In this document: piece by piece, positions 1 to 64,000 of the stretch | How the letters are laid out: each line of letters begins with the position of its first letter | Numbering within the stretch: position 1 is the first letter of the stretch | Origin: a virus | Lineage: Duplodnaviria; Caudoviricetes | Length of the DNA: 64,000 nt | Reading direction: 5' to 3' (one strand) | IMG/VR virus record: IMGVR_UViG_2663763407_000006 | Coordinates: 12,440-76,439 of that record | Notes under the pieces: model-generated | Told to the model about the DNA's origin: nothing | Database searches by the model: none | Seen by the model: only the letters and a program-made list of their open reading frames with translations | Position numbers and translations under genes: made by a program

Positions 1-498
1 GCCGGTGGTCAGGTTGTGGGTGCATTCCACTTCGGGTGTATCCAGCAGGATTTTGACCGAGGCGGCACAGGTGATATGGGGGGCGGTAACATTCACCGAT
101 TCACTGGCATTGATAACCGCTGTTTTGACGCCATCAGCCAGCAACTCGCCGCTCTCAGGTTCATAGTGCAACGTGGCACCGTCAGGAAAGGCGATATACA
201 GGCCATCCGCCGAGGCCGACGGCGGCGGGAAGTCATCAGAGAAAATGCCCGGCAGCACAAAGGCGGTATCCAGCTCGCCGCCGAGGGACAATATCAACAC
301 CTGCTCCCCCTCAGACGGTGCCCACCATGATCGCGATTGACCGGCGCGCAGCGTCAGCCAGTTTAACCAGCCGGTGGTATTGTCCCCCGTCGCTACCCGG
401 CACAGGGCTTGGTCGAGATCGACCTCTGCCACCGTACCAATACGGATAAGGTTACGCAGCAGGCGCAGAATTTCAGTGATTTGAGTTTGTGTGTTCAT
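1..498 (-). CDS. V: Baseplate spike gpV (runs off left edge)
   Basis: Minus ORF from ATG 498: MNTQTQITEILRLLRNLIRIG...WLNWLTLRAG..WWAPSEGEQV, typical P2 gpV N-terminus. Confidence 0.9.
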   Translation of the reverse strand, partial: MNTQTQITEILRLLRNLIRIGTVAEVDLDQALCRVATGDNTTGWLNWLTLRAGQSRSWWAPSEGEQVLILSLGGELDTAFVLPGIFSDDFPPPSASADGLYIAFPDGATLHYEPESGELLADGVKTAVINASESVNVTAPHITCAASVKILLDTPEVECTHNLTTG

Positions 499-571
499 GC
501 AGAAAGGATGCCGCCCAACAAGTCAGGCGGCAATTTGTGCGGGTTTGTTCATCGACAGGACAACAGGAACG

Positions 572-1021
572 TTATTTTGACAGGCTTTCCATCACGGCAT
601 TTTCAACAATAGCGATATCTTGCTGACTGAAACCCAGCAACGGCCGCTCGTCATACTGCACATCTTTGCTGTGCACGTTCGGGCGATCACGCAGGCCAAA
701 ATGATGCACTGCCGCCATGCGTTCCACGCGTCCGGCAAACTCGACCACCGCCGCATCGGGGCTGCTGTTAGCTTTCATATAGCGCGCGGTGCGCAACTTG
801 GCGAACATTTCTCGCTTAATCCGGCCTTTGGGTTTACGCAATGGTTGAGATTTACGCGCCGCATACGGAGTGCCGTCTGGCGCTTGCTGGCGTTTAATCC
901 GTTGCTGTTGGCTGGCGCGCAGGCGTTTGGCAATAGTGACCGCCAGTGCCTTGCGCGCTTTGGGTGTCAGACTGGCAATCAGGCCGGTCAGTGCATCGTC
1001 AAAGGGTTTCAACTCATTCAT
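572..1021 (-). CDS. S: Tail completion protein gpS
   Basis: QQAPDGTPYAARK, AAVHHFG, RPLLG motifs; position. Confidence 0.9.
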   Translation of the reverse strand: MNELKPFDDALTGLIASLTPKARKALAVTIAKRLRASQQQRIKRQQAPDGTPYAARKSQPLRKPKGRIKREMFAKLRTARYMKANSSPDAAVVEFAGRVERMAAVHHFGLRDRPNVHSKDVQYDERPLLGFSQQDIAIVENAVMESLSK

Positions 1022-1473
1022 TGGATCACTTCGCCATTAAAGTAGATGGCTGTTGGTCGTGTTGGCGCGCCCGGCCAAGTCGGCTCCAGCGCATGGTTAA
1101 CATGCAATGCACCGTCTACCTCTTTCACAATAGCCCGCTCAGTCAGTTGCAAGTCGATACGGATATCACTCAGCACATCGCTAATGACATCAACCTTATG
1201 AATAAAGCCGCTGCGGCGCTTTTCTTCTGTCGCCATGATGTCCGGTTGATGCTCGCGCAGCCATGCCAGAATCGGCACAAAGAGGTAATCAACATCACTG
1301 GGGAAATCCTCAATAAACAGCGTCAGCGTATATTGATTTTCAAAAGACAGCGACGGGGCCAGCGTTGAGACAATTCGCCCGCCATCAACAAACATTTTCA
1401 GCCGCTCCGGGTTAGTCTGGAACAGTTGCAGACTGTCGGTTAAGGCTTGGCGTAACAGTTTTGGTTTTAACAT
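1018..1473 (-). CDS. R: Tail completion protein gpR
   Basis: MLKPKLLRQAL..NPERLKMFVDGG..LAWLREHQPD. Confidence 0.9.
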   Translation of the reverse strand: MLKPKLLRQALTDSLQLFQTNPERLKMFVDGGRIVSTLAPSLSFENQYTLTLFIEDFPSDVDYLFVPILAWLREHQPDIMATEEKRRSGFIHKVDVISDVLSDIRIDLQLTERAIVKEVDGALHVNHALEPTWPGAPTRPTAIYFNGEVIQ

Positions 1474-1726
1474 GGTGTTGTTCCTGACACTGTTTAACGG
1501 CTTCCACTTGCAGCCCGCAGGCCACCAGTGCGGTTTCTAACTGGCGGATATCGGCACTTAAATCACCGTTAGCCGCCGGTGTGCTGCCCGGCAGCGGGCA
1601 ACTGCTCACCGTCGGACAGCCAACGTAAATAATCGTTGGGGTTGGCGAACGCGGGGCGCTGGTGCAGCCGGATAACATCAGCAGGCAAAGCAGTAGCGAA
1701 CCAATCACGCAGGACTTTATTTTCAT
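1412..1726 (-). CDS. lysC: Outer-membrane spanin (LysC/Rz1-like lipoprotein)
   Basis: Lipobox LSGC after hydrophobic stretch, Pro/Cys-rich, overlaps lysB; start set at ATG 1726. Confidence 0.85.
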   Translation of the reverse strand: MKIKSCVIGSLLLCLLMLSGCTSAPRSPTPTIIYVGCPTVSSCPLPGSTPAANGDLSADIRQLETALVACGLQVEAVKQCQEQHHVKTKTVTPSLNRQSATVPD

Positions 1727-1985
1727 TGAGTAACCTTTGAATTCTCTGTTCACGGGATAATGACAAGGTGCTGGCATGGCTCAGTGATTGCCGTAATGCC
1801 CGCTCATTGTCTGCCTGTTGCCGGGCCTCATCTTGCAGGCGGGTGATCACGTTGTCCCGGCTCTCAATTCCGGCGGATAAGGTGCCAATAATCCGGTTGG
1901 CACTGTCGATATCGTGGCTCAGGCGGTTGGCATACCATCCCAGCGCAACCAGTAACGCGACTATCACCATCATGACTATGCGCAT
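1569..1985 (-). CDS. lysB: Inner-membrane spanin LysB
   Basis: N-terminal TM, coiled coil, LLNEN..W...LPADVIRL motif. Confidence 0.88.
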   Translation of the reverse strand: MRIVMMVIVALLVALGWYANRLSHDIDSANRIIGTLSAGIESRDNVITRLQDEARQQADNERALRQSLSHASTLSLSREQRIQRLLNENKVLRDWFATALPADVIRLHQRPAFANPNDYLRWLSDGEQLPAAGQHTGG

Positions 1986-1986
1986 A

Positions 1987-2493
1987 TCAGACCCCGCTCA
2001 GGCAGTGTGTTTGCTCGGTGGTGCGGCGACGCTCTAACCCTTTGGTTTTCACGCCATTGACATAGACCCAGCGCGGCAACTGATTGCAGGCGCTGCGCCA
2101 GTCGCCCTTGTTGACAAAAAAGGCCAGCGTCGAGCGGCAGGCCGCACCGGTGCCGACGTTAAAGGCAAACGACACTACCGCGTCATACACCGGTTGCGGC
2201 ATAACAAGCGGCATACACACCGCTATTGCCCGCTCAACCCGCTGCACGTCAGCCACCAGATTGACCGCCACCTGTCGCTCACTGATAACACTGCCCGGCT
2301 TCACCCCGGCGGTGTGACCGATGCCATTTGTCCAGACGTTGGCGCTGCATTGGTAGGCGTTGAGCTGGCAGCCCTCATAATCGGCAATCAGTTTTAGCCC
2401 GGTGGCCGATGTTTTTAAGGTTTGGTAGTTTGGCAAGGTGGCGGCCAGTGCCAGAATGACCCCGACCAGACAGCGCTTAACGATTGAGTTCAT
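1987..2493 (-). CDS. Endolysin (GH24 lysozyme)
   Basis: YEGC...AYQC...WTNGIGHT; GLERRR; FAFNVG. Confidence 0.92.
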   Translation of the reverse strand: MNSIVKRCLVGVILALAATLPNYQTLKTSATGLKLIADYEGCQLNAYQCSANVWTNGIGHTAGVKPGSVISERQVAVNLVADVQRVERAIAVCMPLVMPQPVYDAVVSFAFNVGTGAACRSTLAFFVNKGDWRSACNQLPRWVYVNGVKTKGLERRRTTEQTHCLSGV

Positions 2494-2686
2494 CGAACAC
2501 CTCCCGCCTGATAACCACTTCTTTCAGCAAGAAATAGCTCTTGCGCCGGTAGTACCAGTTGATAAGACAGGTGGCAGCAGCGGCCACCGCCGCGACATAA
2601 AACGCGATATCTTGCGGACTCAGTGCGCCAATAAACGCCAGTACCAGCGCCAAGACATAGGCCAGCGCAGAGCTGATTTTCTCCAT
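2477..2686 (-). CDS. Holin (HP1/186 type)
   Basis: Two hydrophobic segments, INWYYRRK basic tail, directly upstream of endolysin. Confidence 0.85.
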   Translation of the reverse strand: MEKISSALAYVLALVLAFIGALSPQDIAFYVAAVAAAATCLINWYYRRKSYFLLKEVVIRREVFDELNR

Positions 2687-2688
2687 TT

Positions 2689-2892
2689 TCAATCCCATAA
2701 TTGAACGGTTTCACGTTGGGCCGCCGGGGCCATGTCGGGCAACGCCACCGGATAACCGTGGGGCAGAATGGCCCCCAGTTCCGACAGCCCCGGATTCGCG
2801 TCATAGACTTGCTCCAGCACATCCTGTGTGCGGCCATAATGCCGCCAGCACAGTGCGTCGAGCGTGTCGCCTTGCAACGCGTTGACCTGCAT
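2689..2892 (-). CDS. X: Tail protein X (LysM-like)
   Basis: QGDTLDALCWRHYG..ANPGL..VQLWD. Confidence 0.93.
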   Translation of the reverse strand: MQVNALQGDTLDALCWRHYGRTQDVLEQVYDANPGLSELGAILPHGYPVALPDMAPAAQRETVQLWD

Positions 2893-3365
2893 CAGATAAG
2901 GCCAATAATGTTGTGAGGCTTACCGGCAATATTGCGAATGCTAATCCGCGCATCACGCCACAACTCATCAACCGTACTTTCAATGGCCTCCGCGCGTTTA
3001 TCACCGCGCGCGCTGGCGTCATAGCCGCGATAACGCTCGGCCAGCAGCGCGGCCGTAATGGCACAGACCGCACTTTGGTACTCGGCCAACAGGATGCTTT
3101 CGCCGTCCAGTTGCTCGGCCTGCACCTCGGCCAGTGTTTTAAAACCATCCGCCATCTGGTCACGGCGGTACTCGAACAGCTCGGCGTTGACCTCAGCAAT
3201 AGCGCTCTTGATGGTGAAGCGCAGGCGCTCGGCGGTGACGGTTCCTTCAAGACGCAACAGCTCGCGCAGTTTTATCGGGTCAACCGCAGGCCAGAAAAAG
3301 GTATTTTCAATCACCGGTTCGGCCGTTTTGTCTGGCCGTGGCGCGGGGATAACAACAGTGGTCAT
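2892..3365 (-). CDS. L: Head completion protein gpL
   Basis: FFWP..LRLEGTVTAERL..ERYRGYDA. Confidence 0.92.
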   Translation of the reverse strand: MTTVVIPAPRPDKTAEPVIENTFFWPAVDPIKLRELLRLEGTVTAERLRFTIKSAIAEVNAELFEYRRDQMADGFKTLAEVQAEQLDGESILLAEYQSAVCAITAALLAERYRGYDASARGDKRAEAIESTVDELWRDARISIRNIAGKPHNIIGLI

Positions 3366-3464
3366 GGCAACCTCAATATCAGAATGGGTGGGCGGTGGAC
3401 GACGGCGTTAACAAGGTAAACCCTGTTGCGGCCATCGTGCCGCCCGGCTCGGGGAGCGTTCGGG

Positions 3465-4124
3465 TTAGCGGCTGGCGGCGTTCTTTAACTTCACGGCCAG
3501 TCGCTCAATGTCTTTTTTGACGCCACAACCGGTATGCAGTTGGAGTGCACGGTGAAGATGGGACAGGGCCAACTCGCCCCGACCACTGTCACGCAGCACA
3601 TAGCCGGTGATTTTGTGCAGTTTGGCGCGCACTTGGTCGGGCATGTCTTCATCTTCCATCAGCTCAATGGTTTGCAGCAGAGGCTCAATATCAATCGGCT
3701 TACCGGTGGCATAGGCGCGCGCCGCAGCGTCCGCGACTTCCTCGGCAATCAGGTAGGCGGTAGAGCGGGTAAAGCGGTCAGTTGGCACTAACTGATAACG
3801 CAGGGCATAACGGGCGATATCCAGTGCGCCGGGAATATCCCCGGCATCCAGCCGCCAAATCATAATGGTCATGACAATGGCGTCCTGCGCGCCTTTCCCC
3901 TCACTCAACACGCCAGAGATCCACGGCATGTACTCCGGCAATAACTGCCGCTTCAGCTCGGCTTTGCGCTCGTTTGAACGTACTTGTTTCAGCTTGCGCT
4001 TATCTTCATTGAGCTTGAGCAACATCAACTCGTAGCCGGTGGCGTGGCGCAGCGGGTTATCCCGCAGTTGTGAGGCAGCAATAGCCGACTGTTGGATAAA
4101 GTGGCGACGCGCAGGACTGGTCAT
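3465..4124 (-). CDS. M: Terminase small subunit gpM
   Basis: MTSPARRH..WRLDAGD..GVKKDIERL. Confidence 0.92.
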   Translation of the reverse strand: MTSPARRHFIQQSAIAASQLRDNPLRHATGYELMLLKLNEDKRKLKQVRSNERKAELKRQLLPEYMPWISGVLSEGKGAQDAIVMTIMIWRLDAGDIPGALDIARYALRYQLVPTDRFTRSTAYLIAEEVADAAARAYATGKPIDIEPLLQTIELMEDEDMPDQVRAKLHKITGYVLRDSGRGELALSHLHRALQLHTGCGVKKDIERLAVKLKNAASR

Positions 4125-4127
4125 AAC

Positions 4128-5357
4128 TTATTTACTCCCTTTGGCGGCCGGTGCTTCTTCTGTGGTTTCCGGGGGAGTTTCAGTAGCGGTTTCCACTGTG
4201 GCATCCTCCGGGTTCGACGCCACTTTCACCGCTGCCATGATCGCCGCAGCCAGGCCGTCATAGTTCGGGGCTTCCGATACCATCAATGCGGCCGCAGCCG
4301 GGGACGAGGTGCTGTCTTTTTTCGCCGGTAAGATTTCGATGTTTTCCACCAGACAGCCACAGGTGTAATCTTCCACGACATAATCCTGTTTAATGGACTC
4401 GTAGTTTTCGATGCGGTCACGCTTGGCGTTCTCATCGATATGGCGGCGGTGCGAGTCTTCCAGCCAGTAAATAGACAGGTTATCGAGGCGGGTTATCATG
4501 AATGCGTTAGCCGGGAAGAAAGGCACACGGATAGCCGGTAAATTGCCGATACGTTTCTGGCTAATAATCAAGTCAGCGGCGAGGGTTTCGCTGTTTTCCT
4601 GCTCTTTGTTGACGATGGGGAAATATTTATCCTGCATCAACTGGCGGCCAGTGATAACCACCAGTTCAGGGTCTTCCTGATGCCATTCAGCAATCATGTT
4701 ATTGGTGGCATCCATCACCAGCGCATCCAGATTGACGTAATCACCGCCATGGCCCACACGGATTTTTTCTGACACAACCGCACCATCTTCACCGATGATG
4801 TTACTCATTACGCGGGTTGGCGCATTGGTGCGGTATTTTTGTAACCAGCCCGGCGCGATATCCTGCAACAGCGGGTTGAGTGCGCGGTTAGAGGTTTTGG
4901 CGCGGTGAGTGCCATTGAAGCCTGCCATGATGCGGTCAAGTGCCTGCCGCTTGATAATGGCGTCGCGCAAACGGGTCTGGAAGTCCTGATAGCGCGCCCA
5001 CAGGTCAAGGGTGTTATAGCGAATATGGAAATCGTAGTTCACCTGCTCACAGAAATACTTCTCACTGTCTAGTGAGGCAAACTCGGCAGTTTCGCGTTCG
5101 TCGCCACCGTCAGTATCGGTGGTGCTGGCAACCGAGCCATTGACACCAAGACCGACCTTTTCGGCGGTCAACTCCGATACCGGCACAATATTGATGCGGC
5201 TCAGAAATTCTGAGGACTCTTGCACGCGGGTCATGATGGTTTGCGTAACAGAGGGTTCGACGCTGAATTTTTTATTCAGGTCGCCTGTTTCTACCCCGTT
5301 CAGCTCGGCTTGACGGGTTAGATAGGCATTAAATTTAAAACGGGTTGCTGGGCGCAT
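4128..5357 (-). CDS. N: Major capsid protein gpN (C-terminally extended)
   Basis: FSVEPSVTQ, ALDRIMAGFNG, NPLLQD, LDNLSIYW motifs. Confidence 0.95.
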   Translation of the reverse strand: MRPATRFKFNAYLTRQAELNGVETGDLNKKFSVEPSVTQTIMTRVQESSEFLSRINIVPVSELTAEKVGLGVNGSVASTTDTDGGDERETAEFASLDSEKYFCEQVNYDFHIRYNTLDLWARYQDFQTRLRDAIIKRQALDRIMAGFNGTHRAKTSNRALNPLLQDIAPGWLQKYRTNAPTRVMSNIIGEDGAVVSEKIRVGHGGDYVNLDALVMDATNNMIAEWHQEDPELVVITGRQLMQDKYFPIVNKEQENSETLAADLIISQKRIGNLPAIRVPFFPANAFMITRLDNLSIYWLEDSHRRHIDENAKRDRIENYESIKQDYVVEDYTCGCLVENIEILPAKKDSTSSPAAAALMVSEAPNYDGLAAAIMAAVKVASNPEDATVETATETPPETTEEAPAAKGSK

Positions 5358-5431
5358 AATAATCCTGATTCAGTTAAATAATATGGGTGAAATAACCAGT
5401 GGGCCGCACAGCTGGCGGCCAGTGACCCCAA

Positions 5432-6286
5432 CTAGCAGTCGGTCAATACATCGTTTTGATTGTTACCGCCGGTGGATTCCGGGCGTTTGGTCTGGCTAAA
5501 GTTTTCAGTGATAGAAAGTTTGGTTTCGAGGGACGTAACCCCTTGTTTTCCCTTTTCGATGCTCTGTTTTAGCTCCACCACTTGGTCAGCAAATTGCTTC
5601 TCAATAGAGGTAAAACGGGCCTCAATGGTTTCTCCCTGTTCCTGCACATGCACTGCCACGGCATTCACTGCCTCATGCACATCATTAAAACGGGCGTCAT
5701 CAGTTGCATGTTTGCGACTGAATACTGACTTCACCATGCTGAGTAAGGTGGCACCCGGTTCGGCCACGTCTTCAAATTCCAGTTGCACTTCAACCGCCGC
5801 AGAGAAAAAGTTATCCGGGTGAGACTTACGGGCGGCCAGTGGGTTGTGTTTGGCTTTGGCGCTGAATTCCAGCATTTCAGTGCCGAGGCTGGCGGGGTCA
5901 TCAGTCACGGCCAGCCCGACCAGATAGGCTTTGCCGGTATTGGCAAAGTTCGGGCGGATCTCCATGGAGGTGTAGATTTTCTGGCGGTCTTTATTCATCA
6001 ACACCAGCTCGTCAGTGGGGCTGATTTGGGCGAACAGTGCGCGCTTGCCGTTCAGCGCTGAATCATCTTCAATGGTTTCCGCTTTCAGACCGATCACATC
6101 GCCATAGCGGCGGAAAGTGCTGTCCGGGGAGTAGCTTTTCAGATGTTCCAGATTGATGCGGCAACCGTAGACGCGCGGATCAAATGAATCTGCCATCTGG
6201 TTGATATCGTTGGCGTCAATCACTCGTCCGTCGCAAGTGTCACCCTCAACGCCGATACGAAAATACTTAGAAACTTTCTTAGCCAT
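5432..6286 (-). CDS. O: Capsid scaffold/protease gpO
   Basis: FRIGVEGDTCDGR, INLEH, GLAVTDDPASLGTE, C-terminal LTDC. Confidence 0.95.
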   Translation of the reverse strand: MAKKVSKYFRIGVEGDTCDGRVIDANDINQMADSFDPRVYGCRINLEHLKSYSPDSTFRRYGDVIGLKAETIEDDSALNGKRALFAQISPTDELVLMNKDRQKIYTSMEIRPNFANTGKAYLVGLAVTDDPASLGTEMLEFSAKAKHNPLAARKSHPDNFFSAAVEVQLEFEDVAEPGATLLSMVKSVFSRKHATDDARFNDVHEAVNAVAVHVQEQGETIEARFTSIEKQFADQVVELKQSIEKGKQGVTSLETKLSITENFSQTKRPESTGGNNQNDVLTDC

Positions 6287-6371
6287 GAGCGGCTCCATTC
6301 AGTGTGATTATGGTTATTCGGTTCGGGGCTTAGTTTCCTGATGGATGGCGATGGCAACAACGAAAGCCAGT

Positions 6372-6389
6372 TGTGACGGGGCTGGCACA
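6372..6389. promoter_or_regulatory. Ogr/Delta-family late activator site between divergent O and P
   Basis: TGT-GACGGGGCTGGC-ACA fits TGT-N12-ACA exactly. Confidence 0.75.
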
Positions 6390-6436
6390 ACAGCGAGGAC
6401 GCGCAGAGGGTCGGGCTGGTCGCGTAGCCTAATGGC

Positions 6437-8209
6437 ATGAATACAACACCGAGCACCATCATCAGCGACCCACGGCGACAGGCGGCTTTGCTTTACTGGC
6501 AGGGCTTCTCTGTGCGCCAAATCGCAGACCAGCTAGCCCTTAAATCGCCGACTGTGCAGAGCTGGAAGAAGCGCGACGGGTGGGACGCGATTGCGCCCAT
6601 TTCCCGCGTGGAAACCAGCATGGAAGCGCGGTTGATTCAGCTCATCATGAAAGACGCCAAAGAGGGGCGGGATTTTAAAGAGATTGACCTGTTAGGCCGC
6701 CAGATTGAACGGCTGGCGCGGGTGAACCGCTATAGCCAGACCGGCAGCGAAGCGGATTTAAATCCAAATGTGGCGAACCGCAACAAAGGGGAGCGCAAAA
6801 TCCCGGATAAAAACCTGTTCAGTGAATCCGCGATTGAAAAACTGGAATCTATTTTTCACGAAAATATCTTTGATTATCAGCGTAATTGGTTTGAGGCCGG
6901 GCTAGCCCACCGTATCCGCAATATCCTGAAGTCGCGTCAGATTGGCGCTACCTTCTTCTTTGCCCGCGAAGCGCTGTTAGATGCCATCACCACCGGGCGT
7001 AACCAGATATTTTTGTCCGCCAGTAAGGCACAGGCGCACGTGTTCAAAAGCTACATTATCGACTTTGCCCGCATGGTTGACGTTGACCTGAAAGGCGACC
7101 CGATGGTGTTACCGAACGGCGCGCGCCTGTTCTTCCTCGGCACTAACGTACGTACCGCGCAGAGCTACACCGGCAATCTCTATCTTGACGAATATTTCTG
7201 GATACCCAAGTTTCAGGAACTGCGCAAAGTCGCCAGCGGCATGTCATTACATAAAAAATGGCGTACCACCTATTTCTCCACGCCGTCGAGTCTGGCGCAC
7301 AGTGCCTATCCGTTCTGGTCTGGTGAGCTGTTCAATAAAGGCCGCCGCAATAAATCCGACCATATCCAACTGGATTTAAGCCATAGCCATTTGGCGCGTG
7401 GCGCGCTCTGTGATGATGGTCAGTGGCGGCAGATAGTGACGGTTGAAGATGCACTGGCGGGCGGCTGTAATCTGTTTGACCTTAACCAGCTCTCACTGGA
7501 ATACAGCCCGGCAGAATATCAAAACCTGTTGATGTGCGAATTTGTCGACGATCAAGCGTCAGTGTTCCCGTTCGCCGAGTTACAGGCTTGCATGGTGGAC
7601 AGTTTGGAAGAGTGGGAAGATTACAACCCGTATTCGTTGCGGCCGTTTGGGCATCGCCCGGTGTGGATTGGTTACGACCCGTCCGAGGCCAACGGCGGCG
7701 ACAGTGCCGGGTGCGCGGTGATCGCACCGCCGATGGTGCCGGGCGGCAAGTTCCGCGTACTAGAGCGCCACCAGTGGAAAGGGATGGATTTTGAAGCGCA
7801 GGCCAAACATATCGAAGAGTTGACGCAGAAATATTGTGTGGAATATATCGGTATTGATGCGACTACCGTCGGCCAAGGCGTTTTCCAGTTGGTGCGCCAG
7901 TTCTTCCCTGCCGCGCGGGAAATCAAATACACCCCTGAAATCAAAACCGCAATGGTGCTGAAAGCCAAGCACACCATCAATAACGGCCGTCTGGAATATG
8001 ACACCGGCCACACCGATATCACCCAGTCATTTATGGCAATCCGCAAGACTATGACCGCCAGCGGTAAGAGTTCCACTTATGTCGCCAGCCGCAGTGAAGA
8101 AGCCAGCCACGCCGATGTGGCGTGGGCGATTATGCACGCCCTGTTAAATGAACCCCTTACCGCGACATATGGCGGTCACAGCCCTAACTTCTTGGAGTTT
8201 TACGGATGA
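6437..8209 (+). CDS. P: Terminase large/ATPase subunit gpP
   Basis: N-terminal HTH, KSRQIGAT, YLDEY, STP, IGYDP nuclease motif, HAD. Confidence 0.96.
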   Translation: MNTTPSTIISDPRRQAALLYWQGFSVRQIADQLALKSPTVQSWKKRDGWDAIAPISRVETSMEARLIQLIMKDAKEGRDFKEIDLLGRQIERLARVNRYSQTGSEADLNPNVANRNKGERKIPDKNLFSESAIEKLESIFHENIFDYQRNWFEAGLAHRIRNILKSRQIGATFFFAREALLDAITTGRNQIFLSASKAQAHVFKSYIIDFARMVDVDLKGDPMVLPNGARLFFLGTNVRTAQSYTGNLYLDEYFWIPKFQELRKVASGMSLHKKWRTTYFSTPSSLAHSAYPFWSGELFNKGRRNKSDHIQLDLSHSHLARGALCDDGQWRQIVTVEDALAGGCNLFDLNQLSLEYSPAEYQNLLMCEFVDDQASVFPFAELQACMVDSLEEWEDYNPYSLRPFGHRPVWIGYDPSEANGGDSAGCAVIAPPMVPGGKFRVLERHQWKGMDFEAQAKHIEELTQKYCVEYIGIDATTVGQGVFQLVRQFFPAAREIKYTPEIKTAMVLKAKHTINNGRLEYDTGHTDITQSFMAIRKTMTASGKSSTYVASRSEEASHADVAWAIMHALLNEPLTATYGGHSPNFLEFYG

Positions 8210-8970
8210 AATCAATGATTTTTACTGCTGGTCAAGTTGACGGCCTGCGCGAACATTTCGAAAACTCGGCCTTTGACTATCAAAAGACGTGGTATCGGGT
8301 GGGGCAGACCGGCGTAGCCCGCAATCTCACCAAATCGCGGCAGATTGGGGCCGACTGGCTGGTCGCTTTTGAAGCGTTACTGGATGCCATCACCAGCGGC
8401 CGCAATCAGCATTTTTTAACCTGCACCAGACCAAGCGCCTTGAATACTCGCGCCTATATTGCCGAGTTTTGCCGGGTAGTTGGGGTAAACGTGCCCCCAT
8501 TCTCGCCGAGTAACATGCTACTAGGTAATGGCGCACTTATCGCCTTTCACGGTGAATACAGTCACGCCGCCGCTCATGCCGGGAATGTGTACCTGGGTGA
8601 ATATGCATGGGCTAAAAACCCACGTTCAATACTGCAAATGGCTAAGGGGATGGCAATGCACAAAAATCATCGTTTAACACTCTATACCACGCCCTCCCGC
8701 TCACATACCGCGTTCAAGATTTGGAATGGATCACTGCGCCGCCCACGAAAAACAGTACCGGTTATTCACACCGATAACGGCGTTTACTGTGCTGATGGCG
8801 TATTTCGTCAATCGGTTACGGCTGATGATGCCATTCAGCAAGGTTGTACATTATGGGAAAAGGATTGGCGTAAATATTGGCTGGAAAAACACATGACAGC
8901 GGATGATTTCAGGTTCTTATATTTGTGCGATTGGTCACAAGCGGCAAACAATGCAGAGGAAGTGAAATGA
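8206..8970 (+). CDS. Truncated gpP ATPase-domain paralog with altered Walker motifs
   Basis: FDYQ..KSRQIGAD..EALLDAITSGRNQ..GNVYLGEY..TTPS aligns with adjacent gpP. Confidence 0.88.
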   Translation: MKSMIFTAGQVDGLREHFENSAFDYQKTWYRVGQTGVARNLTKSRQIGADWLVAFEALLDAITSGRNQHFLTCTRPSALNTRAYIAEFCRVVGVNVPPFSPSNMLLGNGALIAFHGEYSHAAAHAGNVYLGEYAWAKNPRSILQMAKGMAMHKNHRLTLYTTPSRSHTAFKIWNGSLRRPRKTVPVIHTDNGVYCADGVFRQSVTADDAIQQGCTLWEKDWRKYWLEKHMTADDFRFLYLCDWSQAANNAEEVK

Positions 8971-10004
8971 GTAAGCGCAAAGGCCGCAAGGCATTAAGCC
9001 GCCCGGCAACCAATCACACCGCCAGCCAACAGCAGCCGGTTGAGGCGTTCACCTTTGGCGAACCCTCCGCCGTTCTCGACAAGCGGGAAATACTGGATTA
9101 CATCGAATGCACCGGCAACGGAAAATGGTATGACCCGCCGATTAGTTTTGACGGGCTGGCGCGCAGCTTCCGGGCGGCGGTGCATCACAGCTCGCCGCTG
9201 TATGTGAAGCGCAATATTCTGGCGAGTACCTTTATTCCACATTCGATGCTCAGTCAGCAATCATTTAGCCGCTATGCACTGGATTATCTGGTGTTTGGCA
9301 ATGCGTTTTTAGAGGTTCGCCGCAATCAACTTGGCGCGCCACTGCGACTCGACCCCAGCCCGGCCAAGTACACCCGCCGGGGGCTGGAAAAAAATTGCTA
9401 TTGGTTTGTGCAGAACTGGAAAAATGAACACCTGTTTGAAGCTGGTAGCATTTTCCACCTGATAGAACCCGATATCAATCAGGAACTTTATGGCCTGCCG
9501 GAATATCTCAGCGGCTTAAATTCGGCTTGGCTCAATGAAGCGGCCACACTGTTCCGCCGCAAGTATTACCAGAATGGCGCTCACGCGGGATACATCCTGT
9601 ATATGACCGATGCGGCGCAAAGTAGCAGCGATATTGAGGCGATGCGTAAAGCGATGCGCGACACCAAAGGGTTAGGCAATTTTCGCAACCTGTTTATGTA
9701 CGCGCCCAACGGTAAAAAAGACGGCATCCAGATTTTACCGTTGAGCGAAGTCGCCACCAAAGATGACTTTTTTAATATCAAGAACGCCACCCGCGACGAC
9801 CTGCTCAGTGTGCACCGGGTGCCACCGCAGATGATGGGGATTATTCCCAACAATACTGGCGGTTTCGGTGACGTGGCGAAAGCCTCACAAGTCTTTGTCC
9901 GCAATGAGTTAACGCCGTTGCAAGAACGATTGAAAGAGGTGAATGACTGGATAGGGCAAGAGGTGATCCGGTTCAAGCCTTATGAACTGATAAGCGAGGA
10001 TTGA
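8967..10004 (+). CDS. Q: Portal protein gpQ
   Basis: EAFTFGEP, HHSSPLYVKRN, YGLPEY, YYQNGAHAG; start ATG 8967. Confidence 0.95.
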   Translation: MSKRKGRKALSRPATNHTASQQQPVEAFTFGEPSAVLDKREILDYIECTGNGKWYDPPISFDGLARSFRAAVHHSSPLYVKRNILASTFIPHSMLSQQSFSRYALDYLVFGNAFLEVRRNQLGAPLRLDPSPAKYTRRGLEKNCYWFVQNWKNEHLFEAGSIFHLIEPDINQELYGLPEYLSGLNSAWLNEAATLFRRKYYQNGAHAGYILYMTDAAQSSSDIEAMRKAMRDTKGLGNFRNLFMYAPNGKKDGIQILPLSEVATKDDFFNIKNATRDDLLSVHRVPPQMMGIIPNNTGGFGDVAKASQVFVRNELTPLQERLKEVNDWIGQEVIRFKPYELISED

Positions 10005-10005
10005 T

Positions 10006-10395
10006 ATGGGACGTAAAGCGCCAACACCACCGCCATATAACCCCGGCGATATTGTGAAGAGGCCCGCGCCACCGCCTCAGCCACCGCAAAAATGCGAAAC
10101 GAAACGAGTAATAATTATGGAAACTCAAACTAACCAGAAAATCACAGCGCAACTGGCTGTTGATATTCTTAATCAAGCGTTGTCACTTGACCCGGATTGT
10201 ATTACTGCGCTGGTATCGCATCGAATAGAGTGTAACGCGACGTTAGCCCATGACTCTGAGGTGATGTGTGGTATGTCTAAAGACAAATACATGACTGGCG
10301 CGCTTGGCGTTATCAACTCACTGGTTACAGACGGCTTTGTCGCTGCACTGTATACAGATGAAAAAAAGCTGGCAGCGTTTCAAGTTTGCAAATAG
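10006..10395 (+). CDS. Hypothetical protein, Pro-rich N-terminus
   Basis: ORF with GAGG SD directly after Q, followed by terminator. Confidence 0.6.
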   Translation: MGRKAPTPPPYNPGDIVKRPAPPPQPPQKCETKRVIIMETQTNQKITAQLAVDILNQALSLDPDCITALVSHRIECNATLAHDSEVMCGMSKDKYMTGALGVINSLVTDGFVAALYTDEKKLAAFQVCK

Positions 10396-10419
10396 TTAAT
10401 TGATATTTTTGAATATCAT

Positions 10420-10443
10420 AGCCGCCGAGCCGGGCGGCTTTTT
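10420..10443 (+). terminator. Intrinsic terminator ending P-Q operon
   Basis: AGCCGCC-gagccg-GGCGGCT followed by T run. Confidence 0.75.
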
Positions 10444-10606
10444 CATGCCCGAAAAGTAGCGATTCCAACACCTCGCGCCATACGCCACCAGACGCCCGTC
10501 ACGCCATCACACCCCATGAACACGCATTGATTCCCAACTCAACCGAACGCAGCACCACGGCCCGCCCAAGATCGATAAATAAGGGTATCAAAACCCTTTG
10601 CGCGCA

Positions 10607-10625
10607 ATGCTATCCCCGCCACGCC
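10607..10625 (-). other. cos site (19-bp P2/186-type cohesive end)
   Basis: Minus strand GGCGTGGCGGGGATAGCAT, close to P2 cos GGCGAGGCGGGGAAAGCAC. Confidence 0.9.
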
Positions 10626-10801
10626 TGCGCGCTTTGCAGGTCGCTTTTCATGCACTTGCATGATCCATTGAGATCCGCGCCGGAACTGGCGCTAACAGGG
10701 GAAATAGGGGAGGGGATCAACATGCGGAATCATGCACTATATGCATGCATGACCCAAATCACGATGGGAGGCCACACATGCATTATTTTATGGGGGATTT
10801 A

Positions 10802-10996
10802 TCAGTGCGATTTTTTACCGTCGGCGTTATAGAAAATCTCATCATAATTTTGGCTCGTGACTATCTGGCTGGTCAGGTCTGATATCAACGACATGGCGAC
10901 AAGAAACTCGCTATTACTACACTGTGCAACTTGCGAAACTTCAGCAATAAACTGAATTCTTGATAGTGTTAATTCTATTTTATCAACGGGTTTCAA
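10802..10996 (-). CDS. Tum-like SOS antirepressor (short form)
   Basis: LSRIQFIAEV...C...VAMSLISDL resembles phage 186 Tum N-terminal domain; LexA box upstream; A-cos position. Confidence 0.65.
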   Translation of the reverse strand: MKPVDKIELTLSRIQFIAEVSQVAQCSNSEFLVAMSLISDLTSQIVTSQNYDEIFYNADGKKSH

Positions 10997-11012
10997 TGCA
11001 GGCTCCTTATTA

Positions 11013-11032
11013 TACTGTATTTATATACAGTA
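11013..11032. promoter_or_regulatory. LexA (SOS) box
   Basis: TACTGTATTTATATACAGTA, CTG-N10-CAG near consensus. Confidence 0.92.
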
Positions 11033-11133
11033 TCGAGTAAAACAATATTCAGGTCAATACTGTATATGGCTGTTTAGTTAAATCAGATGCTTGTGACGCG
11101 CTATATGTTGTAAAAGTAATCCGCCGTGACGCG

Positions 11134-11493
11134 TCACAATGGTTTAACTGCACTAATTAATAAGCTGTTGATACCTTTGGTTTGCCAACACGCCGCTTCA
11201 CCCCGTAAACAACACCCATTTGGATCGCCCGGCAAGGTATCGCCACATTTGCCACAGCGTTGTTTACCCAGCTCGGCTTGTTGCTCTTTTAGTCGCTGGT
11301 TATCTTGTCGAATCAGCAGCGCGATATATTCCGGTAAATCGTAAGCTGGCCGGAACAGACGCCGGGCGGTCATGCCCTCGATTAGCATGGCGAACTCTTC
11401 TGGCTCCAGTCGGGCGCGAATTTCATTGATACCGGCGGATTTATCACGCTGGCGCTGTGCCTGTTTACGGGTAGTGGCGTCGGTTTTAGTCAT
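11134..11493 (-). CDS. Hypothetical protein with CxxC/CC/C cluster
   Basis: GAGAGG SD before ATG 11493; RCGKCG..CC..CW. Confidence 0.7.
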   Translation of the reverse strand: MTKTDATTRKQAQRQRDKSAGINEIRARLEPEEFAMLIEGMTARRLFRPAYDLPEYIALLIRQDNQRLKEQQAELGKQRCGKCGDTLPGDPNGCCLRGEAACWQTKGINSLLISAVKPL

Positions 11494-11512
11494 GGTTTTC
11501 CTCTCAGGTAGA

Positions 11513-13798
11513 TTAATCATCGAATTCCGGCCAGTCGAACAAGGCCGGATATTGAATAACTGTGTCGTTAAACGTCATTGAAGCCCCACGCGCTAACGAT
11601 TCCAGCTCCCAACGTTGGGCGCTGATATCTTTCAACAGTAAATCGTTGCGGATTTGGGGGATGCGCTGGCGTTCTTCGCGGGTTAAACGGGCGGATGGCG
11701 CAATAAGTCGGCCCTTGGTGGGGTCATAACTGCGTTGCATCTTGCTTATCGTTGGCTGTTTCTCTTTAACGCGGGCCACAATCGCCCTCACGGCGGCAGT
11801 GTCCGACCAGTCAATAACGGCGTCCGGTGGGTATTCCATCGCCGCCACAGGCGTTTTATCCTGCCCGTTGGGGTCATTTGGCGCTTGGGTGTTTCCACCT
11901 AACCCACAGTTATTGACAGAACTCCGAGGCGCGCCAGAGGCGCTTTTCAAAGTCAAAAGCTCAACGTCAACGGCACCAGCAACGATGCGCCATTGGGTTG
12001 TGCGGGTTTCATGAATATGGTCAGCGCCCAAGTGAGGCGCATAGATACCGACGACTTTCTGCACTTCTTCATCGTAGGCGTTGAGTTCATCGGCGACGCG
12101 CTTGGCTAACCGGACGGTCTGATTGCCGCAATTGGTGCCACCTTGCGCCATGATGTAGGCAGCAAAATCACCCTCATCAGCCGCATGGCGCACAGCTTCC
12201 ACGGTTTCGTCGAAAGTCTCGGCCAGACTAATAGAACGGATACGGCGACACTCGCGATAGACTCCCATGGAGGGAAGCCCAATCGGGCGAAACTGAGGGA
12301 TGCGCCACGTTGCCGCCCACGCCGTCACCGCCGCAGCGGAATCGGTTAGCAGCTCACCGGTTTCATGGTCACGTTCACCCTCAAGTGCATAGCCGTCGAT
12401 ATTCTTGGCAATGTATTTAGCGATGTAGCCAGCGGCTCCGCCTTTGTTCATGTGCTTACACTCAAAGCGATATTTAGCGGCACCGCGCTCGTCACCATCT
12501 TCTTTCAACGCATAGCGGCGCATGATGTCGATTACCTGCTGGCGCTGGCGGCGTTGGCAAAACAGCATCATGTGCCAGTGCGGCGTACCGTCATGGTGTG
12601 GCTCAACTACGCGCATTCCGTAGACACTTAATTCGTTGTCTTTAAAGGCGGTGCGCATCTTGCTCCAAATCTTGCAGAGATAGCGCTGGCCGTCTTTGGG
12701 TGAATAGGCTTCATCATTCCACTTATGATTAAGCTGTACTTTCTCGTTGTCACCTTTCCCAACAACGCGAGTCGGGTGATATTTGGACGGGGTGGTGATG
12801 GTCAGGAACATACCGACGTGCTTTTGCCCGGCAGCATATTTTTCCGTGAAAGCGATGGTGTTCATTAGCTCCATGCGGCGAATTTCTGGATTAGAAATAC
12901 TCGCCATCACCTTATCAATCAGGTCGATGCGCTCACCGGTTTCAATATTTTCTAACTGGCAGCTTTTGAGATATTCCAAATTAGACTGGCGACGGGCGAA
13001 CACTTCGCGGATAGCCTGCTTACTGGCATAAGAAGATGCTGAAATATCCCGGCTAACATTACCGACAGCAATCAATAACGCTTCCCGCCAGCGGGTTCGC
13101 TGTGCTTTGAGTTTGCGCTCCCACCATTCAGGATTAACCAGACGTGATAGGCTGGCGATAGCAGAGGTGATATCTAACCGGCCTTTCAGGTATTTGCGCC
13201 AGTGCATCGGCGTGATATTAAAAGCGCGCGCCATTCTGGCAAGACCACCGAATATGCGTACCTGTGTATCAGCCTGCAATAAAACGGCCCTGTCACCCTG
13301 ATTAGCCTTAATGCATTCATCACAATGATGGTTGTACGCCACCATTAGCTCATCACCGATTTTGCGGGCAAAGCGGCGCAGCTCTTTATCATGCATACCC
13401 GCTAAGCTGGCATAGGTTGGGGCATCAGTGGAAAAGCTCATTGATGCACTGAGGCGCATAACATTTTTGCTATTGACCACCTGAATACGCGGCCAGATAC
13501 GCTGGTCAAAGACAAACACCAGCCATTTATTAGCATCGTTTAGCCCTTTATTGGCTAACAGGTATTGATAGCGAGAAATGAACTGGCTACGCAGGAAATG
13601 CGGCAGATTATGGATATTGGCTAAAACGGCTTGCCCCTGAATCAGTTGTTCACGGGTAAGCGGTCTTTGAATGCCGGGCAAGGTTTGGCGCGGTTTGCTG
13701 CCGGGATAGGCATAAGTAGGAACAGCAGCGCCGCTGCCCGGATAAGGCAACGGCGGAGTTGGGGTTATTCGTCCGCGTAGGTTATCAATGCTGGTCAT
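11513..13798 (-). CDS. A: Rolling-circle replication initiator gpA
   Basis: EPHHDGTPHWH (HUH) and YIAKYIAKNIDG tyrosine motif. Confidence 0.96.
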   Translation of the reverse strand: MTSIDNLRGRITPTPPLPYPGSGAAVPTYAYPGSKPRQTLPGIQRPLTREQLIQGQAVLANIHNLPHFLRSQFISRYQYLLANKGLNDANKWLVFVFDQRIWPRIQVVNSKNVMRLSASMSFSTDAPTYASLAGMHDKELRRFARKIGDELMVAYNHHCDECIKANQGDRAVLLQADTQVRIFGGLARMARAFNITPMHWRKYLKGRLDITSAIASLSRLVNPEWWERKLKAQRTRWREALLIAVGNVSRDISASSYASKQAIREVFARRQSNLEYLKSCQLENIETGERIDLIDKVMASISNPEIRRMELMNTIAFTEKYAAGQKHVGMFLTITTPSKYHPTRVVGKGDNEKVQLNHKWNDEAYSPKDGQRYLCKIWSKMRTAFKDNELSVYGMRVVEPHHDGTPHWHMMLFCQRRQRQQVIDIMRRYALKEDGDERGAAKYRFECKHMNKGGAAGYIAKYIAKNIDGYALEGERDHETGELLTDSAAAVTAWAATWRIPQFRPIGLPSMGVYRECRRIRSISLAETFDETVEAVRHAADEGDFAAYIMAQGGTNCGNQTVRLAKRVADELNAYDEEVQKVVGIYAPHLGADHIHETRTTQWRIVAGAVDVELLTLKSASGAPRSSVNNCGLGGNTQAPNDPNGQDKTPVAAMEYPPDAVIDWSDTAAVRAIVARVKEKQPTISKMQRSYDPTKGRLIAPSARLTREERQRIPQIRNDLLLKDISAQRWELESLARGASMTFNDTVIQYPALFDWPEFDD
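11904..11933 (-). other. Replication origin (nick site) inside gene A
   Basis: Minus strand CGCGCCTCGGAGTTCTGTCAATAACTGTGG, nearly identical to P2 ori. Confidence 0.85.
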
Positions 13799-14057
13799 AA
13801 GACTGCGTTAATATGTGCTCAGCGATTTGGTTAAGCAGCTCCGCCGCCTCTACGCCGTTCAATTCTCGGTTTAGAATTTGATTAGCTATCTCATCCAGCC
13901 GAAATGAAACCAGTGCGGCCTGATTCTTTCTTTCATCCTTGCGAGCTTCATTTAGCATTAGCTCAATTGATTCAACTGATATCATTGTGATTGAACGGTC
14001 ACTACCCGGCTTGGCGGGGTCTACGCCTACCCATATATTTTGAGCTGTATTCTGCAT
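13785..14057 (-). CDS. P2-like early protein (DUF2732-like)
   Basis: LNEARKDERK..LNGVEAAELL. Confidence 0.8.
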   Translation of the reverse strand: MQNTAQNIWVGVDPAKPGSDRSITMISVESIELMLNEARKDERKNQAALVSFRLDEIANQILNRELNGVEAAELLNQIAEHILTQSYDQH

Positions 14058-14122
14058 AGATAATTCCTGCTTTTAGGCAATACGAAACCCGGCGAGTGAA
14101 ACGCCATATATTGCGACCTTGG

Positions 14123-14434
14123 TTAATTAATAATATTCAGTGTGCAGTCATCATTACTGACAAACGACGGCAGCGAACGAGTAAACTCAATTAAGTAGTT
14201 CAGCGTTTCAACAACAGATTCTCTTTCTGCAGGACTTAATTCTGAAAACTGCATATTCACATGGCGACTTTTTAACCCGGCATGAAAACAAATTGTTTTA
14301 CGCAAATGTGTCGGTGACTTATCAAAAGCCTCCTGAGTAACATTCTTTCTATTACGGAAATGCGTTTCTTTTAATTCAGCAATACGAGCAATACCCGTCA
14401 TTCTTAATTTTTCAGCTTCCGTTAATTGCAGCAT
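14123..14434 (-). CDS. Replication protein B-like (DUF5347)
   Basis: GIARIAELK..ICFHAGL..F.ELS..ER; position. Confidence 0.7.
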   Translation of the reverse strand: MLQLTEAEKLRMTGIARIAELKETHFRNRKNVTQEAFDKSPTHLRKTICFHAGLKSRHVNMQFSELSPAERESVVETLNYLIEFTRSLPSFVSNDDCTLNIIN

Positions 14435-14445
14435 ATAACCCCCAA

Positions 14446-14631
14446 TTAACGCCCGAACAGACGGCGTAATATTGGCGTCTTCTTTTCAGAGGACAATTCT
14501 TGTAAAAGCGCCTTTTGATTACTTCCCGGCTTCCAGCGCTGGCCGTTCTTCAACTCCAGCACACCGTGACCAAAATGGCGTAGGTTTACCGGGCTTTGCT
14601 GTTTTAACAATGGGGCAATAGAAATAATCAT
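14446..14631 (-). CDS. Fil-like protein (DUF2724)
   Basis: SIAPLLKQQSP...FGHG..ELKNGQRW.P. Confidence 0.75.
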   Translation of the reverse strand: MIISIAPLLKQQSPVNLRHFGHGVLELKNGQRWKPGSNQKALLQELSSEKKTPILRRLFGR

Positions 14632-14640
14632 AAAGACACC

Positions 14641-15150
14641 TCAACTCAAACCAGCGACAGCACTCAAGCCGCTAATAACATCAACAGTTGAAGCAAGCGC
14701 AGGGGTTGATTGAATGCGCGCCTGCACTGTCAGGCCAATTAGTGACAGGTGGCGAATCGCAGTATTGACGCTATCCAGCAGAGCAGATTTGCTGAATGCT
14801 GTTTTGTGATTGCCTTGTACCGCAGCGGCAGCAATAGAACCCACGGCGGCAGTAGCATGTAGCGCATAAGTCGGGATATTGCCGGGGCAGGCTTCATTGA
14901 CTGGCACAGATGGCATGCAATTGATTTGTGACAGCAGGCCGTCTAATAACGTTGGGTCTTCGGTCAGGTCGGTGATGCGTAACAGCTCGTCTACGGTCAA
15001 ACGGTGCGGCTGGTCAGGATTCAATTTGTTACGCAGAACTTGCGCCGCTATTCCTGCGTTTGCTGCCAGCTCGACTAAGTTGTGTTTTAACGCAAACTGG
15101 CGGCAGGCGTTATCAAAGTGCGGATGTTTGGACACTGAAAAATCAAACAT
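14641..15150 (-). CDS. cII: 186-type CII activator
   Basis: MFDF..SKHPHFD.AC..LRNKLNPDQPHRLT. Confidence 0.92.
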   Translation of the reverse strand: MFDFSVSKHPHFDNACRQFALKHNLVELAANAGIAAQVLRNKLNPDQPHRLTVDELLRITDLTEDPTLLDGLLSQINCMPSVPVNEACPGNIPTYALHATAAVGSIAAAAVQGNHKTAFSKSALLDSVNTAIRHLSLIGLTVQARIQSTPALASTVDVISGLSAVAGLS

Positions 15151-15204
15151 GGCTTACTTCCTCACATATGCCGACAATTAGTTGGCAAATTTGAATATCG
15201 AACA

Positions 15205-15402
15205 TTACTGGTTTGCCGCTTCTTTAGTGAGAGCGATCATATTTACGAGAACCTTTTCCATTTTGCGAACTTTCTGGCGGATAGGTAGACGACCATCTTT
15301 CACCATGCCACGGCAGGTTTCATAAGGGATTCCACTCAATTTTGAGAACTCAGTAAGTGACAAATAGGGCGACGTAACTGTTATTGCAAGGTTCTGATTC
15401 AT
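15205..15402 (-). CDS. apl: Apl/Cox-like regulator and excision factor
   Basis: PYLSLTEF..LSG...GRLPI..VLVNM.AL; divergent from cI. Confidence 0.88.
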   Translation of the reverse strand: MNQNLAITVTSPYLSLTEFSKLSGIPYETCRGMVKDGRLPIRQKVRKMEKVLVNMIALTKEAANQ

Positions 15403-15472
15403 AGGGCATCCTGTTTGATGGTGGTTAATATAGGTATTGGTGGGTATTTGCCATCAATTCACGAATTAAACT

Positions 15473-16084
15473 ATGCATATGCGAGTATGTAAAGGGGTTT
15501 TTACGAGCGTGGATGATAAAAAACTAAGCGGCGGGATTGCAGCAGTAGAAAGAATGATGCAAGCCTATGGTTTTAAAGTACAAAGAGAATTAGCGGCTTA
15601 TCTAGGTGCAGGAACGGGAACAATCAGCACTTGGATCAAACGTGATTACTTTCCGGGCAAAGAGATTGTGCTCTGTGCTTTAGAAACAGGTGTTTCATTA
15701 CATTGGCTTGCAACTGGTGAGGGTGAACCTCAGGAACCGGTTAAACCTGCCGCACATGAAACCGCACAATCTATTGCTCATAAAAGCCTTGAAGATGGCT
15801 TGCTGATAGATGCATCCCCCATATTGCTAGATTCAGAGTTACTGCCCGTTCAGATTATTGAACCTGAATTAATTTCGTTCCCTAATGAAAAACGTTATTT
15901 TCTGGTCGAACGTCAATTTAGAAATGTTGCTGACGGTCTTTGGTTGATTGAAAAAGCAGGTGTAACCTCGATTAGCAATATTGCTCGTTTACCGGGTGAT
16001 GTATGGCGTATCAATGATGTCAATTGGCCGGTTAGTGAAGTCAATATTCTTGCAAAGGTAGTCGGTGAAATTAAAGGGTATTAG
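15473..16084 (+). CDS. cI: 186-type CI repressor (start may be GTG 15509)
   Basis: ERMMQAYGF..TISTWIKRDYFP..CALETGVSLHWLATGEG. Confidence 0.9.
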   Translation: MHMRVCKGVFTSVDDKKLSGGIAAVERMMQAYGFKVQRELAAYLGAGTGTISTWIKRDYFPGKEIVLCALETGVSLHWLATGEGEPQEPVKPAAHETAQSIAHKSLEDGLLIDASPILLDSELLPVQIIEPELISFPNEKRYFLVERQFRNVADGLWLIEKAGVTSISNIARLPGDVWRINDVNWPVSEVNILAKVVGEIKGY

Positions 16085-16147
16085 TGGGAATGAAGTTGAA
16101 GAATAATATTGTTATTTTATGCGATAAACTAAAATAGGTAATTAACT

Positions 16148-17200
16148 GTGGATATAATAAAAATTCAAGATCAAATAGATAAAAATAGAAAGACAGTCTC
16201 ATTTGATAGCTATGATATAACTATCAAACAAGTTTATGATATGTTAGCCGAAGGTATTATAGATATATCACCAGAATATCAAAGGCATTTTATTTGGGAT
16301 GAAACGAGACAATCACAACTTATTGAGTCAATTTTTCTCGGCATACCTGTTCCAAGCTTATACATGGCAACAAACAGGGATTCATCTTGGGACGTTGTTG
16401 ATGGGGTTCAACGCCTATCGACTATTATCAACTTCATTGGAAGCGAAGATGAACCTGCTTTAGAGGGACATTATAATCAATTGACATTAGAAGGATTGGA
16501 AAAGTTAGATTCAATGAATGGACTTACTTTTGATGAAATGCCAAAGCAACTGCAGATTATGTTTCTAACTAGGTCTATAAAACTGACAGTATTAAATGAT
16601 CGTAGTGATTTTTCTGTCAGATATGATCTCTTTGAAAGGTTAAATACTGGAGGGGTTATACTACACCCGCAAGAAATCAGAAACTGTGTATATACGGGGG
16701 AATTTAATGATTTCATAAAGAAATGTGCAGAAAATGTTAACTTTAAGGCGGTAGTTAAGTTGACTGACAATGCTAAAAAGACAGGGAATCTCGAAGAGTT
16801 AGTTCTTAAGTTTTTTGCATATTATGAAAACTCGATTGGATTCACTCATAGTGTTAAAGGTTTTTTAAATGACTATATGGAGAATAAAACCACATCGTTT
16901 AAAAATAAAAAAAATCTTGAAAGTATCTTTACTGAAACCTTTGAGTTTTTGAATAATAGTCTCCCTAATGGAATCGTTCGAGGTAATAGAGTAAACATCA
17001 CGCCAATAGTTCTTTATGAGGCTATTTCTGTCGGGACTGCAATGGCATTAAAAGTTAAGAATAAAAATGATTTGAGTAAAGACAGATTGATTAAATTACT
17101 TAATAGTCCTGAATTGAAAAAACATACAACGGGAGCAACTAACTCTCGTAAGGCACTTACAACTAGAAATGAAATAGTTAAGGGTGAGCTAATAAAATGA
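16148..17200 (+). CDS. DUF262 (GmrS/ParB-like) protein, putative defence
   Basis: PEYQR..W..LIESI, VVDGVQR, FERLNTGG, EIRN; AT-rich. Confidence 0.9.
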   Translation: MDIIKIQDQIDKNRKTVSFDSYDITIKQVYDMLAEGIIDISPEYQRHFIWDETRQSQLIESIFLGIPVPSLYMATNRDSSWDVVDGVQRLSTIINFIGSEDEPALEGHYNQLTLEGLEKLDSMNGLTFDEMPKQLQIMFLTRSIKLTVLNDRSDFSVRYDLFERLNTGGVILHPQEIRNCVYTGEFNDFIKKCAENVNFKAVVKLTDNAKKTGNLEELVLKFFAYYENSIGFTHSVKGFLNDYMENKTTSFKNKKNLESIFTETFEFLNNSLPNGIVRGNRVNITPIVLYEAISVGTAMALKVKNKNDLSKDRLIKLLNSPELKKHTTGATNSRKALTTRNEIVKGELIK

Positions 17201-17901
17201 TTTTTACACCGCTGAGAGATTCTGCTCGAGTTAGATTTAATGACGTTATGATTTATATCAACTATGTTGAATCTCTTGAGCCTACTGTAAATGGAGCCCA
17301 TAATAATATAATACAAGAAACTCCCCCACAAGTAAAAATGTTTAGAGGGCTTTTTTACGTGCATATTTATTCTTATGTTGAAAAAACAGTGAATGACTTA
17401 CTTATCAGAACAATTGCATCTATAAAAGAAAAAAACATATGTAATAAGCATTTTATTACTCAATTTAACTCCATATCACTCCACTCAAAAATGCAGTCAT
17501 TTAAACAATCAAAAAACACGCTTTACTTAAGCAAAGCGTGCGATGTCTTTAGTGGAGTTGAGGGGGAGTCAGTATGTACAGTAGCAGAAACTGTATTTTC
17601 TGAGTTTTTACAAAATATATGGTATAAAACTATTGCTGAAGTTTTAGCTGCATTCGGTATTACAAATTTCACAAGAACACCAATAGAAATAGCGACGATT
17701 GATGAAGTGGTTAATAAAAGAAATGCAGTTGCACATGGTAGGCTTTCAGCTGTAGAAGTAGGAGAAGCACACAACTGTTCTGTCCTCAGGGATAAAATGA
17801 ATATTATCGATAATCTGGTAAACGAACTAATTGACACATTTGAGTTGTATGTAATAAACCTACAATGTGTAAAAACTGAGTTTAGGGTTTTATATATATA
17901 A
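17197..17901 (+). CDS. HEPN RNase (RiboL-PSP/MAE_28990-like)
   Basis: IYSYVE and RNAVAH (RxxxxH) motifs; ATGA-coupled to DUF262 gene. Confidence 0.85.
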   Translation: MIFTPLRDSARVRFNDVMIYINYVESLEPTVNGAHNNIIQETPPQVKMFRGLFYVHIYSYVEKTVNDLLIRTIASIKEKNICNKHFITQFNSISLHSKMQSFKQSKNTLYLSKACDVFSGVEGESVCTVAETVFSEFLQNIWYKTIAEVLAAFGITNFTRTPIEIATIDEVVNKRNAVAHGRLSAVEVGEAHNCSVLRDKMNIIDNLVNELIDTFELYVINLQCVKTEFRVLYI

Positions 17902-17928
17902 TATAAATCATTTTGTAAGGCATTTTAA

Positions 17929-18960
17929 ATGGCAGTACGGAAGTTACCCAACGGGAAGTGGGTCTGTGATTTTTACTCAGATGGCCGTGATAGTAAGCGG
18001 GTTAGGAAAACCTTTGTTACTCGCGGTGAGGCGTTGCGCTTTGAACGTGAACAATTAGCGCAACGTGGTGATCTGGATATTGACTACACACCGGCAGAGA
18101 CTGCCGCACAGAGGTTAAAAACATTGGTCGGTCAGTGGTATGAACTCCACGGGCGCTCTTTGAGTGACGGCAAAGCAAGATTAGATAAACTCAATATCCT
18201 GTGTGATAACTTGGGCGATCCTGCTGTTGCTGATTTTGACCGGGAAGTGTTCGCCAAGTACCGCAAGCAGCGTTTAGCCGGTGAGTTTAGTCGTAAGCCA
18301 AAACACGGAATCGTTAAACCGCCAAAAGAGGCAACGGTCAACCGTGAACATGCCTACCTACGAGCTGTCTTTAATGAGTTGAAAAGGCTAGGACATTGGA
18401 ATCATGCTAATCCGTTGGATGGTGTTAGGTTATTTCGTGAAAGCGAAAACGAATTAACTTTTCTTTATGAAGACGATATTAAACGTCTGCTGCATGAGTG
18501 TGACAGTTCCAGCAACAAAGATCTCGGTATCATCGTTCGTATCTGTCTGGCTACCGGCGCGCGCTGGAGTGAAGCGGAGCAACTAAGACAAGCTCAGGTG
18601 ATGCCAAATAAAATTACTTATATCAACACCAAGAGTAAAAAGAACCGAACAGTCCCTATTTCTGCGGAACTGCATAAACTGATTCCAAAAATGAAAGGGC
18701 GCTTATTCGTCAATGCCTATGATGCATTCGGCCAAGCCATTGACAGGGCTAAATTGGAGTTACCTACCGGCCAGTTAACCCACGTTCTACGCCATACTTT
18801 CGCCAGTCATTTTATGATGAACGGGGGTAATATATTAGTGCTACAACAAATCCTCGGGCACTCCACTATCCAGATGACCATGCGCTATAGCCACTTTGCA
18901 CCGGATCATTTAGAAGCTGCAGTGAGTTTGAATCCATATGATCGCATTTCGAGAAATTAA
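17929..18960 (+). CDS. int: Tyrosine integrase (P2/186 family)
   Basis: TGARWSE, HVLRHTF, ILGH, TMRY. Confidence 0.96.
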   Translation: MAVRKLPNGKWVCDFYSDGRDSKRVRKTFVTRGEALRFEREQLAQRGDLDIDYTPAETAAQRLKTLVGQWYELHGRSLSDGKARLDKLNILCDNLGDPAVADFDREVFAKYRKQRLAGEFSRKPKHGIVKPPKEATVNREHAYLRAVFNELKRLGHWNHANPLDGVRLFRESENELTFLYEDDIKRLLHECDSSSNKDLGIIVRICLATGARWSEAEQLRQAQVMPNKITYINTKSKKNRTVPISAELHKLIPKMKGRLFVNAYDAFGQAIDRAKLELPTGQLTHVLRHTFASHFMMNGGNILVLQQILGHSTIQMTMRYSHFAPDHLEAAVSLNPYDRISRN

Positions 18961-18982
18961 TAACATGAGAATATAACGATGA

Positions 18983-19297
18983 ATGAAATGGTTGGAAATT
19001 TTTGTAATAACTGCGTCGAATGAACGAATTATGACGTTGTTGGAATATCTAGTTCTCGGGGTAATGCTGGCTGTGTTCTGTAGCAAGGTACGAGAAATCT
19101 GCCGGTTGCCAGAATATGCAGCCAGAATGAAGCCTGTTATTCCTGATTATGAATGGATCACATACGGGGAGCGGGTCAGTAATGAGGCATTACCATTAGC
19201 AGTTGGTTTGACCAATGGGGAGCAGATCAAAGTGACTCTGAGATATTTATCAATCCAATGGCGATTTAGCATTCGGGCGATAACACTGAAAAGTTAG
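18983..19297 (+). CDS. Possible hypothetical protein
   Basis: 104-aa ORF filling the gap after int; no motif recognised. Confidence 0.3.
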   Translation: MKWLEIFVITASNERIMTLLEYLVLGVMLAVFCSKVREICRLPEYAARMKPVIPDYEWITYGERVSNEALPLAVGLTNGEQIKVTLRYLSIQWRFSIRAITLKS

Positions 19298-19387
19298 ACG
19301 CTGACAGAAACTTTTTAATTCATAAATACGCTCTCAGTCATTAAAGCTTGTGTAAAATAGTTAAAAAATAAGCAACGGAATCTAGTA

Positions 19388-20527
19388 ATGGCTAATAATA
19401 AAAGAGACGATTTCAGCGCCAAAACGATTAGAACTCTACAGGAGAGAGCCGGATGTCGATGCTCTATGCCTGGCTGTGGAGCAGTGACAATTGGCCCCAG
19501 TGAGGAGTCCTCAGAAAAATCTATTAATCTCGGCGTAGCAGCCCACATCTGTGCGGCAGCCCCTAAGGGGAAACGCTACGACCCAAATATGACTACTGAA
19601 GAACGGAGGCATATAGAAAACGGCATTTGGTTATGTGTATTGCATAGCGTTTTAATCGATCGAGATGTCATCAGTTACCCAGTAGAAGTGTTGCACGCCA
19701 TGAAAATAGCTCATGAGGAAGCGATTAAGCTCGAAAATAGGTCAGGGCAAGGATTTCTTCAACTTTCTGATTTTATTGCAATAGGTCCAGATATTGTAGG
19801 GCTTGGTGAACTACTGGGAAGTACCGGTAACAGTTGGTCCATTAGAATTGATCACTTCGTTACTGGCGATATATTAAAGCTCATTAGTTTCATTGAGAGT
19901 TATGAAGAGCAGGAATTTTTGGATCGATACCTCATTATTAATGCACTCGGTGATGGTCGCCAGCTTGCCGCCGCACCTTCATGGCGTAAAGATGGAAAAT
20001 CCATTGAGCTAAAATGCATAGTAAAGAACCGATTTCCACGTAAAAATGTAAACAATTTAGGCTCTACGCTTGCTACGAACGCCTCGAATGACATCTACTT
20101 CATTAATGGGAACTTAGCAGTCGTGAGTGGGATTAAAGCCTTACCTCAAAAAATTAGAACGACTCTTTCCTTGATTCAGGGGGAGTCTCCATTTTTCCCT
20201 AAGGCTGGAACTCGTCTCAAAGAGTATTTTGACGAATTTGAGGATTCACCATGGCTTTTACGCTGGATTAAACTTGAAGTCATAAGACAATCATGCATAC
20301 CCCTCTACGATAAAATTAATAATACAGAGTCGACTCCACTTGAGTGCGTTACTAAAGTTATCGACGTTGTGCCAATATCTAATACTAAAAAAGGTAACTG
20401 GTGTGAGATTAAGTTTAAGCTGGAAGTTGAAGGGATAGGGATTTGGGAAGAAATCCTTTCAATTTGCGTACCGAAGGGGGATATACCTCCTAAACCTAAA
20501 GGTTGGGAGCTATTGGCGATTAAGTAA
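19388..20527 (+). CDS. HNH-type Zn nuclease fused to gp25/GpW-like C-terminal domain
   Basis: RCSMPGC..AAHI..NGIWLCVLH..LID; C-terminal GNLAVVSG..LPQKIRTTLSLIQGESPFFPKAGTRL. Confidence 0.75.
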   Translation: MANNKRDDFSAKTIRTLQERAGCRCSMPGCGAVTIGPSEESSEKSINLGVAAHICAAAPKGKRYDPNMTTEERRHIENGIWLCVLHSVLIDRDVISYPVEVLHAMKIAHEEAIKLENRSGQGFLQLSDFIAIGPDIVGLGELLGSTGNSWSIRIDHFVTGDILKLISFIESYEEQEFLDRYLIINALGDGRQLAAAPSWRKDGKSIELKCIVKNRFPRKNVNNLGSTLATNASNDIYFINGNLAVVSGIKALPQKIRTTLSLIQGESPFFPKAGTRLKEYFDEFEDSPWLLRWIKLEVIRQSCIPLYDKINNTESTPLECVTKVIDVVPISNTKKGNWCEIKFKLEVEGIGIWEEILSICVPKGDIPPKPKGWELLAIK

Positions 20528-20623
20528 TGCAACTTAATCTCTCTACTCGGATTAATGTGACTACCACCCCCACAACAACCCAAACTAACCCGCCATCGTG
20601 TTTGGTAACTTACTGATTTTACG

Positions 20624-20636
20624 TAAGTGATTGATT
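20624..20636 (-). promoter_or_regulatory. IHF site in att arm
   Basis: Minus strand AATCAATCACTTA = WATCAANNNNTTR; near-copy at 20606-20618. Confidence 0.65.
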
Positions 20637-20656
20637 TCCATAATGCCGTGAGAGTT

Positions 20657-20710
20657 TTTAAAATCCCTCGGCTTATGGCTGTGCGGGTTCAAGTCCCGCC
20701 CCGGGCACCA
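20657..20710 (+). pseudogene. leuZ: 3' half of tRNA-Leu(UAA); attachment-site duplication
   Basis: TTTAAAATCCC, long variable arm, GGTTCAAGTCC, CCA end; D-arm and 5' acceptor strand absent. Confidence 0.92.
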
Positions 20711-20754
20711 TGGAAACAAATCTAAGTAAAACAAAGTAGTATGAGTATGTCGTT

Positions 20755-20777
20755 AACCGCCGAGAGGCGGTTTTTTT
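20755..20777 (+). terminator. Intrinsic terminator after tRNA fragment
   Basis: AACCGCC-GAGA-GGCGGTT plus T run. Confidence 0.85.
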
Positions 20778-20792
20778 GTGCCTGAAATCTCA

Positions 20793-20826
20793 TTCCTAAG
20801 ATGTTCCTAACATCATTTCCTAACAT
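20793..20826. repeat. Three TTCCTAA(G/C)AT direct repeats, probable integrase arm sites
   Basis: Copies at 20793, 20804, 20817 between att core and int stop. Confidence 0.65.
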
Positions 20827-20850
20827 GATTTCGGTTATCTGAATAAAAAT

Positions 20851-21867
20851 TCACTTTTTCTGACCGCCTACCACTGGCACAATTTCTGTTTTCCTATCAT
20901 ATCTTGCTGTTTGGGCTGTATTCTTGTGCCCTGAAATGGCTTGCTTCTCTGCGAGGGTTCCCTCTAAGTCTGATATTCCCTTGGCTTTTAAATCATGAAA
21001 CGTGAAATCAAAGTCCAATTCGGAAAATGTTTTTGCGGCCAATAATTTTGCGTTGCGCCACCGACTATTGAAACCATCTCTTGTGTAGCCATGCCCAGAC
21101 CGCTGATGTAGTACATAAATACTGCTCACACCTGGAGCGATTTCTATTCCATCTGCAATTTTGATGGCCTGCTGTAATCTTTCCGTCCATGCCTTGATCT
21201 GTTTCTTTCCTGTTTTCCCTTGCTGTATAAATACCCCGGCATCTATTAGCTGTGACTTTTTTAAGGCGAGGATGTCTGCTTGCCGAGCGCAACAAAGATA
21301 GGCGAGTTCCATTGCCGCTTTTACAATCGGCGGAGCTACGTTGTAGAGAGCGCTATATTCAGCGTCAGTAATGTATCGTTCCCTGCTAACCTCTTTAAAT
21401 TGCTTAACACCCTTGCATGGGTTGCCTTTTACCATTCCCCTCTCATAACCCCAACGATAAACCCGCGATAGGAAAGTTTTCTCACGGTTTGCCTGTGTTC
21501 TACTGGCAACCCCGCGTCTATCCATATATTTCCTGATATGTTCAGGTTTTATGTTGTCTGGTTCCATTTTCCCGAAAACTGGTAATACTCTAAGTGAATA
21601 TTTGCGGTAGTCTTTCTGCGTCTCAACAGCTAACTCATTAAAATCAACAGAGCGGAAAAACTGTTCAATGAGTTTATTCAAGTTGGCTTTTTCTAATGGC
21701 TCATTATTTATTTTTTCGTAGCATGACCATACTTGAGAAATAGGTGCATCCAATGGGCATAGCGATATTGAGCCACCGCGGGCGGGGTGGAATTCATATT
21801 TCGATTTTCCACGATACACCCGAGGTGGTAATGCCGTGTCTGCGGCGTTCTTGCGTTTACCGGCCAC
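20851..21867 (-). CDS. int: Tyrosine integrase
   Basis: CCARQADIL, FHDLKAK, SGHK, TARY. Confidence 0.93.
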   Translation of the reverse strand: MAGKRKNAADTALPPRVYRGKSKYEFHPARGGSISLCPLDAPISQVWSCYEKINNEPLEKANLNKLIEQFFRSVDFNELAVETQKDYRKYSLRVLPVFGKMEPDNIKPEHIRKYMDRRGVASRTQANREKTFLSRVYRWGYERGMVKGNPCKGVKQFKEVSRERYITDAEYSALYNVAPPIVKAAMELAYLCCARQADILALKKSQLIDAGVFIQQGKTGKKQIKAWTERLQQAIKIADGIEIAPGVSSIYVLHQRSGHGYTRDGFNSRWRNAKLLAAKTFSELDFDFTFHDLKAKGISDLEGTLAEKQAISGHKNTAQTARYDRKTEIVPVVGGQKK

Positions 21868-22093
21868 TGTTCATGGCCTCGAAATTGGGTTCTTCTTTTT
21901 CTGGCTCTAGCGGCTTACCGCGTAAACTGATTGGATTCAAAAAATGGCCCCAAGTGGTTTTCGGGTGTCCGTCTGGGCGTCGGATAAAAAAGATCCCCGA
22001 GCGGCGTAAAGAGTCACATTGTTTGGTTTTGTAGTGATGACCGGTCAACTCAATCATCTCCTCTTTGGTGATTATGTCGTGGTCGTTTTTCAT
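21857..22093 (-). CDS. Excisionase-like (DUF4224)
   Basis: ITKEEMIELTG..QC..L...GIFF..RPDG.P; overlaps int start. Confidence 0.85.
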   Translation of the reverse strand: MKNDHDIITKEEMIELTGHHYKTKQCDSLRRSGIFFIRRPDGHPKTTWGHFLNPISLRGKPLEPEKEEPNFEAMNSGR

Positions 22094-22256
22094 GGTCTTG
22101 CCCCTGTATCATTTGGGTTATTGCTCTGTCGGTAGCAGAACAGGCCCGCTGTATATCGTGGTCGGTGAGTTGTTGTTTCCGTACACTGGCTGATAATTTG
22201 CCGATCTTAATATCTAAGTCGGTTAATAGGCGTTTGCCCGGTTGCCATGGCTGCAT
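22050..22256 (-). CDS. Hypothetical protein
   Basis: 68-aa ORF in left operon with AGGG SD. Confidence 0.65.
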   Translation of the reverse strand: MQPWQPGKRLLTDLDIKIGKLSASVRKQQLTDHDIQRACSATDRAITQMIQGQDHEKRPRHNHQRGDD

Positions 22257-22305
22257 GGTGGTTTCCCTGGTGTTGGATTTCCACCATGCTAGCGGGGCAG
22301 GTTGA

Positions 22306-22488
22306 TTATTTCTGATTATGCAAAATCAATTTTTCGGGTGCTTTCTGCGGTGGGGTGCTGCTAATTCGAACATCTACCGGAAAATCGTAGTGAACATCAC
22401 AACGGCGATCAGTGTGGATGGTGCCTGTTCGTCCATCGGGGAGTGTGATATAGGACTTTTCACCGCGTTTGTGAGTACGCTTTAGCAT
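22306..22488 (-). CDS. Small protein with CsrA-like pattern
   Basis: MLKRTHKRGEKSYI vs CsrA MLILTRRVGETLMI; DFPVDVRI vs NAPKEVSV. Confidence 0.55.
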   Translation of the reverse strand: MLKRTHKRGEKSYITLPDGRTGTIHTDRRCDVHYDFPVDVRISSTPPQKAPEKLILHNQK

Positions 22489-22533
22489 GGGTGTTGCCTC
22501 AGTAATGCCCCGTTGGTTTGGGGCGGGATGAAA

Positions 22534-23034
22534 TTAGCGAACCTGCAGGCTACGGCTACCGATCTCGATATGCGCACCTTTAACATCAACACCATTCTCT
22601 ATGGCTTCCTTAATGGCTTTTTTATCGGGCGCTACGGTGGTTTGCACTGTCACCAATTCACTGGACAATAAGTCTTCATTGTCGATCACCACACTGGCCA
22701 CACCTTTGCGTGCGGTGAATGTGTTATACGGCGTTTTAAGTGTGTTCATATCTGCGGCCAATAAGCAGTTAAGGACGTACTGTTTGATCGATTTGGCCCG
22801 ATTCTCGAATGACCTTTTCCGCTCAGCCAGACGTTTAGCTTCCTCATCACAGGTCTTTGCTTGCCCCTCAAGATTGCGAACAAAGACGTAGGTTGCATCC
22901 AGCTTATCCCCCAGGGCACCCTCTAACCCCTCAAGCGTATCGGCGATCATTTCTGGCGTGAGTTCCTCTGAGGACTCAACCAACTGTTGCAGTTTGAAAA
23001 GGTCTGCGGCTAATGCGATTGCTGTATTGCTCAT
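22534..23034 (-). CDS. Siphovirus Gp157 family protein
   Basis: DTLEGLEG..E.KRL.ERK..PDKKAIKEAI..G..V.GA. Confidence 0.9.
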   Translation of the reverse strand: MSNTAIALAADLFKLQQLVESSEELTPEMIADTLEGLEGALGDKLDATYVFVRNLEGQAKTCDEEAKRLAERKRSFENRAKSIKQYVLNCLLAADMNTLKTPYNTFTARKGVASVVIDNEDLLSSELVTVQTTVAPDKKAIKEAIENGVDVKGAHIEIGSRSLQVR

Positions 23035-25229
23035 AATGTCGGCTCCTGTGCGGTAAGTTCAGCAACCCGTTTTTCAGTTAAGCGGTGTAACGCCAGCAGG
23101 CGGGTTTTGAGGTAATTGGCGTGTTCGTGATCGGCTTTGGCTTCTGCATCTTTGCGGTGTACATCAACTTCACGCGCAATGGTGCTGTAAACCTTGTTCA
23201 CTTCGTTGGTGGTGACGGCGCTCGTAATGGTATTGCCTACTTTGGTTAACTTCTCATCCAGCTCTTTGCGCAGACGAACTGAGTCACCGGCTTTCTCACT
23301 TGCGTTCTTGATAGCAAACTCAGCGGCGTTATCAGTGCGGTATCCGAGATCATCAAAAAGACCGAGGAATACATCAGCAGAGAAACCAAGTTGTGACAGT
23401 GCCTTTTTAGTCGCATCCGTTAGTGATTTTTTGGTGACTTCACTATCACAGGTGAGACCGTTTTTGGTGTTGTAGATATATGGGGTGCAACCATATGCAG
23501 GGATTTCGCCACGCTCACCACGCAGGGTGTAGATTAAGCGTATTTTAATGACATGATTGATCTCAGTTAGATAGCCGCCAGATCCGTTGGGTATGACTTC
23601 TTTTATATAATTTCCATCAGCACCTTTGACTGACCGCATGATCGGTGCACCGTTATCAAAGCGTTCTTCTAAAATCTCCACCCGCCAGTTGATACCTTGT
23701 GGCCCAAGCAATTTTGTTGCTTGCATAACCATATAGGTGCCGTTAATCGACGTGCCACCACCGTTATTTGAGAATGCTTTAGTAAAGCGTTCATCGGTTC
23801 TTTGCACCGAGCGCCACAGATTCATGTTGTCCTGCACATCTTGTGGCTGTGAAGATATATCCTCTTCAATGATGACGGCTCGCTGCTGAAATTCATCAGC
23901 AGTAACATCTACAGTAGGAATAGCGCTTTGCTGCGCCTCTTCAATAACCTCTGTCGGCTTCTCCTCAACTGAGGCATAAACGCTGTAACCCAACTGATCC
24001 AACGTCTCTTTAGCCTGTTGAGCTGCGTTATCAGTGATAGGTTCCAGTTCAGGGTTTTCCTGTTCTGTTTCAACAATTGGCGGTTTTGTTTCAGTTTCTG
24101 GCTCAGAATTGGCAACCAGCGCCAGTTTTGTTTCATTGTTTGCCGCTGGTTGCGGTTCACCACCGGCTAGACCATCAATAGAGAACTTGCCATCACCCAG
24201 ATTGGTTACTGCGGGTTGTGGGTTTTTAACGGCTAAACACTGAGTGATAAATTCCTTTCGTGCTGAGGCATCGGTCAGGAAGATAGGTTGCTTTTTACCC
24301 GCGCGGATCACTTCAAAGATGCTTTCACGTGGAATAGATAACACATTGTTGCGAACGCGAAAATCGGTTGACCATTTACGCCAGGCATCATCATTGTTAT
24401 CCATCAGCTCTTTTGCTTGCTTCATCTCTGCCGACATGACATCCCAGCAGTTAAAATCAGCAGGCAATAAGGCGAGAGCGACTTCGAGATCGAGCGTTTT
24501 ATATGTGTGCTCAAAGCTGCGTTTGATTGGCGCATCAGGAGCCGGCGTGTCAATACGGGCAACTTTTTTAGTACCGGTTAACTCGTCACGATTGCTGGGT
24601 TCATTAACCCATTTTTCAGCAAAGCTACGTACTTCCCTGAATCCAGGTATTTTGGGGAATTTCTTATTTATCGCATCAATAAGATTTTTAATTGACTGCG
24701 GATACATCGCGCCAATTGCAGGAATACATGTGAGCGCCATGTATATCGAACTTATTTCCGGCTCAGCGTCGTCATCATTAATTAAGTCATACACAAGTGA
24801 TAGCTCATGTGAATCAATGTCACGCGCACCGTACAACATTACGCTACCAACTTTAGCTCCAATACCCAGTTTGTTGAAATCAACCGGAGTAGTAGTAGTA
24901 ATGTCCTCACTTACCTCGCCGTTGTCTTCATTACCATCCTCAGGCAACGGTACAGCATTAGGCGTCCATACTTTGCCATCAAAGGTATTATCCTGTGCGA
25001 ACTGCTCATCGAACTCACCAACAACCGGGCGCGGTTGCCCGACAGTATCCTCACAGATTTTCGGATCAGCAAAGTTATCACCGGCAGCGGGGTAGGCTTC
25101 CCATAATTTCCCGATGGCCAGTGCGGATGCCATTTTCTTATTTATGGCTTCCAGAGCTATAACAAGCGGTATAGCCCCATTTTTGAGAGCCGCTTTTTTC
25201 GGCTCGAATAAACAAATAAATACAGTCAT
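23031..25229 (-). CDS. RecE-like N-terminus fused to Rad52/Sak-like annealase
   Basis: HTYKTLDLEVALALLP (RecE-like); TSING.Y..ATKLLGPQG..W and KKSLTDATKKALSQLGFSADVFLG (Rad52-like). Confidence 0.75.
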   Translation of the reverse strand: MTVFICLFEPKKAALKNGAIPLVIALEAINKKMASALAIGKLWEAYPAAGDNFADPKICEDTVGQPRPVVGEFDEQFAQDNTFDGKVWTPNAVPLPEDGNEDNGEVSEDITTTTPVDFNKLGIGAKVGSVMLYGARDIDSHELSLVYDLINDDDAEPEISSIYMALTCIPAIGAMYPQSIKNLIDAINKKFPKIPGFREVRSFAEKWVNEPSNRDELTGTKKVARIDTPAPDAPIKRSFEHTYKTLDLEVALALLPADFNCWDVMSAEMKQAKELMDNNDDAWRKWSTDFRVRNNVLSIPRESIFEVIRAGKKQPIFLTDASARKEFITQCLAVKNPQPAVTNLGDGKFSIDGLAGGEPQPAANNETKLALVANSEPETETKPPIVETEQENPELEPITDNAAQQAKETLDQLGYSVYASVEEKPTEVIEEAQQSAIPTVDVTADEFQQRAVIIEEDISSQPQDVQDNMNLWRSVQRTDERFTKAFSNNGGGTSINGTYMVMQATKLLGPQGINWRVEILEERFDNGAPIMRSVKGADGNYIKEVIPNGSGGYLTEINHVIKIRLIYTLRGERGEIPAYGCTPYIYNTKNGLTCDSEVTKKSLTDATKKALSQLGFSADVFLGLFDDLGYRTDNAAEFAIKNASEKAGDSVRLRKELDEKLTKVGNTITSAVTTNEVNKVYSTIAREVDVHRKDAEAKADHEHANYLKTRLLALHRLTEKRVAELTAQEPTL

Positions 25230-25284
25230 GTTGGTCTTGCCTCTTTGGTTTTTAAACGGATCTTGGTCTTTGATGTATGACTAA

Positions 25285-25620
25285 TTAAAAAGGAATTTCG
25301 GTATCATCAGATACGTTCGATGGAGTGCTGTGCTCGATGCATAGCAACGCCTGAATCTGATCATCAATTAGTGACTGCTTACGATATGACTCAGCCGCAA
25401 TCTGTTCCTTTTTGCTATGGAGTGAATCGACATGCTTGCTGATGATTTCAAAAGGGTCGGGTTCGTCAAAAGGAATCGTAATTTCTCGGGTTTCGAGTAA
25501 AACATGCGCTGGCTCAACCTGTGACATGTCACAGGTGTACACGGTAAAGCGATCATCTTTTGATGTTGAATATGGATTGGTATGGATGTAGAGCTTGGTG
25601 GTTATCTGTAGTGCTGTCAT
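25285..25620 (-). CDS. Hypothetical protein
   Basis: AGGAG SD before ATG 25620; ends with SSB-like acidic tail DDTEIPF. Confidence 0.75.
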   Translation of the reverse strand: MTALQITTKLYIHTNPYSTSKDDRFTVYTCDMSQVEPAHVLLETREITIPFDEPDPFEIISKHVDSLHSKKEQIAAESYRKQSLIDDQIQALLCIEHSTPSNVSDDTEIPF

Positions 25621-25629
25621 AGCAACTCC

Positions 25630-25638
25630 TGATATACT
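25630..25638 (+). promoter_or_regulatory. Extended -10 promoter antisense to left operon
   Basis: TG-A-TATACT; purines 7-8 nt downstream; no good -35. Confidence 0.6.
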
Positions 25639-25644
25639 TATTTT

Positions 25645-25762
25645 AAGATTGATGGCGTAAGCCGTTGGTCTTGCCTCTGTTAACGGGTTGGTCCCCGTTA
25701 GCTTCCCGGTTAACTTTGGTCGGTGACCCGGGGTAAAGAAGCCCACTTCGGTGGGTTTTTTT
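25645..25762 (+). ncRNA. Predicted antisense sRNA targeting early-gene RBSs
   Basis: Promoter, GUAA-capped GU-rich stem, two UUGGUC-loop hairpins, cUUCGg terminator with U7; seed complementary to repeated RBS motif. Confidence 0.7.
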
Positions 25763-25930
25763 ACGTCTGTAATTTGGTGCCCATTACGCCGGGCCAGCGG
25801 GTCAGATCTTCGGTCTTGCCTCACCACACTTTCCCGTCGTGGCTACGTTATTGGTTTGGGCTGCTGCACTGTGGTAATCATGCCGAGCCTTGGCGCGGGG
25901 TTCTCCTCCAATGCAACAACCCAAATTCTG

Positions 25931-26086
25931 TTATTGCCGTACTTTGACTACTTGATAATCACGGCCAGTATTACGTGCGTAATCATCAGCTTCTTTGCGA
26001 GTTGGGTAAGTATTTCCGTTAGCCCACATTCCACAGTAGCGATATTGGATCTGGAATTTACTCGCTTGCTTTTTAGTTGCTTTCAT
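25931..26086 (-). CDS. Small basic hypothetical protein, first gene of left operon
   Basis: GAGGG SD before ATG 26086; 51 aa. Confidence 0.6.
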   Translation of the reverse strand: MKATKKQASKFQIQYRYCGMWANGNTYPTRKEADDYARNTGRDYQVVKVRQ

Positions 26087-26236
26087 AACTTCCCTCTTTT
26101 GCCGTCTTCCCGGCTGCCAGAACGTACTAAACCTAAACTTGCGAATCATCCGGTGTTTCGTATGCCACCGGCAGCTACTTCGTGGGCGTCCTGCCTGTTC
26201 GCATCGGCTACTGTGCCGTGTTGATGAAAACAATTA

Positions 26237-26274
26237 AACACTTTGGTTGTATTTATGTCAACAACTTTGGTTGT
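26237..26274. promoter_or_regulatory. OL operators (two 14-bp ACAA-N6-TTGT-type sites) at pL
   Basis: AACACTTTGGTTGT 26237 and ACAACTTTGGTTGT 26261, matching OR sites; minus-strand TTGACA between them. Confidence 0.8.
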
Positions 26275-26443
26275 ATTTTATGGCGAATTGGTTTTATTTG
26301 TGTTTTCTTAGCTTTAGTTTGGTTATGCTTTTTTGAATTTTTTAGAGGTTAATCAAGTAATGAAGGCTAAATTTAGGTAGGCGTTTATGACGTAGGGATT
26401 CATGTATGCGCCCCTCCAATGAGAAGGGGCAGGAAATGGATTA

Positions 26444-27601
26444 CTATTTTTTCTTGTTTCTGAAATTATCATCGTCCATACAGTAATTGTATGAATCCAA
26501 GATTAGCCCGGATAATCGTAAAATATTTTCAGGGCGATCTATTATAATTTGATTGCCTGGAGCTAGCTCAAGTCCCGCTCGCTCAACTTCTGCAATAGCT
26601 TTTTCATCTAATTCAATTGGTAAGATTATCGATGGTCGCTGTTTACTATCAAAATAGCGTACAACCCAACGGTTTGATTTTCCTTGGCAAAGAATATTGT
26701 AATAACTGGCTGTGTCTTTTGCTGAAATATCAGCCTGTTCACCAAGTAATAGTTGAATATTACTAAAAAATAACCTTTCGTTATGCGTAGTAACTATATT
26801 TGAATTTTCAGGATCCACGACTGACGCAGTTTCATCTATTTTTTTCAGCTCTGGTGCTAGTGCGACTTCAACATCTTTGTCTTTGTTGGAAGCCATTGAT
26901 AGCCCAGAAACTACCATTGCACTAACAGCTCGTTCTACTGCCATTTTTACTAGTGGTGTAATTGTGTCGAGAAACTTTTGGTTCAACTGTCGTTGTACGC
27001 TAGAGCGACTTGCAACATAGCGGACAAAATCAGCATCAACATTCCTTAAACTATCACTGATAACATCAGTAAATGCTGATAAGTATATGCTTTCTTCAGC
27101 TAAGGTTCGAAGTGCTTCTGGTTGGAACTGGTCGTGACGGAATTGATATAGCTGATGAGCATCAGAGTCCGATGCTTCATCTACATCAATCTGTAGGAAT
27201 GGAGAGGCATCCATAATATTTCTTTGCTTAAGGTCGGTAAAGAAACGCCATTGGGTGCCATTAGTTATAGCTGCAATAGTGACCTCAGGTGTCGCGTTAA
27301 AGTATCTAGAAAGCTGAGGGCAATGGTTATCAAGTTTCTGATTATAGCCCTTGGCCTCAATAAACATGACAGGAACACCATGGCAAAATAGGGCATAGTC
27401 GACTCGTTCACCTACTTTAACACCAGGGAAATCAGCGCCATATTCTGCTTTAACTTTCGTTGGGTCATAAGAGTTAAAGCCAAGAATATCTAACATTGGC
27501 AATATTAATGCTTGTTTAGTCGTTTCTTCGGTAGAACAATGATGGCTTACTTTTTTTACGTGATCAGAGTGCGCTCTTAATTTCTCAGCGAATATCTTCA
27601 T
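26444..27601 (-). CDS. HsdR N-terminal-like PD-(D/E)xK nuclease domain protein
   Basis: EETTKQALILP..LG, VDYAL..MFIEAK, QLSRYF, TNGTQWRFFTD. Confidence 0.85.
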   Translation of the reverse strand: MKIFAEKLRAHSDHVKKVSHHCSTEETTKQALILPMLDILGFNSYDPTKVKAEYGADFPGVKVGERVDYALFCHGVPVMFIEAKGYNQKLDNHCPQLSRYFNATPEVTIAAITNGTQWRFFTDLKQRNIMDASPFLQIDVDEASDSDAHQLYQFRHDQFQPEALRTLAEESIYLSAFTDVISDSLRNVDADFVRYVASRSSVQRQLNQKFLDTITPLVKMAVERAVSAMVVSGLSMASNKDKDVEVALAPELKKIDETASVVDPENSNIVTTHNERLFFSNIQLLLGEQADISAKDTASYYNILCQGKSNRWVVRYFDSKQRPSIILPIELDEKAIAEVERAGLELAPGNQIIIDRPENILRLSGLILDSYNYCMDDDNFRNKKK

Positions 27602-27668
27602 ATTTTCCTTTAACTCTTAGGTTGAGTGACACTCCTACCCTCATTGGACTACTTAGAAGTTAGAGCTA

Positions 27669-28382
27669 TCAATAATCCAGAACTGACCACCAAAACACGC
27701 GGCCAATAATTTCTACGGTTTCTCCGTCAGCATCTTCATCTGGGTGCTCGACTTTATTAAAGCTGCGGATACTTAGCTTATTTCCTGGCATACGATATAA
27801 AAGCTTAAGGCGTTTTAATCCGTCTTGATTGATTGCATATATTTTACCATCGATAATTTTTTTATTTGCACAATCAACAGCTACTGTCGTACCGTTTGGT
27901 AGAATCGGCTCCATGCTATTTCCATGGGCTGGAAAGCAAATAACATTCTCTTTCTGAGCACCAACTCGTCGCAAGGTCGATTTCGAAAAGCGAAGTTTAA
28001 AACCATTGTAGTCTTGATCACAAAAGCTACCATCACCGGCAGCAAGTTCAATATCACGTAAGAATGGTACTTCGACCTCGTCTTCGTGAATTGGGCACTG
28101 ACTATCCCAAGGTATAATATTCCCCCATTCATTCTCAGAAGGAATATTTGATTCCTGATTTATTGTTTTAGTCGATTCCTTCATCGGCAAAATCCCTTCT
28201 CCAAGCCATTCCGGGCGTACCTGGAGTGCGCGGGAAATTTCCAGTAGCTTAGTGGTGCTCTGGCTTTTACCGGACGTTATTTTTTGAATAGCAGCTTGTG
28301 AAACTCCAGCCTTCTCAGCTAGCGCAGCCTGAGTTAGCCCAGATTCCTTCATGGCTACTTTCAATCTTTGTGCAAGTGTCAT
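27669..28382 (-). CDS. cI: CI repressor (HTH + S24 autoprotease)
   Basis: HTH, AAG cleavage site, GNSMEP, LKLL, IIGRV. Confidence 0.95.
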   Translation of the reverse strand: MTLAQRLKVAMKESGLTQAALAEKAGVSQAAIQKITSGKSQSTTKLLEISRALQVRPEWLGEGILPMKESTKTINQESNIPSENEWGNIIPWDSQCPIHEDEVEVPFLRDIELAAGDGSFCDQDYNGFKLRFSKSTLRRVGAQKENVICFPAHGNSMEPILPNGTTVAVDCANKKIIDGKIYAINQDGLKRLKLLYRMPGNKLSIRSFNKVEHPDEDADGETVEIIGRVFWWSVLDY

Positions 28383-28399
28383 TCCCATCCTCGCAAAAT

Positions 28400-28490
28400 A
28401 CAACCTTAGTTATACTCGGTCAAATCACTATTGTTGTTGCTTAAAAACAACCTTGGTTGTATATTTGCAGTTAAATACAACAAAGGTGAT
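28400..28490. promoter_or_regulatory. OR operators (434-like ACAA-N6-TTGT)
   Basis: ACAACCTTAGTTAT 28400, ACAACCTTGGTTGT 28447, ACAACAAAGGTGAT 28477. Confidence 0.8.
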
Positions 28491-28494
28491 TGAA

Positions 28495-28761
28495 ATGGAT
28501 AATGTAATTAAGACGGCAATTAAAATTGTTGGCACTCAAAAGAGACTAGCAGAGGCGTGCGGCGTTACTCAGGCGGCCGTTCAAAAATGGTTATGCGGCA
28601 AAGCAAAGGTAGCCCCGAGAAATGTTAAATTTCTCGTTGAAGCTACCAATGGTGAGGTACAAGCGCATCAAGTTCGCCCTGATTTACCAGACTTATTTCC
28701 GCATCCTCATCCGCATCCAGAGCCTGAAGCTAGCCTAACCCAATCCCACTCACAAATCTGA
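28495..28761 (+). CDS. cro: Cro/YdaS-like regulator
   Basis: GTQKRLAEACGVTQAAVQKWL..RPDLPDLF; divergent from cI. Confidence 0.9.
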   Translation: MDNVIKTAIKIVGTQKRLAEACGVTQAAVQKWLCGKAKVAPRNVKFLVEATNGEVQAHQVRPDLPDLFPHPHPHPEPEASLTQSHSQI

Positions 28762-28798
28762 TTATCAATAATCAATTTCCTGCGACAGGAGACGCAAC

Positions 28799-29263
28799 GT
28801 GGAACAAGAAATCAAAGCCCTTAAAGCCGAAGTTCAGGCGTGGGCGGCAGAGCGGGGGCAGGAGCATGTAGCTATCGAGATCAGCAGAATGTTTTTCTTG
28901 CTCAATATCAACACCGGTTCAGTTCGTCTCACTCCCATTGAAAACGGGCAGGGCGGCGCTGATTGGAAGTCTATTAATAACAACCGGCAGCAGTTATTTC
29001 GCTGGCTGCGCGGGGATTCAAAAGCATCAATGCGCAAGGTCTTGGAATTATCACCGGTACTTAAAGCGGCACTCCCGGCAGAACGGCGGGCCAGGGTGAA
29101 TGGCGAGACCGTGAATTATTTGGTTTCGATTGCTAGCCGAGAGTTTGCCGCAGCAATTAGCGCGGTTCTATTAGATGGCTGTGACATGTCACAAAGAATA
29201 TCGGGCGCTGTTGCGGCACTTCACGCAATCAGACCACAACACCAACGGCTGACCACCGTATAA
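28799..29263 (+). CDS. CII-like/YdaT family protein
   Basis: AWAAERGQEHVAIEI..NRQQLFRWL..ALPAERRAR. Confidence 0.8.
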   Translation: MEQEIKALKAEVQAWAAERGQEHVAIEISRMFFLLNINTGSVRLTPIENGQGGADWKSINNNRQQLFRWLRGDSKASMRKVLELSPVLKAALPAERRARVNGETVNYLVSIASREFAAAISAVLLDGCDMSQRISGAVAALHAIRPQHQRLTTV

Positions 29264-29279
29264 AACAGAGGCAAGACCA

Positions 29280-29504
29280 ATGCTTACATCTATCGACAAA
29301 ATCACCTGGCGCAATGGATTCCGGCTTAACGGCCAACCGGCAAGTATGGCTGACATCGCCCCTATTTTTGCCGGGCGTCAGGTAGCCGCCTATAGCGTGT
29401 GGGAGCAGTACGAGCAGAAGAAAGCTGACCTGCGCGGGATGAACCTATCGCCTGACGATTATCAGTCTGCCTGTCGGCAAATAGCCGCAGCGCTGGGGAT
29501 CTGA
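29280..29504 (+). CDS. Hypothetical protein
   Basis: GAGG SD; between cII-like gene and initiator. Confidence 0.75.
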   Translation: MLTSIDKITWRNGFRLNGQPASMADIAPIFAGRQVAAYSVWEQYEQKKADLRGMNLSPDDYQSACRQIAAALGI

Positions 29505-29506
29505 CT

Positions 29507-30481
29507 ATGAGCATGAATCTAATGGCTAAGGCCATGAGTATCAAAGTCGGGAACCCGTTACGTAAATTGGTACTGATAAAATTAGCCGACAATGCCAACG
29601 ATCAGGGCGAGTGCTGGCCATCGGTTCCCTATATTGCTGAACAGTGTGAAATATCCGAACGCTCGGTACAGAATCATATCCAACAACTGGTAAAAAATGG
29701 GCTGGTTAGGATTGAAGAGCGTAAATCTGAAAATGGCTTAAATCGCTCAAATGTTTATCACCTGCGCTTAAATTCCGCTGGTGCAAATGCTGCACCCTAT
29801 GGTGAATCTCCTGCACCCTCTGGTGCAAACGGTGCACCGGTTAGTGGTGCAAATGCTGCACCCAGAACCAGTCACTCTTTTGAATCAGTCATAGATCCCA
29901 ATACACCCCTTACCCCTCAAGGGGGAACTGAAAATATTCTCGCTGACGCTGAAAGGGCGTTGGCGTATTACAACCAACTCACTCACACCCGATGTGAAGA
30001 CCCAGGGCCATTTGAAATCTTGCTGACAACAACCAAATCGCGCAAAGCCTATGCGCTGGTTGATTTGCAGTTGGTGACCCATTGGGTGGTCAGCACATGG
30101 AAACCACGTAACGGCAAGTATGCCAAGCCTGCGAATATCTGCCGCGTGAATCGGTTCGATGGTTATCTGGCCGATGCCCGCGCATGGTCTGAGTCTGCAG
30201 GGCGGATTGATTGCGATGCAGTCATTGCTGCATACAACCGTGTGTTCAGCGATGTTTTGCCACTGGCTGAAATCGATCAAGACCGTAAGCACGCTATCCG
30301 CGAATTACTCCAATACCTCAAAACCAAAGATCTTGAAGCGTTTCAGGGCTATTTCGAGGCGTTCCGCGAACAGGCTCCGGTGTTTTATTTCGGTGGTGAT
30401 GATGGTTCCCACTGGCGCGCCAATTTTGATTATTTGATGAAACCGGACGTGTTGAGAAAAACCCGCGATGGTGCGCTATGA
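29507..30481 (+). CDS. Replication initiator (wHTH)
   Basis: KLVLIKLADNAND.GECWPS..IAEQCEIS; internal iterons. Confidence 0.9.
   Translation: MSMNLMAKAMSIKVGNPLRKLVLIKLADNANDQGECWPSVPYIAEQCEISERSVQNHIQQLVKNGLVRIEERKSENGLNRSNVYHLRLNSAGANAAPYGESPAPSGANGAPVSGANAAPRTSHSFESVIDPNTPLTPQGGTENILADAERALAYYNQLTHTRCEDPGPFEILLTTTKSRKAYALVDLQLVTHWVVSTWKPRNGKYAKPANICRVNRFDGYLADARAWSESAGRIDCDAVIAAYNRVFSDVLPLAEIDQDRKHAIRELLQYLKTKDLEAFQGYFEAFREQAPVFYFGGDDGSHWRANFDYLMKPDVLRKTRDGAL
29780..29862. repeat. Origin iterons, four GGTGCA-N5-TGCACC-type palindromes
   Basis: Copies at 29780, 29801 (variant), 29822, 29846. Confidence 0.85.
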
Positions 30482-31851
30482 AACCTCAAGAGTTAGAAGC
30501 GGCAATTCTATCCGGCCTGCTGTATGGCGGCTCAACCCCTGATGCGTTGGAGGTTATTGCCACACTGCCGGAAGAGGCATTTAGCATCAGGATTTATCGT
30601 TCTGCCTATGCGGAAATTAAAAAGCAGGCACTGACCAAAGGGATGATCGATGTTCTGTTTGTCAGTGAGGCGCTGGGCGGTAGTAGTCTGGCTACGCTAT
30701 CTGAAATTGTCCGTATGCCGGGCAACGTGGCGAACCTGAAAGGCTATGCCGCCCATGCCCGTAAGATTTGGTATAGCCGCACCATGACCGCATTATTTCA
30801 GACCGCGGCTGACGGCATCCGAGGGGCGAACAATCAGGAACAGCGCGATCAGGTGATACAGGGAGCGGTAACACAGCTAATTGATATGACGGCAGATAGC
30901 GGCGGCATTATCCCGGTGCATCTAAATGACTTATTGCCCGGCTATATGGACATGCTGGATAAGCGCATGAATGGTGAAATTGAGTCAATGAACCTGCAAA
31001 GCGGCATTGTCGAGCTGGATGCCATCACCGGTGGCTTTAACCCGCAGGACTTGGTGGTTATCGCCGGGCGTCCGGGGATGGGTAAGACCGAGTTTGCGTT
31101 GAGAATTGTTGAGGGGGCCACACAGAACGGCGGCGGGGCGCTGATATTCAGTATGGAAATGGCTTCCCTACAGATGGTAGAGCGTTCCGTTGCCGGGGTC
31201 GGTAATTTGCCGGTGTCAAAATTGCGTGACCCTAAAACCTTATGTGACGAGGACTGGGCGCGCATTAACTCTGCACTACAGGCATTGAATGGCCGTGATA
31301 TTTGGATTGTTGATGCCAGCGAACTAACCATCGATCAGATACGGGCTATCGCCGAAACACACAAGCGCCGGTACCCGCAATTAAGAATGGTGATGGTTGA
31401 TTATCTTGGCCTGATTACCAAACCCAAGGCGGAGCGTAATGACCTATCAGTCGGCATCATTTCACGCGGCTTAAAAACACTGGCCGGTCGGATAAACACC
31501 CCGATTTTTGCCCTTAGCCAGTTATCCCGAAAAGTGGATGAACGGCCACCGGGTAGCCGTAGGCCAATCAGTTCCGATCTCAGAGACTCCGGTTCAATCG
31601 AGCAGGATGCTGACAGCATCATTATGTTGTATCGAGAGGCGGTTTATAACGCCGATAGTCCGGCGGCCAGATTTGCCGAGGCCATTGTAACCAAAAACCG
31701 ATTTGGTGAGCCCGGCACCGTTTATCAGGAATTTAAAAACGGCCACTTTCTGCCGGTGGATCAACTAGTGGCAAAGGAAGCCAGCCGAATAGCAAAAGAG
31801 GCATCAAGGCCACCGACCAAAGAAAAACACTATTCAACACCTAAATTTTAA
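30478..31851 (+). CDS. DnaB-like replicative helicase
   Basis: GRPGMGKT, FSMEM, VDYLGL, LSQLSR, DLRDSGSIEQDAD. Confidence 0.96.
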   Translation: MKPQELEAAILSGLLYGGSTPDALEVIATLPEEAFSIRIYRSAYAEIKKQALTKGMIDVLFVSEALGGSSLATLSEIVRMPGNVANLKGYAAHARKIWYSRTMTALFQTAADGIRGANNQEQRDQVIQGAVTQLIDMTADSGGIIPVHLNDLLPGYMDMLDKRMNGEIESMNLQSGIVELDAITGGFNPQDLVVIAGRPGMGKTEFALRIVEGATQNGGGALIFSMEMASLQMVERSVAGVGNLPVSKLRDPKTLCDEDWARINSALQALNGRDIWIVDASELTIDQIRAIAETHKRRYPQLRMVMVDYLGLITKPKAERNDLSVGIISRGLKTLAGRINTPIFALSQLSRKVDERPPGSRRPISSDLRDSGSIEQDADSIIMLYREAVYNADSPAARFAEAIVTKNRFGEPGTVYQEFKNGHFLPVDQLVAKEASRIAKEASRPPTKEKHYSTPKF

Positions 31852-31894
31852 CCGCGCCTGACCAGCGTGTGAACTAACCCAAAGAGGCAAGACC

Positions 31895-32317
31895 ATGCAT
31901 ACAATCAATGAATACATCAATGAAAAACGTCCGGTTATTGACGATGGCTGCGACCACGGCCCGGCAATAATAGATCGTATCAATCAAGCAGCTCGCGCTC
32001 GTCTGCGTGTCCCATATGTTCCCGCACCAAAGCTGGATAAGGTGGCTGAACCTGTCATTGAACATGGCGCCATGGTGAAAATCGGTAACCGTATTAGCTA
32101 TGGTCGCCGCGTTATGACCGGCATTTATGAATTACAGCGCCTTGGCCGTTCCCCGCAACGTATTTCAGTCATGCTAAAAATGCCGCTGGATAGAGTTGAG
32201 CACATTCTTAAAGCAGATACCCCGGTAAGACTGGAACTACTCAACAAAGTAAAGGCCGGGCCACTCCCCAGCGAACCCAACATCATGAAACGCCTGGCGG
32301 CTGAGTCGAGGGCGTAA
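31895..32317 (+). CDS. Hypothetical protein (possible HTH)
   Basis: GAGG SD; GRSPQRISVMLKMP..V.HIL. Confidence 0.7.
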   Translation: MHTINEYINEKRPVIDDGCDHGPAIIDRINQAARARLRVPYVPAPKLDKVAEPVIEHGAMVKIGNRISYGRRVMTGIYELQRLGRSPQRISVMLKMPLDRVEHILKADTPVRLELLNKVKAGPLPSEPNIMKRLAAESRA

Positions 32318-32319
32318 CC

Positions 32320-32571
32320 ATGGCCGGGCAATCGGATTATCTCCCACCCGGACTCCCGTACAACATTTGCCTCTGGCCTCAGGAATACCAAGAAAAGCTA
32401 AATCTTGATTTGAGGGCCAGCGGCTTAATCAAAAATCTGTACGAGCGTAGAACCCACCGCGCCCACGTACTGGAAGCGATTGAACGGGTACCGGTGCATT
32501 ATCGGGAGTTTTTTAAACAGCGCTTAAATTACTGGCGTGACCGTAGAGACCACAGAGGTGAGACCAAATGA
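32320..32571 (+). CDS. Hypothetical protein
   Basis: GAGGG SD; ATGA-coupled to next ORF. Confidence 0.7.
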   Translation: MAGQSDYLPPGLPYNICLWPQEYQEKLNLDLRASGLIKNLYERRTHRAHVLEAIERVPVHYREFFKQRLNYWRDRRDHRGETK

Positions 32572-32687
32572 ATATATCAACCGATGGCATGATCGCTGCA
32601 ATTCGTTCAGCAGCCGAGAGAGTGGAACCGCGTGAAAGTGAGGTGCTAAATGGTAGTTTCAACCAATTAAAAAGGGCTGATATGTAG
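32568..32687 (+). pseudogene. 39-codon ORF, possibly truncated by DarTG insertion
   Basis: Good SD and coupling, but ends where sequence turns AT-rich. Confidence 0.45.
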
Positions 32688-32888
32688 TGAAATACGACGA
32701 ATACTGTTGAGTTGGCCGTGGGTTAACTGAGATTGATGGTTTAACGCTGTCGGGCATATCGTTAGGAGCTAAAGACCTAAATTGGCCGGTAAGAAAGTAT
32801 TAATATTTCTAATGTTAGTATTGATTTTGTTTCTAAGTGTGTAAGTATGTGTTTTGAGATTTACACACAAAAATAGTATGGAGTTATT

Positions 32889-34220
32889 ATGCCAATCCCA
32901 GCACAGCTAATAGGTTGTTTCTTTTATCATTTTACCTCAATAGAAAATTTTAGGTCAATTTTAGAACATGGCTTTCTTAGCCCAAAAGAGAAAGAAAGAA
33001 AAGGTATAAATCATTTAGATGTAGCAAATAATGAAATACAAGAACGTAGACGAGCTATGATTGTGTCATGTAACAGTCCAACGACTGTCCATGACTATGT
33101 TCCTTTTTATTTTGCTAAGCGTACATCAATGCTTGCATCAATTATAAATGATAGAAAAATAGACCAGAAAAATATTATTTATTTTGCATTACCAATTGAA
33201 TTGTCAGAACATACTGGAATAGCATTTACAGACTCTTCTGCGAATAAAATTGAACCTCCAAATTTCTTTAACTCCTCAAATGATTTAGAAAAATTATCTT
33301 GGGATATTATAAATAAGGATAAATGGAAAGTCGATTGTGAAGAACAACGAAATATAAGAATGGCGGAATTTTTATATCCAACTAGCTTGGCATTCTCTCA
33401 TGTTGCAAAAATGATAGTTTGGGATAATGAAATAAAAAACAAACTTGAGGATATTGCCGCATCTCTCGATACCCACCTCCCATACATATCTACTTATGAT
33501 CATAAGCAGCACTATTTTGTAGCTAACTGGAAAAATGAAAATGAGCCACCTGTATCTATAGTAACAGGGCCAGATTCACTATTTAAACTAGTAAATGAAA
33601 TAATATATAAAATTAATGATATGACGAATCATTTGTCTCCTAAAAAATCCATATGTAAACTTGTAAGTGAGATTAGATCTGATTTTTGTTGTTTAAAGGA
33701 ACTTGCAGATATTGATGGCATGCAGACAAGTAATAACATTCATCATGAGGATGTAGGGGCGCATAGTAGGAGTGTTGCAAAAAATATAGTCAATTCGGAG
33801 TTATATGCTAAATTAAGTAATGATAATAAAGCGTTACTAGAACTAGCTGCGTACTTGCATGATATAGGAAAGGGGCCAAAGTCTAGGTGGGTAAATGAAG
33901 TTCAAGATGTTGATAACGAACACTGTTGCAAATCTTTGCCTATGCTCGAGCGAATTATCGTTGAAGAGCTAGGTTCGATTCCCGTAGATACGCTTCGTAA
34001 ACTGATTACATTTGTTGTATATGATGACATAATCGGAGAAATTGTCGCCAAAGGAAGGAAGGAATCTGAGTTTTTCCGAGTAGTGAAAGATAAAGAGGAT
34101 GTTGACATGATAATTGAACTAGGAAAAGCCGATATGGCGGCAATTAATCCGGCTTGGATCGATATGCATTCTCAAGCAATCGAGAATGTACGTCAACGCG
34201 CCTATATTGCTATAGAGTAA
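32889..34220 (+). CDS. darT: DarT (DUF4433) ADP-ribosyltransferase fused to HD domain
   Basis: YHFT..N..SIL..G.LS, HDYVPFYF, FTD..A, RMAEFL; H..AAYLHDIGK..H..D. Confidence 0.88.
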   Translation: MPIPAQLIGCFFYHFTSIENFRSILEHGFLSPKEKERKGINHLDVANNEIQERRRAMIVSCNSPTTVHDYVPFYFAKRTSMLASIINDRKIDQKNIIYFALPIELSEHTGIAFTDSSANKIEPPNFFNSSNDLEKLSWDIINKDKWKVDCEEQRNIRMAEFLYPTSLAFSHVAKMIVWDNEIKNKLEDIAASLDTHLPYISTYDHKQHYFVANWKNENEPPVSIVTGPDSLFKLVNEIIYKINDMTNHLSPKKSICKLVSEIRSDFCCLKELADIDGMQTSNNIHHEDVGAHSRSVAKNIVNSELYAKLSNDNKALLELAAYLHDIGKGPKSRWVNEVQDVDNEHCCKSLPMLERIIVEELGSIPVDTLRKLITFVVYDDIIGEIVAKGRKESEFFRVVKDKEDVDMIIELGKADMAAINPAWIDMHSQAIENVRQRAYIAIE

Positions 34221-34230
34221 GGTTTTAATA

Positions 34231-35340
34231 ATGTTAACTTTTGTAGACGGTGACTTTTTTGATTATGATGCTGACATTCGTATAAACACTGTTAACTGTG
34301 TCGGTGTTATGGGTGCTGGCGTAGCTTTAGCTTTTAAGCATAGATATCCGATGATGTATGATGAATATGTGGATCAATGTAATAAAGGCCTAATCAAACC
34401 AGGAGTCCCTACAGTTTGGTCTCAGGAAGATTTGACATTAAAAAAAATAGAAATAATTAATTTCCCTACGAAATCACATTGGAAGAAAAAGTCTGAATAT
34501 ACCTATATATCTGATGGGTTGGAATGGCTTTCAAACTATCTATTAGATAAAAAAGATAAGGTTGTCACATTACCTGCATTGGGATGTGGGCATGGAGGGC
34601 TTGAGTGGGAAAAGGTAAAAGAGATGATAATTAATTATCTTGACGGTTCTCCGTCGAATATATTAGTTTTTGAACCGAAAAGCTCAAAGCAAGCTGGTTC
34701 ATTAAGTTTGGAGGGAAGAGTAAAAAATAAGAATGCTTCAAAAATAAAAGTATTAAAAAAATTATCGAATGAATATCCGATGAAGCTTGCTGGATATACA
34801 GGGAAAGATTTATTTGTTTTTAACTATAAAAAACTTCCACAAGATTTTGATATAACACTTGTTATTAGTTCCAAACCAGATGAAGTGGAAATGAATATTA
34901 TAAATAAAATTATTTATTTTTGCGCTAAAAATAACCTAAGTGTTTTGTTTGGGCCTACATTAATTGAAAAAAAAATAGCACTGAACCTTTCACGTAAAGG
35001 TAATGTAATAGGGGTTTTTCTTCCTACTAATATTTTCAATTCAGCTGATGAATTATCTGTGAAAGATTCTAATATAGTGCTGCTTTCTATTGGCGATCCA
35101 TTAGTCTCTTTCGATAAAAAAGAATACTTACCATCAGTAATTAGTCGTATATATTTATCTAAATACACAATATTTACTACACCTAGGCTAGAGTGGTTAA
35201 AGAAAAGGGAAAATGACTTTTTGTCCTCTGACAGTAAGTTGTTATATATCGACTATGAGAACTTGAAAGATGAAGATAGAAAATCGGTCGAGATACTTGG
35301 AGGCGTTCCTTTAAGTGTTGATGATATGACAATTTTTTAG
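34231..35340 (+). CDS. darG: DarG-like macrodomain protein with extra C-terminal domain
   Basis: NTVNCVGVMGAGVALAFK, IINFPTK.HW, PALGCGHGGL.W. Confidence 0.9.
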   Translation: MLTFVDGDFFDYDADIRINTVNCVGVMGAGVALAFKHRYPMMYDEYVDQCNKGLIKPGVPTVWSQEDLTLKKIEIINFPTKSHWKKKSEYTYISDGLEWLSNYLLDKKDKVVTLPALGCGHGGLEWEKVKEMIINYLDGSPSNILVFEPKSSKQAGSLSLEGRVKNKNASKIKVLKKLSNEYPMKLAGYTGKDLFVFNYKKLPQDFDITLVISSKPDEVEMNIINKIIYFCAKNNLSVLFGPTLIEKKIALNLSRKGNVIGVFLPTNIFNSADELSVKDSNIVLLSIGDPLVSFDKKEYLPSVISRIYLSKYTIFTTPRLEWLKKRENDFLSSDSKLLYIDYENLKDEDRKSVEILGGVPLSVDDMTIF

Positions 35341-35491
35341 AGAATTTTATTAGCTATAAATATATACTCACTATTCTATTATTTTTGAAATAGATAGCTA
35401 GAAAGTCTCTTCTCTGTAATACTAAATGTATCGGACTGAACACCCGATAACCTAAATATCGTGCTGCTGTGCCATACATCCGGGGGCGGAA

Positions 35492-36085
35492 ATGGCACAG
35501 TATAGTTTTACCAAATCAACAGGTGGGATCTTAGTACCGGCCACGCCGGATGCTGAGGATTTCGTTAAAAACACCAAGCTGGGGACTATTGTCACCGGCG
35601 AATTCAAACGTGTGCGTAATGCGCCGTTTCACCGTAAATTCTTCTCGTTACTCAACCTTGGTTTTGAATATTGGGAGCCAAAGGGCGGGGCGATATCACC
35701 ATTTGAACTTAAATTTCTGCGTGGCTATGTAAGCCAACTTATTTCCTATGTGGGAAATGAGGGGGTTCTTCATGAGATAGCTGACGATTATCTGGCGCTG
35801 GTGGCCGGTAAACGTGCTGCAAACTTATCTACTGCAAAATCATTCCATGCTTTTCGCCGTTGGGTGACCGTTGAGTCTGGACATTATGATCTGTTCGAAT
35901 TACCGGACGGCTCAACGCTGCGTGAACCTCGCTCTATTTCATTCGCGAAAATGGACGCGCTGGAATTCAACGATTTATACAAATCAGTGCTGAATGTGCT
36001 GTGGACTTTCATTCTCAGTAAATCATTCAGTCATCCATCCGAGGCGGAGAACGCTGCCAGTCAATTAATGAGCTACGCGGCTTAG
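35492..36085 (+). CDS. DUF1367 family protein
   Basis: RN..FHRKFF.LL.LGFEYWEP.GG..SISFA.MD. Confidence 0.88.
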   Translation: MAQYSFTKSTGGILVPATPDAEDFVKNTKLGTIVTGEFKRVRNAPFHRKFFSLLNLGFEYWEPKGGAISPFELKFLRGYVSQLISYVGNEGVLHEIADDYLALVAGKRAANLSTAKSFHAFRRWVTVESGHYDLFELPDGSTLREPRSISFAKMDALEFNDLYKSVLNVLWTFILSKSFSHPSEAENAASQLMSYAA

Positions 36086-36093
36086 GGGGTGTC

Positions 36094-36378
36094 ATGGCTA
36101 ATTTACGCAAAGAGGCTAGGGGCCGTGAGTGCCAAATCCGTATTCCGGGTGTATGCAATGGCAACCCTGAAACAGTGGTACTCACGCATTATCGGTTGGC
36201 AGGAACCTGCGGTACCGGAATTAAACCCTCAGATGAGCAGGCCGCGTGGGGCTGTAGTGCATGCCATGACGAATGCGACCGCCGCACCCGGTTAATTGAT
36301 GGTGACACTGCACGCCTATATCACGCCGAGGGCGTTATGCGCACGCAGGACACATTGAGAAAGGAGGGGAAGCTATGA
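36094..36378 (+). CDS. DUF1364 (YbcO-like) Zn nuclease-like protein
   Basis: LRKEARGRECQIRIPGVC..CSACHD. Confidence 0.9.
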   Translation: MANLRKEARGRECQIRIPGVCNGNPETVVLTHYRLAGTCGTGIKPSDEQAAWGCSACHDECDRRTRLIDGDTARLYHAEGVMRTQDTLRKEGKL

Positions 36379-36875
36379 ATACTGGCGCATTACGTTTAAA
36401 CCAAGAGCAAGAGGCATGGCTACAAACCTTACTATCGCAGTGGGGGGCGTGGGTATATACCGGCAGGCTTGAAAAACGGCAGAGCAGTATTATCGCTGAG
36501 TATATGGCAACCGTAGAACCGAGAGATTATCCCAATCGCCCAATTTGCAATGATGATGATGGTATGTTGATCCATAGTGTGGTTGATATTATTTATCACA
36601 TCGATAGAAAGGCTTTCGGATTACTACTGAGCCGATATGTGCAAGGTTCCTCTGTTCGCGCGATATCAAAGTATTATCATGGAGTAGCGAATCCCAGAGC
36701 GATGGTGAGCCGCGCAGGGTTACCAGCGTTTAGGAAACCATCAGAAAAAACCTGTCGCCGAGAGGTTGAAGAAATATTAAACGCCACTGAGTGTTTATTA
36801 TACCAACCGCTACAAGATGCGTTCATTTGTCGTGAAAATGAACGAAAAAGCAAGAAATATAGCAAAACGTGTTGA
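36375..36875 (+). CDS. Q: Late antiterminator Q
   Basis: WGAWV..CNDDDGMLI; upstream of promoter, terminator and lysis genes. Confidence 0.85.
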   Translation: MNTGALRLNQEQEAWLQTLLSQWGAWVYTGRLEKRQSSIIAEYMATVEPRDYPNRPICNDDDGMLIHSVVDIIYHIDRKAFGLLLSRYVQGSSVRAISKYYHGVANPRAMVSRAGLPAFRKPSEKTCRREVEEILNATECLLYQPLQDAFICRENERKSKKYSKTC

Positions 36876-36900
36876 CTTCGCGGGGTCAATGGGTCAGTAT
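36872..36900 (+). promoter_or_regulatory. Late promoter pR'-like
   Basis: TTGACT-17bp-CAGTAT with internal TTGAC/GTCAA inverted repeat. Confidence 0.6.
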
Positions 36901-36938
36901 TTTACTGTACGTTGCTATATGTACGCGTAAATCTGATT

Positions 36939-36962
36939 AACCCGCCATTCGTGCGGGTTTTT
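36939..36962 (+). terminator. tR'-like terminator
   Basis: AACCCGC-cattcgt-GCGGGTT plus Ts. Confidence 0.75.
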
Positions 36963-36979
36963 GCGTTTTTGCCCTCAAC

Positions 36980-37127
36980 AAAAAAACCGCCTGACCTTTT
37001 GAGTCAAGCGGCTATCATTTATCACTCGTTAGAAATGGGCGACCCCGATATGTATCAGCATATCAGGGCCATTACACCCATGTTTCCGGTCATGAGTATA
37101 ACCAAGGCCCACCCTGCTAACGTCAGC
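36980..37127 (-). ncRNA. Predicted structured antisense RNA to mom leader
   Basis: Minus-strand terminator, stems with G-U pairs only on minus strand, TAGGAT -10 at 37134-37139. Confidence 0.5.
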
Positions 37128-37161
37128 GGTGGTATCCTAACGGAATACTGTATATATAACC

Positions 37162-37884
37162 ATGAAAAAGTTAAGTTACAAAAATGCATCCCGCGCCGTG
37201 GGTAAGCCTGAACCGGTGATTTATGATGGTGTAACGGTGGGGTTCGGATGTTCAGATCTGCATGTCGCCACAATTCCTGTCTGGTTGGCCCGTCTGGTTA
37301 TCATCAACTTTCATTACAGCAAACGCATAGTAAACAACTCATATTTGCACCTGGGTATTTTCTCCGGTCGCGATCTGGTTGGTGTTATGCAATGGGGCTA
37401 TGCAATGAATCCCAGCAGTGGTGGGCGAGTCGTTGAGGGAACCGGCAACCGGCAATACATGGAACTAAACCGCCTGTGGGTGCATGACGACATGCTGACA
37501 AATACCGAATCGCGGGCGATCAGTTACGCACTCAAAACCATCAAATTGCTTCATCCCGGTGTTGAGTGGGTGCAGACGTTCGCTGATGAGCGGTGCGGGC
37601 GTTTCGGTGTGGTGTACCAGGCTAGCAATTTTGATTATGTGGGTAGCCATCAAAGCACGTTTTATGAATTAGATGGCGAGTGGTACCACAAGATTGCTTT
37701 AACCACTAAGGCCAGCAAAGCGGGTGCGCGTGGTTTACATTTGCAGGCCAATATTCACCGGGCGACAGCACATAAATTTACGCAGTTCCGCTATATCAAG
37801 TTTCTGAATAAACGAGCTAGAAAGCGGCTCAATACAAAGCTGTTTAAACCCCTCCCATATCCAAAGCCGGGAGGGAACAAGTAG
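37162..37884 (+). CDS. mom: Mom-like adenine-modification protein
   Basis: [50 protein letters not shown], closely like Mu Mom. Confidence 0.93.
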
Positions 37885-37951
37885 AGCTGCCGGATGGTAG
37901 CTTTTTTTATTTCTACTACGCGCCCAACCCGCTGACCGGGAGGGGGAGATC

Positions 37952-38167
37952 ATGAAAATGAGCAATATCGCTTCTAATGCTTCCTACCTGGCGTCGGGTG
38001 GTAGTTTTATTTTTTGGGCTAAAGAACTGATTGCTGGCTTCACCCCTGATGAGTGGACGGTGATTGGCGTGCTTGGTTCGTTATTCTTTATGGCCCTGAC
38101 ATTCATGCTTAACGCTGGCGTCAAGATTTGGGATCGCCGCCACGGCTATAAACCGGATGGTGAGTGA
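37952..38167 (+). CDS. Holin with dual-start motif
   Basis: Met-Lys-Met start, hydrophobic segments, TPDEWTVIGVLG. Confidence 0.85.
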   Translation: MKMSNIASNASYLASGGSFIFWAKELIAGFTPDEWTVIGVLGSLFFMALTFMLNAGVKIWDRRHGYKPDGE

Positions 38168-38697
38168 TGGCCTCGACAAAAAGCAAATTAAGCGCGGCTG
38201 TCCTGGCTCTGGTTATGGTTGCAGCACCGGCCACCATAATTCTTGATCAGCTTTTGGATGAGAAAGAGGGTAACCGGCTGGTTGCTTATCCAGATGGAAA
38301 GGGGATTTGGACTGTTTGCCGTGGTGCGACTCAAGTCGATGGCAAGCCGGTAGTGAAAGGGATGAAGCTGTCAGCGGATAAGTGTGCTGCGGTGAATCAA
38401 TTGGAGGCTGATAAGGCTATAAACTGGGTAAAGAAAAATGTCCGGGTACCGCTGACTGAACCACAGATGGCCGGTATCGCGTCGTTTTGCCCCTATAACA
38501 TCGGCCCAAGTAAATGTTTCACCTCCACCTTCTATAAAAAACTCAACGCTGGCGACCGTAAAGGTGCATGCGCTGAAATCAAACGCTGGGTATATGACGG
38601 CGGTAAGGATTGCAATATTCGCTCAAATAACTGTTACGGGCAGATAGAACGCCGAGCGCAGGAAAGCGAGCTGACTTGCTGGGGGCTGGATGAATAA
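38164..38697 (+). CDS. SAR endolysin (GH24)
   Basis: Ala-rich N-terminal anchor, E-x8-D-x5-T triad (KEG..YPD..IWT). Confidence 0.92.
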   Translation: MMASTKSKLSAAVLALVMVAAPATIILDQLLDEKEGNRLVAYPDGKGIWTVCRGATQVDGKPVVKGMKLSADKCAAVNQLEADKAINWVKKNVRVPLTEPQMAGIASFCPYNIGPSKCFTSTFYKKLNAGDRKGACAEIKRWVYDGGKDCNIRSNNCYGQIERRAQESELTCWGLDE

Positions 38698-39022
38698 GGC
38701 CATCGGATTAGTCATTGCAGTGCTGGTGGTTATTGTGTCGGCTCTGTTCTTTAACAGTTACCGCCTCTCAAATCAGGTCGAAAAAACGGAAGCGGAGCTG
38801 GTGGCCGAGCAAGCCACAAACACGGTACTGGGTAACATCATTGATGCTTACGGTGCTAACGATGCCGCCAACCGAGCTGCCACCACCCGACAACTCGAAA
38901 ACGAGAGGAAGCTACGCAATGCCAGTGAATTACAGGTTGCACGGTTTAAAGCAGCAGCGGCGAGTGATGATTGTGCTATCAAGCCTATGTCTGGCGATGT
39001 CATTAACATCATGCGCGAATAA
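38690..39022 (+). CDS. i-spanin (Rz-like)
   Basis: N-terminal TM, coiled coil, DDCA. Confidence 0.8.
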   Translation: MNKAIGLVIAVLVVIVSALFFNSYRLSNQVEKTEAELVAEQATNTVLGNIIDAYGANDAANRAATTRQLENERKLRNASELQVARFKAAAASDDCAIKPMSGDVINIMRE

Positions 39023-39227
39023 GCCAACTAAATCGCTTGTTACCGAACCCGCACTATTATTGCCGCCAGAGTCAGCGCTTACCCCCTGTGAAGTTCCAGA
39101 GTTTACCGGTATTACCTGGGGGGATGGCGGATTGTACGCGATGGAATTAAAGCGGGAACTACGAATCTGCAAAGGTCGGCTTGATGAGGTTATTGACTGG
39201 CGCCAGAACGTTGGGAGGAAAACATGA
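38919..39227 (+). CDS. o-spanin (Rz1-like lipoprotein)
   Basis: GAGAGG SD before ATG 38919, lipobox LTSC, PPESALTPC. Confidence 0.8.
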   Translation: MPVNYRLHGLKQQRRVMIVLSSLCLAMSLTSCANKPTKSLVTEPALLLPPESALTPCEVPEFTGITWGDGGLYAMELKRELRICKGRLDEVIDWRQNVGRKT

Positions 39228-39292
39228 TTGCAAATTGGGAAGCACTGCCACAACGGCTCTCAGTAGATACCCAATAACAGACAATCTATGCA

Positions 39293-39613
39293 ATGATAAG
39301 GAACGATTTAAGCTCAAGGTTGCAAGGCATGGCAAAGTTCATAAGGGACTACAAAGGGGCGTTTAGACGCAATGGGTATATCGGACTCGGGATAAGAGAA
39401 TGGATATTCTTCACGCTGAAAAGTGCGCTGCTTTTTTTGGTACTTATTCTTGCTTTCACCGCTCTACAGTACGCCGCTATTTTCGGGACTCCTTTGTTTG
39501 ACTATTTAACGGCTCCCGGTATTCGCATTTCCAGTATCTGCGGGATCCTCGCATCACTGATAGTGAGCTTCGGACCAAGTGTGTTGTACAGCATTAGATA
39601 CTGCGTCAGGTAA
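39293..39613 (+). CDS. Hypothetical membrane protein
   Basis: Two hydrophobic segments; terminator near 39623-39643. Confidence 0.55.
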   Translation: MIRNDLSSRLQGMAKFIRDYKGAFRRNGYIGLGIREWIFFTLKSALLFLVLILAFTALQYAAIFGTPLFDYLTAPGIRISSICGILASLIVSFGPSVLYSIRYCVR

Positions 39614-39725
39614 TCATCACAAGCCGCCTCCGAGCGGTTTTTTATTGGATGCTATTTATAAAACTCTGCCAAGCTTCACCATAATGGCGCTTCACAAAGA
39701 TTTATAACGACAAAAGGAATAGCGA

Positions 39726-40328
39726 ATGACCAAACCAGATTGGGAGGCCATCGAATCGGCGTACCGAGCTGGCTTGATGTCTATCCGAGAAATAGCATCA
39801 CAACACGGCATCACTCACGGCGCTATTAACAAGCGAGCAAAGCGTGACGGCTGGGAGCGTGACCTCAAGGCGAAGATAAAAGCCAAGGCAGATGCGCTGG
39901 TATCCAAACGCGAGGTATCCAGCAAGGTATCCACTGAAACGGCTACCAACGAGCGGATACTGATTGAGGCTAACGCAGAAGTCATTGCCAACGTTCGCAT
40001 GGAGCATCGTGGCGATATTCGTCGTGCTAGGGCAATCACCAACGCTCTATTTGATGAGCTTGGAGCTGAGTGTGCTGATGTCGCTACTCTGGAAAAGCTC
40101 GGTGAGTTAATGTTCAACCCAGACGATAAGGGACAGGATCGCCTGAATGAGATTTATCATAAGGTCATCAGCATGCCGGATCGGGTTAAGTCGGTTAAGG
40201 CGCTTAGCGATGCATTGAAGAACCTCATCGGACTTGAGCGTCAGGCATACGACATCGACGGGCCGGAAGGCGACAACTCTGTTAAGAAACTTTCTGACCT
40301 GATGGATTCATTGTCTCAGGGGGCATAA
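39726..40328 (+). CDS. Terminase small subunit
   Basis: PDWEAIESAYRAG..S.REIA HTH; LERQAY. Confidence 0.88.
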   Translation: MTKPDWEAIESAYRAGLMSIREIASQHGITHGAINKRAKRDGWERDLKAKIKAKADALVSKREVSSKVSTETATNERILIEANAEVIANVRMEHRGDIRRARAITNALFDELGAECADVATLEKLGELMFNPDDKGQDRLNEIYHKVISMPDRVKSVKALSDALKNLIGLERQAYDIDGPEGDNSVKKLSDLMDSLSQGA

Positions 40329-41815
40329 TGAGACCTGAGCACCTCAAGCTGCTGGCAGATAAAGACTGGCGGCTGAATAATCTTTACTGGATCACCGACA
40401 AAGAAGGTAAGCCGATACGCTTCAGGATGACGCCTGAGCAGCGCGAATACTTCGAAGGTATCCATACTCGTAATATCATTCTTAAAGCTCGTCAGCTTGG
40501 CTTCACGACTGAGGTTTGCATTATTCAGTTAGATGCCGCGCTGTTTGAATCAGCTAAATGTGCGCTGATAGCCCACACACTGAATGACGCCAGGCGGCTG
40601 TTTCGCGAAAAGGTAAAATACGCCTACGACAAGTTGCCCGATGAAATCAAAGCAGCCAATCCGGCAAGTAATGATTCCGCTGGCGAGTTGGTGTTTAACA
40701 AAGGCGGCTCACTTTACGTCAGTACCTCATTTCGTGGCGGTACACTGCGTTACCTGCACGTTTCAGAGTTCGGCAAGATATGCGCCAAGTATCCTGACAA
40801 AGCGCGTGAGATTGTCACTGGCGCGTTTGAAGCGGTATCAACTGACTGCTTTACCACTATCGAAAGTACTGCTGAAGGCCGTGCTGGTTACTTTTTCGAT
40901 TACTGCCAAACAGCAGAAAAAGCACAGCTTCAGGGAAAAAAACTTTCTAACCTCGATTGGAAGTTCTTCTTCTTCACCTGGTGGAGAAACCCGCAGTACG
41001 CAATTGACCCGGTTGAGGCTTTACCGCAGCGCCTAGTTGATTACTTTGCTGAGATGGAAGCCAAACACGGAGTTCATCTTAACGAGCGCCAGAAAGCATG
41101 GTACTACGCCAAAGAGAAGACGCTTGGCGACGATATGAAGCGGGAATATCCAACCATCCCCGCCGAAGCATTCCAACAATCAGTCGAAGGTGCTTACTAC
41201 GCCAAACAGTTCCGCTGGCTCTATACCAATAAGCGGATCTGCAAATTACCTGATAACTCACACCTACCGGTTCATACGTTCTGGGATATCGGCGTGGGTG
41301 ACTCAACGGCCATCTGGTTCGTGCGTGAAGTTGGCGAAGAGTTCCACATCATCGACTACTACGAAAACTCCGGTGAAGGTCTACGGCACTATATGAAGGT
41401 GCTGAAAGACCGCGGCTATTCGTATGGCGACCACTGGGGTCCGCACGATATCGAAAACCGTGAATTCGGCTCTGATGCCAAGTCTCGCAAAGAACTGGCG
41501 CGGGAAGGCTATGAAATCGATGGGCAAATTTATTCCATGACATTCAAAGTGGTGCCGAAAACTGGCGTTGATACCGGTATCGAGTCAGTGCGTGAAATTC
41601 TGCCTAAGTGTGTCTTTGATGATGAGAAATGTGCTGAAGGCATAACTCACCTCGAAGGCTACCGGAAAGAATGGGACGACAAACGTGGTTGCTGGAAAGA
41701 CAAACCACTTCACGATCACACCTCTCACGGCTCTGATGGGTTCCGTTACTTTGCTGTAGCGAAGAACAATAAGCGCCAAGAAGCATTCAGCATAAACATG
41801 AGAACCGCATTCTAA
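40328..41815 (+). CDS. Terminase large subunit
   Basis: KARQLGFTT, LHVSE, ESTAEG, WDIGVGD, SHGSDGFRY. Confidence 0.94.
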   Translation: MRPEHLKLLADKDWRLNNLYWITDKEGKPIRFRMTPEQREYFEGIHTRNIILKARQLGFTTEVCIIQLDAALFESAKCALIAHTLNDARRLFREKVKYAYDKLPDEIKAANPASNDSAGELVFNKGGSLYVSTSFRGGTLRYLHVSEFGKICAKYPDKAREIVTGAFEAVSTDCFTTIESTAEGRAGYFFDYCQTAEKAQLQGKKLSNLDWKFFFFTWWRNPQYAIDPVEALPQRLVDYFAEMEAKHGVHLNERQKAWYYAKEKTLGDDMKREYPTIPAEAFQQSVEGAYYAKQFRWLYTNKRICKLPDNSHLPVHTFWDIGVGDSTAIWFVREVGEEFHIIDYYENSGEGLRHYMKVLKDRGYSYGDHWGPHDIENREFGSDAKSRKELAREGYEIDGQIYSMTFKVVPKTGVDTGIESVREILPKCVFDDEKCAEGITHLEGYRKEWDDKRGCWKDKPLHDHTSHGSDGFRYFAVAKNNKRQEAFSINMRTAF

Positions 41816-43203
41816 TGGCTAATAACGACATTACATTTATCCGGCCTGAACATGGGGCCGCAAGCCCGTTATGGGAAACGGTTCGCGATGTTTGTCGTGG
41901 GCCAGATGCGGTTAAGCGTAGACGGCATAAATATCTGCCAAAGCTTGACCCGACAAACAATAGTGAAGAGAACAACCGGCGCAATGATGACTATCTTCGC
42001 CGCGCTGTCTTTTATGCGATCACCGGTCATACCAAAAATGGGTTGATCGGGATGGCATTTCGTCGCGACCCCACTGTGACTATCGTCGATAAAATGGAAT
42101 ACCTGAAAACCAACGCCAATGGCGCAGGTATCAGCATTTATCAACAGGCGCAGTCAGTTCTTGAATCTGTATTAGAAGTTGCCAGAGAGGGGTTATACGT
42201 CGATTACAGCGCTGATATGAAAGGGGCCATCATTCTTAATTATCGCGCTGAGGACATTATCAACTGGCGAACTGAGCGGATAAATGGGCGCGATAAACTG
42301 GTTTTGGTCGTGCTGCGTGAGTGTGTTGAAGAACCAGATGGCTACGGCTTCAAGGATCGCATTCAATACCGTGAGCTGGCGATGGACGGTGGTCGGTTCG
42401 TATGTCGCGTCTGGCGTAATGTCGGACCGAAAAAGAGCGGTGTTTATGACGTTGATAGCGAATATTACCCAGTGATTCAGTTTGGCGGTTCATGGGATGA
42501 AATACCGTTCACCTTTGTTGGCGCGCAAAACAATGACCCGTCAATTGATGAATCACCTTTATTGGCACTGACTGAAATCAATCTCGGCCATTACCGAAAC
42601 TCAGCCGATTACGAGGATAGCCTGTTCTTTTGTGGGCAGGTGCAGCCGTGGATCAGTGGATTAACCGAAGAGTGGCGCGACTGGCTGCAAAAGGCAGGGG
42701 TTGCTCTTGGTTCACGTTCGCCAATATTGTTGCCAAAGGACGGGGCTTCTGGGTTTAACCAAGCGCAGCCAAATATGATAGCCAAAGAGGGGATGGACTC
42801 CAAACGCGACTACATGATCTCTCTTGGCGCTCGATTGGTTGAGCAAAATAGCGCGGTAAAAACAGCAACGCAGGCAACGGGCGACCAGGCGGCGTCTACC
42901 TCTGTTCTTGGCATCTGTTGTGCCAACGTTTCAGAGGCCTATACGCAAGCACTGCTTTGGTGTGCGAAATACATGGGGAATAAGGGAGCAGAGGTTGCGT
43001 ATTCCATCAGCCAGGAATTTATTCAGCGCGTTGCCGACTCAGGGATGTTGGCTGCGATTGTTGCAGCTTGGCAGAGTGGCGCAATTCGTGATGCAGATAT
43101 GATCCGGGCAATGCAAAAGCTGGATATTATCGACCCAGAATCAAATCCCAATGATGTTCTGGACGAATTGAAAAATCAGAGTCCCAGCCTGACAGGTGGC
43201 TAA
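41815..43203 (+). CDS. Portal protein (DUF4055-like)
   Basis: YL.RAVFY, IINWR, IPFTFVG, HYRNSADYE; position. Confidence 0.88.
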   Translation: MANNDITFIRPEHGAASPLWETVRDVCRGPDAVKRRRHKYLPKLDPTNNSEENNRRNDDYLRRAVFYAITGHTKNGLIGMAFRRDPTVTIVDKMEYLKTNANGAGISIYQQAQSVLESVLEVAREGLYVDYSADMKGAIILNYRAEDIINWRTERINGRDKLVLVVLRECVEEPDGYGFKDRIQYRELAMDGGRFVCRVWRNVGPKKSGVYDVDSEYYPVIQFGGSWDEIPFTFVGAQNNDPSIDESPLLALTEINLGHYRNSADYEDSLFFCGQVQPWISGLTEEWRDWLQKAGVALGSRSPILLPKDGASGFNQAQPNMIAKEGMDSKRDYMISLGARLVEQNSAVKTATQATGDQAASTSVLGICCANVSEAYTQALLWCAKYMGNKGAEVAYSISQEFIQRVADSGMLAAIVAAWQSGAIRDADMIRAMQKLDIIDPESNPNDVLDELKNQSPSLTGG

Positions 43204-44316
43204 ATGGCAACGATTAACGAAAGGCTACGTGATGAAGCAATAGCACATAGCCTGTTTCAATCGCGTTATGGTGCTGGCGTTGCCCGTAAAATGGTTAAAG
43301 TGCTCAACGAGAGCGATGCTGAGCTATCTGCTCGTCTAATTGTGGCGCTTGATGAAGTCAATCCGAATAGTGTCACAGTGAAGCGCTTAGAGAGCTTGCT
43401 AGCGAGTGTGCGCGAAGTGAACAAGCAAGCTGTTGATGCGATGTATGTCTCTCTGTCAGACGAGCTGCTGGACTTTGCAAAGCATGAGGCAGGTTATCAG
43501 CTTGGTTTGTTTGACTCCTTATTGCCGGGGCCAGTTTTAAATCGGTTCCCGCTAGCATCAATCACTCAAGAGCAGGTTTACGCCGCTGCAATGGCTCAAC
43601 CGTTCCAGGGGCGATTGCTGCGAGACTGGGCTGAGAATATCGAAGCCGATCGGATGACACGCATTATCAATACGGTGAAAAACGGCTATCTGGCTGGCGA
43701 TACGGTTGAACAGATGGCGCGGAAGGTACGCGGCACCAGAGCAAAAAACTATCAAGATGGCGCAATCGAGGCGGGCCGAAAGAATGTCACTGCGGTGGTG
43801 AAAACGGCCGTCACTCATATGGCTGCCGTGGCGAGGGATAAATTTGCTGATAACAACAGCAATATCATTGATACCAAGCAATGGCTCAGTACCTTGGACA
43901 ATAAAACTTCTCACGATTGCATCATCCGTGACCGCCTCAAATACACGTTGGAAGGTAAACCCATTGGTCACAAGGTTCCATATCTTCAGGGGCCAGGCCG
44001 CATTCATTTCTGTTGTCGCTCAATGGAAACCTTAATCACCAAATCATGGCGAGAAATGGGGATTGATATTGATGAAATGGACGAAGGTACTCGCGCCAGC
44101 ATGGATGGGCAGGTACCGGCAGGAACGACATACGGCGAGTGGCTACAGCGGCAATCTTACCGCCGACAGGTTCAGGTGCTGGGCGAGACTCGCGCTAGAC
44201 TGATGAAAGATGGCGGTATGCGAACTGATGAATTTTTCACTGATAAAGGGGAGTGGCTGACGTTACAGCAGCTTCGCGATATTGACGGTCGGGCATTCTC
44301 TGATGTAGGCCTGTAG
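43204..44316 (+). CDS. Head morphogenesis protein (SPP1 gp7/Mu gpF-like)
   Basis: WLSTLDNKTS..C..RD, HFCCRS. Confidence 0.9.
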   Translation: MATINERLRDEAIAHSLFQSRYGAGVARKMVKVLNESDAELSARLIVALDEVNPNSVTVKRLESLLASVREVNKQAVDAMYVSLSDELLDFAKHEAGYQLGLFDSLLPGPVLNRFPLASITQEQVYAAAMAQPFQGRLLRDWAENIEADRMTRIINTVKNGYLAGDTVEQMARKVRGTRAKNYQDGAIEAGRKNVTAVVKTAVTHMAAVARDKFADNNSNIIDTKQWLSTLDNKTSHDCIIRDRLKYTLEGKPIGHKVPYLQGPGRIHFCCRSMETLITKSWREMGIDIDEMDEGTRASMDGQVPAGTTYGEWLQRQSYRRQVQVLGETRARLMKDGGMRTDEFFTDKGEWLTLQQLRDIDGRAFSDVGL

Positions 44317-44373
44317 GAAACTACGCTTTAACAATTACCGCCAACGGTAAAAAACTGAGTTATCCAAAATCTG

Positions 44374-44399
44374 AGCCTCGCCATCGTGCGGGGCTTTTT
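44374..44399 (+). terminator. Intrinsic terminator
   Basis: AGCCTCGC-catcgt-GCGGGGCT plus Ts. Confidence 0.7.
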
Positions 44400-44437
44400 A
44401 ATGGGCTAGGCCCAGCAATAAATCCCAAGGGGACAGC

Positions 44438-45211
44438 ATGCTATTCCGAAATATCGCACGTAAATATTATGCCGAGGCAGGTGAAGGTGGCGAAGGTGGT
44501 GGCGGACCAGCCGCAACTATCACACCAGAGATTCAGGCATTGATTGATGCCAGGGTTAATGAATCTGTCACAGGACTCAAAACCAAAAATAGCGAATTAC
44601 TCGGCAAGCTCAAAGAGCAAGGCGAGAGCCTAAAACGCTATGACGGTATCGACCCGGACGCGGTGAAAACCATCCTGCAACGATTTTCTGACGACGAAGA
44701 AGCCAAGCTGATCGCCGCTGGAAAGATTGATGAGGTACTGGATAAACGCACTGAGCGATTACGGGCTGATGTTGATAAAAAACTCAAAGTTGCCAATGAC
44801 CGCGCTGAGAAAGCCGAAAGTTTCAGCAAAAAATTCAGTGACCGGGTGCTTGGTGATGCCATTCGCTCCGCCGCATTGAAAACTGGCGCATTGCCGGGTG
44901 CTGCTGACGACATCATCCTGCGCGCAAAAGGCGTATTTACTCTCAACGATGAAGGTGAGGCCGTCGCCGTTGATAAAGATGGTTCAGCCCTACTGGGAAA
45001 GGATGGAAAAACACCACTCACCCCGCACGAATGGGCTGAATCACTGAAAGATGTTGCTCCGCATCTCTGGCCGCAGGCTGAAGGCACCAACGCTGGCGGT
45101 CATAAGCAGAATGGCGGCGCACTCAAACGATCAGCAATGACCGCAGCCCAAAAGGCGGAATTTATTCGTGCTAACGGGCAGCAGGCATTCTTAAAACTTC
45201 CGAAAGAATAA
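44438..45211 (+). CDS. Capsid scaffold protein
   Basis: Coiled-coil, charged; directly upstream of capsid gene. Confidence 0.8.
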   Translation: MLFRNIARKYYAEAGEGGEGGGGPAATITPEIQALIDARVNESVTGLKTKNSELLGKLKEQGESLKRYDGIDPDAVKTILQRFSDDEEAKLIAAGKIDEVLDKRTERLRADVDKKLKVANDRAEKAESFSKKFSDRVLGDAIRSAALKTGALPGAADDIILRAKGVFTLNDEGEAVAVDKDGSALLGKDGKTPLTPHEWAESLKDVAPHLWPQAEGTNAGGHKQNGGALKRSAMTAAQKAEFIRANGQQAFLKLPKE

Positions 45212-45224
45212 GGATTTATAATTT

Positions 45225-46430
45225 ATGACCACAACCGTTAACTCTGACCTGATCATCTATAACGATCTGGCTCAGACATCCTATCTTGAGCGCCGACAGG
45301 ACAACCTTGACGTGTTCAACGCCTCTTCAAATGGTGCGATTGTGCTGGATAACGCCTTGATTGAAGGGGATTTCCGTAAACGTGCTTTCTATCAGCTTGG
45401 TGGCAGCATCGAGCACCGTGATGTTGATTCAACCGGGAAAGTCACAGGTAAGAAAATTGGTGCCGGTGAATCAGTTGGCGTTAAGGCTCCGTGGAAATAC
45501 GGCCCTTACCAGACGACTGAAGAGGCATTTAAACGTCGTGGCCGTGACGTGTCTGAATTCTCCGAAATTGTGGGCGTAGATGTCGCCGACGCTTCACTGG
45601 AGGGGTTCATCAAGTACGGCATTCAGGCGTTGAGCGCTTCCATCGGTGCTAACCCTGACATGGTTGTAACTGCCAACATTGAAGTTGATGGCAAGAAAAC
45701 CCTGACCAAAGGTATGCGCAAGTACGGTGATCGCTTTGGCCGTATTGCGCTGTTTGTTATGCACTCATCTACCTACTTTGACATCATTGATCAGGCGATT
45801 GCAGCCAAGATTTATGAGGAGGCTGGTGTTGTAGTGTATGGCGGTCAGCCTGGCACATTAGGTAAGCCGGTTCTGGTTACCGATACTGCGCCAATTGATG
45901 CCATCTTTGGGTTGTTGCCGAACGCGGTGGTTATTACCGAGTCGCAGGCTCCTGGCTTCCGGTCATACCCAATCAACGATGAGGAAAACCTCGGCGTTGG
46001 TTATCGCGCAGAAGGGACAATTAACATCGACTTGCTGGGCTATAGCTGGGATGAAACCAACGGCGGCAAGAATCCGAGCTTGACCGAAATTGGCGCGACC
46101 AATAGCTGGAAAAAACATGCAACCAGCAACAAAGTTACCGCAGGCGTGATGATTAAGTTGATTGCTGAAGATGTGGCGGCAACAGGTGTCACTCTGAATA
46201 AATCGACGACTTCATTGGTTGTTGGTGCAGATGAAACGCTTGTTGCTACTGTCGCTCCATCTGATGCTGCGAATAAAGCTGTTATCTGGACTTCATCCGC
46301 TGCTGCAAAAGCCACAGTTGATGCAAATGGTAAGGTGACTGCTGTTGCCGCAGGAAGCGCAACTATTACCGCTAAGTGCGTGGACGGCAACTTCACTGCG
46401 ACTTGCGTAGTGACTGTTACGGCTGCTTAA
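45225..46430 (+). CDS. Major capsid protein with C-terminal Ig-like (Big_2) domain
   Basis: TLGKPVLVTD, GYSWD; VTLNK..L.VG..L.ATV.PSDA.NK.V.W.SS. Confidence 0.9.
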   Translation: MTTTVNSDLIIYNDLAQTSYLERRQDNLDVFNASSNGAIVLDNALIEGDFRKRAFYQLGGSIEHRDVDSTGKVTGKKIGAGESVGVKAPWKYGPYQTTEEAFKRRGRDVSEFSEIVGVDVADASLEGFIKYGIQALSASIGANPDMVVTANIEVDGKKTLTKGMRKYGDRFGRIALFVMHSSTYFDIIDQAIAAKIYEEAGVVVYGGQPGTLGKPVLVTDTAPIDAIFGLLPNAVVITESQAPGFRSYPINDEENLGVGYRAEGTINIDLLGYSWDETNGGKNPSLTEIGATNSWKKHATSNKVTAGVMIKLIAEDVAATGVTLNKSTTSLVVGADETLVATVAPSDAANKAVIWTSSAAAKATVDANGKVTAVAAGSATITAKCVDGNFTATCVVTVTAA

Positions 46431-46477
46431 GTTGGATAACTATAGGGGCTTAGGCCCCTTTTCTATTGGAGGATAGG

Positions 46478-46960
46478 ATGTTAGTAACCGATCCAACCTC
46501 ACCAGATTTTAACAGCTACGCATCATTCGAAGATTTAGTCGCGTTCGCTTTGGCGCGCGCAGTTAACTTACCTTCTGAAACAGAGTCATTACTGATTAAG
46601 GCGATGGACTACCTGAACGGGCTTAATTGGTATGGAAGCAGAACCAAACTAACTCAGCCACTACCCTGGCCGAGATCAGGTATCACTTTCGATGGATTTA
46701 GTTACCCCTCGGCCAGTATTCCTCCACAATTGATTGCGGCCCAGTGCATGCTGGCCGTGGAAGCTATTGAGGGTGAGTTACTGGGTTCAAATAGAGAGGC
46801 GGCAATAAAGTCTGAGACTGTATCAGGGGCGGTATCTGTGACTTATGCTGTATCTGATGCTGAGTCATTTACTCCCAATTATCCGGCAGTGATGGCAATT
46901 CTACGTGGGTTCGTTGCGGGTAGCGGTTTTGCTATTAATGCCACCGCGAGGCGTCAATAA
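46478..46960 (+). CDS. Head-tail connector
   Basis: NSYAS, LIKAMDYL, QPLPWPR; position. Confidence 0.8.
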   Translation: MLVTDPTSPDFNSYASFEDLVAFALARAVNLPSETESLLIKAMDYLNGLNWYGSRTKLTQPLPWPRSGITFDGFSYPSASIPPQLIAAQCMLAVEAIEGELLGSNREAAIKSETVSGAVSVTYAVSDAESFTPNYPAVMAILRGFVAGSGFAINATARRQ

Positions 46961-47310
46961 TGGCTATCAATTACCCACGAATGCGAGCGACAGCAACACG
47001 ATTGATTACCGAAAATGGAGCGACCTACCAACTATCTCGCGGTGGTGGCGTCGAGTTCGTTGGAGGTGTTGAAGTTGAAATCCCTCTGGAAACATCCTCC
47101 ATTGTTGGTGTTATTTCCAGTTACTCTCCCGGCGAGATTGATGGCACCTTAATCCAGAATGGTGATGTGAAAATGTCGGCTACGGCTGATGTGGAAATTC
47201 GCATCGGCGATCTGATTATGATTGATGGCAAAAAACATCGAGTCATTAAACCTAATCCAGTAAAACCCGCTGCACTGCTGATCTGCTACAAACCACAACT
47301 GAGGGCGTGA
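46960..47310 (+). CDS. Head closure protein
   Basis: EIDGTLIQ.GD; position. Confidence 0.75.
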   Translation: MAINYPRMRATATRLITENGATYQLSRGGGVEFVGGVEVEIPLETSSIVGVISSYSPGEIDGTLIQNGDVKMSATADVEIRIGDLIMIDGKKHRVIKPNPVKPAALLICYKPQLRA

Positions 47311-47311
47311 T

Positions 47312-47896
47312 ATGGCTGACAATTCCAGCTTCATGGCTTCAATTAATGCGTTTATTGAAAAGGGTAAGCGTAATCAGGAATTGGTGGTTCAAAAAGCAGG
47401 TATCAAAATTCTTAATCGGTTAGTCACGATGTCGCCGGTTGGAAATCCTGAGTTATGGGCTAACAACCACACCGCGAAGTCATATAACGATGCTGTTTTC
47501 GAACATAACGAAGAGCTGAAGAAAGATTCAGGCAACCTAACTAAAACAGGGCGACTGAAGAAACGGGCCAGGGTGACCGATAGCATGGACATTAAAGCGC
47601 CTGCTGGTTACACCGGCGGCCGCTTCCGTGGTAACTGGCAAGTTGGCTTAGATGCTCAGCCGGATGGCGAAACAGGGCGCATTGATAAAAGTGGCAATAT
47701 GACACTGGCTGTGGGCAATTATATGCTTGAGCAGTTCAAGGTTGGCACCAAGGCCATCTACTTCACTAACAATGTTCCCTACGCTTACCGGCTTGAGTTT
47801 GGTCATTCATCACAAGCCCCAAACGGGATGATCCGCATAACCGCCGAGGACGCTGTTAAATACTTCACTGAAGCAGCTAATGAGGTGAATAAGTGA
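47312..47896 (+). CDS. Neck protein (HK97 gp10-like)
   Basis: SPVG, GRFRGNW, NNVPYA.RLEFGHS.QAP.G. Confidence 0.85.
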   Translation: MADNSSFMASINAFIEKGKRNQELVVQKAGIKILNRLVTMSPVGNPELWANNHTAKSYNDAVFEHNEELKKDSGNLTKTGRLKKRARVTDSMDIKAPAGYTGGRFRGNWQVGLDAQPDGETGRIDKSGNMTLAVGNYMLEQFKVGTKAIYFTNNVPYAYRLEFGHSSQAPNGMIRITAEDAVKYFTEAANEVNK

Positions 47897-48300
47897 GTAC
47901 TCAACGCATTGCCGCATTGCTGGAAAAACGTCTTGGCGAATGGGCGGCAATTAAAGGCATTCCGTTGGCTGCGGAGAACGTTAGCTTTGATGATACTGGC
48001 GATATGTATTTGCAATCGCATGTCATGCCAGCCACAACAGACGCTATCGATTTAGCGCAGGTATCCCGCGTATTCAAAGGCGTGTATCAGATTAATATCA
48101 ATGCCAAAGCAGGCAGTGGTAAATCCAAATCTCATACTATTGCTACTGAATTGATAGATCTGTTCAACCTCAACACCGAGCTGACAGACGGAGTGGTAAT
48201 CTGCTATATCAACAGCGTTCCCAGCCAATTCCCCGGCATAACTGACGACACCACATACACCACGCCGATCAGCATGAGTTATCGCGCTGACGTTATCTAA
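47893..48300 (+). CDS. Tail terminator-like protein (DUF4128)
   Basis: GVYQINI...G.G, P.S..YRA. Confidence 0.8.
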   Translation: MSTQRIAALLEKRLGEWAAIKGIPLAAENVSFDDTGDMYLQSHVMPATTDAIDLAQVSRVFKGVYQININAKAGSGKSKSHTIATELIDLFNLNTELTDGVVICYINSVPSQFPGITDDTTYTTPISMSYRADVI

Positions 48301-48366
48301 ACCGCAATCAATCCCACATCTACCGGCCTATGCCGGTTTTTTTATATCCAAAATCGGAGAATTACC

Positions 48367-49287
48367 ATGGGCTTTGCTCTACCAAATGGCGCAGGTATTT
48401 ACCTGGCTAAAACATATGAAACCGAAGTCGCGGTCACGGCAGTTTCCAATGCTGTTGATGCAGTTCTGACGGTAGTCACTGGGCATGACATTGCCGAGGG
48501 CGATATTGTGCAGCTAACCTCAGGCTGGGCCGCGTTGAATGATTTGGTTGCAAAAGTAACAGCATCCACCGCGACTACTTTAACGCTCGGCTCTATTAAC
48601 ACCTCGAACACCGATCGTTTCGCAGTGGGTGGTGGTGTGGGTACGGTTAAGAAGGTCGAAAGTTGGATTGAAATCCCGCAGATCACCGAGGTATCGAACA
48701 GCGGTGGTGATCAGCAGATGATTCAAATTCAGTTTCTTAGCGATACTCGTCAGCGCAATCTCAATACGTTTAAGGCGGCTCAATCTCAAACCCTGACGTT
48801 GGCGCATGACTCCAGCCTGCCTGTTTATCCGGTGCTACGTGCTGCGGATGAGTCAGAGCAAACACTGGCAACCTACATGTATGTGCCTAAAGCCAAAGAG
48901 AACCGTTACTCGTCGGTGAAAGTGTCCTTTAACGATATTCCAACTACGGCGATCAACGCCATTGAGACGGTAGCTGTGGTGCTTAACCTGCAATCGCAAG
49001 CGACGACTTTCTACAAGTCTAGTGCACCAGTGGCTGTTACCGGCGTTACGTTGAGCAAAACCACGACGACTCTTGCTGTTGCTGCTACTGAAACCTTAAC
49101 GGCCACTGTAGAACCAGCAAATGCAACAAACAAGTCTGGTACCTGGTCATCATCAGCACCAACCAAAGCTACCGTTGACCCGGTAACAGGTGTTGTGACT
49201 GGCGTTGCTGCTGGCAGTGCCAACATCATTTACACCACCGCAGATGGCGCGAAAACCGCTACTTGTGCCGTCACCGTAACCGCATAA
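48367..49287 (+). CDS. Major tail tube protein with Ig-like (Big_2) domain
   Basis: LPNG, IPQI.....GG.QQ; C-terminal Big_2 pattern. Confidence 0.9.
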   Translation: MGFALPNGAGIYLAKTYETEVAVTAVSNAVDAVLTVVTGHDIAEGDIVQLTSGWAALNDLVAKVTASTATTLTLGSINTSNTDRFAVGGGVGTVKKVESWIEIPQITEVSNSGGDQQMIQIQFLSDTRQRNLNTFKAAQSQTLTLAHDSSLPVYPVLRAADESEQTLATYMYVPKAKENRYSSVKVSFNDIPTTAINAIETVAVVLNLQSQATTFYKSSAPVAVTGVTLSKTTTTLAVAATETLTATVEPANATNKSGTWSSSAPTKATVDPVTGVVTGVAAGSANIIYTTADGAKTATCAVTVTA

Positions 49288-49299
49288 GGAACATGACTC

Positions 49300-49611
49300 A
49301 TGGCAGTAAAATTTACCCTGGTACCGTCGCCAACATTTAAAGCAGATGTGAAAATCCCTCGGGCCGGTCTGGATGACGGCGAGTTAACCTTTACGTTTAA
49401 GCATTTGCCACTGAATGAAGTATCAGATATCGAGAAAGCAGAAGGGCAGACGGGGTTAGATTTCGCAGAAAAGATAATCGAAGGGTGGGCGCTTCCCGAA
49501 GCATTTAACCGCGAAAATCTGGAAGTGCTTGCTAATAACTACCCGAAAGCCATCGAGAATGTAATCAGTGCGTTTTATCGCGAACTGCTTGGTAACCGCG
49601 AAAAAAACTAA
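49300..49611 (+). CDS. Tail assembly chaperone (gpG-like)
   Basis: PTFKADV.IP, FTFKH, ends REKN at slippery site. Confidence 0.88.
   Translation: MAVKFTLVPSPTFKADVKIPRAGLDDGELTFTFKHLPLNEVSDIEKAEGQTGLDFAEKIIEGWALPEAFNRENLEVLANNYPKAIENVISAFYRELLGNREKN
49602..49608 (+). other. -1 programmed frameshift site (G-T fusion)
   Basis: A-AAA-AAC in frame just before the stop; downstream ORF is in the -1 frame. Confidence 0.85.
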
Positions 49612-49658
49612 CCTCGGTTGCCACCGCTCTCTACACCCCCGAACCCACCCGTGAAGAA

Positions 49659-49919
49659 TTGGCAGGCAACGGCCTGACACCTGATGATTTCGACGATGTA
49701 ATTATCGAGATATGGCCGGATGTTTGGCCTGCTTTCAATGTGATTAGAGCAATGTCCACGCAGTGGCGTACCGGCATGTCTGGGCCTACTGGGTTGGACT
49801 ACGGCTGCCTGTCACAAGTCATGGATTGGGTGGGTGTAGAGAGCAAAGCAACCGTGTTTGATGACATAAGGCACATGGAGAGCGTTGCGCTGTCCGTTAT
49901 TCACAAGCGGAGCAAGTAA
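49659..49919 (+). CDS. Tail chaperone gpT part (DUF1799)
   Basis: TQWR.G..G.TGLDY..IR.ME. Confidence 0.88.
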   Translation: MAGNGLTPDDFDDVIIEIWPDVWPAFNVIRAMSTQWRTGMSGPTGLDYGCLSQVMDWVGVESKATVFDDIRHMESVALSVIHKRSK

Positions 49920-52900
49920 ATGGCAGATATCGCAACAATCTCACTACGCGCGGATACGTCCAGCCTGGAACAAGGTGACAAGGCGTTAGACCACTTCGGG
50001 CAAACAGCGGAGAAGGCTACCAAACAAGCAGATGGCTTGAATGATGCCTTCAAAGCTGGCGCACAAAGTCAAAAGCAAAATAACGAGAGTCTGAAACAGC
50101 AACAGCAAGCACTTCAGGATTTATTGGCGAAAATTAATCCCGTCAATAATGCACTGAATAAGCTTGATGATATGCAGTTGCAGTTATCAAAGTTCCGCTC
50201 TCAGGGGATTGTTGATGACAGAACCTACCGTGAGTCTGCGGTTGCGATTGGACGTGCTCGACAGGAGTTAACCGCAGCGGCTGAAGCCAGTACAAAGGCA
50301 GGAAGGGCGGCAGCAGAGCAAGCCGCAGCAGACCGCGCAGCCACAACGGCAAAAGAAAACTTCATCACTCGATTGCGTGAGCAAACTGAACTTCAGGGGA
50401 AAACAGCATCACAGGTTCAGGAGTATAAAGCCGCTCAATTAGGTATGACTCAACAAGCAGCACCATTCATAGCGAAGCTGAAAGAACAAGAAGATGCCTG
50501 GAAGAAAGGTACTGTCTCTGCTGGTCAATATCGTATGGCTATGCGCCAATTACCCATGCAATTCACGGATATCGCCACCTCAATCGCCGGTGGTATGCCG
50601 TTGTACATGATCGCCATTCAGCAAGGCGGCCAGATTAAAGATAGTTTTGGCGGTATTGGTAATGCGCTTAAAGCTATGGCATCCCTGATCACTCCAACCA
50701 CTATTCTGTTAGGTGGGGCAACGGCTGCTGTTGCAGCTATGGGGTATGCATACTTTCAAGCGGAGAAGCAAAATAGTGCCTTCAATAAGGCGATTATTAC
50801 TACTGGGGGATATTCAGGTGTAACCGCCAGCCAACTGAAGGACATGGCTTATAACATCAGTCAGTCTGGCAGTGTTTATAGTGATACAGCGGAGGCTTTA
50901 ACGAAGCTTACGGCGGCCGGTGTCAAGACATCGGTAAACCTCCAAGACGCAGGGAAGTCGATTGTAGAATTCAGCCGATACTCCGGGCAATCAATTGACG
51001 ATTTGGTAGGGCAGTTTGCTCGTTTATCTGATGACCCAGTTGGTGGTTCAGTCGCACTGACTGAGAAGCTTCATTATCTGACTGCAGCGCAATATCAGCA
51101 TATTGCCGCTCTTGCTGAGGAAGGGAACACAGCGCAAGCAGTGACGGCTGCTACTGAAGCTCTTAGCGGGGCAATGGCGCAAAGGGCTGCAGAGATAAAG
51201 AACTCTATGGGTACTTTGCCATCATTTTTTGATGAGATAGGTAAAAGCGCATCAAAAATGTGGGATGGGATCTGGGGACTTGGTCGCGACCCATCCGAGG
51301 CCGAGGCAAGAGCTAAGCTTGTTGCCAAAATAGGCTTTGCTGAAAATGACCCACGCCGCGCCAATGGTGGCTCACCTACAGTATCCAATGAAACGTTATC
51401 TCAGTGGAAAGCAGAGCTGGCATCACTGGATGCAGTTGAGAAAAAGCAGTCCAACATATCCCAAATAAACCAAGAAGCGATAAAGGCGCAGCAAGAGGTT
51501 AATAAGCTTATACAGCAGGGGCTGACCTCGGCAGAAAAAAGGGAAAAAGGGGAAAAGGAATTAAATCGCTGGATAGAAGCGAATAAGAAAGCTCATGCAG
51601 AAGACGCAACAGTAGCGTTATTCACTGAAGCTGAAATTGCCAAAGCTCGCGCTGGGATTGAAAAGCAGAACAAAGATCCCAAAACACCAAAAACCAAAGC
51701 CTACCAAGATGATGCAGCCACCAAAGCATTACTGGATAGTCAGGCGCGTGTTGCCGCTTTGCGTGAACAGGCAACCGTCACATTAACCATGACGGATCAG
51801 GAAAAGCAGCTAGCTAAATTCACCCAGCAAATTGCTGACCTGAAAAGCAAAACCATCCTCACTGCTGACCAAAAATCACTTCTGGCCCGCTCTGGTGAAA
51901 TTACTGCCAGTATGCAGCTTGAGGCCCAGCTTTCACGTGAAAACGCTGAAAGGAAGAAAGCAACAGCAGCTCTCAAGCAGATGGATGATTACACCACGAC
52001 GATTGCCAATCGAAATGCTCAGGCTCAGGCTAAGTTTGGCAAGACCAGCAAGCAAGCGTCTCGTGTTGACCAAGAGTTTCAGCTTGATAATACATTCGAC
52101 AAGCAGAAGGAGGGCGTTACTGGCGCGGCGCTAGAAAAACTCACCGAGTCATATAACAAGGCAAAATTCGAGCTAAAAGCTGGCTTCGACCAAGAGGATT
52201 TGAACGAAGGTGACTGGTTAGCGGGTATGACTCAGGGGCTAGAACAGTATGGTGAAACCGCCAATAACGTTTTCTCTGCTACCGCTCAACTGGCCCAAAC
52301 CACAATGGGTAGCATGACATCCATGGCGACCCAGATGATGACAACCGGCTCAGCTAACGTTAAGCAGTTTGCTACCAACTTCCTGACCAGCATTGTCGAT
52401 ATCATCAACCGGTTGCTGATTGCCCAAGCTATTCAGGCGGCAATGGGGTGGATGAGTGGTGGTGCCTCGGCGGGCGCAGGGGCTGTAAGTGGAACTGCCA
52501 GCAGTGCCAGTGCGGGCGCTATGGGGATGTCTACCAGCTTCAGAGCTTATGACGTCGGCGGCTACACTGGTGACGGTGGAAAATTCGAACCGAAAGGCGT
52601 GGTTCATGGCGGTGAGTTTGTCTTTACCAAAGAAGCCACCAACCGAATTGGTATCGATAACCTCTACAAGATGATGCGCGGTTATGCTGATGGAGGATTG
52701 GTTAGTAATGCGGTAACTGCCACCGCGCCAATGCTCGGCATGCAGGGCGGCGGTAATAACATTACTGTTGGTATTGGTGATGTAGTCATCATGAGTGATA
52801 GCCAAAAAGAAAATAATGCTTCAAATTCACAAGATATTGGTGCCGGTATACAGAAGCAACTAAAGCCAGCAATAGTGGCTACTATTAGTGAGCAACTGAG

Positions 52901-52946
52901 AATACCTGGCACTCCATTATGGATGGCTATGAATGGTAATAGATAA
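49920..52946 (+). CDS. H: Tape measure protein
   Basis: 1008 aa Ala-rich, QQGGQIKD, GGYTGDGGK.EP.G.VH.GE. Confidence 0.95.
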   Translation: MADIATISLRADTSSLEQGDKALDHFGQTAEKATKQADGLNDAFKAGAQSQKQNNESLKQQQQALQDLLAKINPVNNALNKLDDMQLQLSKFRSQGIVDDRTYRESAVAIGRARQELTAAAEASTKAGRAAAEQAAADRAATTAKENFITRLREQTELQGKTASQVQEYKAAQLGMTQQAAPFIAKLKEQEDAWKKGTVSAGQYRMAMRQLPMQFTDIATSIAGGMPLYMIAIQQGGQIKDSFGGIGNALKAMASLITPTTILLGGATAAVAAMGYAYFQAEKQNSAFNKAIITTGGYSGVTASQLKDMAYNISQSGSVYSDTAEALTKLTAAGVKTSVNLQDAGKSIVEFSRYSGQSIDDLVGQFARLSDDPVGGSVALTEKLHYLTAAQYQHIAALAEEGNTAQAVTAATEALSGAMAQRAAEIKNSMGTLPSFFDEIGKSASKMWDGIWGLGRDPSEAEARAKLVAKIGFAENDPRRANGGSPTVSNETLSQWKAELASLDAVEKKQSNISQINQEAIKAQQEVNKLIQQGLTSAEKREKGEKELNRWIEANKKAHAEDATVALFTEAEIAKARAGIEKQNKDPKTPKTKAYQDDAATKALLDSQARVAALREQATVTLTMTDQEKQLAKFTQQIADLKSKTILTADQKSLLARSGEITASMQLEAQLSRENAERKKATAALKQMDDYTTTIANRNAQAQAKFGKTSKQASRVDQEFQLDNTFDKQKEGVTGAALEKLTESYNKAKFELKAGFDQEDLNEGDWLAGMTQGLEQYGETANNVFSATAQLAQTTMGSMTSMATQMMTTGSANVKQFATNFLTSIVDIINRLLIAQAIQAAMGWMSGGASAGAGAVSGTASSASAGAMGMSTSFRAYDVGGYTGDGGKFEPKGVVHGGEFVFTKEATNRIGIDNLYKMMRGYADGGLVSNAVTATAPMLGMQGGGNNITVGIGDVVIMSDSQKENNASNSQDIGAGIQKQLKPAIVATISEQLRIPGTPLWMAMNGNR

Positions 52947-52961
52947 CGAATTGAGGGAATT

Positions 52962-53195
52962 ATGAATTTAAAAGCAACAAATTTCAGAATGTATTCAGCA
53001 ACACCTGAACAGAGTGCGTCTGTAGTTGTCAGTGTTGACGTTTTCCATGATAACGATGATGACTCCATCATGGGGAGGCACATAAACCTTCCATTTAATC
53101 CGAAAGATACATTTGAGTCAGTCGGCGACAAAGCGATTGCTATTGTTAAAGCCGAGCTATTGTCCCTTGCGAAAGATATAACTAAATTTGAGTAA
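52962..53195 (+). CDS. Hypothetical protein (insert between H and M)
   Basis: GAGGG SD, AT-rich, followed by terminator. Confidence 0.65.
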   Translation: MNLKATNFRMYSATPEQSASVVVSVDVFHDNDDDSIMGRHINLPFNPKDTFESVGDKAIAIVKAELLSLAKDITKFE

Positions 53196-53252
53196 TAGAG
53201 TTGTGTTGCTCTTATGTAGCCGCCAATGTGCGGCTTTTTTATTGGGGTATAT

Positions 53253-53594
53253 ATGGCGATTGAAACATTCCTTTGGCGAACGCAGGGTGTTCCTGAAGGT
53301 AGCTTTAACCAGCGAGTGAGAACCGCTCAGTTCGGCGATGGCTACAAGCAAGTCGCTGGTGACGGTATCAACCCAGAAACGCAATCATGGCCGCTGACTT
53401 TTCAGGGTTTGGAAAAAGACATGATGCCCATCCTAGCGTTTGTTCGCAGGCATACCACCAAGTCCTGCCAGTGGACTGCACCTTATGGCGTTATTGGCCT
53501 GTGGCGCGTCACTGCTGACTCCATCAAGGCCGTACCGGTTGGCGGTAATGTTATGTCTGTCTCTTTCACTTTCGAGCAATCTTTCAAGCCTTAA
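53253..53594 (+). CDS. M: Minor tail protein gpM
   Basis: AQFGDGYKQ..DGIN, FTFEQ. Confidence 0.92.
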   Translation: MAIETFLWRTQGVPEGSFNQRVRTAQFGDGYKQVAGDGINPETQSWPLTFQGLEKDMMPILAFVRRHTTKSCQWTAPYGVIGLWRVTADSIKAVPVGGNVMSVSFTFEQSFKP

Positions 53595-53610
53595 TATCGA
53601 GTAACCCAAT

Positions 53611-54363
53611 ATGGCAATTAATACTGACTTGCAACGACTGGAGCCGGGTAACCGCGTTCGCCTGTATGAAGTTGATGGTTCTAAGTTTGATGGGCCATTG
53701 TTGCGTTTCCATGCCGATACATTACCCCATACCACAGAAGAGATTGCGGCGGCAGGTGGTGATGAAACCAAACTACCAGCTAAATCTATCTGGTGGCAGG
53801 GGGAAGAGTATTCAGCATGGCCGGTACAGGTTGAAGGCATTGAGATGTCCAGTGATGGGCAGAGTGCACAGCCAAAGTTATCGGTAGCGAATCTTGATGG
53901 GAGCATCACCGCGCTGTGCCTTGCATTTGACGACATGGTGCAGGCCAAGGTTATCGTTCACGACACATTCAAACATTATCTAGATACGGTGAATTTCCCT
54001 GATGGCAATTCTGAGGCTGACCCGGAACAGGAGAAAGTACAGGTTTACTATATTGATAGTAAATCGACAGAAACCAATGAAACTGTTGAATTCTCTCTTT
54101 CCAGCCCTGCGGATTTGCAGGGACTGCTTATCCCCACCCGGCAAATTCACTCACTCTGCACCTGGTGTATGCGTGGTGACTATCGCTCAGGCAATGGCTG
54201 CGATTATGCCGGAACGTTGTATTTCGACGAGAAAGGCAATCCGACAGACGACCCGAGCAAAGATAAGTGCTCAGGTCTGTTGGTCGATTGCAAAAAGCGA
54301 TTTGGTTCCGATAACCCGCTGCCATTTGGTGGTTTCCCTGGTTCAGCTCTAATCAAGAGGTAG
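53611..54363 (+). CDS. L: Minor tail protein gpL
   Basis: WQGEEY, C.W...YR..GC.Y.G, DKC..C.KRFG..FGGFP. Confidence 0.94.
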   Translation: MAINTDLQRLEPGNRVRLYEVDGSKFDGPLLRFHADTLPHTTEEIAAAGGDETKLPAKSIWWQGEEYSAWPVQVEGIEMSSDGQSAQPKLSVANLDGSITALCLAFDDMVQAKVIVHDTFKHYLDTVNFPDGNSEADPEQEKVQVYYIDSKSTETNETVEFSLSSPADLQGLLIPTRQIHSLCTWCMRGDYRSGNGCDYAGTLYFDEKGNPTDDPSKDKCSGLLVDCKKRFGSDNPLPFGGFPGSALIKR

Positions 54364-54365
54364 TC

Positions 54366-55070
54366 ATGAGAGACAAAACGATTAAAGCGATATTGGCCCA
54401 CGCCGAAGCGGAATACCCGAAAGAGAGCTGCGGGGTTGTGGCGCAGAAGTCGCGAGTCGAGAAGTATTTTCCTTGTATTAATCTGGCTACAAACCCAATC
54501 GAACAGTTTCATCTCGACCCTGAGGGGTATATAGCGGCAGAAGATTGGGGGACCATCACAGCAATTGTACACAGTCACCCAGATGCCACTACTCAGCCAT
54601 CCGAATTGGACATGGACCAATGCGATAATAACGAACTACCCTGGCACATTGTGAGCTGGCCCGAGGGGGATTTACGAACTATCCAGCCGCGCGGGGACCT
54701 TCCGCTAATTGGTCGTCAGTTCGTCCTAGGCCATACAGATTGCTGGGGCTTGATAATGTCCTACTTCAAGCAAACGCATGGCATTGAGTTGAAAGACTAT
54801 CGAGTTGACCGGCATTGGTGGGAGTCAGGAACAGAAAACTTCTATATGGATAACTGGTATGAATGTGGTTTTCGTGAATTCAGTGGCCCAGCGCTGCCGG
54901 GTGACGTAGTTATCATGCAAGTATCAGCACCAGTAGCAAATCATGCGGGGGTTTTGCTGGACGATGGGATGCTGCTGCATCATCTTTATGGGCAACTCAG
55001 CCAACGGGTGCCTTACGGTGGCTATTGGCAGGAAAGGACGGTTAAAATGGTTAGGTATCAGGGGCTATAA
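54366..55070 (+). CDS. K: Tail assembly protein gpK (JAB + NlpC/P60)
   Basis: P.ESCG, HSHP..PS..D, G.TDCW, NHAG. Confidence 0.94.
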   Translation: MRDKTIKAILAHAEAEYPKESCGVVAQKSRVEKYFPCINLATNPIEQFHLDPEGYIAAEDWGTITAIVHSHPDATTQPSELDMDQCDNNELPWHIVSWPEGDLRTIQPRGDLPLIGRQFVLGHTDCWGLIMSYFKQTHGIELKDYRVDRHWWESGTENFYMDNWYECGFREFSGPALPGDVVIMQVSAPVANHAGVLLDDGMLLHHLYGQLSQRVPYGGYWQERTVKMVRYQGL

Positions 55071-55102
55071 TTTAAGAGCATCTTATCGGTGCTCTTGATG
55101 AT

Positions 55103-55171
55103 GGTTTTGCTTTCTGGCGCGTCCGTGCTCCGGCGGGTTTTTGCATTCTAGCTCCCACCATTTTGCGTTGC
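55103..55171 (+). repeat. Composite intergenic repeat unit of K-I array
   Basis: 55103-55144 matches 56769-56810 (36/42); 55146-55171 matches 57336-57361 (25/26); partial copy 56278-56314. Confidence 0.85.
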
Positions 55172-55537
55172 TCGATATTAGGTAGCGCGTCCGTGCGCCG
55201 GTGGGTACGCCTTAGTTTGTGTTAAAGTTAACAGAAGCCGTTGTGGGGCCAAAAAACAGCACAAAATAAAATGCAAAATTGATAGCCATTTAAACGAGCT
55301 GTACGGCGTTTGTGAGAGGCCATAAAAGCGAATGTGTATACCCGCACACTCAATTTGGCACCTTTTCACGGTTCGATATCGAGCTATAAACAGCATAAGA
55401 AAGCAACATAAAGTTGATTAGATATAGCTTGAGCTATACACTCTGTATCAATAACCGTGGTTATAGCCCGGGATAACTACTGATATGTTGGTGTTCAGTG
55501 GTTCGGTATAATTAAGCCTAGGTAGGAGGATACCCAA

Positions 55538-55741
55538 ATGAAAAAAGCTACTAAGCGTATCTTGCGCTCAATGGGTTCAATTCTTGATATTTGTCCTGCT
55601 GATGACTACAAAGAATTCCGTAACATACCGTCAGACAATGAGTTGCTTAATGGTGACTGGATATCAGTTGGTGACTACATCAAGGATTCGATGAGAAACT
55701 ATGACTCGAAGAAAGAACTCCAGACCACCAGTCAAAACTAA
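55538..55741 (+). CDS. Small hypothetical protein
   Basis: TATAAT 55507 and AGGAGG SD; overlaps next gene. Confidence 0.75.
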   Translation: MKKATKRILRSMGSILDICPADDYKEFRNIPSDNELLNGDWISVGDYIKDSMRNYDSKKELQTTSQN

Positions 55742-56255
55742 GCAGTCTCCACCTCAATTGATTAACCAGCCCAACCCATCCCGTAAAGTGCAAGATGGGA
55801 AGACTGAGCTTCTAGTTAATGAAGTAATGAATAACCCTGAGGTAATTCAGCGCCTAGCTAATCGACCGGAAGCTTTGGGCTTAATGATGCAGGTTTCAAC
55901 GCATAGGTCAGGGCCTCTTCCTGAGGCAGAGGAGCTTGCTAGGTATGAGAGCATAACTCCTGGATTAGCTAAAGAAATTGTCGATATGGCAAAAAGCGCG
56001 CAACAATTCAGGCAAGATCAGGGCCGCCGTTCCTTATCTGGTGCCATCTGGAAAGATAGGGCCGGACAACTTTCTGCCATGGTATGCGTTTTTATATTCG
56101 CATACATAGCGTTAAAGATGGTCTCCGCCGGGGCTTATGGACACGCCGTTTTATTGCTTGGCGCAGAGCTTGTCGCCCTTGCAGGAATATTTGTTGTTGG
56201 ACGGTCAGATAAAAAACAAGAAAGAGCAGAACAAGAGAAAAAGAAAAAGAAATAA
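55701..56255 (+). CDS. DUF2335-like membrane protein
   Basis: SGPLP..ELA.YE...PG.A..I..MA, two TMs. Confidence 0.8.
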   Translation: MTRRKNSRPPVKTKQSPPQLINQPNPSRKVQDGKTELLVNEVMNNPEVIQRLANRPEALGLMMQVSTHRSGPLPEAEELARYESITPGLAKEIVDMAKSAQQFRQDQGRRSLSGAIWKDRAGQLSAMVCVFIFAYIALKMVSAGAYGHAVLLLGAELVALAGIFVVGRSDKKQERAEQEKKKKK

Positions 56256-56417
56256 TCTTGGAAATAGAATAGAACCCGCTCCGGCGGGTTTTTTGCTTTC
56301 TAAAGTGTCCGTACACTTTTTTTTACATCGTAATATTTGCACTGAATATTTTTATTATGAAGTTGAGATAATTAGAAGGTAGTTTTGTGTTTCACATGTT
56401 TTACACAAGGAATTAAC

Positions 56418-56735
56418 ATGAAATTACTTATAAGCATCTTACTTATATCAAGTCCGGCATTTTCTGTTTCTTCTTCGATAAATGAAAATATGTCAGTGCC
56501 TGCCATAGCTCTGGTATCAGAAGCTGCGTGTATTCGCAGTTACTCGGAGAAAGAACATACCGCATGTATAAAACTGGTAGATTCCTCGATAGCTAAAGCT
56601 TACTGGGCTGGGAAAATGAATCAGTTTTGCAAGTCACCATTTAACAAAAGTGCCGGGAAGGATAGGCAGTGCAAGGTAGTTAAGATGCTTGCTGGCGCAT
56701 TGAATGAGATGAGTAGTAGGTATCTTGAAGAGTAA
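56418..56735 (+). CDS. Secreted Cys-containing protein
   Basis: Signal peptide MKLLISILLISSPAFS, four Cys. Confidence 0.7.
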   Translation: MKLLISILLISSPAFSVSSSINENMSVPAIALVSEAACIRSYSEKEHTACIKLVDSSIAKAYWAGKMNQFCKSPFNKSAGKDRQCKVVKMLAGALNEMSSRYLEE

Positions 56736-56861
56736 ATAATAGTACCTACACAAGCAAAATCCTAAATGGGTTTTGCTTTCTTTCACATCCGTGCGCAGGC
56801 GGGTTTTTGCGTTTGTTATATCCTCTGATACCATGATTTTTTATTATTGATGGATAGGGAT

Positions 56862-57326
56862 ATGCGCTACTTTTGGATTGCTTTATCTGTACTTATTGCT
56901 GGGTGTAATGGTGTAAATGACAAAAAGCTTAAGGAGGATGTTTCTTCCGCAGTTGTAGAGAAAATCGCTGTGTTCAACGGCAGAGAACCTTGCGCTGAAC
57001 TTATGCAAAAGAAAGATCAGGCATTTGGCGCACAAGCAAACAAGGTCGTGATGAAGATTTGCGGGGGAATATTTGACTGGGAGAAGCCGGTTACACTATC
57101 AGACTTGAAAGTCTACCCTGGTGAAACTGTAAGTGTATGCGGCATTGCATCAGGAACAAGTCGAACTGGAAGTAAGGTTGGCACTCGATTTGTTTATCAC
57201 CCGACCAAGGTTTCTAAGGTTAACCTGAAGCCAATATATCCATTAATAGCAAACGAAAAGATGCTGTCAGCGTTTTATGGGCTTAACGAAATCTACATCG
57301 ATGCCGAGAGCAAGTATTGCAAGTAG
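56862..57326 (+). CDS. Lipoprotein
   Basis: Lipobox LIAGC. Confidence 0.8.
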   Translation: MRYFWIALSVLIAGCNGVNDKKLKEDVSSAVVEKIAVFNGREPCAELMQKKDQAFGAQANKVVMKICGGIFDWEKPVTLSDLKVYPGETVSVCGIASGTSRTGSKVGTRFVYHPTKVSKVNLKPIYPLIANEKMLSAFYGLNEIYIDAESKYCK

Positions 57327-57398
57327 GAAGCTTACTTCTAGCTCCTACCATTTTGCGTTGCCTTGCACCATCCCCCTGCTATCATGTAACGAACTGTT

Positions 57399-57722
57399 AT
57401 GGATGGGGATAATGGAGTGATAATAGTAAAGTCTGATTTAGCTCAGTTCCTTACAGAAAAAGGCGTTCCATCTGAATGCACCCAATGTGGACATGACTAT
57501 AACAATACATTTGTTTCACCGCTGGCAAAGGTTGCTGATGCTGAAATCTTCATTTTTGAAAATCGGTCTCTCTTAGACAGCGACGGCACAACAGCCATAT
57601 TAAAATACTATCCTGTTTATTGTGATAATTGCGGCTATGTTCGGATGTTTAATGCAGATCACATTAGTCGATGGATATTAGATAGAGACCAACAGAAACC
57701 AAATGGTGGCAAAGATGAATAA
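57399..57722 (+). CDS. Zn-ribbon protein
   Basis: CTQCG and CDNCG. Confidence 0.7.
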   Translation: MDGDNGVIIVKSDLAQFLTEKGVPSECTQCGHDYNNTFVSPLAKVADAEIFIFENRSLLDSDGTTAILKYYPVYCDNCGYVRMFNADHISRWILDRDQQKPNGGKDE

Positions 57723-58032
57723 TGTCACGTCTATTGGCACCCCCATCTCAGGCAGGGGTGGCTGGGGTGGGACTGACTCCGGTCAGAATGATGGCGGAGG
57801 AGGGGGAGATATGCATATCCGTGTTGCCAAACTTGAATCAGATGTAGAGCATATAAAAAAATCATTAGATGAGGTTAAGTCTGATGTCCGCGAGATTAAG
57901 CGTGATATTAGGTCTGAGTTTAATGAAGTAAAACGCGACTCAAAAACTGATTTCAGGTTACTCTTTGGTGCGGTAATTGCCGTGGCTCTTGGTTTGTCCG
58001 GGCTAATGGCTAAAGGTTTTCACTGGCTTTGA
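57703..58032 (+). CDS. Coiled-coil protein with C-terminal TM
   Basis: GGGG linker, RVAKLE heptads, hydrophobic tail. Confidence 0.7.
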   Translation: MVAKMNNVTSIGTPISGRGGWGGTDSGQNDGGGGGDMHIRVAKLESDVEHIKKSLDEVKSDVREIKRDIRSEFNEVKRDSKTDFRLLFGAVIAVALGLSGLMAKGFHWL

Positions 58033-58045
58033 TGGGGATAGGGAT

Positions 58046-58327
58046 ATGTTCAAAGGGGTTATTGCATGTTTATTGCTAATGGCTTTTGTTTCTTGTGGTG
58101 TTTTTGCTAGCTCAGATAAAACTGTAATAAAAGATGTGGCCACATCAGTATGTCAGGGGCGAAGTGCTGGGGTTGAATTGTGTGAGCGCATTGTAAATAC
58201 AGCTATTATTAAAGCCTATGAAGCTGGGTATATAAAGGCTGGTTGCGCTGTTGGTGTTGAGGAAGAAGGTTGCGAGCAAAATAAGAAAATTGAAGAAGAG
58301 ATAGAAAGCATCCCGACAAATAAATAA
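58046..58327 (+). CDS. Secreted Cys-containing protein, paralog of 56418 ORF
   Basis: Signal peptide, shared C..C..V...I.KAY.AG..C pattern. Confidence 0.7.
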   Translation: MFKGVIACLLLMAFVSCGVFASSDKTVIKDVATSVCQGRSAGVELCERIVNTAIIKAYEAGYIKAGCAVGVEEEGCEQNKKIEEEIESIPTNK

Positions 58328-58338
58328 TAAGGTTAAGA

Positions 58339-58761
58339 ATGAAACATATAATCATAGCGTTGGCGGTTTTTGTTTTGGCTGGGTGTGCAACAGAAGTTGT
58401 CCCGCCAAGTAAAGCGATTAGCGCCCCTAGTGATCGGGTGTTTAAATATCAACAAGTTTTTCCTGACCAAGCAACCCTTGTTGTTGTTAGGGACAGTGGT
58501 TATATAGGCGGCGGTTGCTATGCAACTGTGTTTATTAATGGCGACCGCGTGGCGAAATTGGATCCAAAAGAAAAAGCATCATTCAATCTTCCTGCCGGAA
58601 CCTGGACAGTTGGAGCTACATGGGAAGGTGCAGCTTTGTGTTCTGCCGCAGTAGAAAGGCAAGAAAGAGATGTAAGCTTGGTAGCAGGGAAAAGCAAAAC
58701 ACTCCGTATATTTACCGATAGCAACGGAACGATGGATGTTAAACCAACCACTATCGAATAA
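58339..58761 (+). CDS. Lipoprotein
   Basis: Lipobox LAGC; VVRDSG..GGGC...VFING. Confidence 0.8.
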   Translation: MKHIIIALAVFVLAGCATEVVPPSKAISAPSDRVFKYQQVFPDQATLVVVRDSGYIGGGCYATVFINGDRVAKLDPKEKASFNLPAGTWTVGATWEGAALCSAAVERQERDVSLVAGKSKTLRIFTDSNGTMDVKPTTIE

Positions 58762-58817
58762 GTAATCTCATCAAACGAAACCAAGCCGCCTGCGGGCGGT
58801 TTTTTATTGGAGCAAAT

Positions 58818-59420
58818 ATGCCAGACATGACAAAAGAAGTGATGACAACCATTAAGTTAAGTGGATCCCTTGCCAATAGATTTGGTAGAACGCATCGACG
58901 TTTAATTAGCTCGACTAAAGAGGCATTTAAAGCCCTCTGTGTAACCATCCCTGGATTCGAGCAATATATGATGACAGCAAAGCAAAGAGGTTTAACTTTC
59001 GTAATATTTAAAGGAAGAAGGAATATAGGCAAAGACGAGCTGGATCTGGCAAATGCGGGAAAAGAAATCAGGATTATCCCTGTAATAATTGGCAGCAAAA
59101 AAGGCGGGTTATTCCAGACAATACTAGGGGCGGTATTGATTGTTGTAGGCGCTGTTTTGACCTTTACGCCGTTTGCTGGTGTGGCCCCATACTTTTATAT
59201 GTCAGGAGCATCAATGATGCTCGGCGGTGTAGTCCAAATGCTTTCCCCCCAAGTAGGCGGCCTTGCATCCAGGCAATCACCGGACAACAAGCCAAGCTAT
59301 GCATTCGGTGGCCCAGTTAACTCTACGGCTCAGGGTAACCCGGTGGGCGTACTCTACGGCAAACGTAGAATTGGCGGGGCGGTTATATCTGCGGGTATTT
59401 ATGCTGAAGACCAAATGTAA
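58818..59420 (+). CDS. I: Tail assembly protein gpI
   Basis: L.G.L..RFG, IRIIPVI.GSK, QG.PV..LYG...IGG..ISA. Confidence 0.94.
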   Translation: MPDMTKEVMTTIKLSGSLANRFGRTHRRLISSTKEAFKALCVTIPGFEQYMMTAKQRGLTFVIFKGRRNIGKDELDLANAGKEIRIIPVIIGSKKGGLFQTILGAVLIVVGAVLTFTPFAGVAPYFYMSGASMMLGGVVQMLSPQVGGLASRQSPDNKPSYAFGGPVNSTAQGNPVGVLYGKRRIGGAVISAGIYAEDQM

Positions 59421-59461
59421 GAGCAGTTATTTTAATTAACGCCGAAAGGCAGGAGTAAGTT

Positions 59462-59668
59462 ATGACGCAAGAACAACGAATTGAAGCGCTAGAGCAGCAG
59501 GTGTCAGACATGCAACGGCAGATCACTAGCATCCAAGAGGCAATAATTCATTATCAAGATTCAAATCAGGCCAATTTTAACGATATAAATGCGGCCATAT
59601 CTCAGGCCGCGATAAGCACAAGCATTTACAGTATGAACCTAGGGATTAATTTCGATTCCCAAGTTTAA
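59462..59668 (+). CDS. Small coiled-coil hypothetical protein
   Basis: AGGAG SD; MTQEQRIEALEQQV. Confidence 0.6.
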   Translation: MTQEQRIEALEQQVSDMQRQITSIQEAIIHYQDSNQANFNDINAAISQAAISTSIYSMNLGINFDSQV

Positions 59669-59915
59669 GATTAGACACCCATTGCTGTACTGACTCAGAT
59701 TTAATATCGGAAAGTTCATTTATTAGCTGTTCCCTTTCCTGTTCGCCTAATTTATAAGCGATAGCCAACATAATTAGCTTTATATCATTTAACTCATTAG
59801 CTATCTCAGATGTTTTGCCTGTTTTTGAGCTTAATTTAATTATCAAATCTCTAAATCCTAGCATTTTTATTTCCTTATCCCAGAGTAAATCAGCCATTCC
59901 TCCGATAGATAACAC
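59646..59915 (-). CDS. Hypothetical protein, antisense moron (start probably downstream ATG)
   Basis: GGAGG and TAAGGA SDs before two in-frame ATGs. Confidence 0.6.
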   Translation of the reverse strand: MLSIGGMADLLWDKEIKMLGFRDLIIKLSSKTGKTSEIANELNDIKLIMLAIAYKLGEQEREQLINELSDIKSESVQQWVSNLKLGNRN

Positions 59916-60038
59916 TCAAGCCGCGCATGGCTAGGGTGGGCTGACCTTACACAATAGAAGATCAGCCGGTAATCGCCATTGAGTTGATCAATAAATACGC
60001 CAATGCCCACGAAGTGTGGGTTTTTTTATGGGTGAAAT

Positions 60039-63000
60039 ATGGTACGTAAACAGATTAAAGGCCGTAAAGGTGGGAGTAGCAACGCCACTACACCTGTGGA
60101 ATCTCCTGATAGCATTCAATCAACAGCGAAGGCAAAGATACTACTCGCGCTTGGTGAAGGGGAGTTTGCAGGCGGTTTAGACGGGACTAACATATATCTT
60201 GATGGCACCCCAATTAAAAACCCCGACGGTAGCAGTAATTTCACTGGCGTGACATGGGAGTATCGTGCTGGCACCCAGGCTCAGGACTATATTCAGGGCA
60301 TGCCGAATGTTGAGAATGAGATAACAGTTAATACAGAACTGAAATCAGATACGCCATGGGTTCGCTCTGTCACCAATACGCAATTGTCTGCTGTTCGGGT
60401 TCGCTTTGGCTGGCCCTCATTACAGCGCCAGGCTGATAACGGTGATGTTGGCGGTTACCGTATTGAATATGCGATTGATGTTTCTACCGATGGCGGAGCA
60501 TATTCGACACTGCTCAATACTGCGATAGATGGTAAAACGACAACGCTTTACGAGCGCTCGCATCGAATCAATTTACCCAAAGCCACAACTGGCTGGCAGA
60601 TTCGCTCGCGGCGCATCACGGCGAACGCTAACTCTGGCCGTATTGCAGATAGAATGAACACAGAGGCTATTTCTGAAGTCATTGATGCCAAGTTGCGCTA
60701 TCCGAATATTGCACTTCTTTATATCGAATTTGACGCGACTCAATTCCAGAATATACCCGCAATTTCTTGCGAGCCAAAGGGTAGAGTAATCCGCGTTCCG
60801 ACGAATTACGACCCGGACACTCGGAGTTACTCCGGCATTTGGGATGGTTCATTTAAGTGGGCATACACCAATAACCCTGCCTGGGTATTTTACGACATTG
60901 TATTAGCTGAACGATTTGGGCTTGGATTACGCATAGATTCAACGCAGGTTGATAAGTGGGAGCTATACAGAATCGGGCAATATTGTGACCAACTGGTCCC
61001 CGATGGGCGCGGTGGTAGCGGCACAGAGCCACGCTTTATCTGTGACGTGTATATTCAATCCCAGGCTGAAGCATTCACCGTGTTGCGTGATTTGGCTGCT
61101 ATCTTTCGAGGAATGACCTATTGGGGAAACAATCAGCTTTGTGCCTTGGCTGATATGCCACGTGATGTTGATTATATTTTCACGCGAGCCAACGTTATTG
61201 ATGGTCGTTTCACCTATGGAGGTGGATCTGAGAAGAAACGTTACACAACAGCCATGGTCAGCTGGAGCGACCCCTCAAACAATTTTCAGGATGCAATAGA
61301 GGCGGTGTCAGATAATGATTTGGTTCGTCGCTACGGCATCAACCAGATAGATATGACGGCGATCGGCTGCATCAGGCAGACGGAAGCCAACCGGCGAGGT
61401 CGCTGGGCATTATTGACCAACAGCAAGGACCGGATAGTAAACTTCAATGTGGGGCTGGATGGTGCAATTCCTTTACCCGGTCACATTATTGGCATTGCAG
61501 ATGAAATGCTATCTGGTAGAAAAACGGGCGGTCGTATTAGTGCCGTTTCTGGTCGAAACATTACCTTGGATCGCATTGCTGATGTGAATGCTGGGGACAG
61601 GTTGCTTGTTAACTTACCGAGCGGGGTATCTCAAGCTCGCACTGTTCAATCAGTTAATGAAGAAGTAGTTACCGTCAGCGTGGCATACAGCGAAACGCCA
61701 GTTGCTGAGAGCATTTGGTCTGTCGATGCAGATGATTTAGCCATTCAGCAATACCGGGTTACCGGTATCTCTGACAACGATGACAACACGTACAGTATCT
61801 CGGGTGTTCAGCACGACCCTGATAAATATGAGCGAATAGATACGGGTGCTCGCATTGATGAGCGGCCCATCAGCGTAATCCCACCAGGTGTTCAGCCGCC
61901 ACCAACGAATGTGGTAATCGATAGCTTCTCCGCGCTCTCACAAGGGCTCGCGGTAACTACCTTACGTGTTACATGGGAGCCAGCAGCCAGTGCAATAGCA
62001 TATGAGGCAGAGTGGCGACGCGATAACGGGAATTGGATATCAGCACCACGGACATCGGCACAAGGCTTTCAAGTCGAGGGGATATACGCCGGGCAATATC
62101 AGGCTCGCGTTCGCGCTATTAACCCCTCAGATATATCCAGTATCTGGGCTAATGCACAAGAAACTACATTAAACGGTAAAGAGGGCAACCCTCCAATGCC
62201 AGTGGGTTTTGCGGCCACCGGTATTCTATTCGGTATCACCCTGAACTGGGGTTATCCAGAAGGGGCTGAGGATGCGTTAAAAACCGAGATTGAATATAGC
62301 CTGTCTGCTGATGGCACTGATCCCTTATTGTTGAGTGATGTACCGCATCCGCAACGGAACTACACCATGCAGGGATTAAGGGCGGGCCAAGTGTTCTGGT
62401 TCCGTGCGCGCATCGTGGATAAATCCGGTAATCAGTCGCCCTGGATTGATTGGGTTCGTGGCATGTCCAGCACCGATACAAGCGCTATTCTCGAAGCGAT
62501 TGGCGATGATTTCATCAGTAACACTGTGGCGGGACAGCAGTTATTTAATAATGATTTCATGAATGCTGAGGCGATTCTGGAGAACGCTGTCGCGAATGAT
62601 GCAGGTATCGTGCAGCAATGGGCGCAATACGGAAAGAATAAAGCCAGTGTTGTCCACTTAACGACCACTGTCGCTGATGCTGAACGGGCATTCGCTGAGT
62701 TTGAAACATTGGTAACCGCGACTTTTGAAGATCAAACGGCTGCTATTGACCAGAAAATGACTGCCGTTGTTGATGCCGATGGCGCTAGTGCAACATACAG
62801 CTTGAGAGCAGGACTAAATTATAACGGTCAATTTGTCAGTGCTGGCATGGTAATCGGTGCTGAGTTTATTGATGGCGTAGCTAAATCATCAATTGGCTTT
62901 ACTGCCGATCAATTTATATTGCTCTCTGGCCCAACTGGTAATGTATTTTCGCCTTTTGCAGTGGTAAATGGTCAAGTGTTTATGAATGATGCATTTATTG

Positions 63001-63242
63001 CAAAGGCGTCAATTGGGCGAGGCAAAATAACAGATACCCTTGAATCAGATAATTATGTTCAAGGGCTGTCTGGTCTAAAGCTTGATTTTAAAAATGGCAA
63101 CGCTGAGTTTAATAGTGTAAATCTCAGGGGGAATATAACTATGGATAATACGATTAATGGGATTCGTACTATATTAGATTATCGCGGACAAAGAACATAT
63201 CACGCTAACGGTCAACCAGCCATAATATGTGGGTATTTCTAA
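60039..63242 (+). CDS. J: Central tail fibre/host specificity protein gpJ
   Basis: GRKGG, LGEGE, YTNNPAW, EPRF, FN3-like and coiled-coil regions. Confidence 0.96.
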   Translation: MVRKQIKGRKGGSSNATTPVESPDSIQSTAKAKILLALGEGEFAGGLDGTNIYLDGTPIKNPDGSSNFTGVTWEYRAGTQAQDYIQGMPNVENEITVNTELKSDTPWVRSVTNTQLSAVRVRFGWPSLQRQADNGDVGGYRIEYAIDVSTDGGAYSTLLNTAIDGKTTTLYERSHRINLPKATTGWQIRSRRITANANSGRIADRMNTEAISEVIDAKLRYPNIALLYIEFDATQFQNIPAISCEPKGRVIRVPTNYDPDTRSYSGIWDGSFKWAYTNNPAWVFYDIVLAERFGLGLRIDSTQVDKWELYRIGQYCDQLVPDGRGGSGTEPRFICDVYIQSQAEAFTVLRDLAAIFRGMTYWGNNQLCALADMPRDVDYIFTRANVIDGRFTYGGGSEKKRYTTAMVSWSDPSNNFQDAIEAVSDNDLVRRYGINQIDMTAIGCIRQTEANRRGRWALLTNSKDRIVNFNVGLDGAIPLPGHIIGIADEMLSGRKTGGRISAVSGRNITLDRIADVNAGDRLLVNLPSGVSQARTVQSVNEEVVTVSVAYSETPVAESIWSVDADDLAIQQYRVTGISDNDDNTYSISGVQHDPDKYERIDTGARIDERPISVIPPGVQPPPTNVVIDSFSALSQGLAVTTLRVTWEPAASAIAYEAEWRRDNGNWISAPRTSAQGFQVEGIYAGQYQARVRAINPSDISSIWANAQETTLNGKEGNPPMPVGFAATGILFGITLNWGYPEGAEDALKTEIEYSLSADGTDPLLLSDVPHPQRNYTMQGLRAGQVFWFRARIVDKSGNQSPWIDWVRGMSSTDTSAILEAIGDDFISNTVAGQQLFNNDFMNAEAILENAVANDAGIVQQWAQYGKNKASVVHLTTTVADAERAFAEFETLVTATFEDQTAAIDQKMTAVVDADGASATYSLRAGLNYNGQFVSAGMVIGAEFIDGVAKSSIGFTADQFILLSGPTGNVFSPFAVVNGQVFMNDAFIAKASIGRGKITDTLESDNYVQGLSGLKLDFKNGNAEFNSVNLRGNITMDNTINGIRTILDYRGQRTYHANGQPAIICGYF

Positions 63243-64000
63243 TGGCTGAGCCTATTTTATATGTATCCCCCAGCGATGGGGGAAAGGGTGTCTATATGAC
63301 ATCTGGGACACGATTACTTAGATTTCTAGGGAACTACGACACATTAGGAACAGGCAACCCGCCATCCGTTGTTCTGAATGGTTATACGGGAGGGCAGTTA
63401 TATTTAGTGCCTACTTCGTTTGGGGGAGTTTCCACCCCTGTTGGGTCGGCGAGCGCGTATGCGTGGTATGTCACCGGGTATTCAATGAATGGTAATCGCA
63501 TCACCTTTACCACTTCAAATAATAATATGGGGTGGGCGACATTTTCAGCTTTTGAAATTCCAAACTCACCAGCATTTGGTACATATGGGTTATTTTTACA
63601 AAATTCAGCTAATTTCATGGCTATATCTGATGCTTCGGTATTGGGTTTTTGCACATGGAGGGGGCAGGTAACTATATCGTCAGATTGGCAAGTACCAGCT
63701 GGTATACCAAACCGTGAAAATGCCATCGTCTTTGCTAATTGGACCGATCCTAATGTGTCGTTATTGTATGACGCCCCAAGTAAGAATATCCACTGCTTTG
63801 CTATAAACTCTACAGGTTCAACAGGCAATGGATCTGTTGTTGCGAATGTTTGCGTTTTTACAACGGGATTTTTCCCAGCGCCGCCAGACTCCGGAACGGC
63901 AGGGTTAGCTATATTCAACACTTCAGGGCAATGCACGTTTTCATCTCGATACCCCCCTTTAATATTGGCTAATACAACTCAATTGAGTTCTACGCCCAAT
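63242..64000 (+). CDS. Tail-tip-associated protein after J (runs off right edge)
   Basis: ATG overlaps J stop (TAATG); MAEPILYVSPSDGG..., beta-rich. Confidence 0.65.
   Translation, partial: MAEPILYVSPSDGGKGVYMTSGTRLLRFLGNYDTLGTGNPPSVVLNGYTGGQLYLVPTSFGGVSTPVGSASAYAWYVTGYSMNGNRITFTTSNNNMGWATFSAFEIPNSPAFGTYGLFLQNSANFMAISDASVLGFCTWRGQVTISSDWQVPAGIPNRENAIVFANWTDPNVSLLYDAPSKNIHCFAINSTGSTGNGSVVANVCVFTTGFFPAPPDSGTAGLAIFNTSGQCTFSSRYPPLILANTTQLSSTPN

What the first reader, a model, noticed from the sequence alone, without database searches (positions are those of the whole stretch)
25630..25762. Candidate phage sRNA that could silence many early lytic genes in trans
Seen: on the strand antisense to the left operon there is an extended -10 (TGATATACT, 25630-38). 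A 12-bp GU-rich stem with a GUAA tetraloop starts at the predicted +1 (25645-72). It is followed by an exposed GCCUCUGU (25673-80), two hairpins with UUGGUC loops (25681-700, 25705-32) and a cUUCGg terminator with U7 (25741-62). The G-U pairs and both tetraloops work only on the + strand. Seed 25664-81 (GUUGGUCUUGCCUCUGUU) is the reverse complement of a motif over the SD/AUG of several early genes. Known: P1 C4, P4 CI, P22 sar and lambda OOP are antisense immunity or regulatory RNAs acting mainly on nearby targets. Inference: a second, RNA-based immunity layer acting on both early operons, with the anti-SD stretch as toehold. I do not recognise it as a described family.
Basis: partly seen in the sequence, partly recalled or inferred. 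Interest (0 to 1): 0.92.

Follow-up and report, generated by a model that had tools for sequence, protein, structure and literature searches.

The report
Prophage IsrB-like RNA mirroring early start sites
This prophage very probably encodes a structured small RNA of about 118 bases, a distant relative of Salmonella IsrB, whose front half mirrors a private ribosome-binding tag on six early phage genes, so one RNA may hold those genes down, but no expression or functional data exist.

Summary
Window 25645-25762 (+) folds into four hairpins (z -5.35). It has an extended -10 and a U7 terminator. Bases 25664-25681 are the complement of a box, AGAGGCAAGACCAA, that abuts the ATG of six early genes in both operons.

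It is not an unknown family. The 3' 87 nt hit Rfam isrB exactly at threshold (35.0 bits). My own model of the RNA finds true isrB loci. The 5' half is a module that Salmonella-type IsrB lacks.

Relatives include Pectobacterium phage ZF40. They give 48 distinct sequences with 96.9% of cells paired and 28 of 36 pairs changed on both sides. The anti-box and the UUGGUC loops stay fixed while the stems change.

- 42 of 47 box-holding virus records carry exactly one such gene. The five without hold a single box.
- Five seed variants each co-occur with their own box variant, with no cross-type boxes.

Trans repression of early-gene translation is the best reading (about 0.5). The main rival is that the gene merely overlaps one more box copy. 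No RNA-seq evidence was obtainable.

The scan has reported the same system before on DNA of at least six other genomes.

The parts
25630..25638 (+). Extended -10 promoter element TGATATACT. It abuts the SD (25626-25629) of the divergent 111-aa gene.
   Evidence: Read. Region 25607-25636 is 98% identical across 19 relatives, while the 6-nt spacer to +1 varies freely. Other lineages have a -10-like hexamer at the same place: TAAAAT, TATAAT, GTGTAGAAT. The consensus scan did not list it because there is no -35.
25645..25762 (+). Predicted small RNA of about 118 nt. The TSS is inferred, not mapped.
   Evidence: Fold z -5.35. Identity is 96.6% against 76.8% for the neighbouring gene and 63.6% for the downstream spacer. 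My model R1 scores the window copy at 156 bits. Covariation is shown.
25645..25672 (+). Hairpin 1. It is 12 bp, G-U rich, with a GUAA loop. Its 3' arm holds the UUGGUC and start-codon-complement part of the anti-box.
   Evidence: 63 of 191 cells in this helix are G-U, so they pair only on the + strand. All 12 pairs show changes on both sides across 48 sequences. The 5' arms differ between lineages and always re-pair with the fixed 3' arm.
25664..25681 (+). Anti-box seed GUUGGUCUUGCCUCUGUU. Bases 25673-25678 (GCCUCU, an anti-SD) are single-stranded.
   Evidence: UUGGUCUUGCC is kept in every non-IsrB-type sequence of the alignment; it continues as UC in all of them except the three ZF40-type rows (L133, L126, L097), which read UU.
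25679..25702 (+). Hairpin 2 with a UUGGUC loop.
   Evidence: All 9 pairs show changes on both sides. The stems are unrelated between lineages and the loop is fixed.
25704..25733 (+). Hairpin 3, with inner loop CUUUGGUCGG. This is the IsrB-type domain.
   Evidence: Aligned to Rfam isrB. 5 of its 6 outer pairs show changes on both sides. The loop is unchanged in the loci that were found through the box alone.
25741..25762 (+). Intrinsic terminator, GCCCAC-UUCG-GUGGG plus U7.
   Evidence: The stem differs in the ZF40 type, with the pairing kept. Read on the - strand, the same hairpin was listed as terminator-like.
25285..25620 (-). 111-aa gene of the left operon, downstream of the RNA gene on the opposite strand. 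It has its own SD (GGAG).
   Evidence: no Pfam family. All 17 relatives found through this protein lie on contigs that carry the RNA.
29267..29282 (+). Box plus ATG of the 74-aa gene that precedes the replication gene. This is the best predicted target. An upstream hairpin ACGG-CUGACCA-CCGU lies at 29245-29259.
   Evidence: Predicted binding is -26.7 kcal/mol, rank 1 of 154. The protein is 66% identical to ZF40 gp13.
25227..25244 (-). Box plus ATG of the 732-aa gene, a homologue of ZF40 gp07 'putative exonuclease'.
   Evidence: Predicted binding is -17.3 kcal/mol. 39% identity, E 3e-168.
22091..22105 (-). Box variant AGGGGCAAGACC plus ATG of a DUF4224 protein (78 aa).
   Evidence: Predicted binding is -15.0 kcal/mol.
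22486..22501 (-). Weaker box variant (GAGGCAACACC) plus ATG of a 60-aa ORF.
   Evidence: Predicted binding is -8.2 kcal/mol. No Pfam family, so it is not CsrA.
31883..31897 (+). Box plus ATG of a 140-aa gene. An upstream hairpin CGC-CUGACCA-GCG precedes it.
   Evidence: Predicted binding is -14.9 kcal/mol.
32554..32570 (+). Box variant AGAGGTGAGACCAA plus ATG.
   Evidence: Predicted binding is -9.8 kcal/mol.
25810..25823 (-). Second start-less box copy on the pL strand, 50 nt beyond the RNA's terminator.
   Evidence: ZF40 has an equivalent copy at 6078.

Best explanation
Window 25645-25762 (+) is a gene for a small RNA of about 118 nt. It belongs to a family distantly related to Salmonella IsrB. 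It is transcribed from an extended -10 promoter, antisense to the leftward early operon, just upstream of the recombination module.

The 3' half (hairpin 3 plus the terminator) is the IsrB-type scaffold. The 5' half is a lineage-specific targeting module with three parts:
- a single-stranded anti-SD stretch, GCCUCU;
- a UUGGUC/start-codon complement, half-masked in a G-U-rich hairpin;
- two UUGGUC loops.

Together these mirror the box AGAGGCAAGACCAA(ATG), and the GACCA-loop hairpins, that precede six early genes in both operons.

Inferred mechanism: in the lysogen the RNA pairs with these start sites and blocks ribosome loading on leaky or incoming early transcripts for excision-like, recombination and replication-region genes. 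When pL fires, the fully complementary pL transcript, with its start-less box copies, would titrate the RNA and occlude its promoter.

Shown: the structure, its conservation, the complementarity, the co-occurrence of RNA and boxes, and the seed/box covariation. Inferred: transcription, the 5' end, repression, and the titration step.
For: **Structure**
- The + strand fold has z -5.35, against -2.38 for the - strand.
- In 16 close relatives, 98.8% of cells are paired. 63 of 191 hairpin-1 cells are G-U and so pair only on the + strand.
- In 48 distinct sequences, 96.9% of cells are paired and 28 of 36 pairs change on both sides. That is 276 such cells against 73.6 in shuffles (0 of 500 shuffles reach it) and 14-38 when the partner is slid. 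This alignment was fitted to the model.

**Selection**
- The RNA is 96.6% identical across 19 relatives. The adjacent gene is 76.8% identical and the downstream spacer 63.6%.

**Homology to a verified RNA**
- Rfam isrB scores 35.0 bits, equal to its gathering score of 35.
- Model R1 finds loci that Rfam scores at 68-108 bits as isrB.
- IsrB is a mapped transcript of 88/94 nt, antisense to its flanking genes, next to sbcA. It is expressed in lysogens.

**Targets**
- Six start sites carry the box.
- Predicted binding is -8 to -27 kcal/mol, against -5 for two controls.
- Box-bearing sites rank 1, 3, 4 and 5 of 154 in the window.
- In annotated phage ZF40, the five best of 67 annotated starts all carry the box, as do 6 of the top 7.

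**Linkage of RNA and boxes**
- 26 of 26 window-type loci hold further boxes, against 1 of 44 Salmonella-type loci.
- 42 of 47 box-holding records have exactly one RNA gene, and 34 of 36 among records >=90% complete.
- The 5 records without the gene have a single box each. Five sampled records with the gene have 5-7 boxes, all in the early region and split by strand.

**Covariation of seed and box**
- Seed core TTG: 246 of 274 start boxes are CAA, plus 23 CGA (wobble-compatible).
- Seed core TTT: 96 of 96 are AAA.
- Seed core ATA: 27 of 44 are TAT.
- Seed core ATG: 4 of 4 are CAT.
- Seed core AGT: 2 of 2 are ACT.
- No cross-type boxes occur.
- One whole genome has 7 variant boxes on its prophage contigs and 0 canonical boxes.

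**The - strand copy is not a conserved start**
- 17 of 43 contexts have no ATG. The rest give MINH*, 10-codon peptides or in-frame extensions.
- The downstream gene has its own SD.
Against: - There is no evidence of transcription. No RNA holder was listed, and the two raw RNA runs laid 0 reads (no test either way).
- The promoter has no -35 and the consensus scan did not list it. That scan listed the terminator hairpin only on the - strand.
- The anti-box is also the antisense of one more box copy on the pL strand, complete with an upstream GACCAA-loop hairpin. Its conservation, its co-occurrence with the boxes and its covariation with them could all follow from whatever constrains every box.
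- Salmonella-type IsrB has no box and no recurrent complementary sites within its loci. The family scaffold therefore works without this mechanism.
- In the ATA lineage, 15 of 44 start boxes are AAT, which gives a mismatch with the seed.
- Part of the seed is sequestered in hairpin 1.
- One non-box site scores -18.4 kcal/mol.
Confidence: 0.5

Rival explanations
1. The RNA is a cis-only antisense RNA and the match to the boxes is a by-product. It is real and IsrB-like, but it acts only on the overlapping pL transcript, for instance by duplex cleavage or by transcriptional interference upstream of the recombination genes. The boxes would then be start-associated sequences read by the ribosome, by a protein, or used as recombination linkers. 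The RNA gene simply overlaps one copy.
For: - The - strand of the gene is a full box cassette: a GACCAA-loop hairpin followed by AACAGAGGCAAGACCAA.
- In most type B relatives this copy even carries an ATG (26 of 43 contexts).
- The box heads at least 108 different gene starts, grouped by first four codons, many with swapped downstream genes.
- Salmonella-type IsrB lacks any box.
- Padalon-Brauch et al. report that many island sRNAs act in cis and that isrB overlaps its flanking genes.
Against: - The - strand copy has no conserved start or ORF, and the next gene uses its own SD. Yet UUGGUCUUGCC is kept in all non-IsrB-type sequences of the alignment, with only the last base of the box complement changed in the ZF40 type.
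- Hairpin 1 is a + strand-only helix built on the anti-box. It is re-made with different 5' arms in every lineage.
- Boxes within a phage share the 3-nt core that matches that phage's RNA, and the core differs between lineages. This needs a phage-specific trans factor, and the RNA is the only candidate seen.
Confidence: 0.3
2. The RNA is a protein sponge or protein-binding RNA. The three UUGGUC motifs, displayed in loops, would bind an RNA-binding protein in the manner of CsrB/RsmX. Alternatively the GACCA loops and boxes on the mRNAs would be the protein's sites.
For: - UUGGUC occurs three times. The two loop copies stay fixed while their stems change.
- GACCR occurs 6-45 nt upstream of the box in 50 of 108 gene-start groups, against my rough expectation of about 8. 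It often sits in small hairpin loops on unrelated stems.
- There is a weak structural hit to rsmX.
- IsrB is reported to be ProQ-associated.
Against: - The rsmX hit is 23.6 bits against a gathering score of 56.
- The motif is not GGA.
- The 60-aa ORF that another first-stage note proposed as CsrA-like has no Pfam match.
- No candidate protein was identified.
- This reading does not explain the contiguous 14-18 nt complementarity that includes the SD.
Confidence: 0.08
3. There is no + strand RNA. The hairpins would be features of the pL mRNA: a leader structure, a processing site or a tL-type terminator.
For: - The - strand reading of the last hairpin is terminator-like.
- The - strand fold is mildly better than shuffles, z -2.38.
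- In Salmonella-type loci, a hairpin near the mapped 5' end of the RNA pairs better on the - strand. This is my own reading of the sequences.
Against: - 63 of 191 hairpin-1 cells are G-U and would be A-C on the - strand.
- The U7 tract follows the hairpin only on the + strand.
- IsrB, the homologue, is a mapped transcript on the corresponding strand.
- A 2-nt indel in the linker between hairpins 2 and 3 among close relatives rules out a conserved leader ORF.
Confidence: 0.07

Closest known systems
IsrB-1 / IsrB-2 of Salmonella Typhimurium prophages Gifsy-2 / Gifsy-1 (Rfam RF01386). Sources: Padalon-Brauch et al. 2008, PMC2330248; Smirnov et al. 2017, PMC5391140; Owen et al. 2020, PMC7067206. 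I saw passages of each.
   Same: - Both are prophage small RNAs antisense to the leftward early operon, directly upstream of the exonuclease/recombination gene, in the orientation <- -> <-.
- Both share hairpin 3, with the CUUUGGUCGGUGA loop, and the terminator.
- In both, the -10 element abuts the SD of the divergent gene.
- The models recognise each other's loci.
   Different: - The Rfam score sits only at threshold (35.0 against 35). Type B and ZF40 relatives are not found at E<=0.01.
- The predicted RNA is about 118 nt, against the mapped 88/94 nt.
- The 5' module (hairpin 1, anti-box, UUGGUC hairpin 2) is absent from IsrB proper. Salmonella-type prophage loci hold no boxes (1 of 44).
- No function for IsrB is given in the passages I saw. 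'Lysogeny maintenance' is offered there only as a likelihood.
Antisense immunity and regulatory RNAs of temperate phages: P1/P7 C4, P4 CI, P22 sar, lambda OOP. Recalled, not checked in any call.
   Same: - Each is a phage RNA complementary to sites on the phage's own early transcripts.
- C4 and CI recognise repeated target sequences at a distance, at or near a ribosome-binding region.
   Different: - Here the RNA has its own promoter and terminator. As I recall, C4 and CI are instead processed from a longer transcript.
- There are six or more targets spread over both divergent early operons.
- The target is a shared start-site tag, not one or two dedicated sites.
Start-associated sequences (SAS) and extended SAS of Cluster K mycobacteriophages (Pope et al. 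2011, PMC3203893; passages seen).
   Same: - Both are a short asymmetric motif containing the SD, a few bases before the ATG of many non-structural genes of different families.
- Both are absent from structural genes.
- In both, about half the sites have an upstream inverted repeat or hairpin.
- The authors leave open whether a phage RNA or protein binds them.
   Different: - The sequence and the hosts are unrelated (GGGATAGGAGCCC, mycobacteria).
- No complementary RNA gene is described there.
- This is a functional analogy, not membership.
Loop-displayed seeds of other regulatory RNAs: C-rich UCCC loops of staphylococcal sRNAs that target SD sequences, and YUNR U-turn loops of CopA/Sok-type antisense RNAs. 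Recalled, not checked in any call.
   Same: - A short motif is repeated and displayed in hairpin loops, and it complements start regions.
- UUGG fits the YUNR pattern.
   Different: - The sequences and the organisms differ.
- Kissing with GACCA loops is only inferred here.

Membership tests
IsrB (Rfam RF01386) | Covariance-model score at or above the gathering score of 35 bits | tested here: inconclusive
   The targeted search scored 35.0 bits, E 2.8e-4, at 25675-25761 +. The whole-window gathering run did not list it. Type B relatives and ZF40 are not found at E<=0.01, while types C and D score 68-108 bits.
IsrB (Rfam RF01386) | Position and orientation: inside a lambdoid prophage, antisense to both flanking genes, next to the exonuclease (sbcA-like) gene | tested here: met
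   ORF map. The paper's table gives sbcA/STM1010 as <- -> <-. ZF40 annotation. The 732-aa protein is 39% identical to ZF40 gp07 'putative exonuclease'.
IsrB (Rfam RF01386) | Shared 3' domain: hairpin with CUUUGGUCGGUGA loop, then an intrinsic terminator | tested here: met
   Alignments. Model R1 hits true isrB loci at 33-43 bits. The first two collection scans required part of this loop, so its invariance is unbiased only in the loci found through the box.
IsrB (Rfam RF01386) | Transcript of 88/94 nt | tested here: not met
   The predicted RNA is 118 nt, with an extra 5' hairpin and the anti-box. The 5' end is inferred, not mapped.
IsrB (Rfam RF01386) | Expressed in the lysogen and associated with ProQ | not testable with these tools
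   No RNA holder was listed, and 0 reads were laid from two raw RNA runs.
Antisense immunity RNAs (P1 C4 / P4 CI type) | RNA complementary to repeated sites on the phage's own early transcripts | tested here: met
Antisense immunity RNAs (P1 C4 / P4 CI type) | Matured by processing from a longer immunity transcript (feature recalled) | tested here: not met
   The RNA has its own -10 element 7 nt before hairpin 1 and its own terminator.
Antisense immunity RNAs (P1 C4 / P4 CI type) | Confers immunity or represses lytic genes | not testable with these tools
   This needs genetics.
SAS/ESAS-type start-associated motifs | Asymmetric motif with an SD core, a few bases before the ATG of many non-structural genes, absent from structural genes | tested here: met
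   Window. ZF40 annotated starts gp03, gp05, gp07, gp13, gp16, gp18. 5-7 copies per record, all in the early region. 108 gene-start groups. Definition. This is an analogy only: the sequence and the hosts are unrelated.
CsrB/RsmX-type protein sponges | Model score at or above gathering, and GGA loop motifs | tested here: not met
   rsmX scores 23.6 bits against 56. The loops are UUGGUC, not GGA.

The most novel reading that the evidence does not exclude
These phages use a private translational address system. Every early gene start carries a tag (SD, a 3-nt core, then GACCA-ATG, often with a GACCA-loop hairpin upstream). One prophage RNA reads that tag. At least five seed/tag specificity types exist. 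The RNA would act as a second, RNA-based immunity layer. It could also silence superinfecting relatives that share the tag but have a different repressor. The start-less tag copies on the pL transcript would act as a built-in sponge that releases the whole regulon at induction. This would supply the missing trans factor for SAS-like motifs in phages.
Probability: 0.3. Interest if true: 0.88.

Novelty: new variant of a known kind. Interest (0 to 1): 0.72.

Why it matters
IsrB has been known as a transcript since 2008, and the papers I could search give it no mechanism. Start-associated sequences of phages have been an open puzzle since 2011.

This locus and its relatives link the two. A structured prophage RNA has fixed parts that are exactly the complement of a private start-site tag, and the tag and the RNA change together between lineages.

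If the pairing is functional, it would mean three things:
- a one-RNA brake on excision-like, recombination and replication genes;
- a new kind of immunity specificity in temperate phages of Enterobacterales;
- a set of natural orthogonal repressor-RNA/RBS pairs.

It can be tested directly in a cultured phage, Pectobacterium phage ZF40.

Tried and rejected
**RNA evidence.** The look-up of sequencing runs listed no RNA holder. Read laying on two raw RNA runs of the same species label laid 0 reads, so there is no test. The two contig runs looked like genomic DNA. None of this counts for or against expression.

**Database blanks.**
- E. coli genomes: no blastn match.
- Phage collection: only ZF40 matched.

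**Hairpin-3 loop target.** A 12-nt perfect complement of the hairpin-3 loop lies inside the helicase gene (31810-31821). I rejected it as probably chance. By my estimate about 0.8 such 12-mer matches are expected for an RNA of this length, the site is coding, and relatives vary there non-synonymously.

**G-U-compatible box variation.** Rejected as not significant, because 10 of the 14 box positions tolerate a transition.

**Long leader ORF through the RNA's antisense (25621-25827).** Rejected, because a 2-nt indel among close relatives breaks the frame.

**CsrA-like 60-aa protein.** No Pfam hit at E<=0.1.

**Own-box search in Salmonella-type loci.** No recurrent complementary 10-mers.

**Literature.** I found nothing on IsrB targets, on a ZF40 small RNA or on this box in searches. 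Search 49, using the box string, returned only unrelated primer sequences. The supplements of PMC2330248 (its Table S1) may hold the exact IsrB sequence.

**Taxonomic sampling.** The order-level sample found the RNA in 3 of 151 genomes, the centre genome included, and used strict filters. This is a sample, not evidence of absence.

**Chance hits in pattern scans.** Single-copy hits were treated as chance. The classes were assigned by regular expression, not by the model. The TTG class therefore also includes matches at gene starts.
Full report
**1. The observation**

- TGATATACT at 25630-25638.
- A 12-bp hairpin with a GUAA loop at 25645-25672.
- A short unpaired GCCUCU.
- Two hairpins with UUGGUC loops.
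- A UUCG-capped terminator with U7 that ends at 25762.

As RNA, the + strand folds at -53.8 kcal/mol (z -5.35; 0 of 200 shuffles as good). The - strand folds at -35.3 kcal/mol (z -2.38; 5 of 200).

The 18-mer 25664-25681 has three matches in the window at <=3 mismatches, against 0.05 expected. Its 11-mer core has eight matches at <=1 mismatch, against 0.73 expected.

A 14-mer scan gave 11 matches at <=3 mismatches:
- Six abut the ATG of an ORF, always in transcript sense. Three are in the leftward operon (22105, 22501, 25244) and three in the rightward operon (29267, 31883, 32554).
- Two are start-less copies on the leftward strand: 25678, which is the antisense of the RNA itself, and 25823.
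- Three, each with 3 mismatches, look like chance.

The simple consensus scan listed neither the promoter nor the + strand terminator, and listed the last hairpin only on the - strand. I read this as a limit of that scan: it demands a -35, and the stem can absorb the T-run. It is recorded as not supporting.

**2. Context**

The window is part of an IMG/VR provirus record. The region is a lambdoid early region:
- a cI-like gene at 27669-28403 (-);
- cro- and cII-like genes to its right;
- a replication gene at 29507 and a helicase at 30478;
- to the left, an HSDR_N nuclease, small ORFs, the RNA locus, a 111-aa gene (ATG 25620, own SD), a 732-aa gene, a Gp157-family gene and a DUF4224 gene.

Pectobacterium phage ZF40 has the same layout. 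Its gp07 'putative exonuclease' is 39% identical to the 732-aa protein (E 3e-168). Its gp13 is 66% identical to the 74-aa protein.

**3. Known family**

A targeted Rfam search puts isrB (RF01386) on 25675-25761 (+) at 35.0 bits, which is exactly the gathering score (E 2.8e-4). The whole-window gathering run listed only isrJ, at 44331-44397.

What the papers say about IsrB, from the passages I saw:
- IsrB-1 and IsrB-2 are identical RNAs of 88/94 nt in Gifsy-2 and Gifsy-1. They lie between sbcA and the next gene and are antisense to both. They are induced by starvation and overlap their neighbours. No function was determined (PMC2330248).
- IsrB is described as ProQ-associated, with a 'likely' role in lysogeny (PMC5391140).
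- IsrB-1 is seen in lysogen transcriptomes (PMC7067206).
- The E. coli K-12 RNA named IsrB in the paper is, from recall, a different molecule.

**4. Relatives and types**

Two pattern scans of viral contigs gave 22 and 69 loci. One scan of genome contigs gave Yersinia artesiana, Enterobacter sp., Rouxiella silvae and Citrobacter sedlakii, plus three hits in metagenome-assembled genomes that look like chance. Together these are 74 loci with 45 distinct 190-nt stretches.

They fall into types:
- Window-like (type A).
- A type with different hairpin 1 and 2 stems (type B).
- Salmonella-like IsrB (type C; Rfam 81-108 bits).
- Minor types.

Types A and B and ZF40 share the anti-box UUGGUCUUGCCU(C/U). 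Type C lacks it.

I searched them with a covariance model built from 16 type A/B sequences. 34 of 100 such loci held a full-length match at >=57 bits.

**5. Structure and selection**

- In the 16 close sequences, 98.8% of cells pair. Six hairpin-1 pairs vary on one side only, always keeping a standard pair. 63 of 191 hairpin-1 cells are G-U, which would be A-C mismatches on the other strand.
- Across 63 matches (48 distinct sequences), 96.9% of cells pair and 28 of 36 pairs change on both sides. That is 276 such cells, against 73.6 in shuffles (0 of 500 reach it) and 14-38 when the 3' partner is slid. This alignment was fitted to the model, so it leans towards the structure.
- Reading the alignment, the stems of hairpins 1, 2 and 3 are rebuilt with unrelated sequences. 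The anti-box, the UUGGUC loop of hairpin 2 and the CUUUGGUCGG loop of hairpin 3 stay fixed.
- Against 19 relatives, the RNA is 96.6% identical, the neighbouring 111-aa gene 76.8% and the downstream spacer 63.6%.
- All 17 loci found through the 111-aa protein lie on contigs that carry the RNA.

**6. Targets**

With cofold, the six box-bearing start regions give -8.2 to -26.7 kcal/mol of net binding, against about -5 for two controls.
- Among 154 start-like windows, box-bearing ones rank 1, 3, 4 and 5.
- Non-box windows average -4.3 (sd 2.6), with one outlier of -18.4 at 4498.

In ZF40, using the depositors' 67 gene starts, the five best are gp16, gp13, gp07, gp03 and gp05, all with the box. gp18 ranks seventh.

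The best window target is the 74-aa gene ahead of the replication gene. There the identity to the RNA's antisense runs past the box (a shared GCTTAC), and an upstream hairpin with a CUGACCA loop faces hairpin 2.

Small hairpins with GACCA loops on unrelated stems recur upstream of boxes. GACCR occurs at -45 to -6 in 50 of 108 gene-start groups, against my rough expectation of about 8.

**7. Linkage of RNA and boxes**

- 26 of 26 type A/B loci hold further boxes oriented with the operons. 1 of 44 type C loci holds any.
- Of 47 box-holding virus records >=30 kb, 42 have exactly one RNA match, and 34 of 36 among those >=90% complete.
- The five records without a match hold one box each. Five sampled records with a match hold 5-7 exact boxes, all within the early region and split by strand.

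**8. Seed/box covariation**

A sample of 151 Enterobacterales genomes gave 3 with a match, the centre genome included. One of them carries the seed GGUCAUACCUC.
- That genome has 8 copies of the matching box GAGGTATGACC, 7 of them on prophage contigs and at least three on an ATG.
- The reversed-pattern control gave 4 copies.
- That genome has no canonical box.

Only five cores came with boxes of their own. Counting start boxes by core:

| Seed core | Own box core | Own-core start boxes | Other start boxes |
|---|---|---|---|
| TTG | CAA | 246 of 274 | 23 CGA (wobble-compatible), 5 others |
| TTT | AAA | 96 of 96 | none |
| ATA | TAT | 27 of 44 | 15 AAT, 2 others |
| ATG | CAT | 4 of 4 | none |
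| AGT | ACT | 2 of 2 | none |

No lineage held another lineage's box. Classes were assigned by regular expression, so the TTG class also includes matches at gene starts.

**9. The confound**

The antisense of the RNA's 5' half is itself a box cassette on the pL strand, consisting of a GACCAA-loop hairpin plus the box. Conservation, co-occurrence and covariation would all follow if this were simply one more box kept by whatever keeps all boxes.

Three points argue against that:
- This copy has no conserved start. 17 of 43 contexts lack an ATG. The others give MINH*, MTNH*, 10-codon peptides, an out-of-frame ORF or an in-frame extension. The next gene has its own SD.
- Hairpin 1 is a + strand-only helix built on the anti-box, and it is re-made in every lineage.
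- A within-phage uniform but between-lineage variable 3-nt core calls for a phage-specific trans factor. The RNA is the only one in view.

Points that keep the rival alive:
- There are no expression data.
- Type C IsrB works without any box.
- The ATA lineage has imperfect boxes.

**10. Comparison**

- The locus works like the antisense immunity RNAs of P1 and P4 (recalled). It differs in having its own promoter and terminator and in addressing a tag shared by many genes in both operons.
- The boxes resemble the start-associated sequences of Cluster K mycobacteriophages, whose binding factor is unknown (PMC3203893).
- By descent it is a divergent branch of IsrB.

**11. Verdict**

| Claim | Confidence |
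|---|---|
| A real, conserved, structured RNA gene | about 0.85 |
| Kinship with IsrB | about 0.75 |
| Trans repression of box-bearing early genes | about 0.5 |

The scan has reported the same system before in at least six other genomes. I re-tested the covariation claim and the comparison with phage ZF40 myself, and I followed the SAS lead as far as reading passages of the paper.

**Literature searches**

Searches turned up no description of this mechanism.

Noticed in passing
window 44331-44397 (+): Rfam isrJ (RF01393) scores 54.7 bits against a gathering score of 37. This is a second Gifsy-type island sRNA in the same prophage.
   Followed up: no
window 25810-25823 (-), and type B loci such as L107 and L118 just after the terminator: A second start-less box lies about 50 nt beyond the RNA's terminator. 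In type B relatives this place holds a partial second element: an anti-box-like GGTCTGCCTT followed by CTTTGGTCGGTAA. ZF40 has an equivalent copy at 6078. It could be a remnant of a duplicated RNA gene or a decoy site.
   Followed up: partly
window 31810-31821 (+): A 12-nt perfect complement of the hairpin-3 loop lies inside the 3' end of the helicase gene. Relatives have CACCGGCCAAAG, which would still pair by wobble. It is probably chance, since about 0.8 such matches are expected by my estimate.
   Followed up: partly
window 26444-27601 (-): A 385-aa protein has type I restriction HSDR_N domains (PF04313, E 4e-13) and no partner genes. It lies between cI and the RNA locus, roughly in the rex position.
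   Followed up: no
window about 4463-4518 (+): This non-box start-like window has an unusually strong predicted pairing to the RNA, -18.4 kcal/mol, against a background of -4.3 with sd 2.6. I did not examine it.
   Followed up: no
Type B loci, e.g. L121:5905-6032 and L107:4529-4655 (- strand): In most type B relatives, the box copy antisense to the RNA starts a 4-codon mini-ORF (MINH*, MIAH* or MTNH*) that ends about 25 nt before the next gene's SD. This is a possible leader peptide or coupling device.
   Followed up: partly
L214 (G097:C51), - strand around 2066: Two box variants lie in tandem: GAGGTATGACCAAT with no ATG, then 12 nt later GAGGAATGACCAATG on a start codon.
   Followed up: no
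L097 (ZF40) 4919-5407: The annotated 'gp08' of ZF40 (162 aa) runs through the whole RNA gene. The conserved start of its homologues (CAT plus SD, next to the -10) lies near record position 5211-5213. The deposited ORF is therefore probably over-extended.
   Followed up: partly
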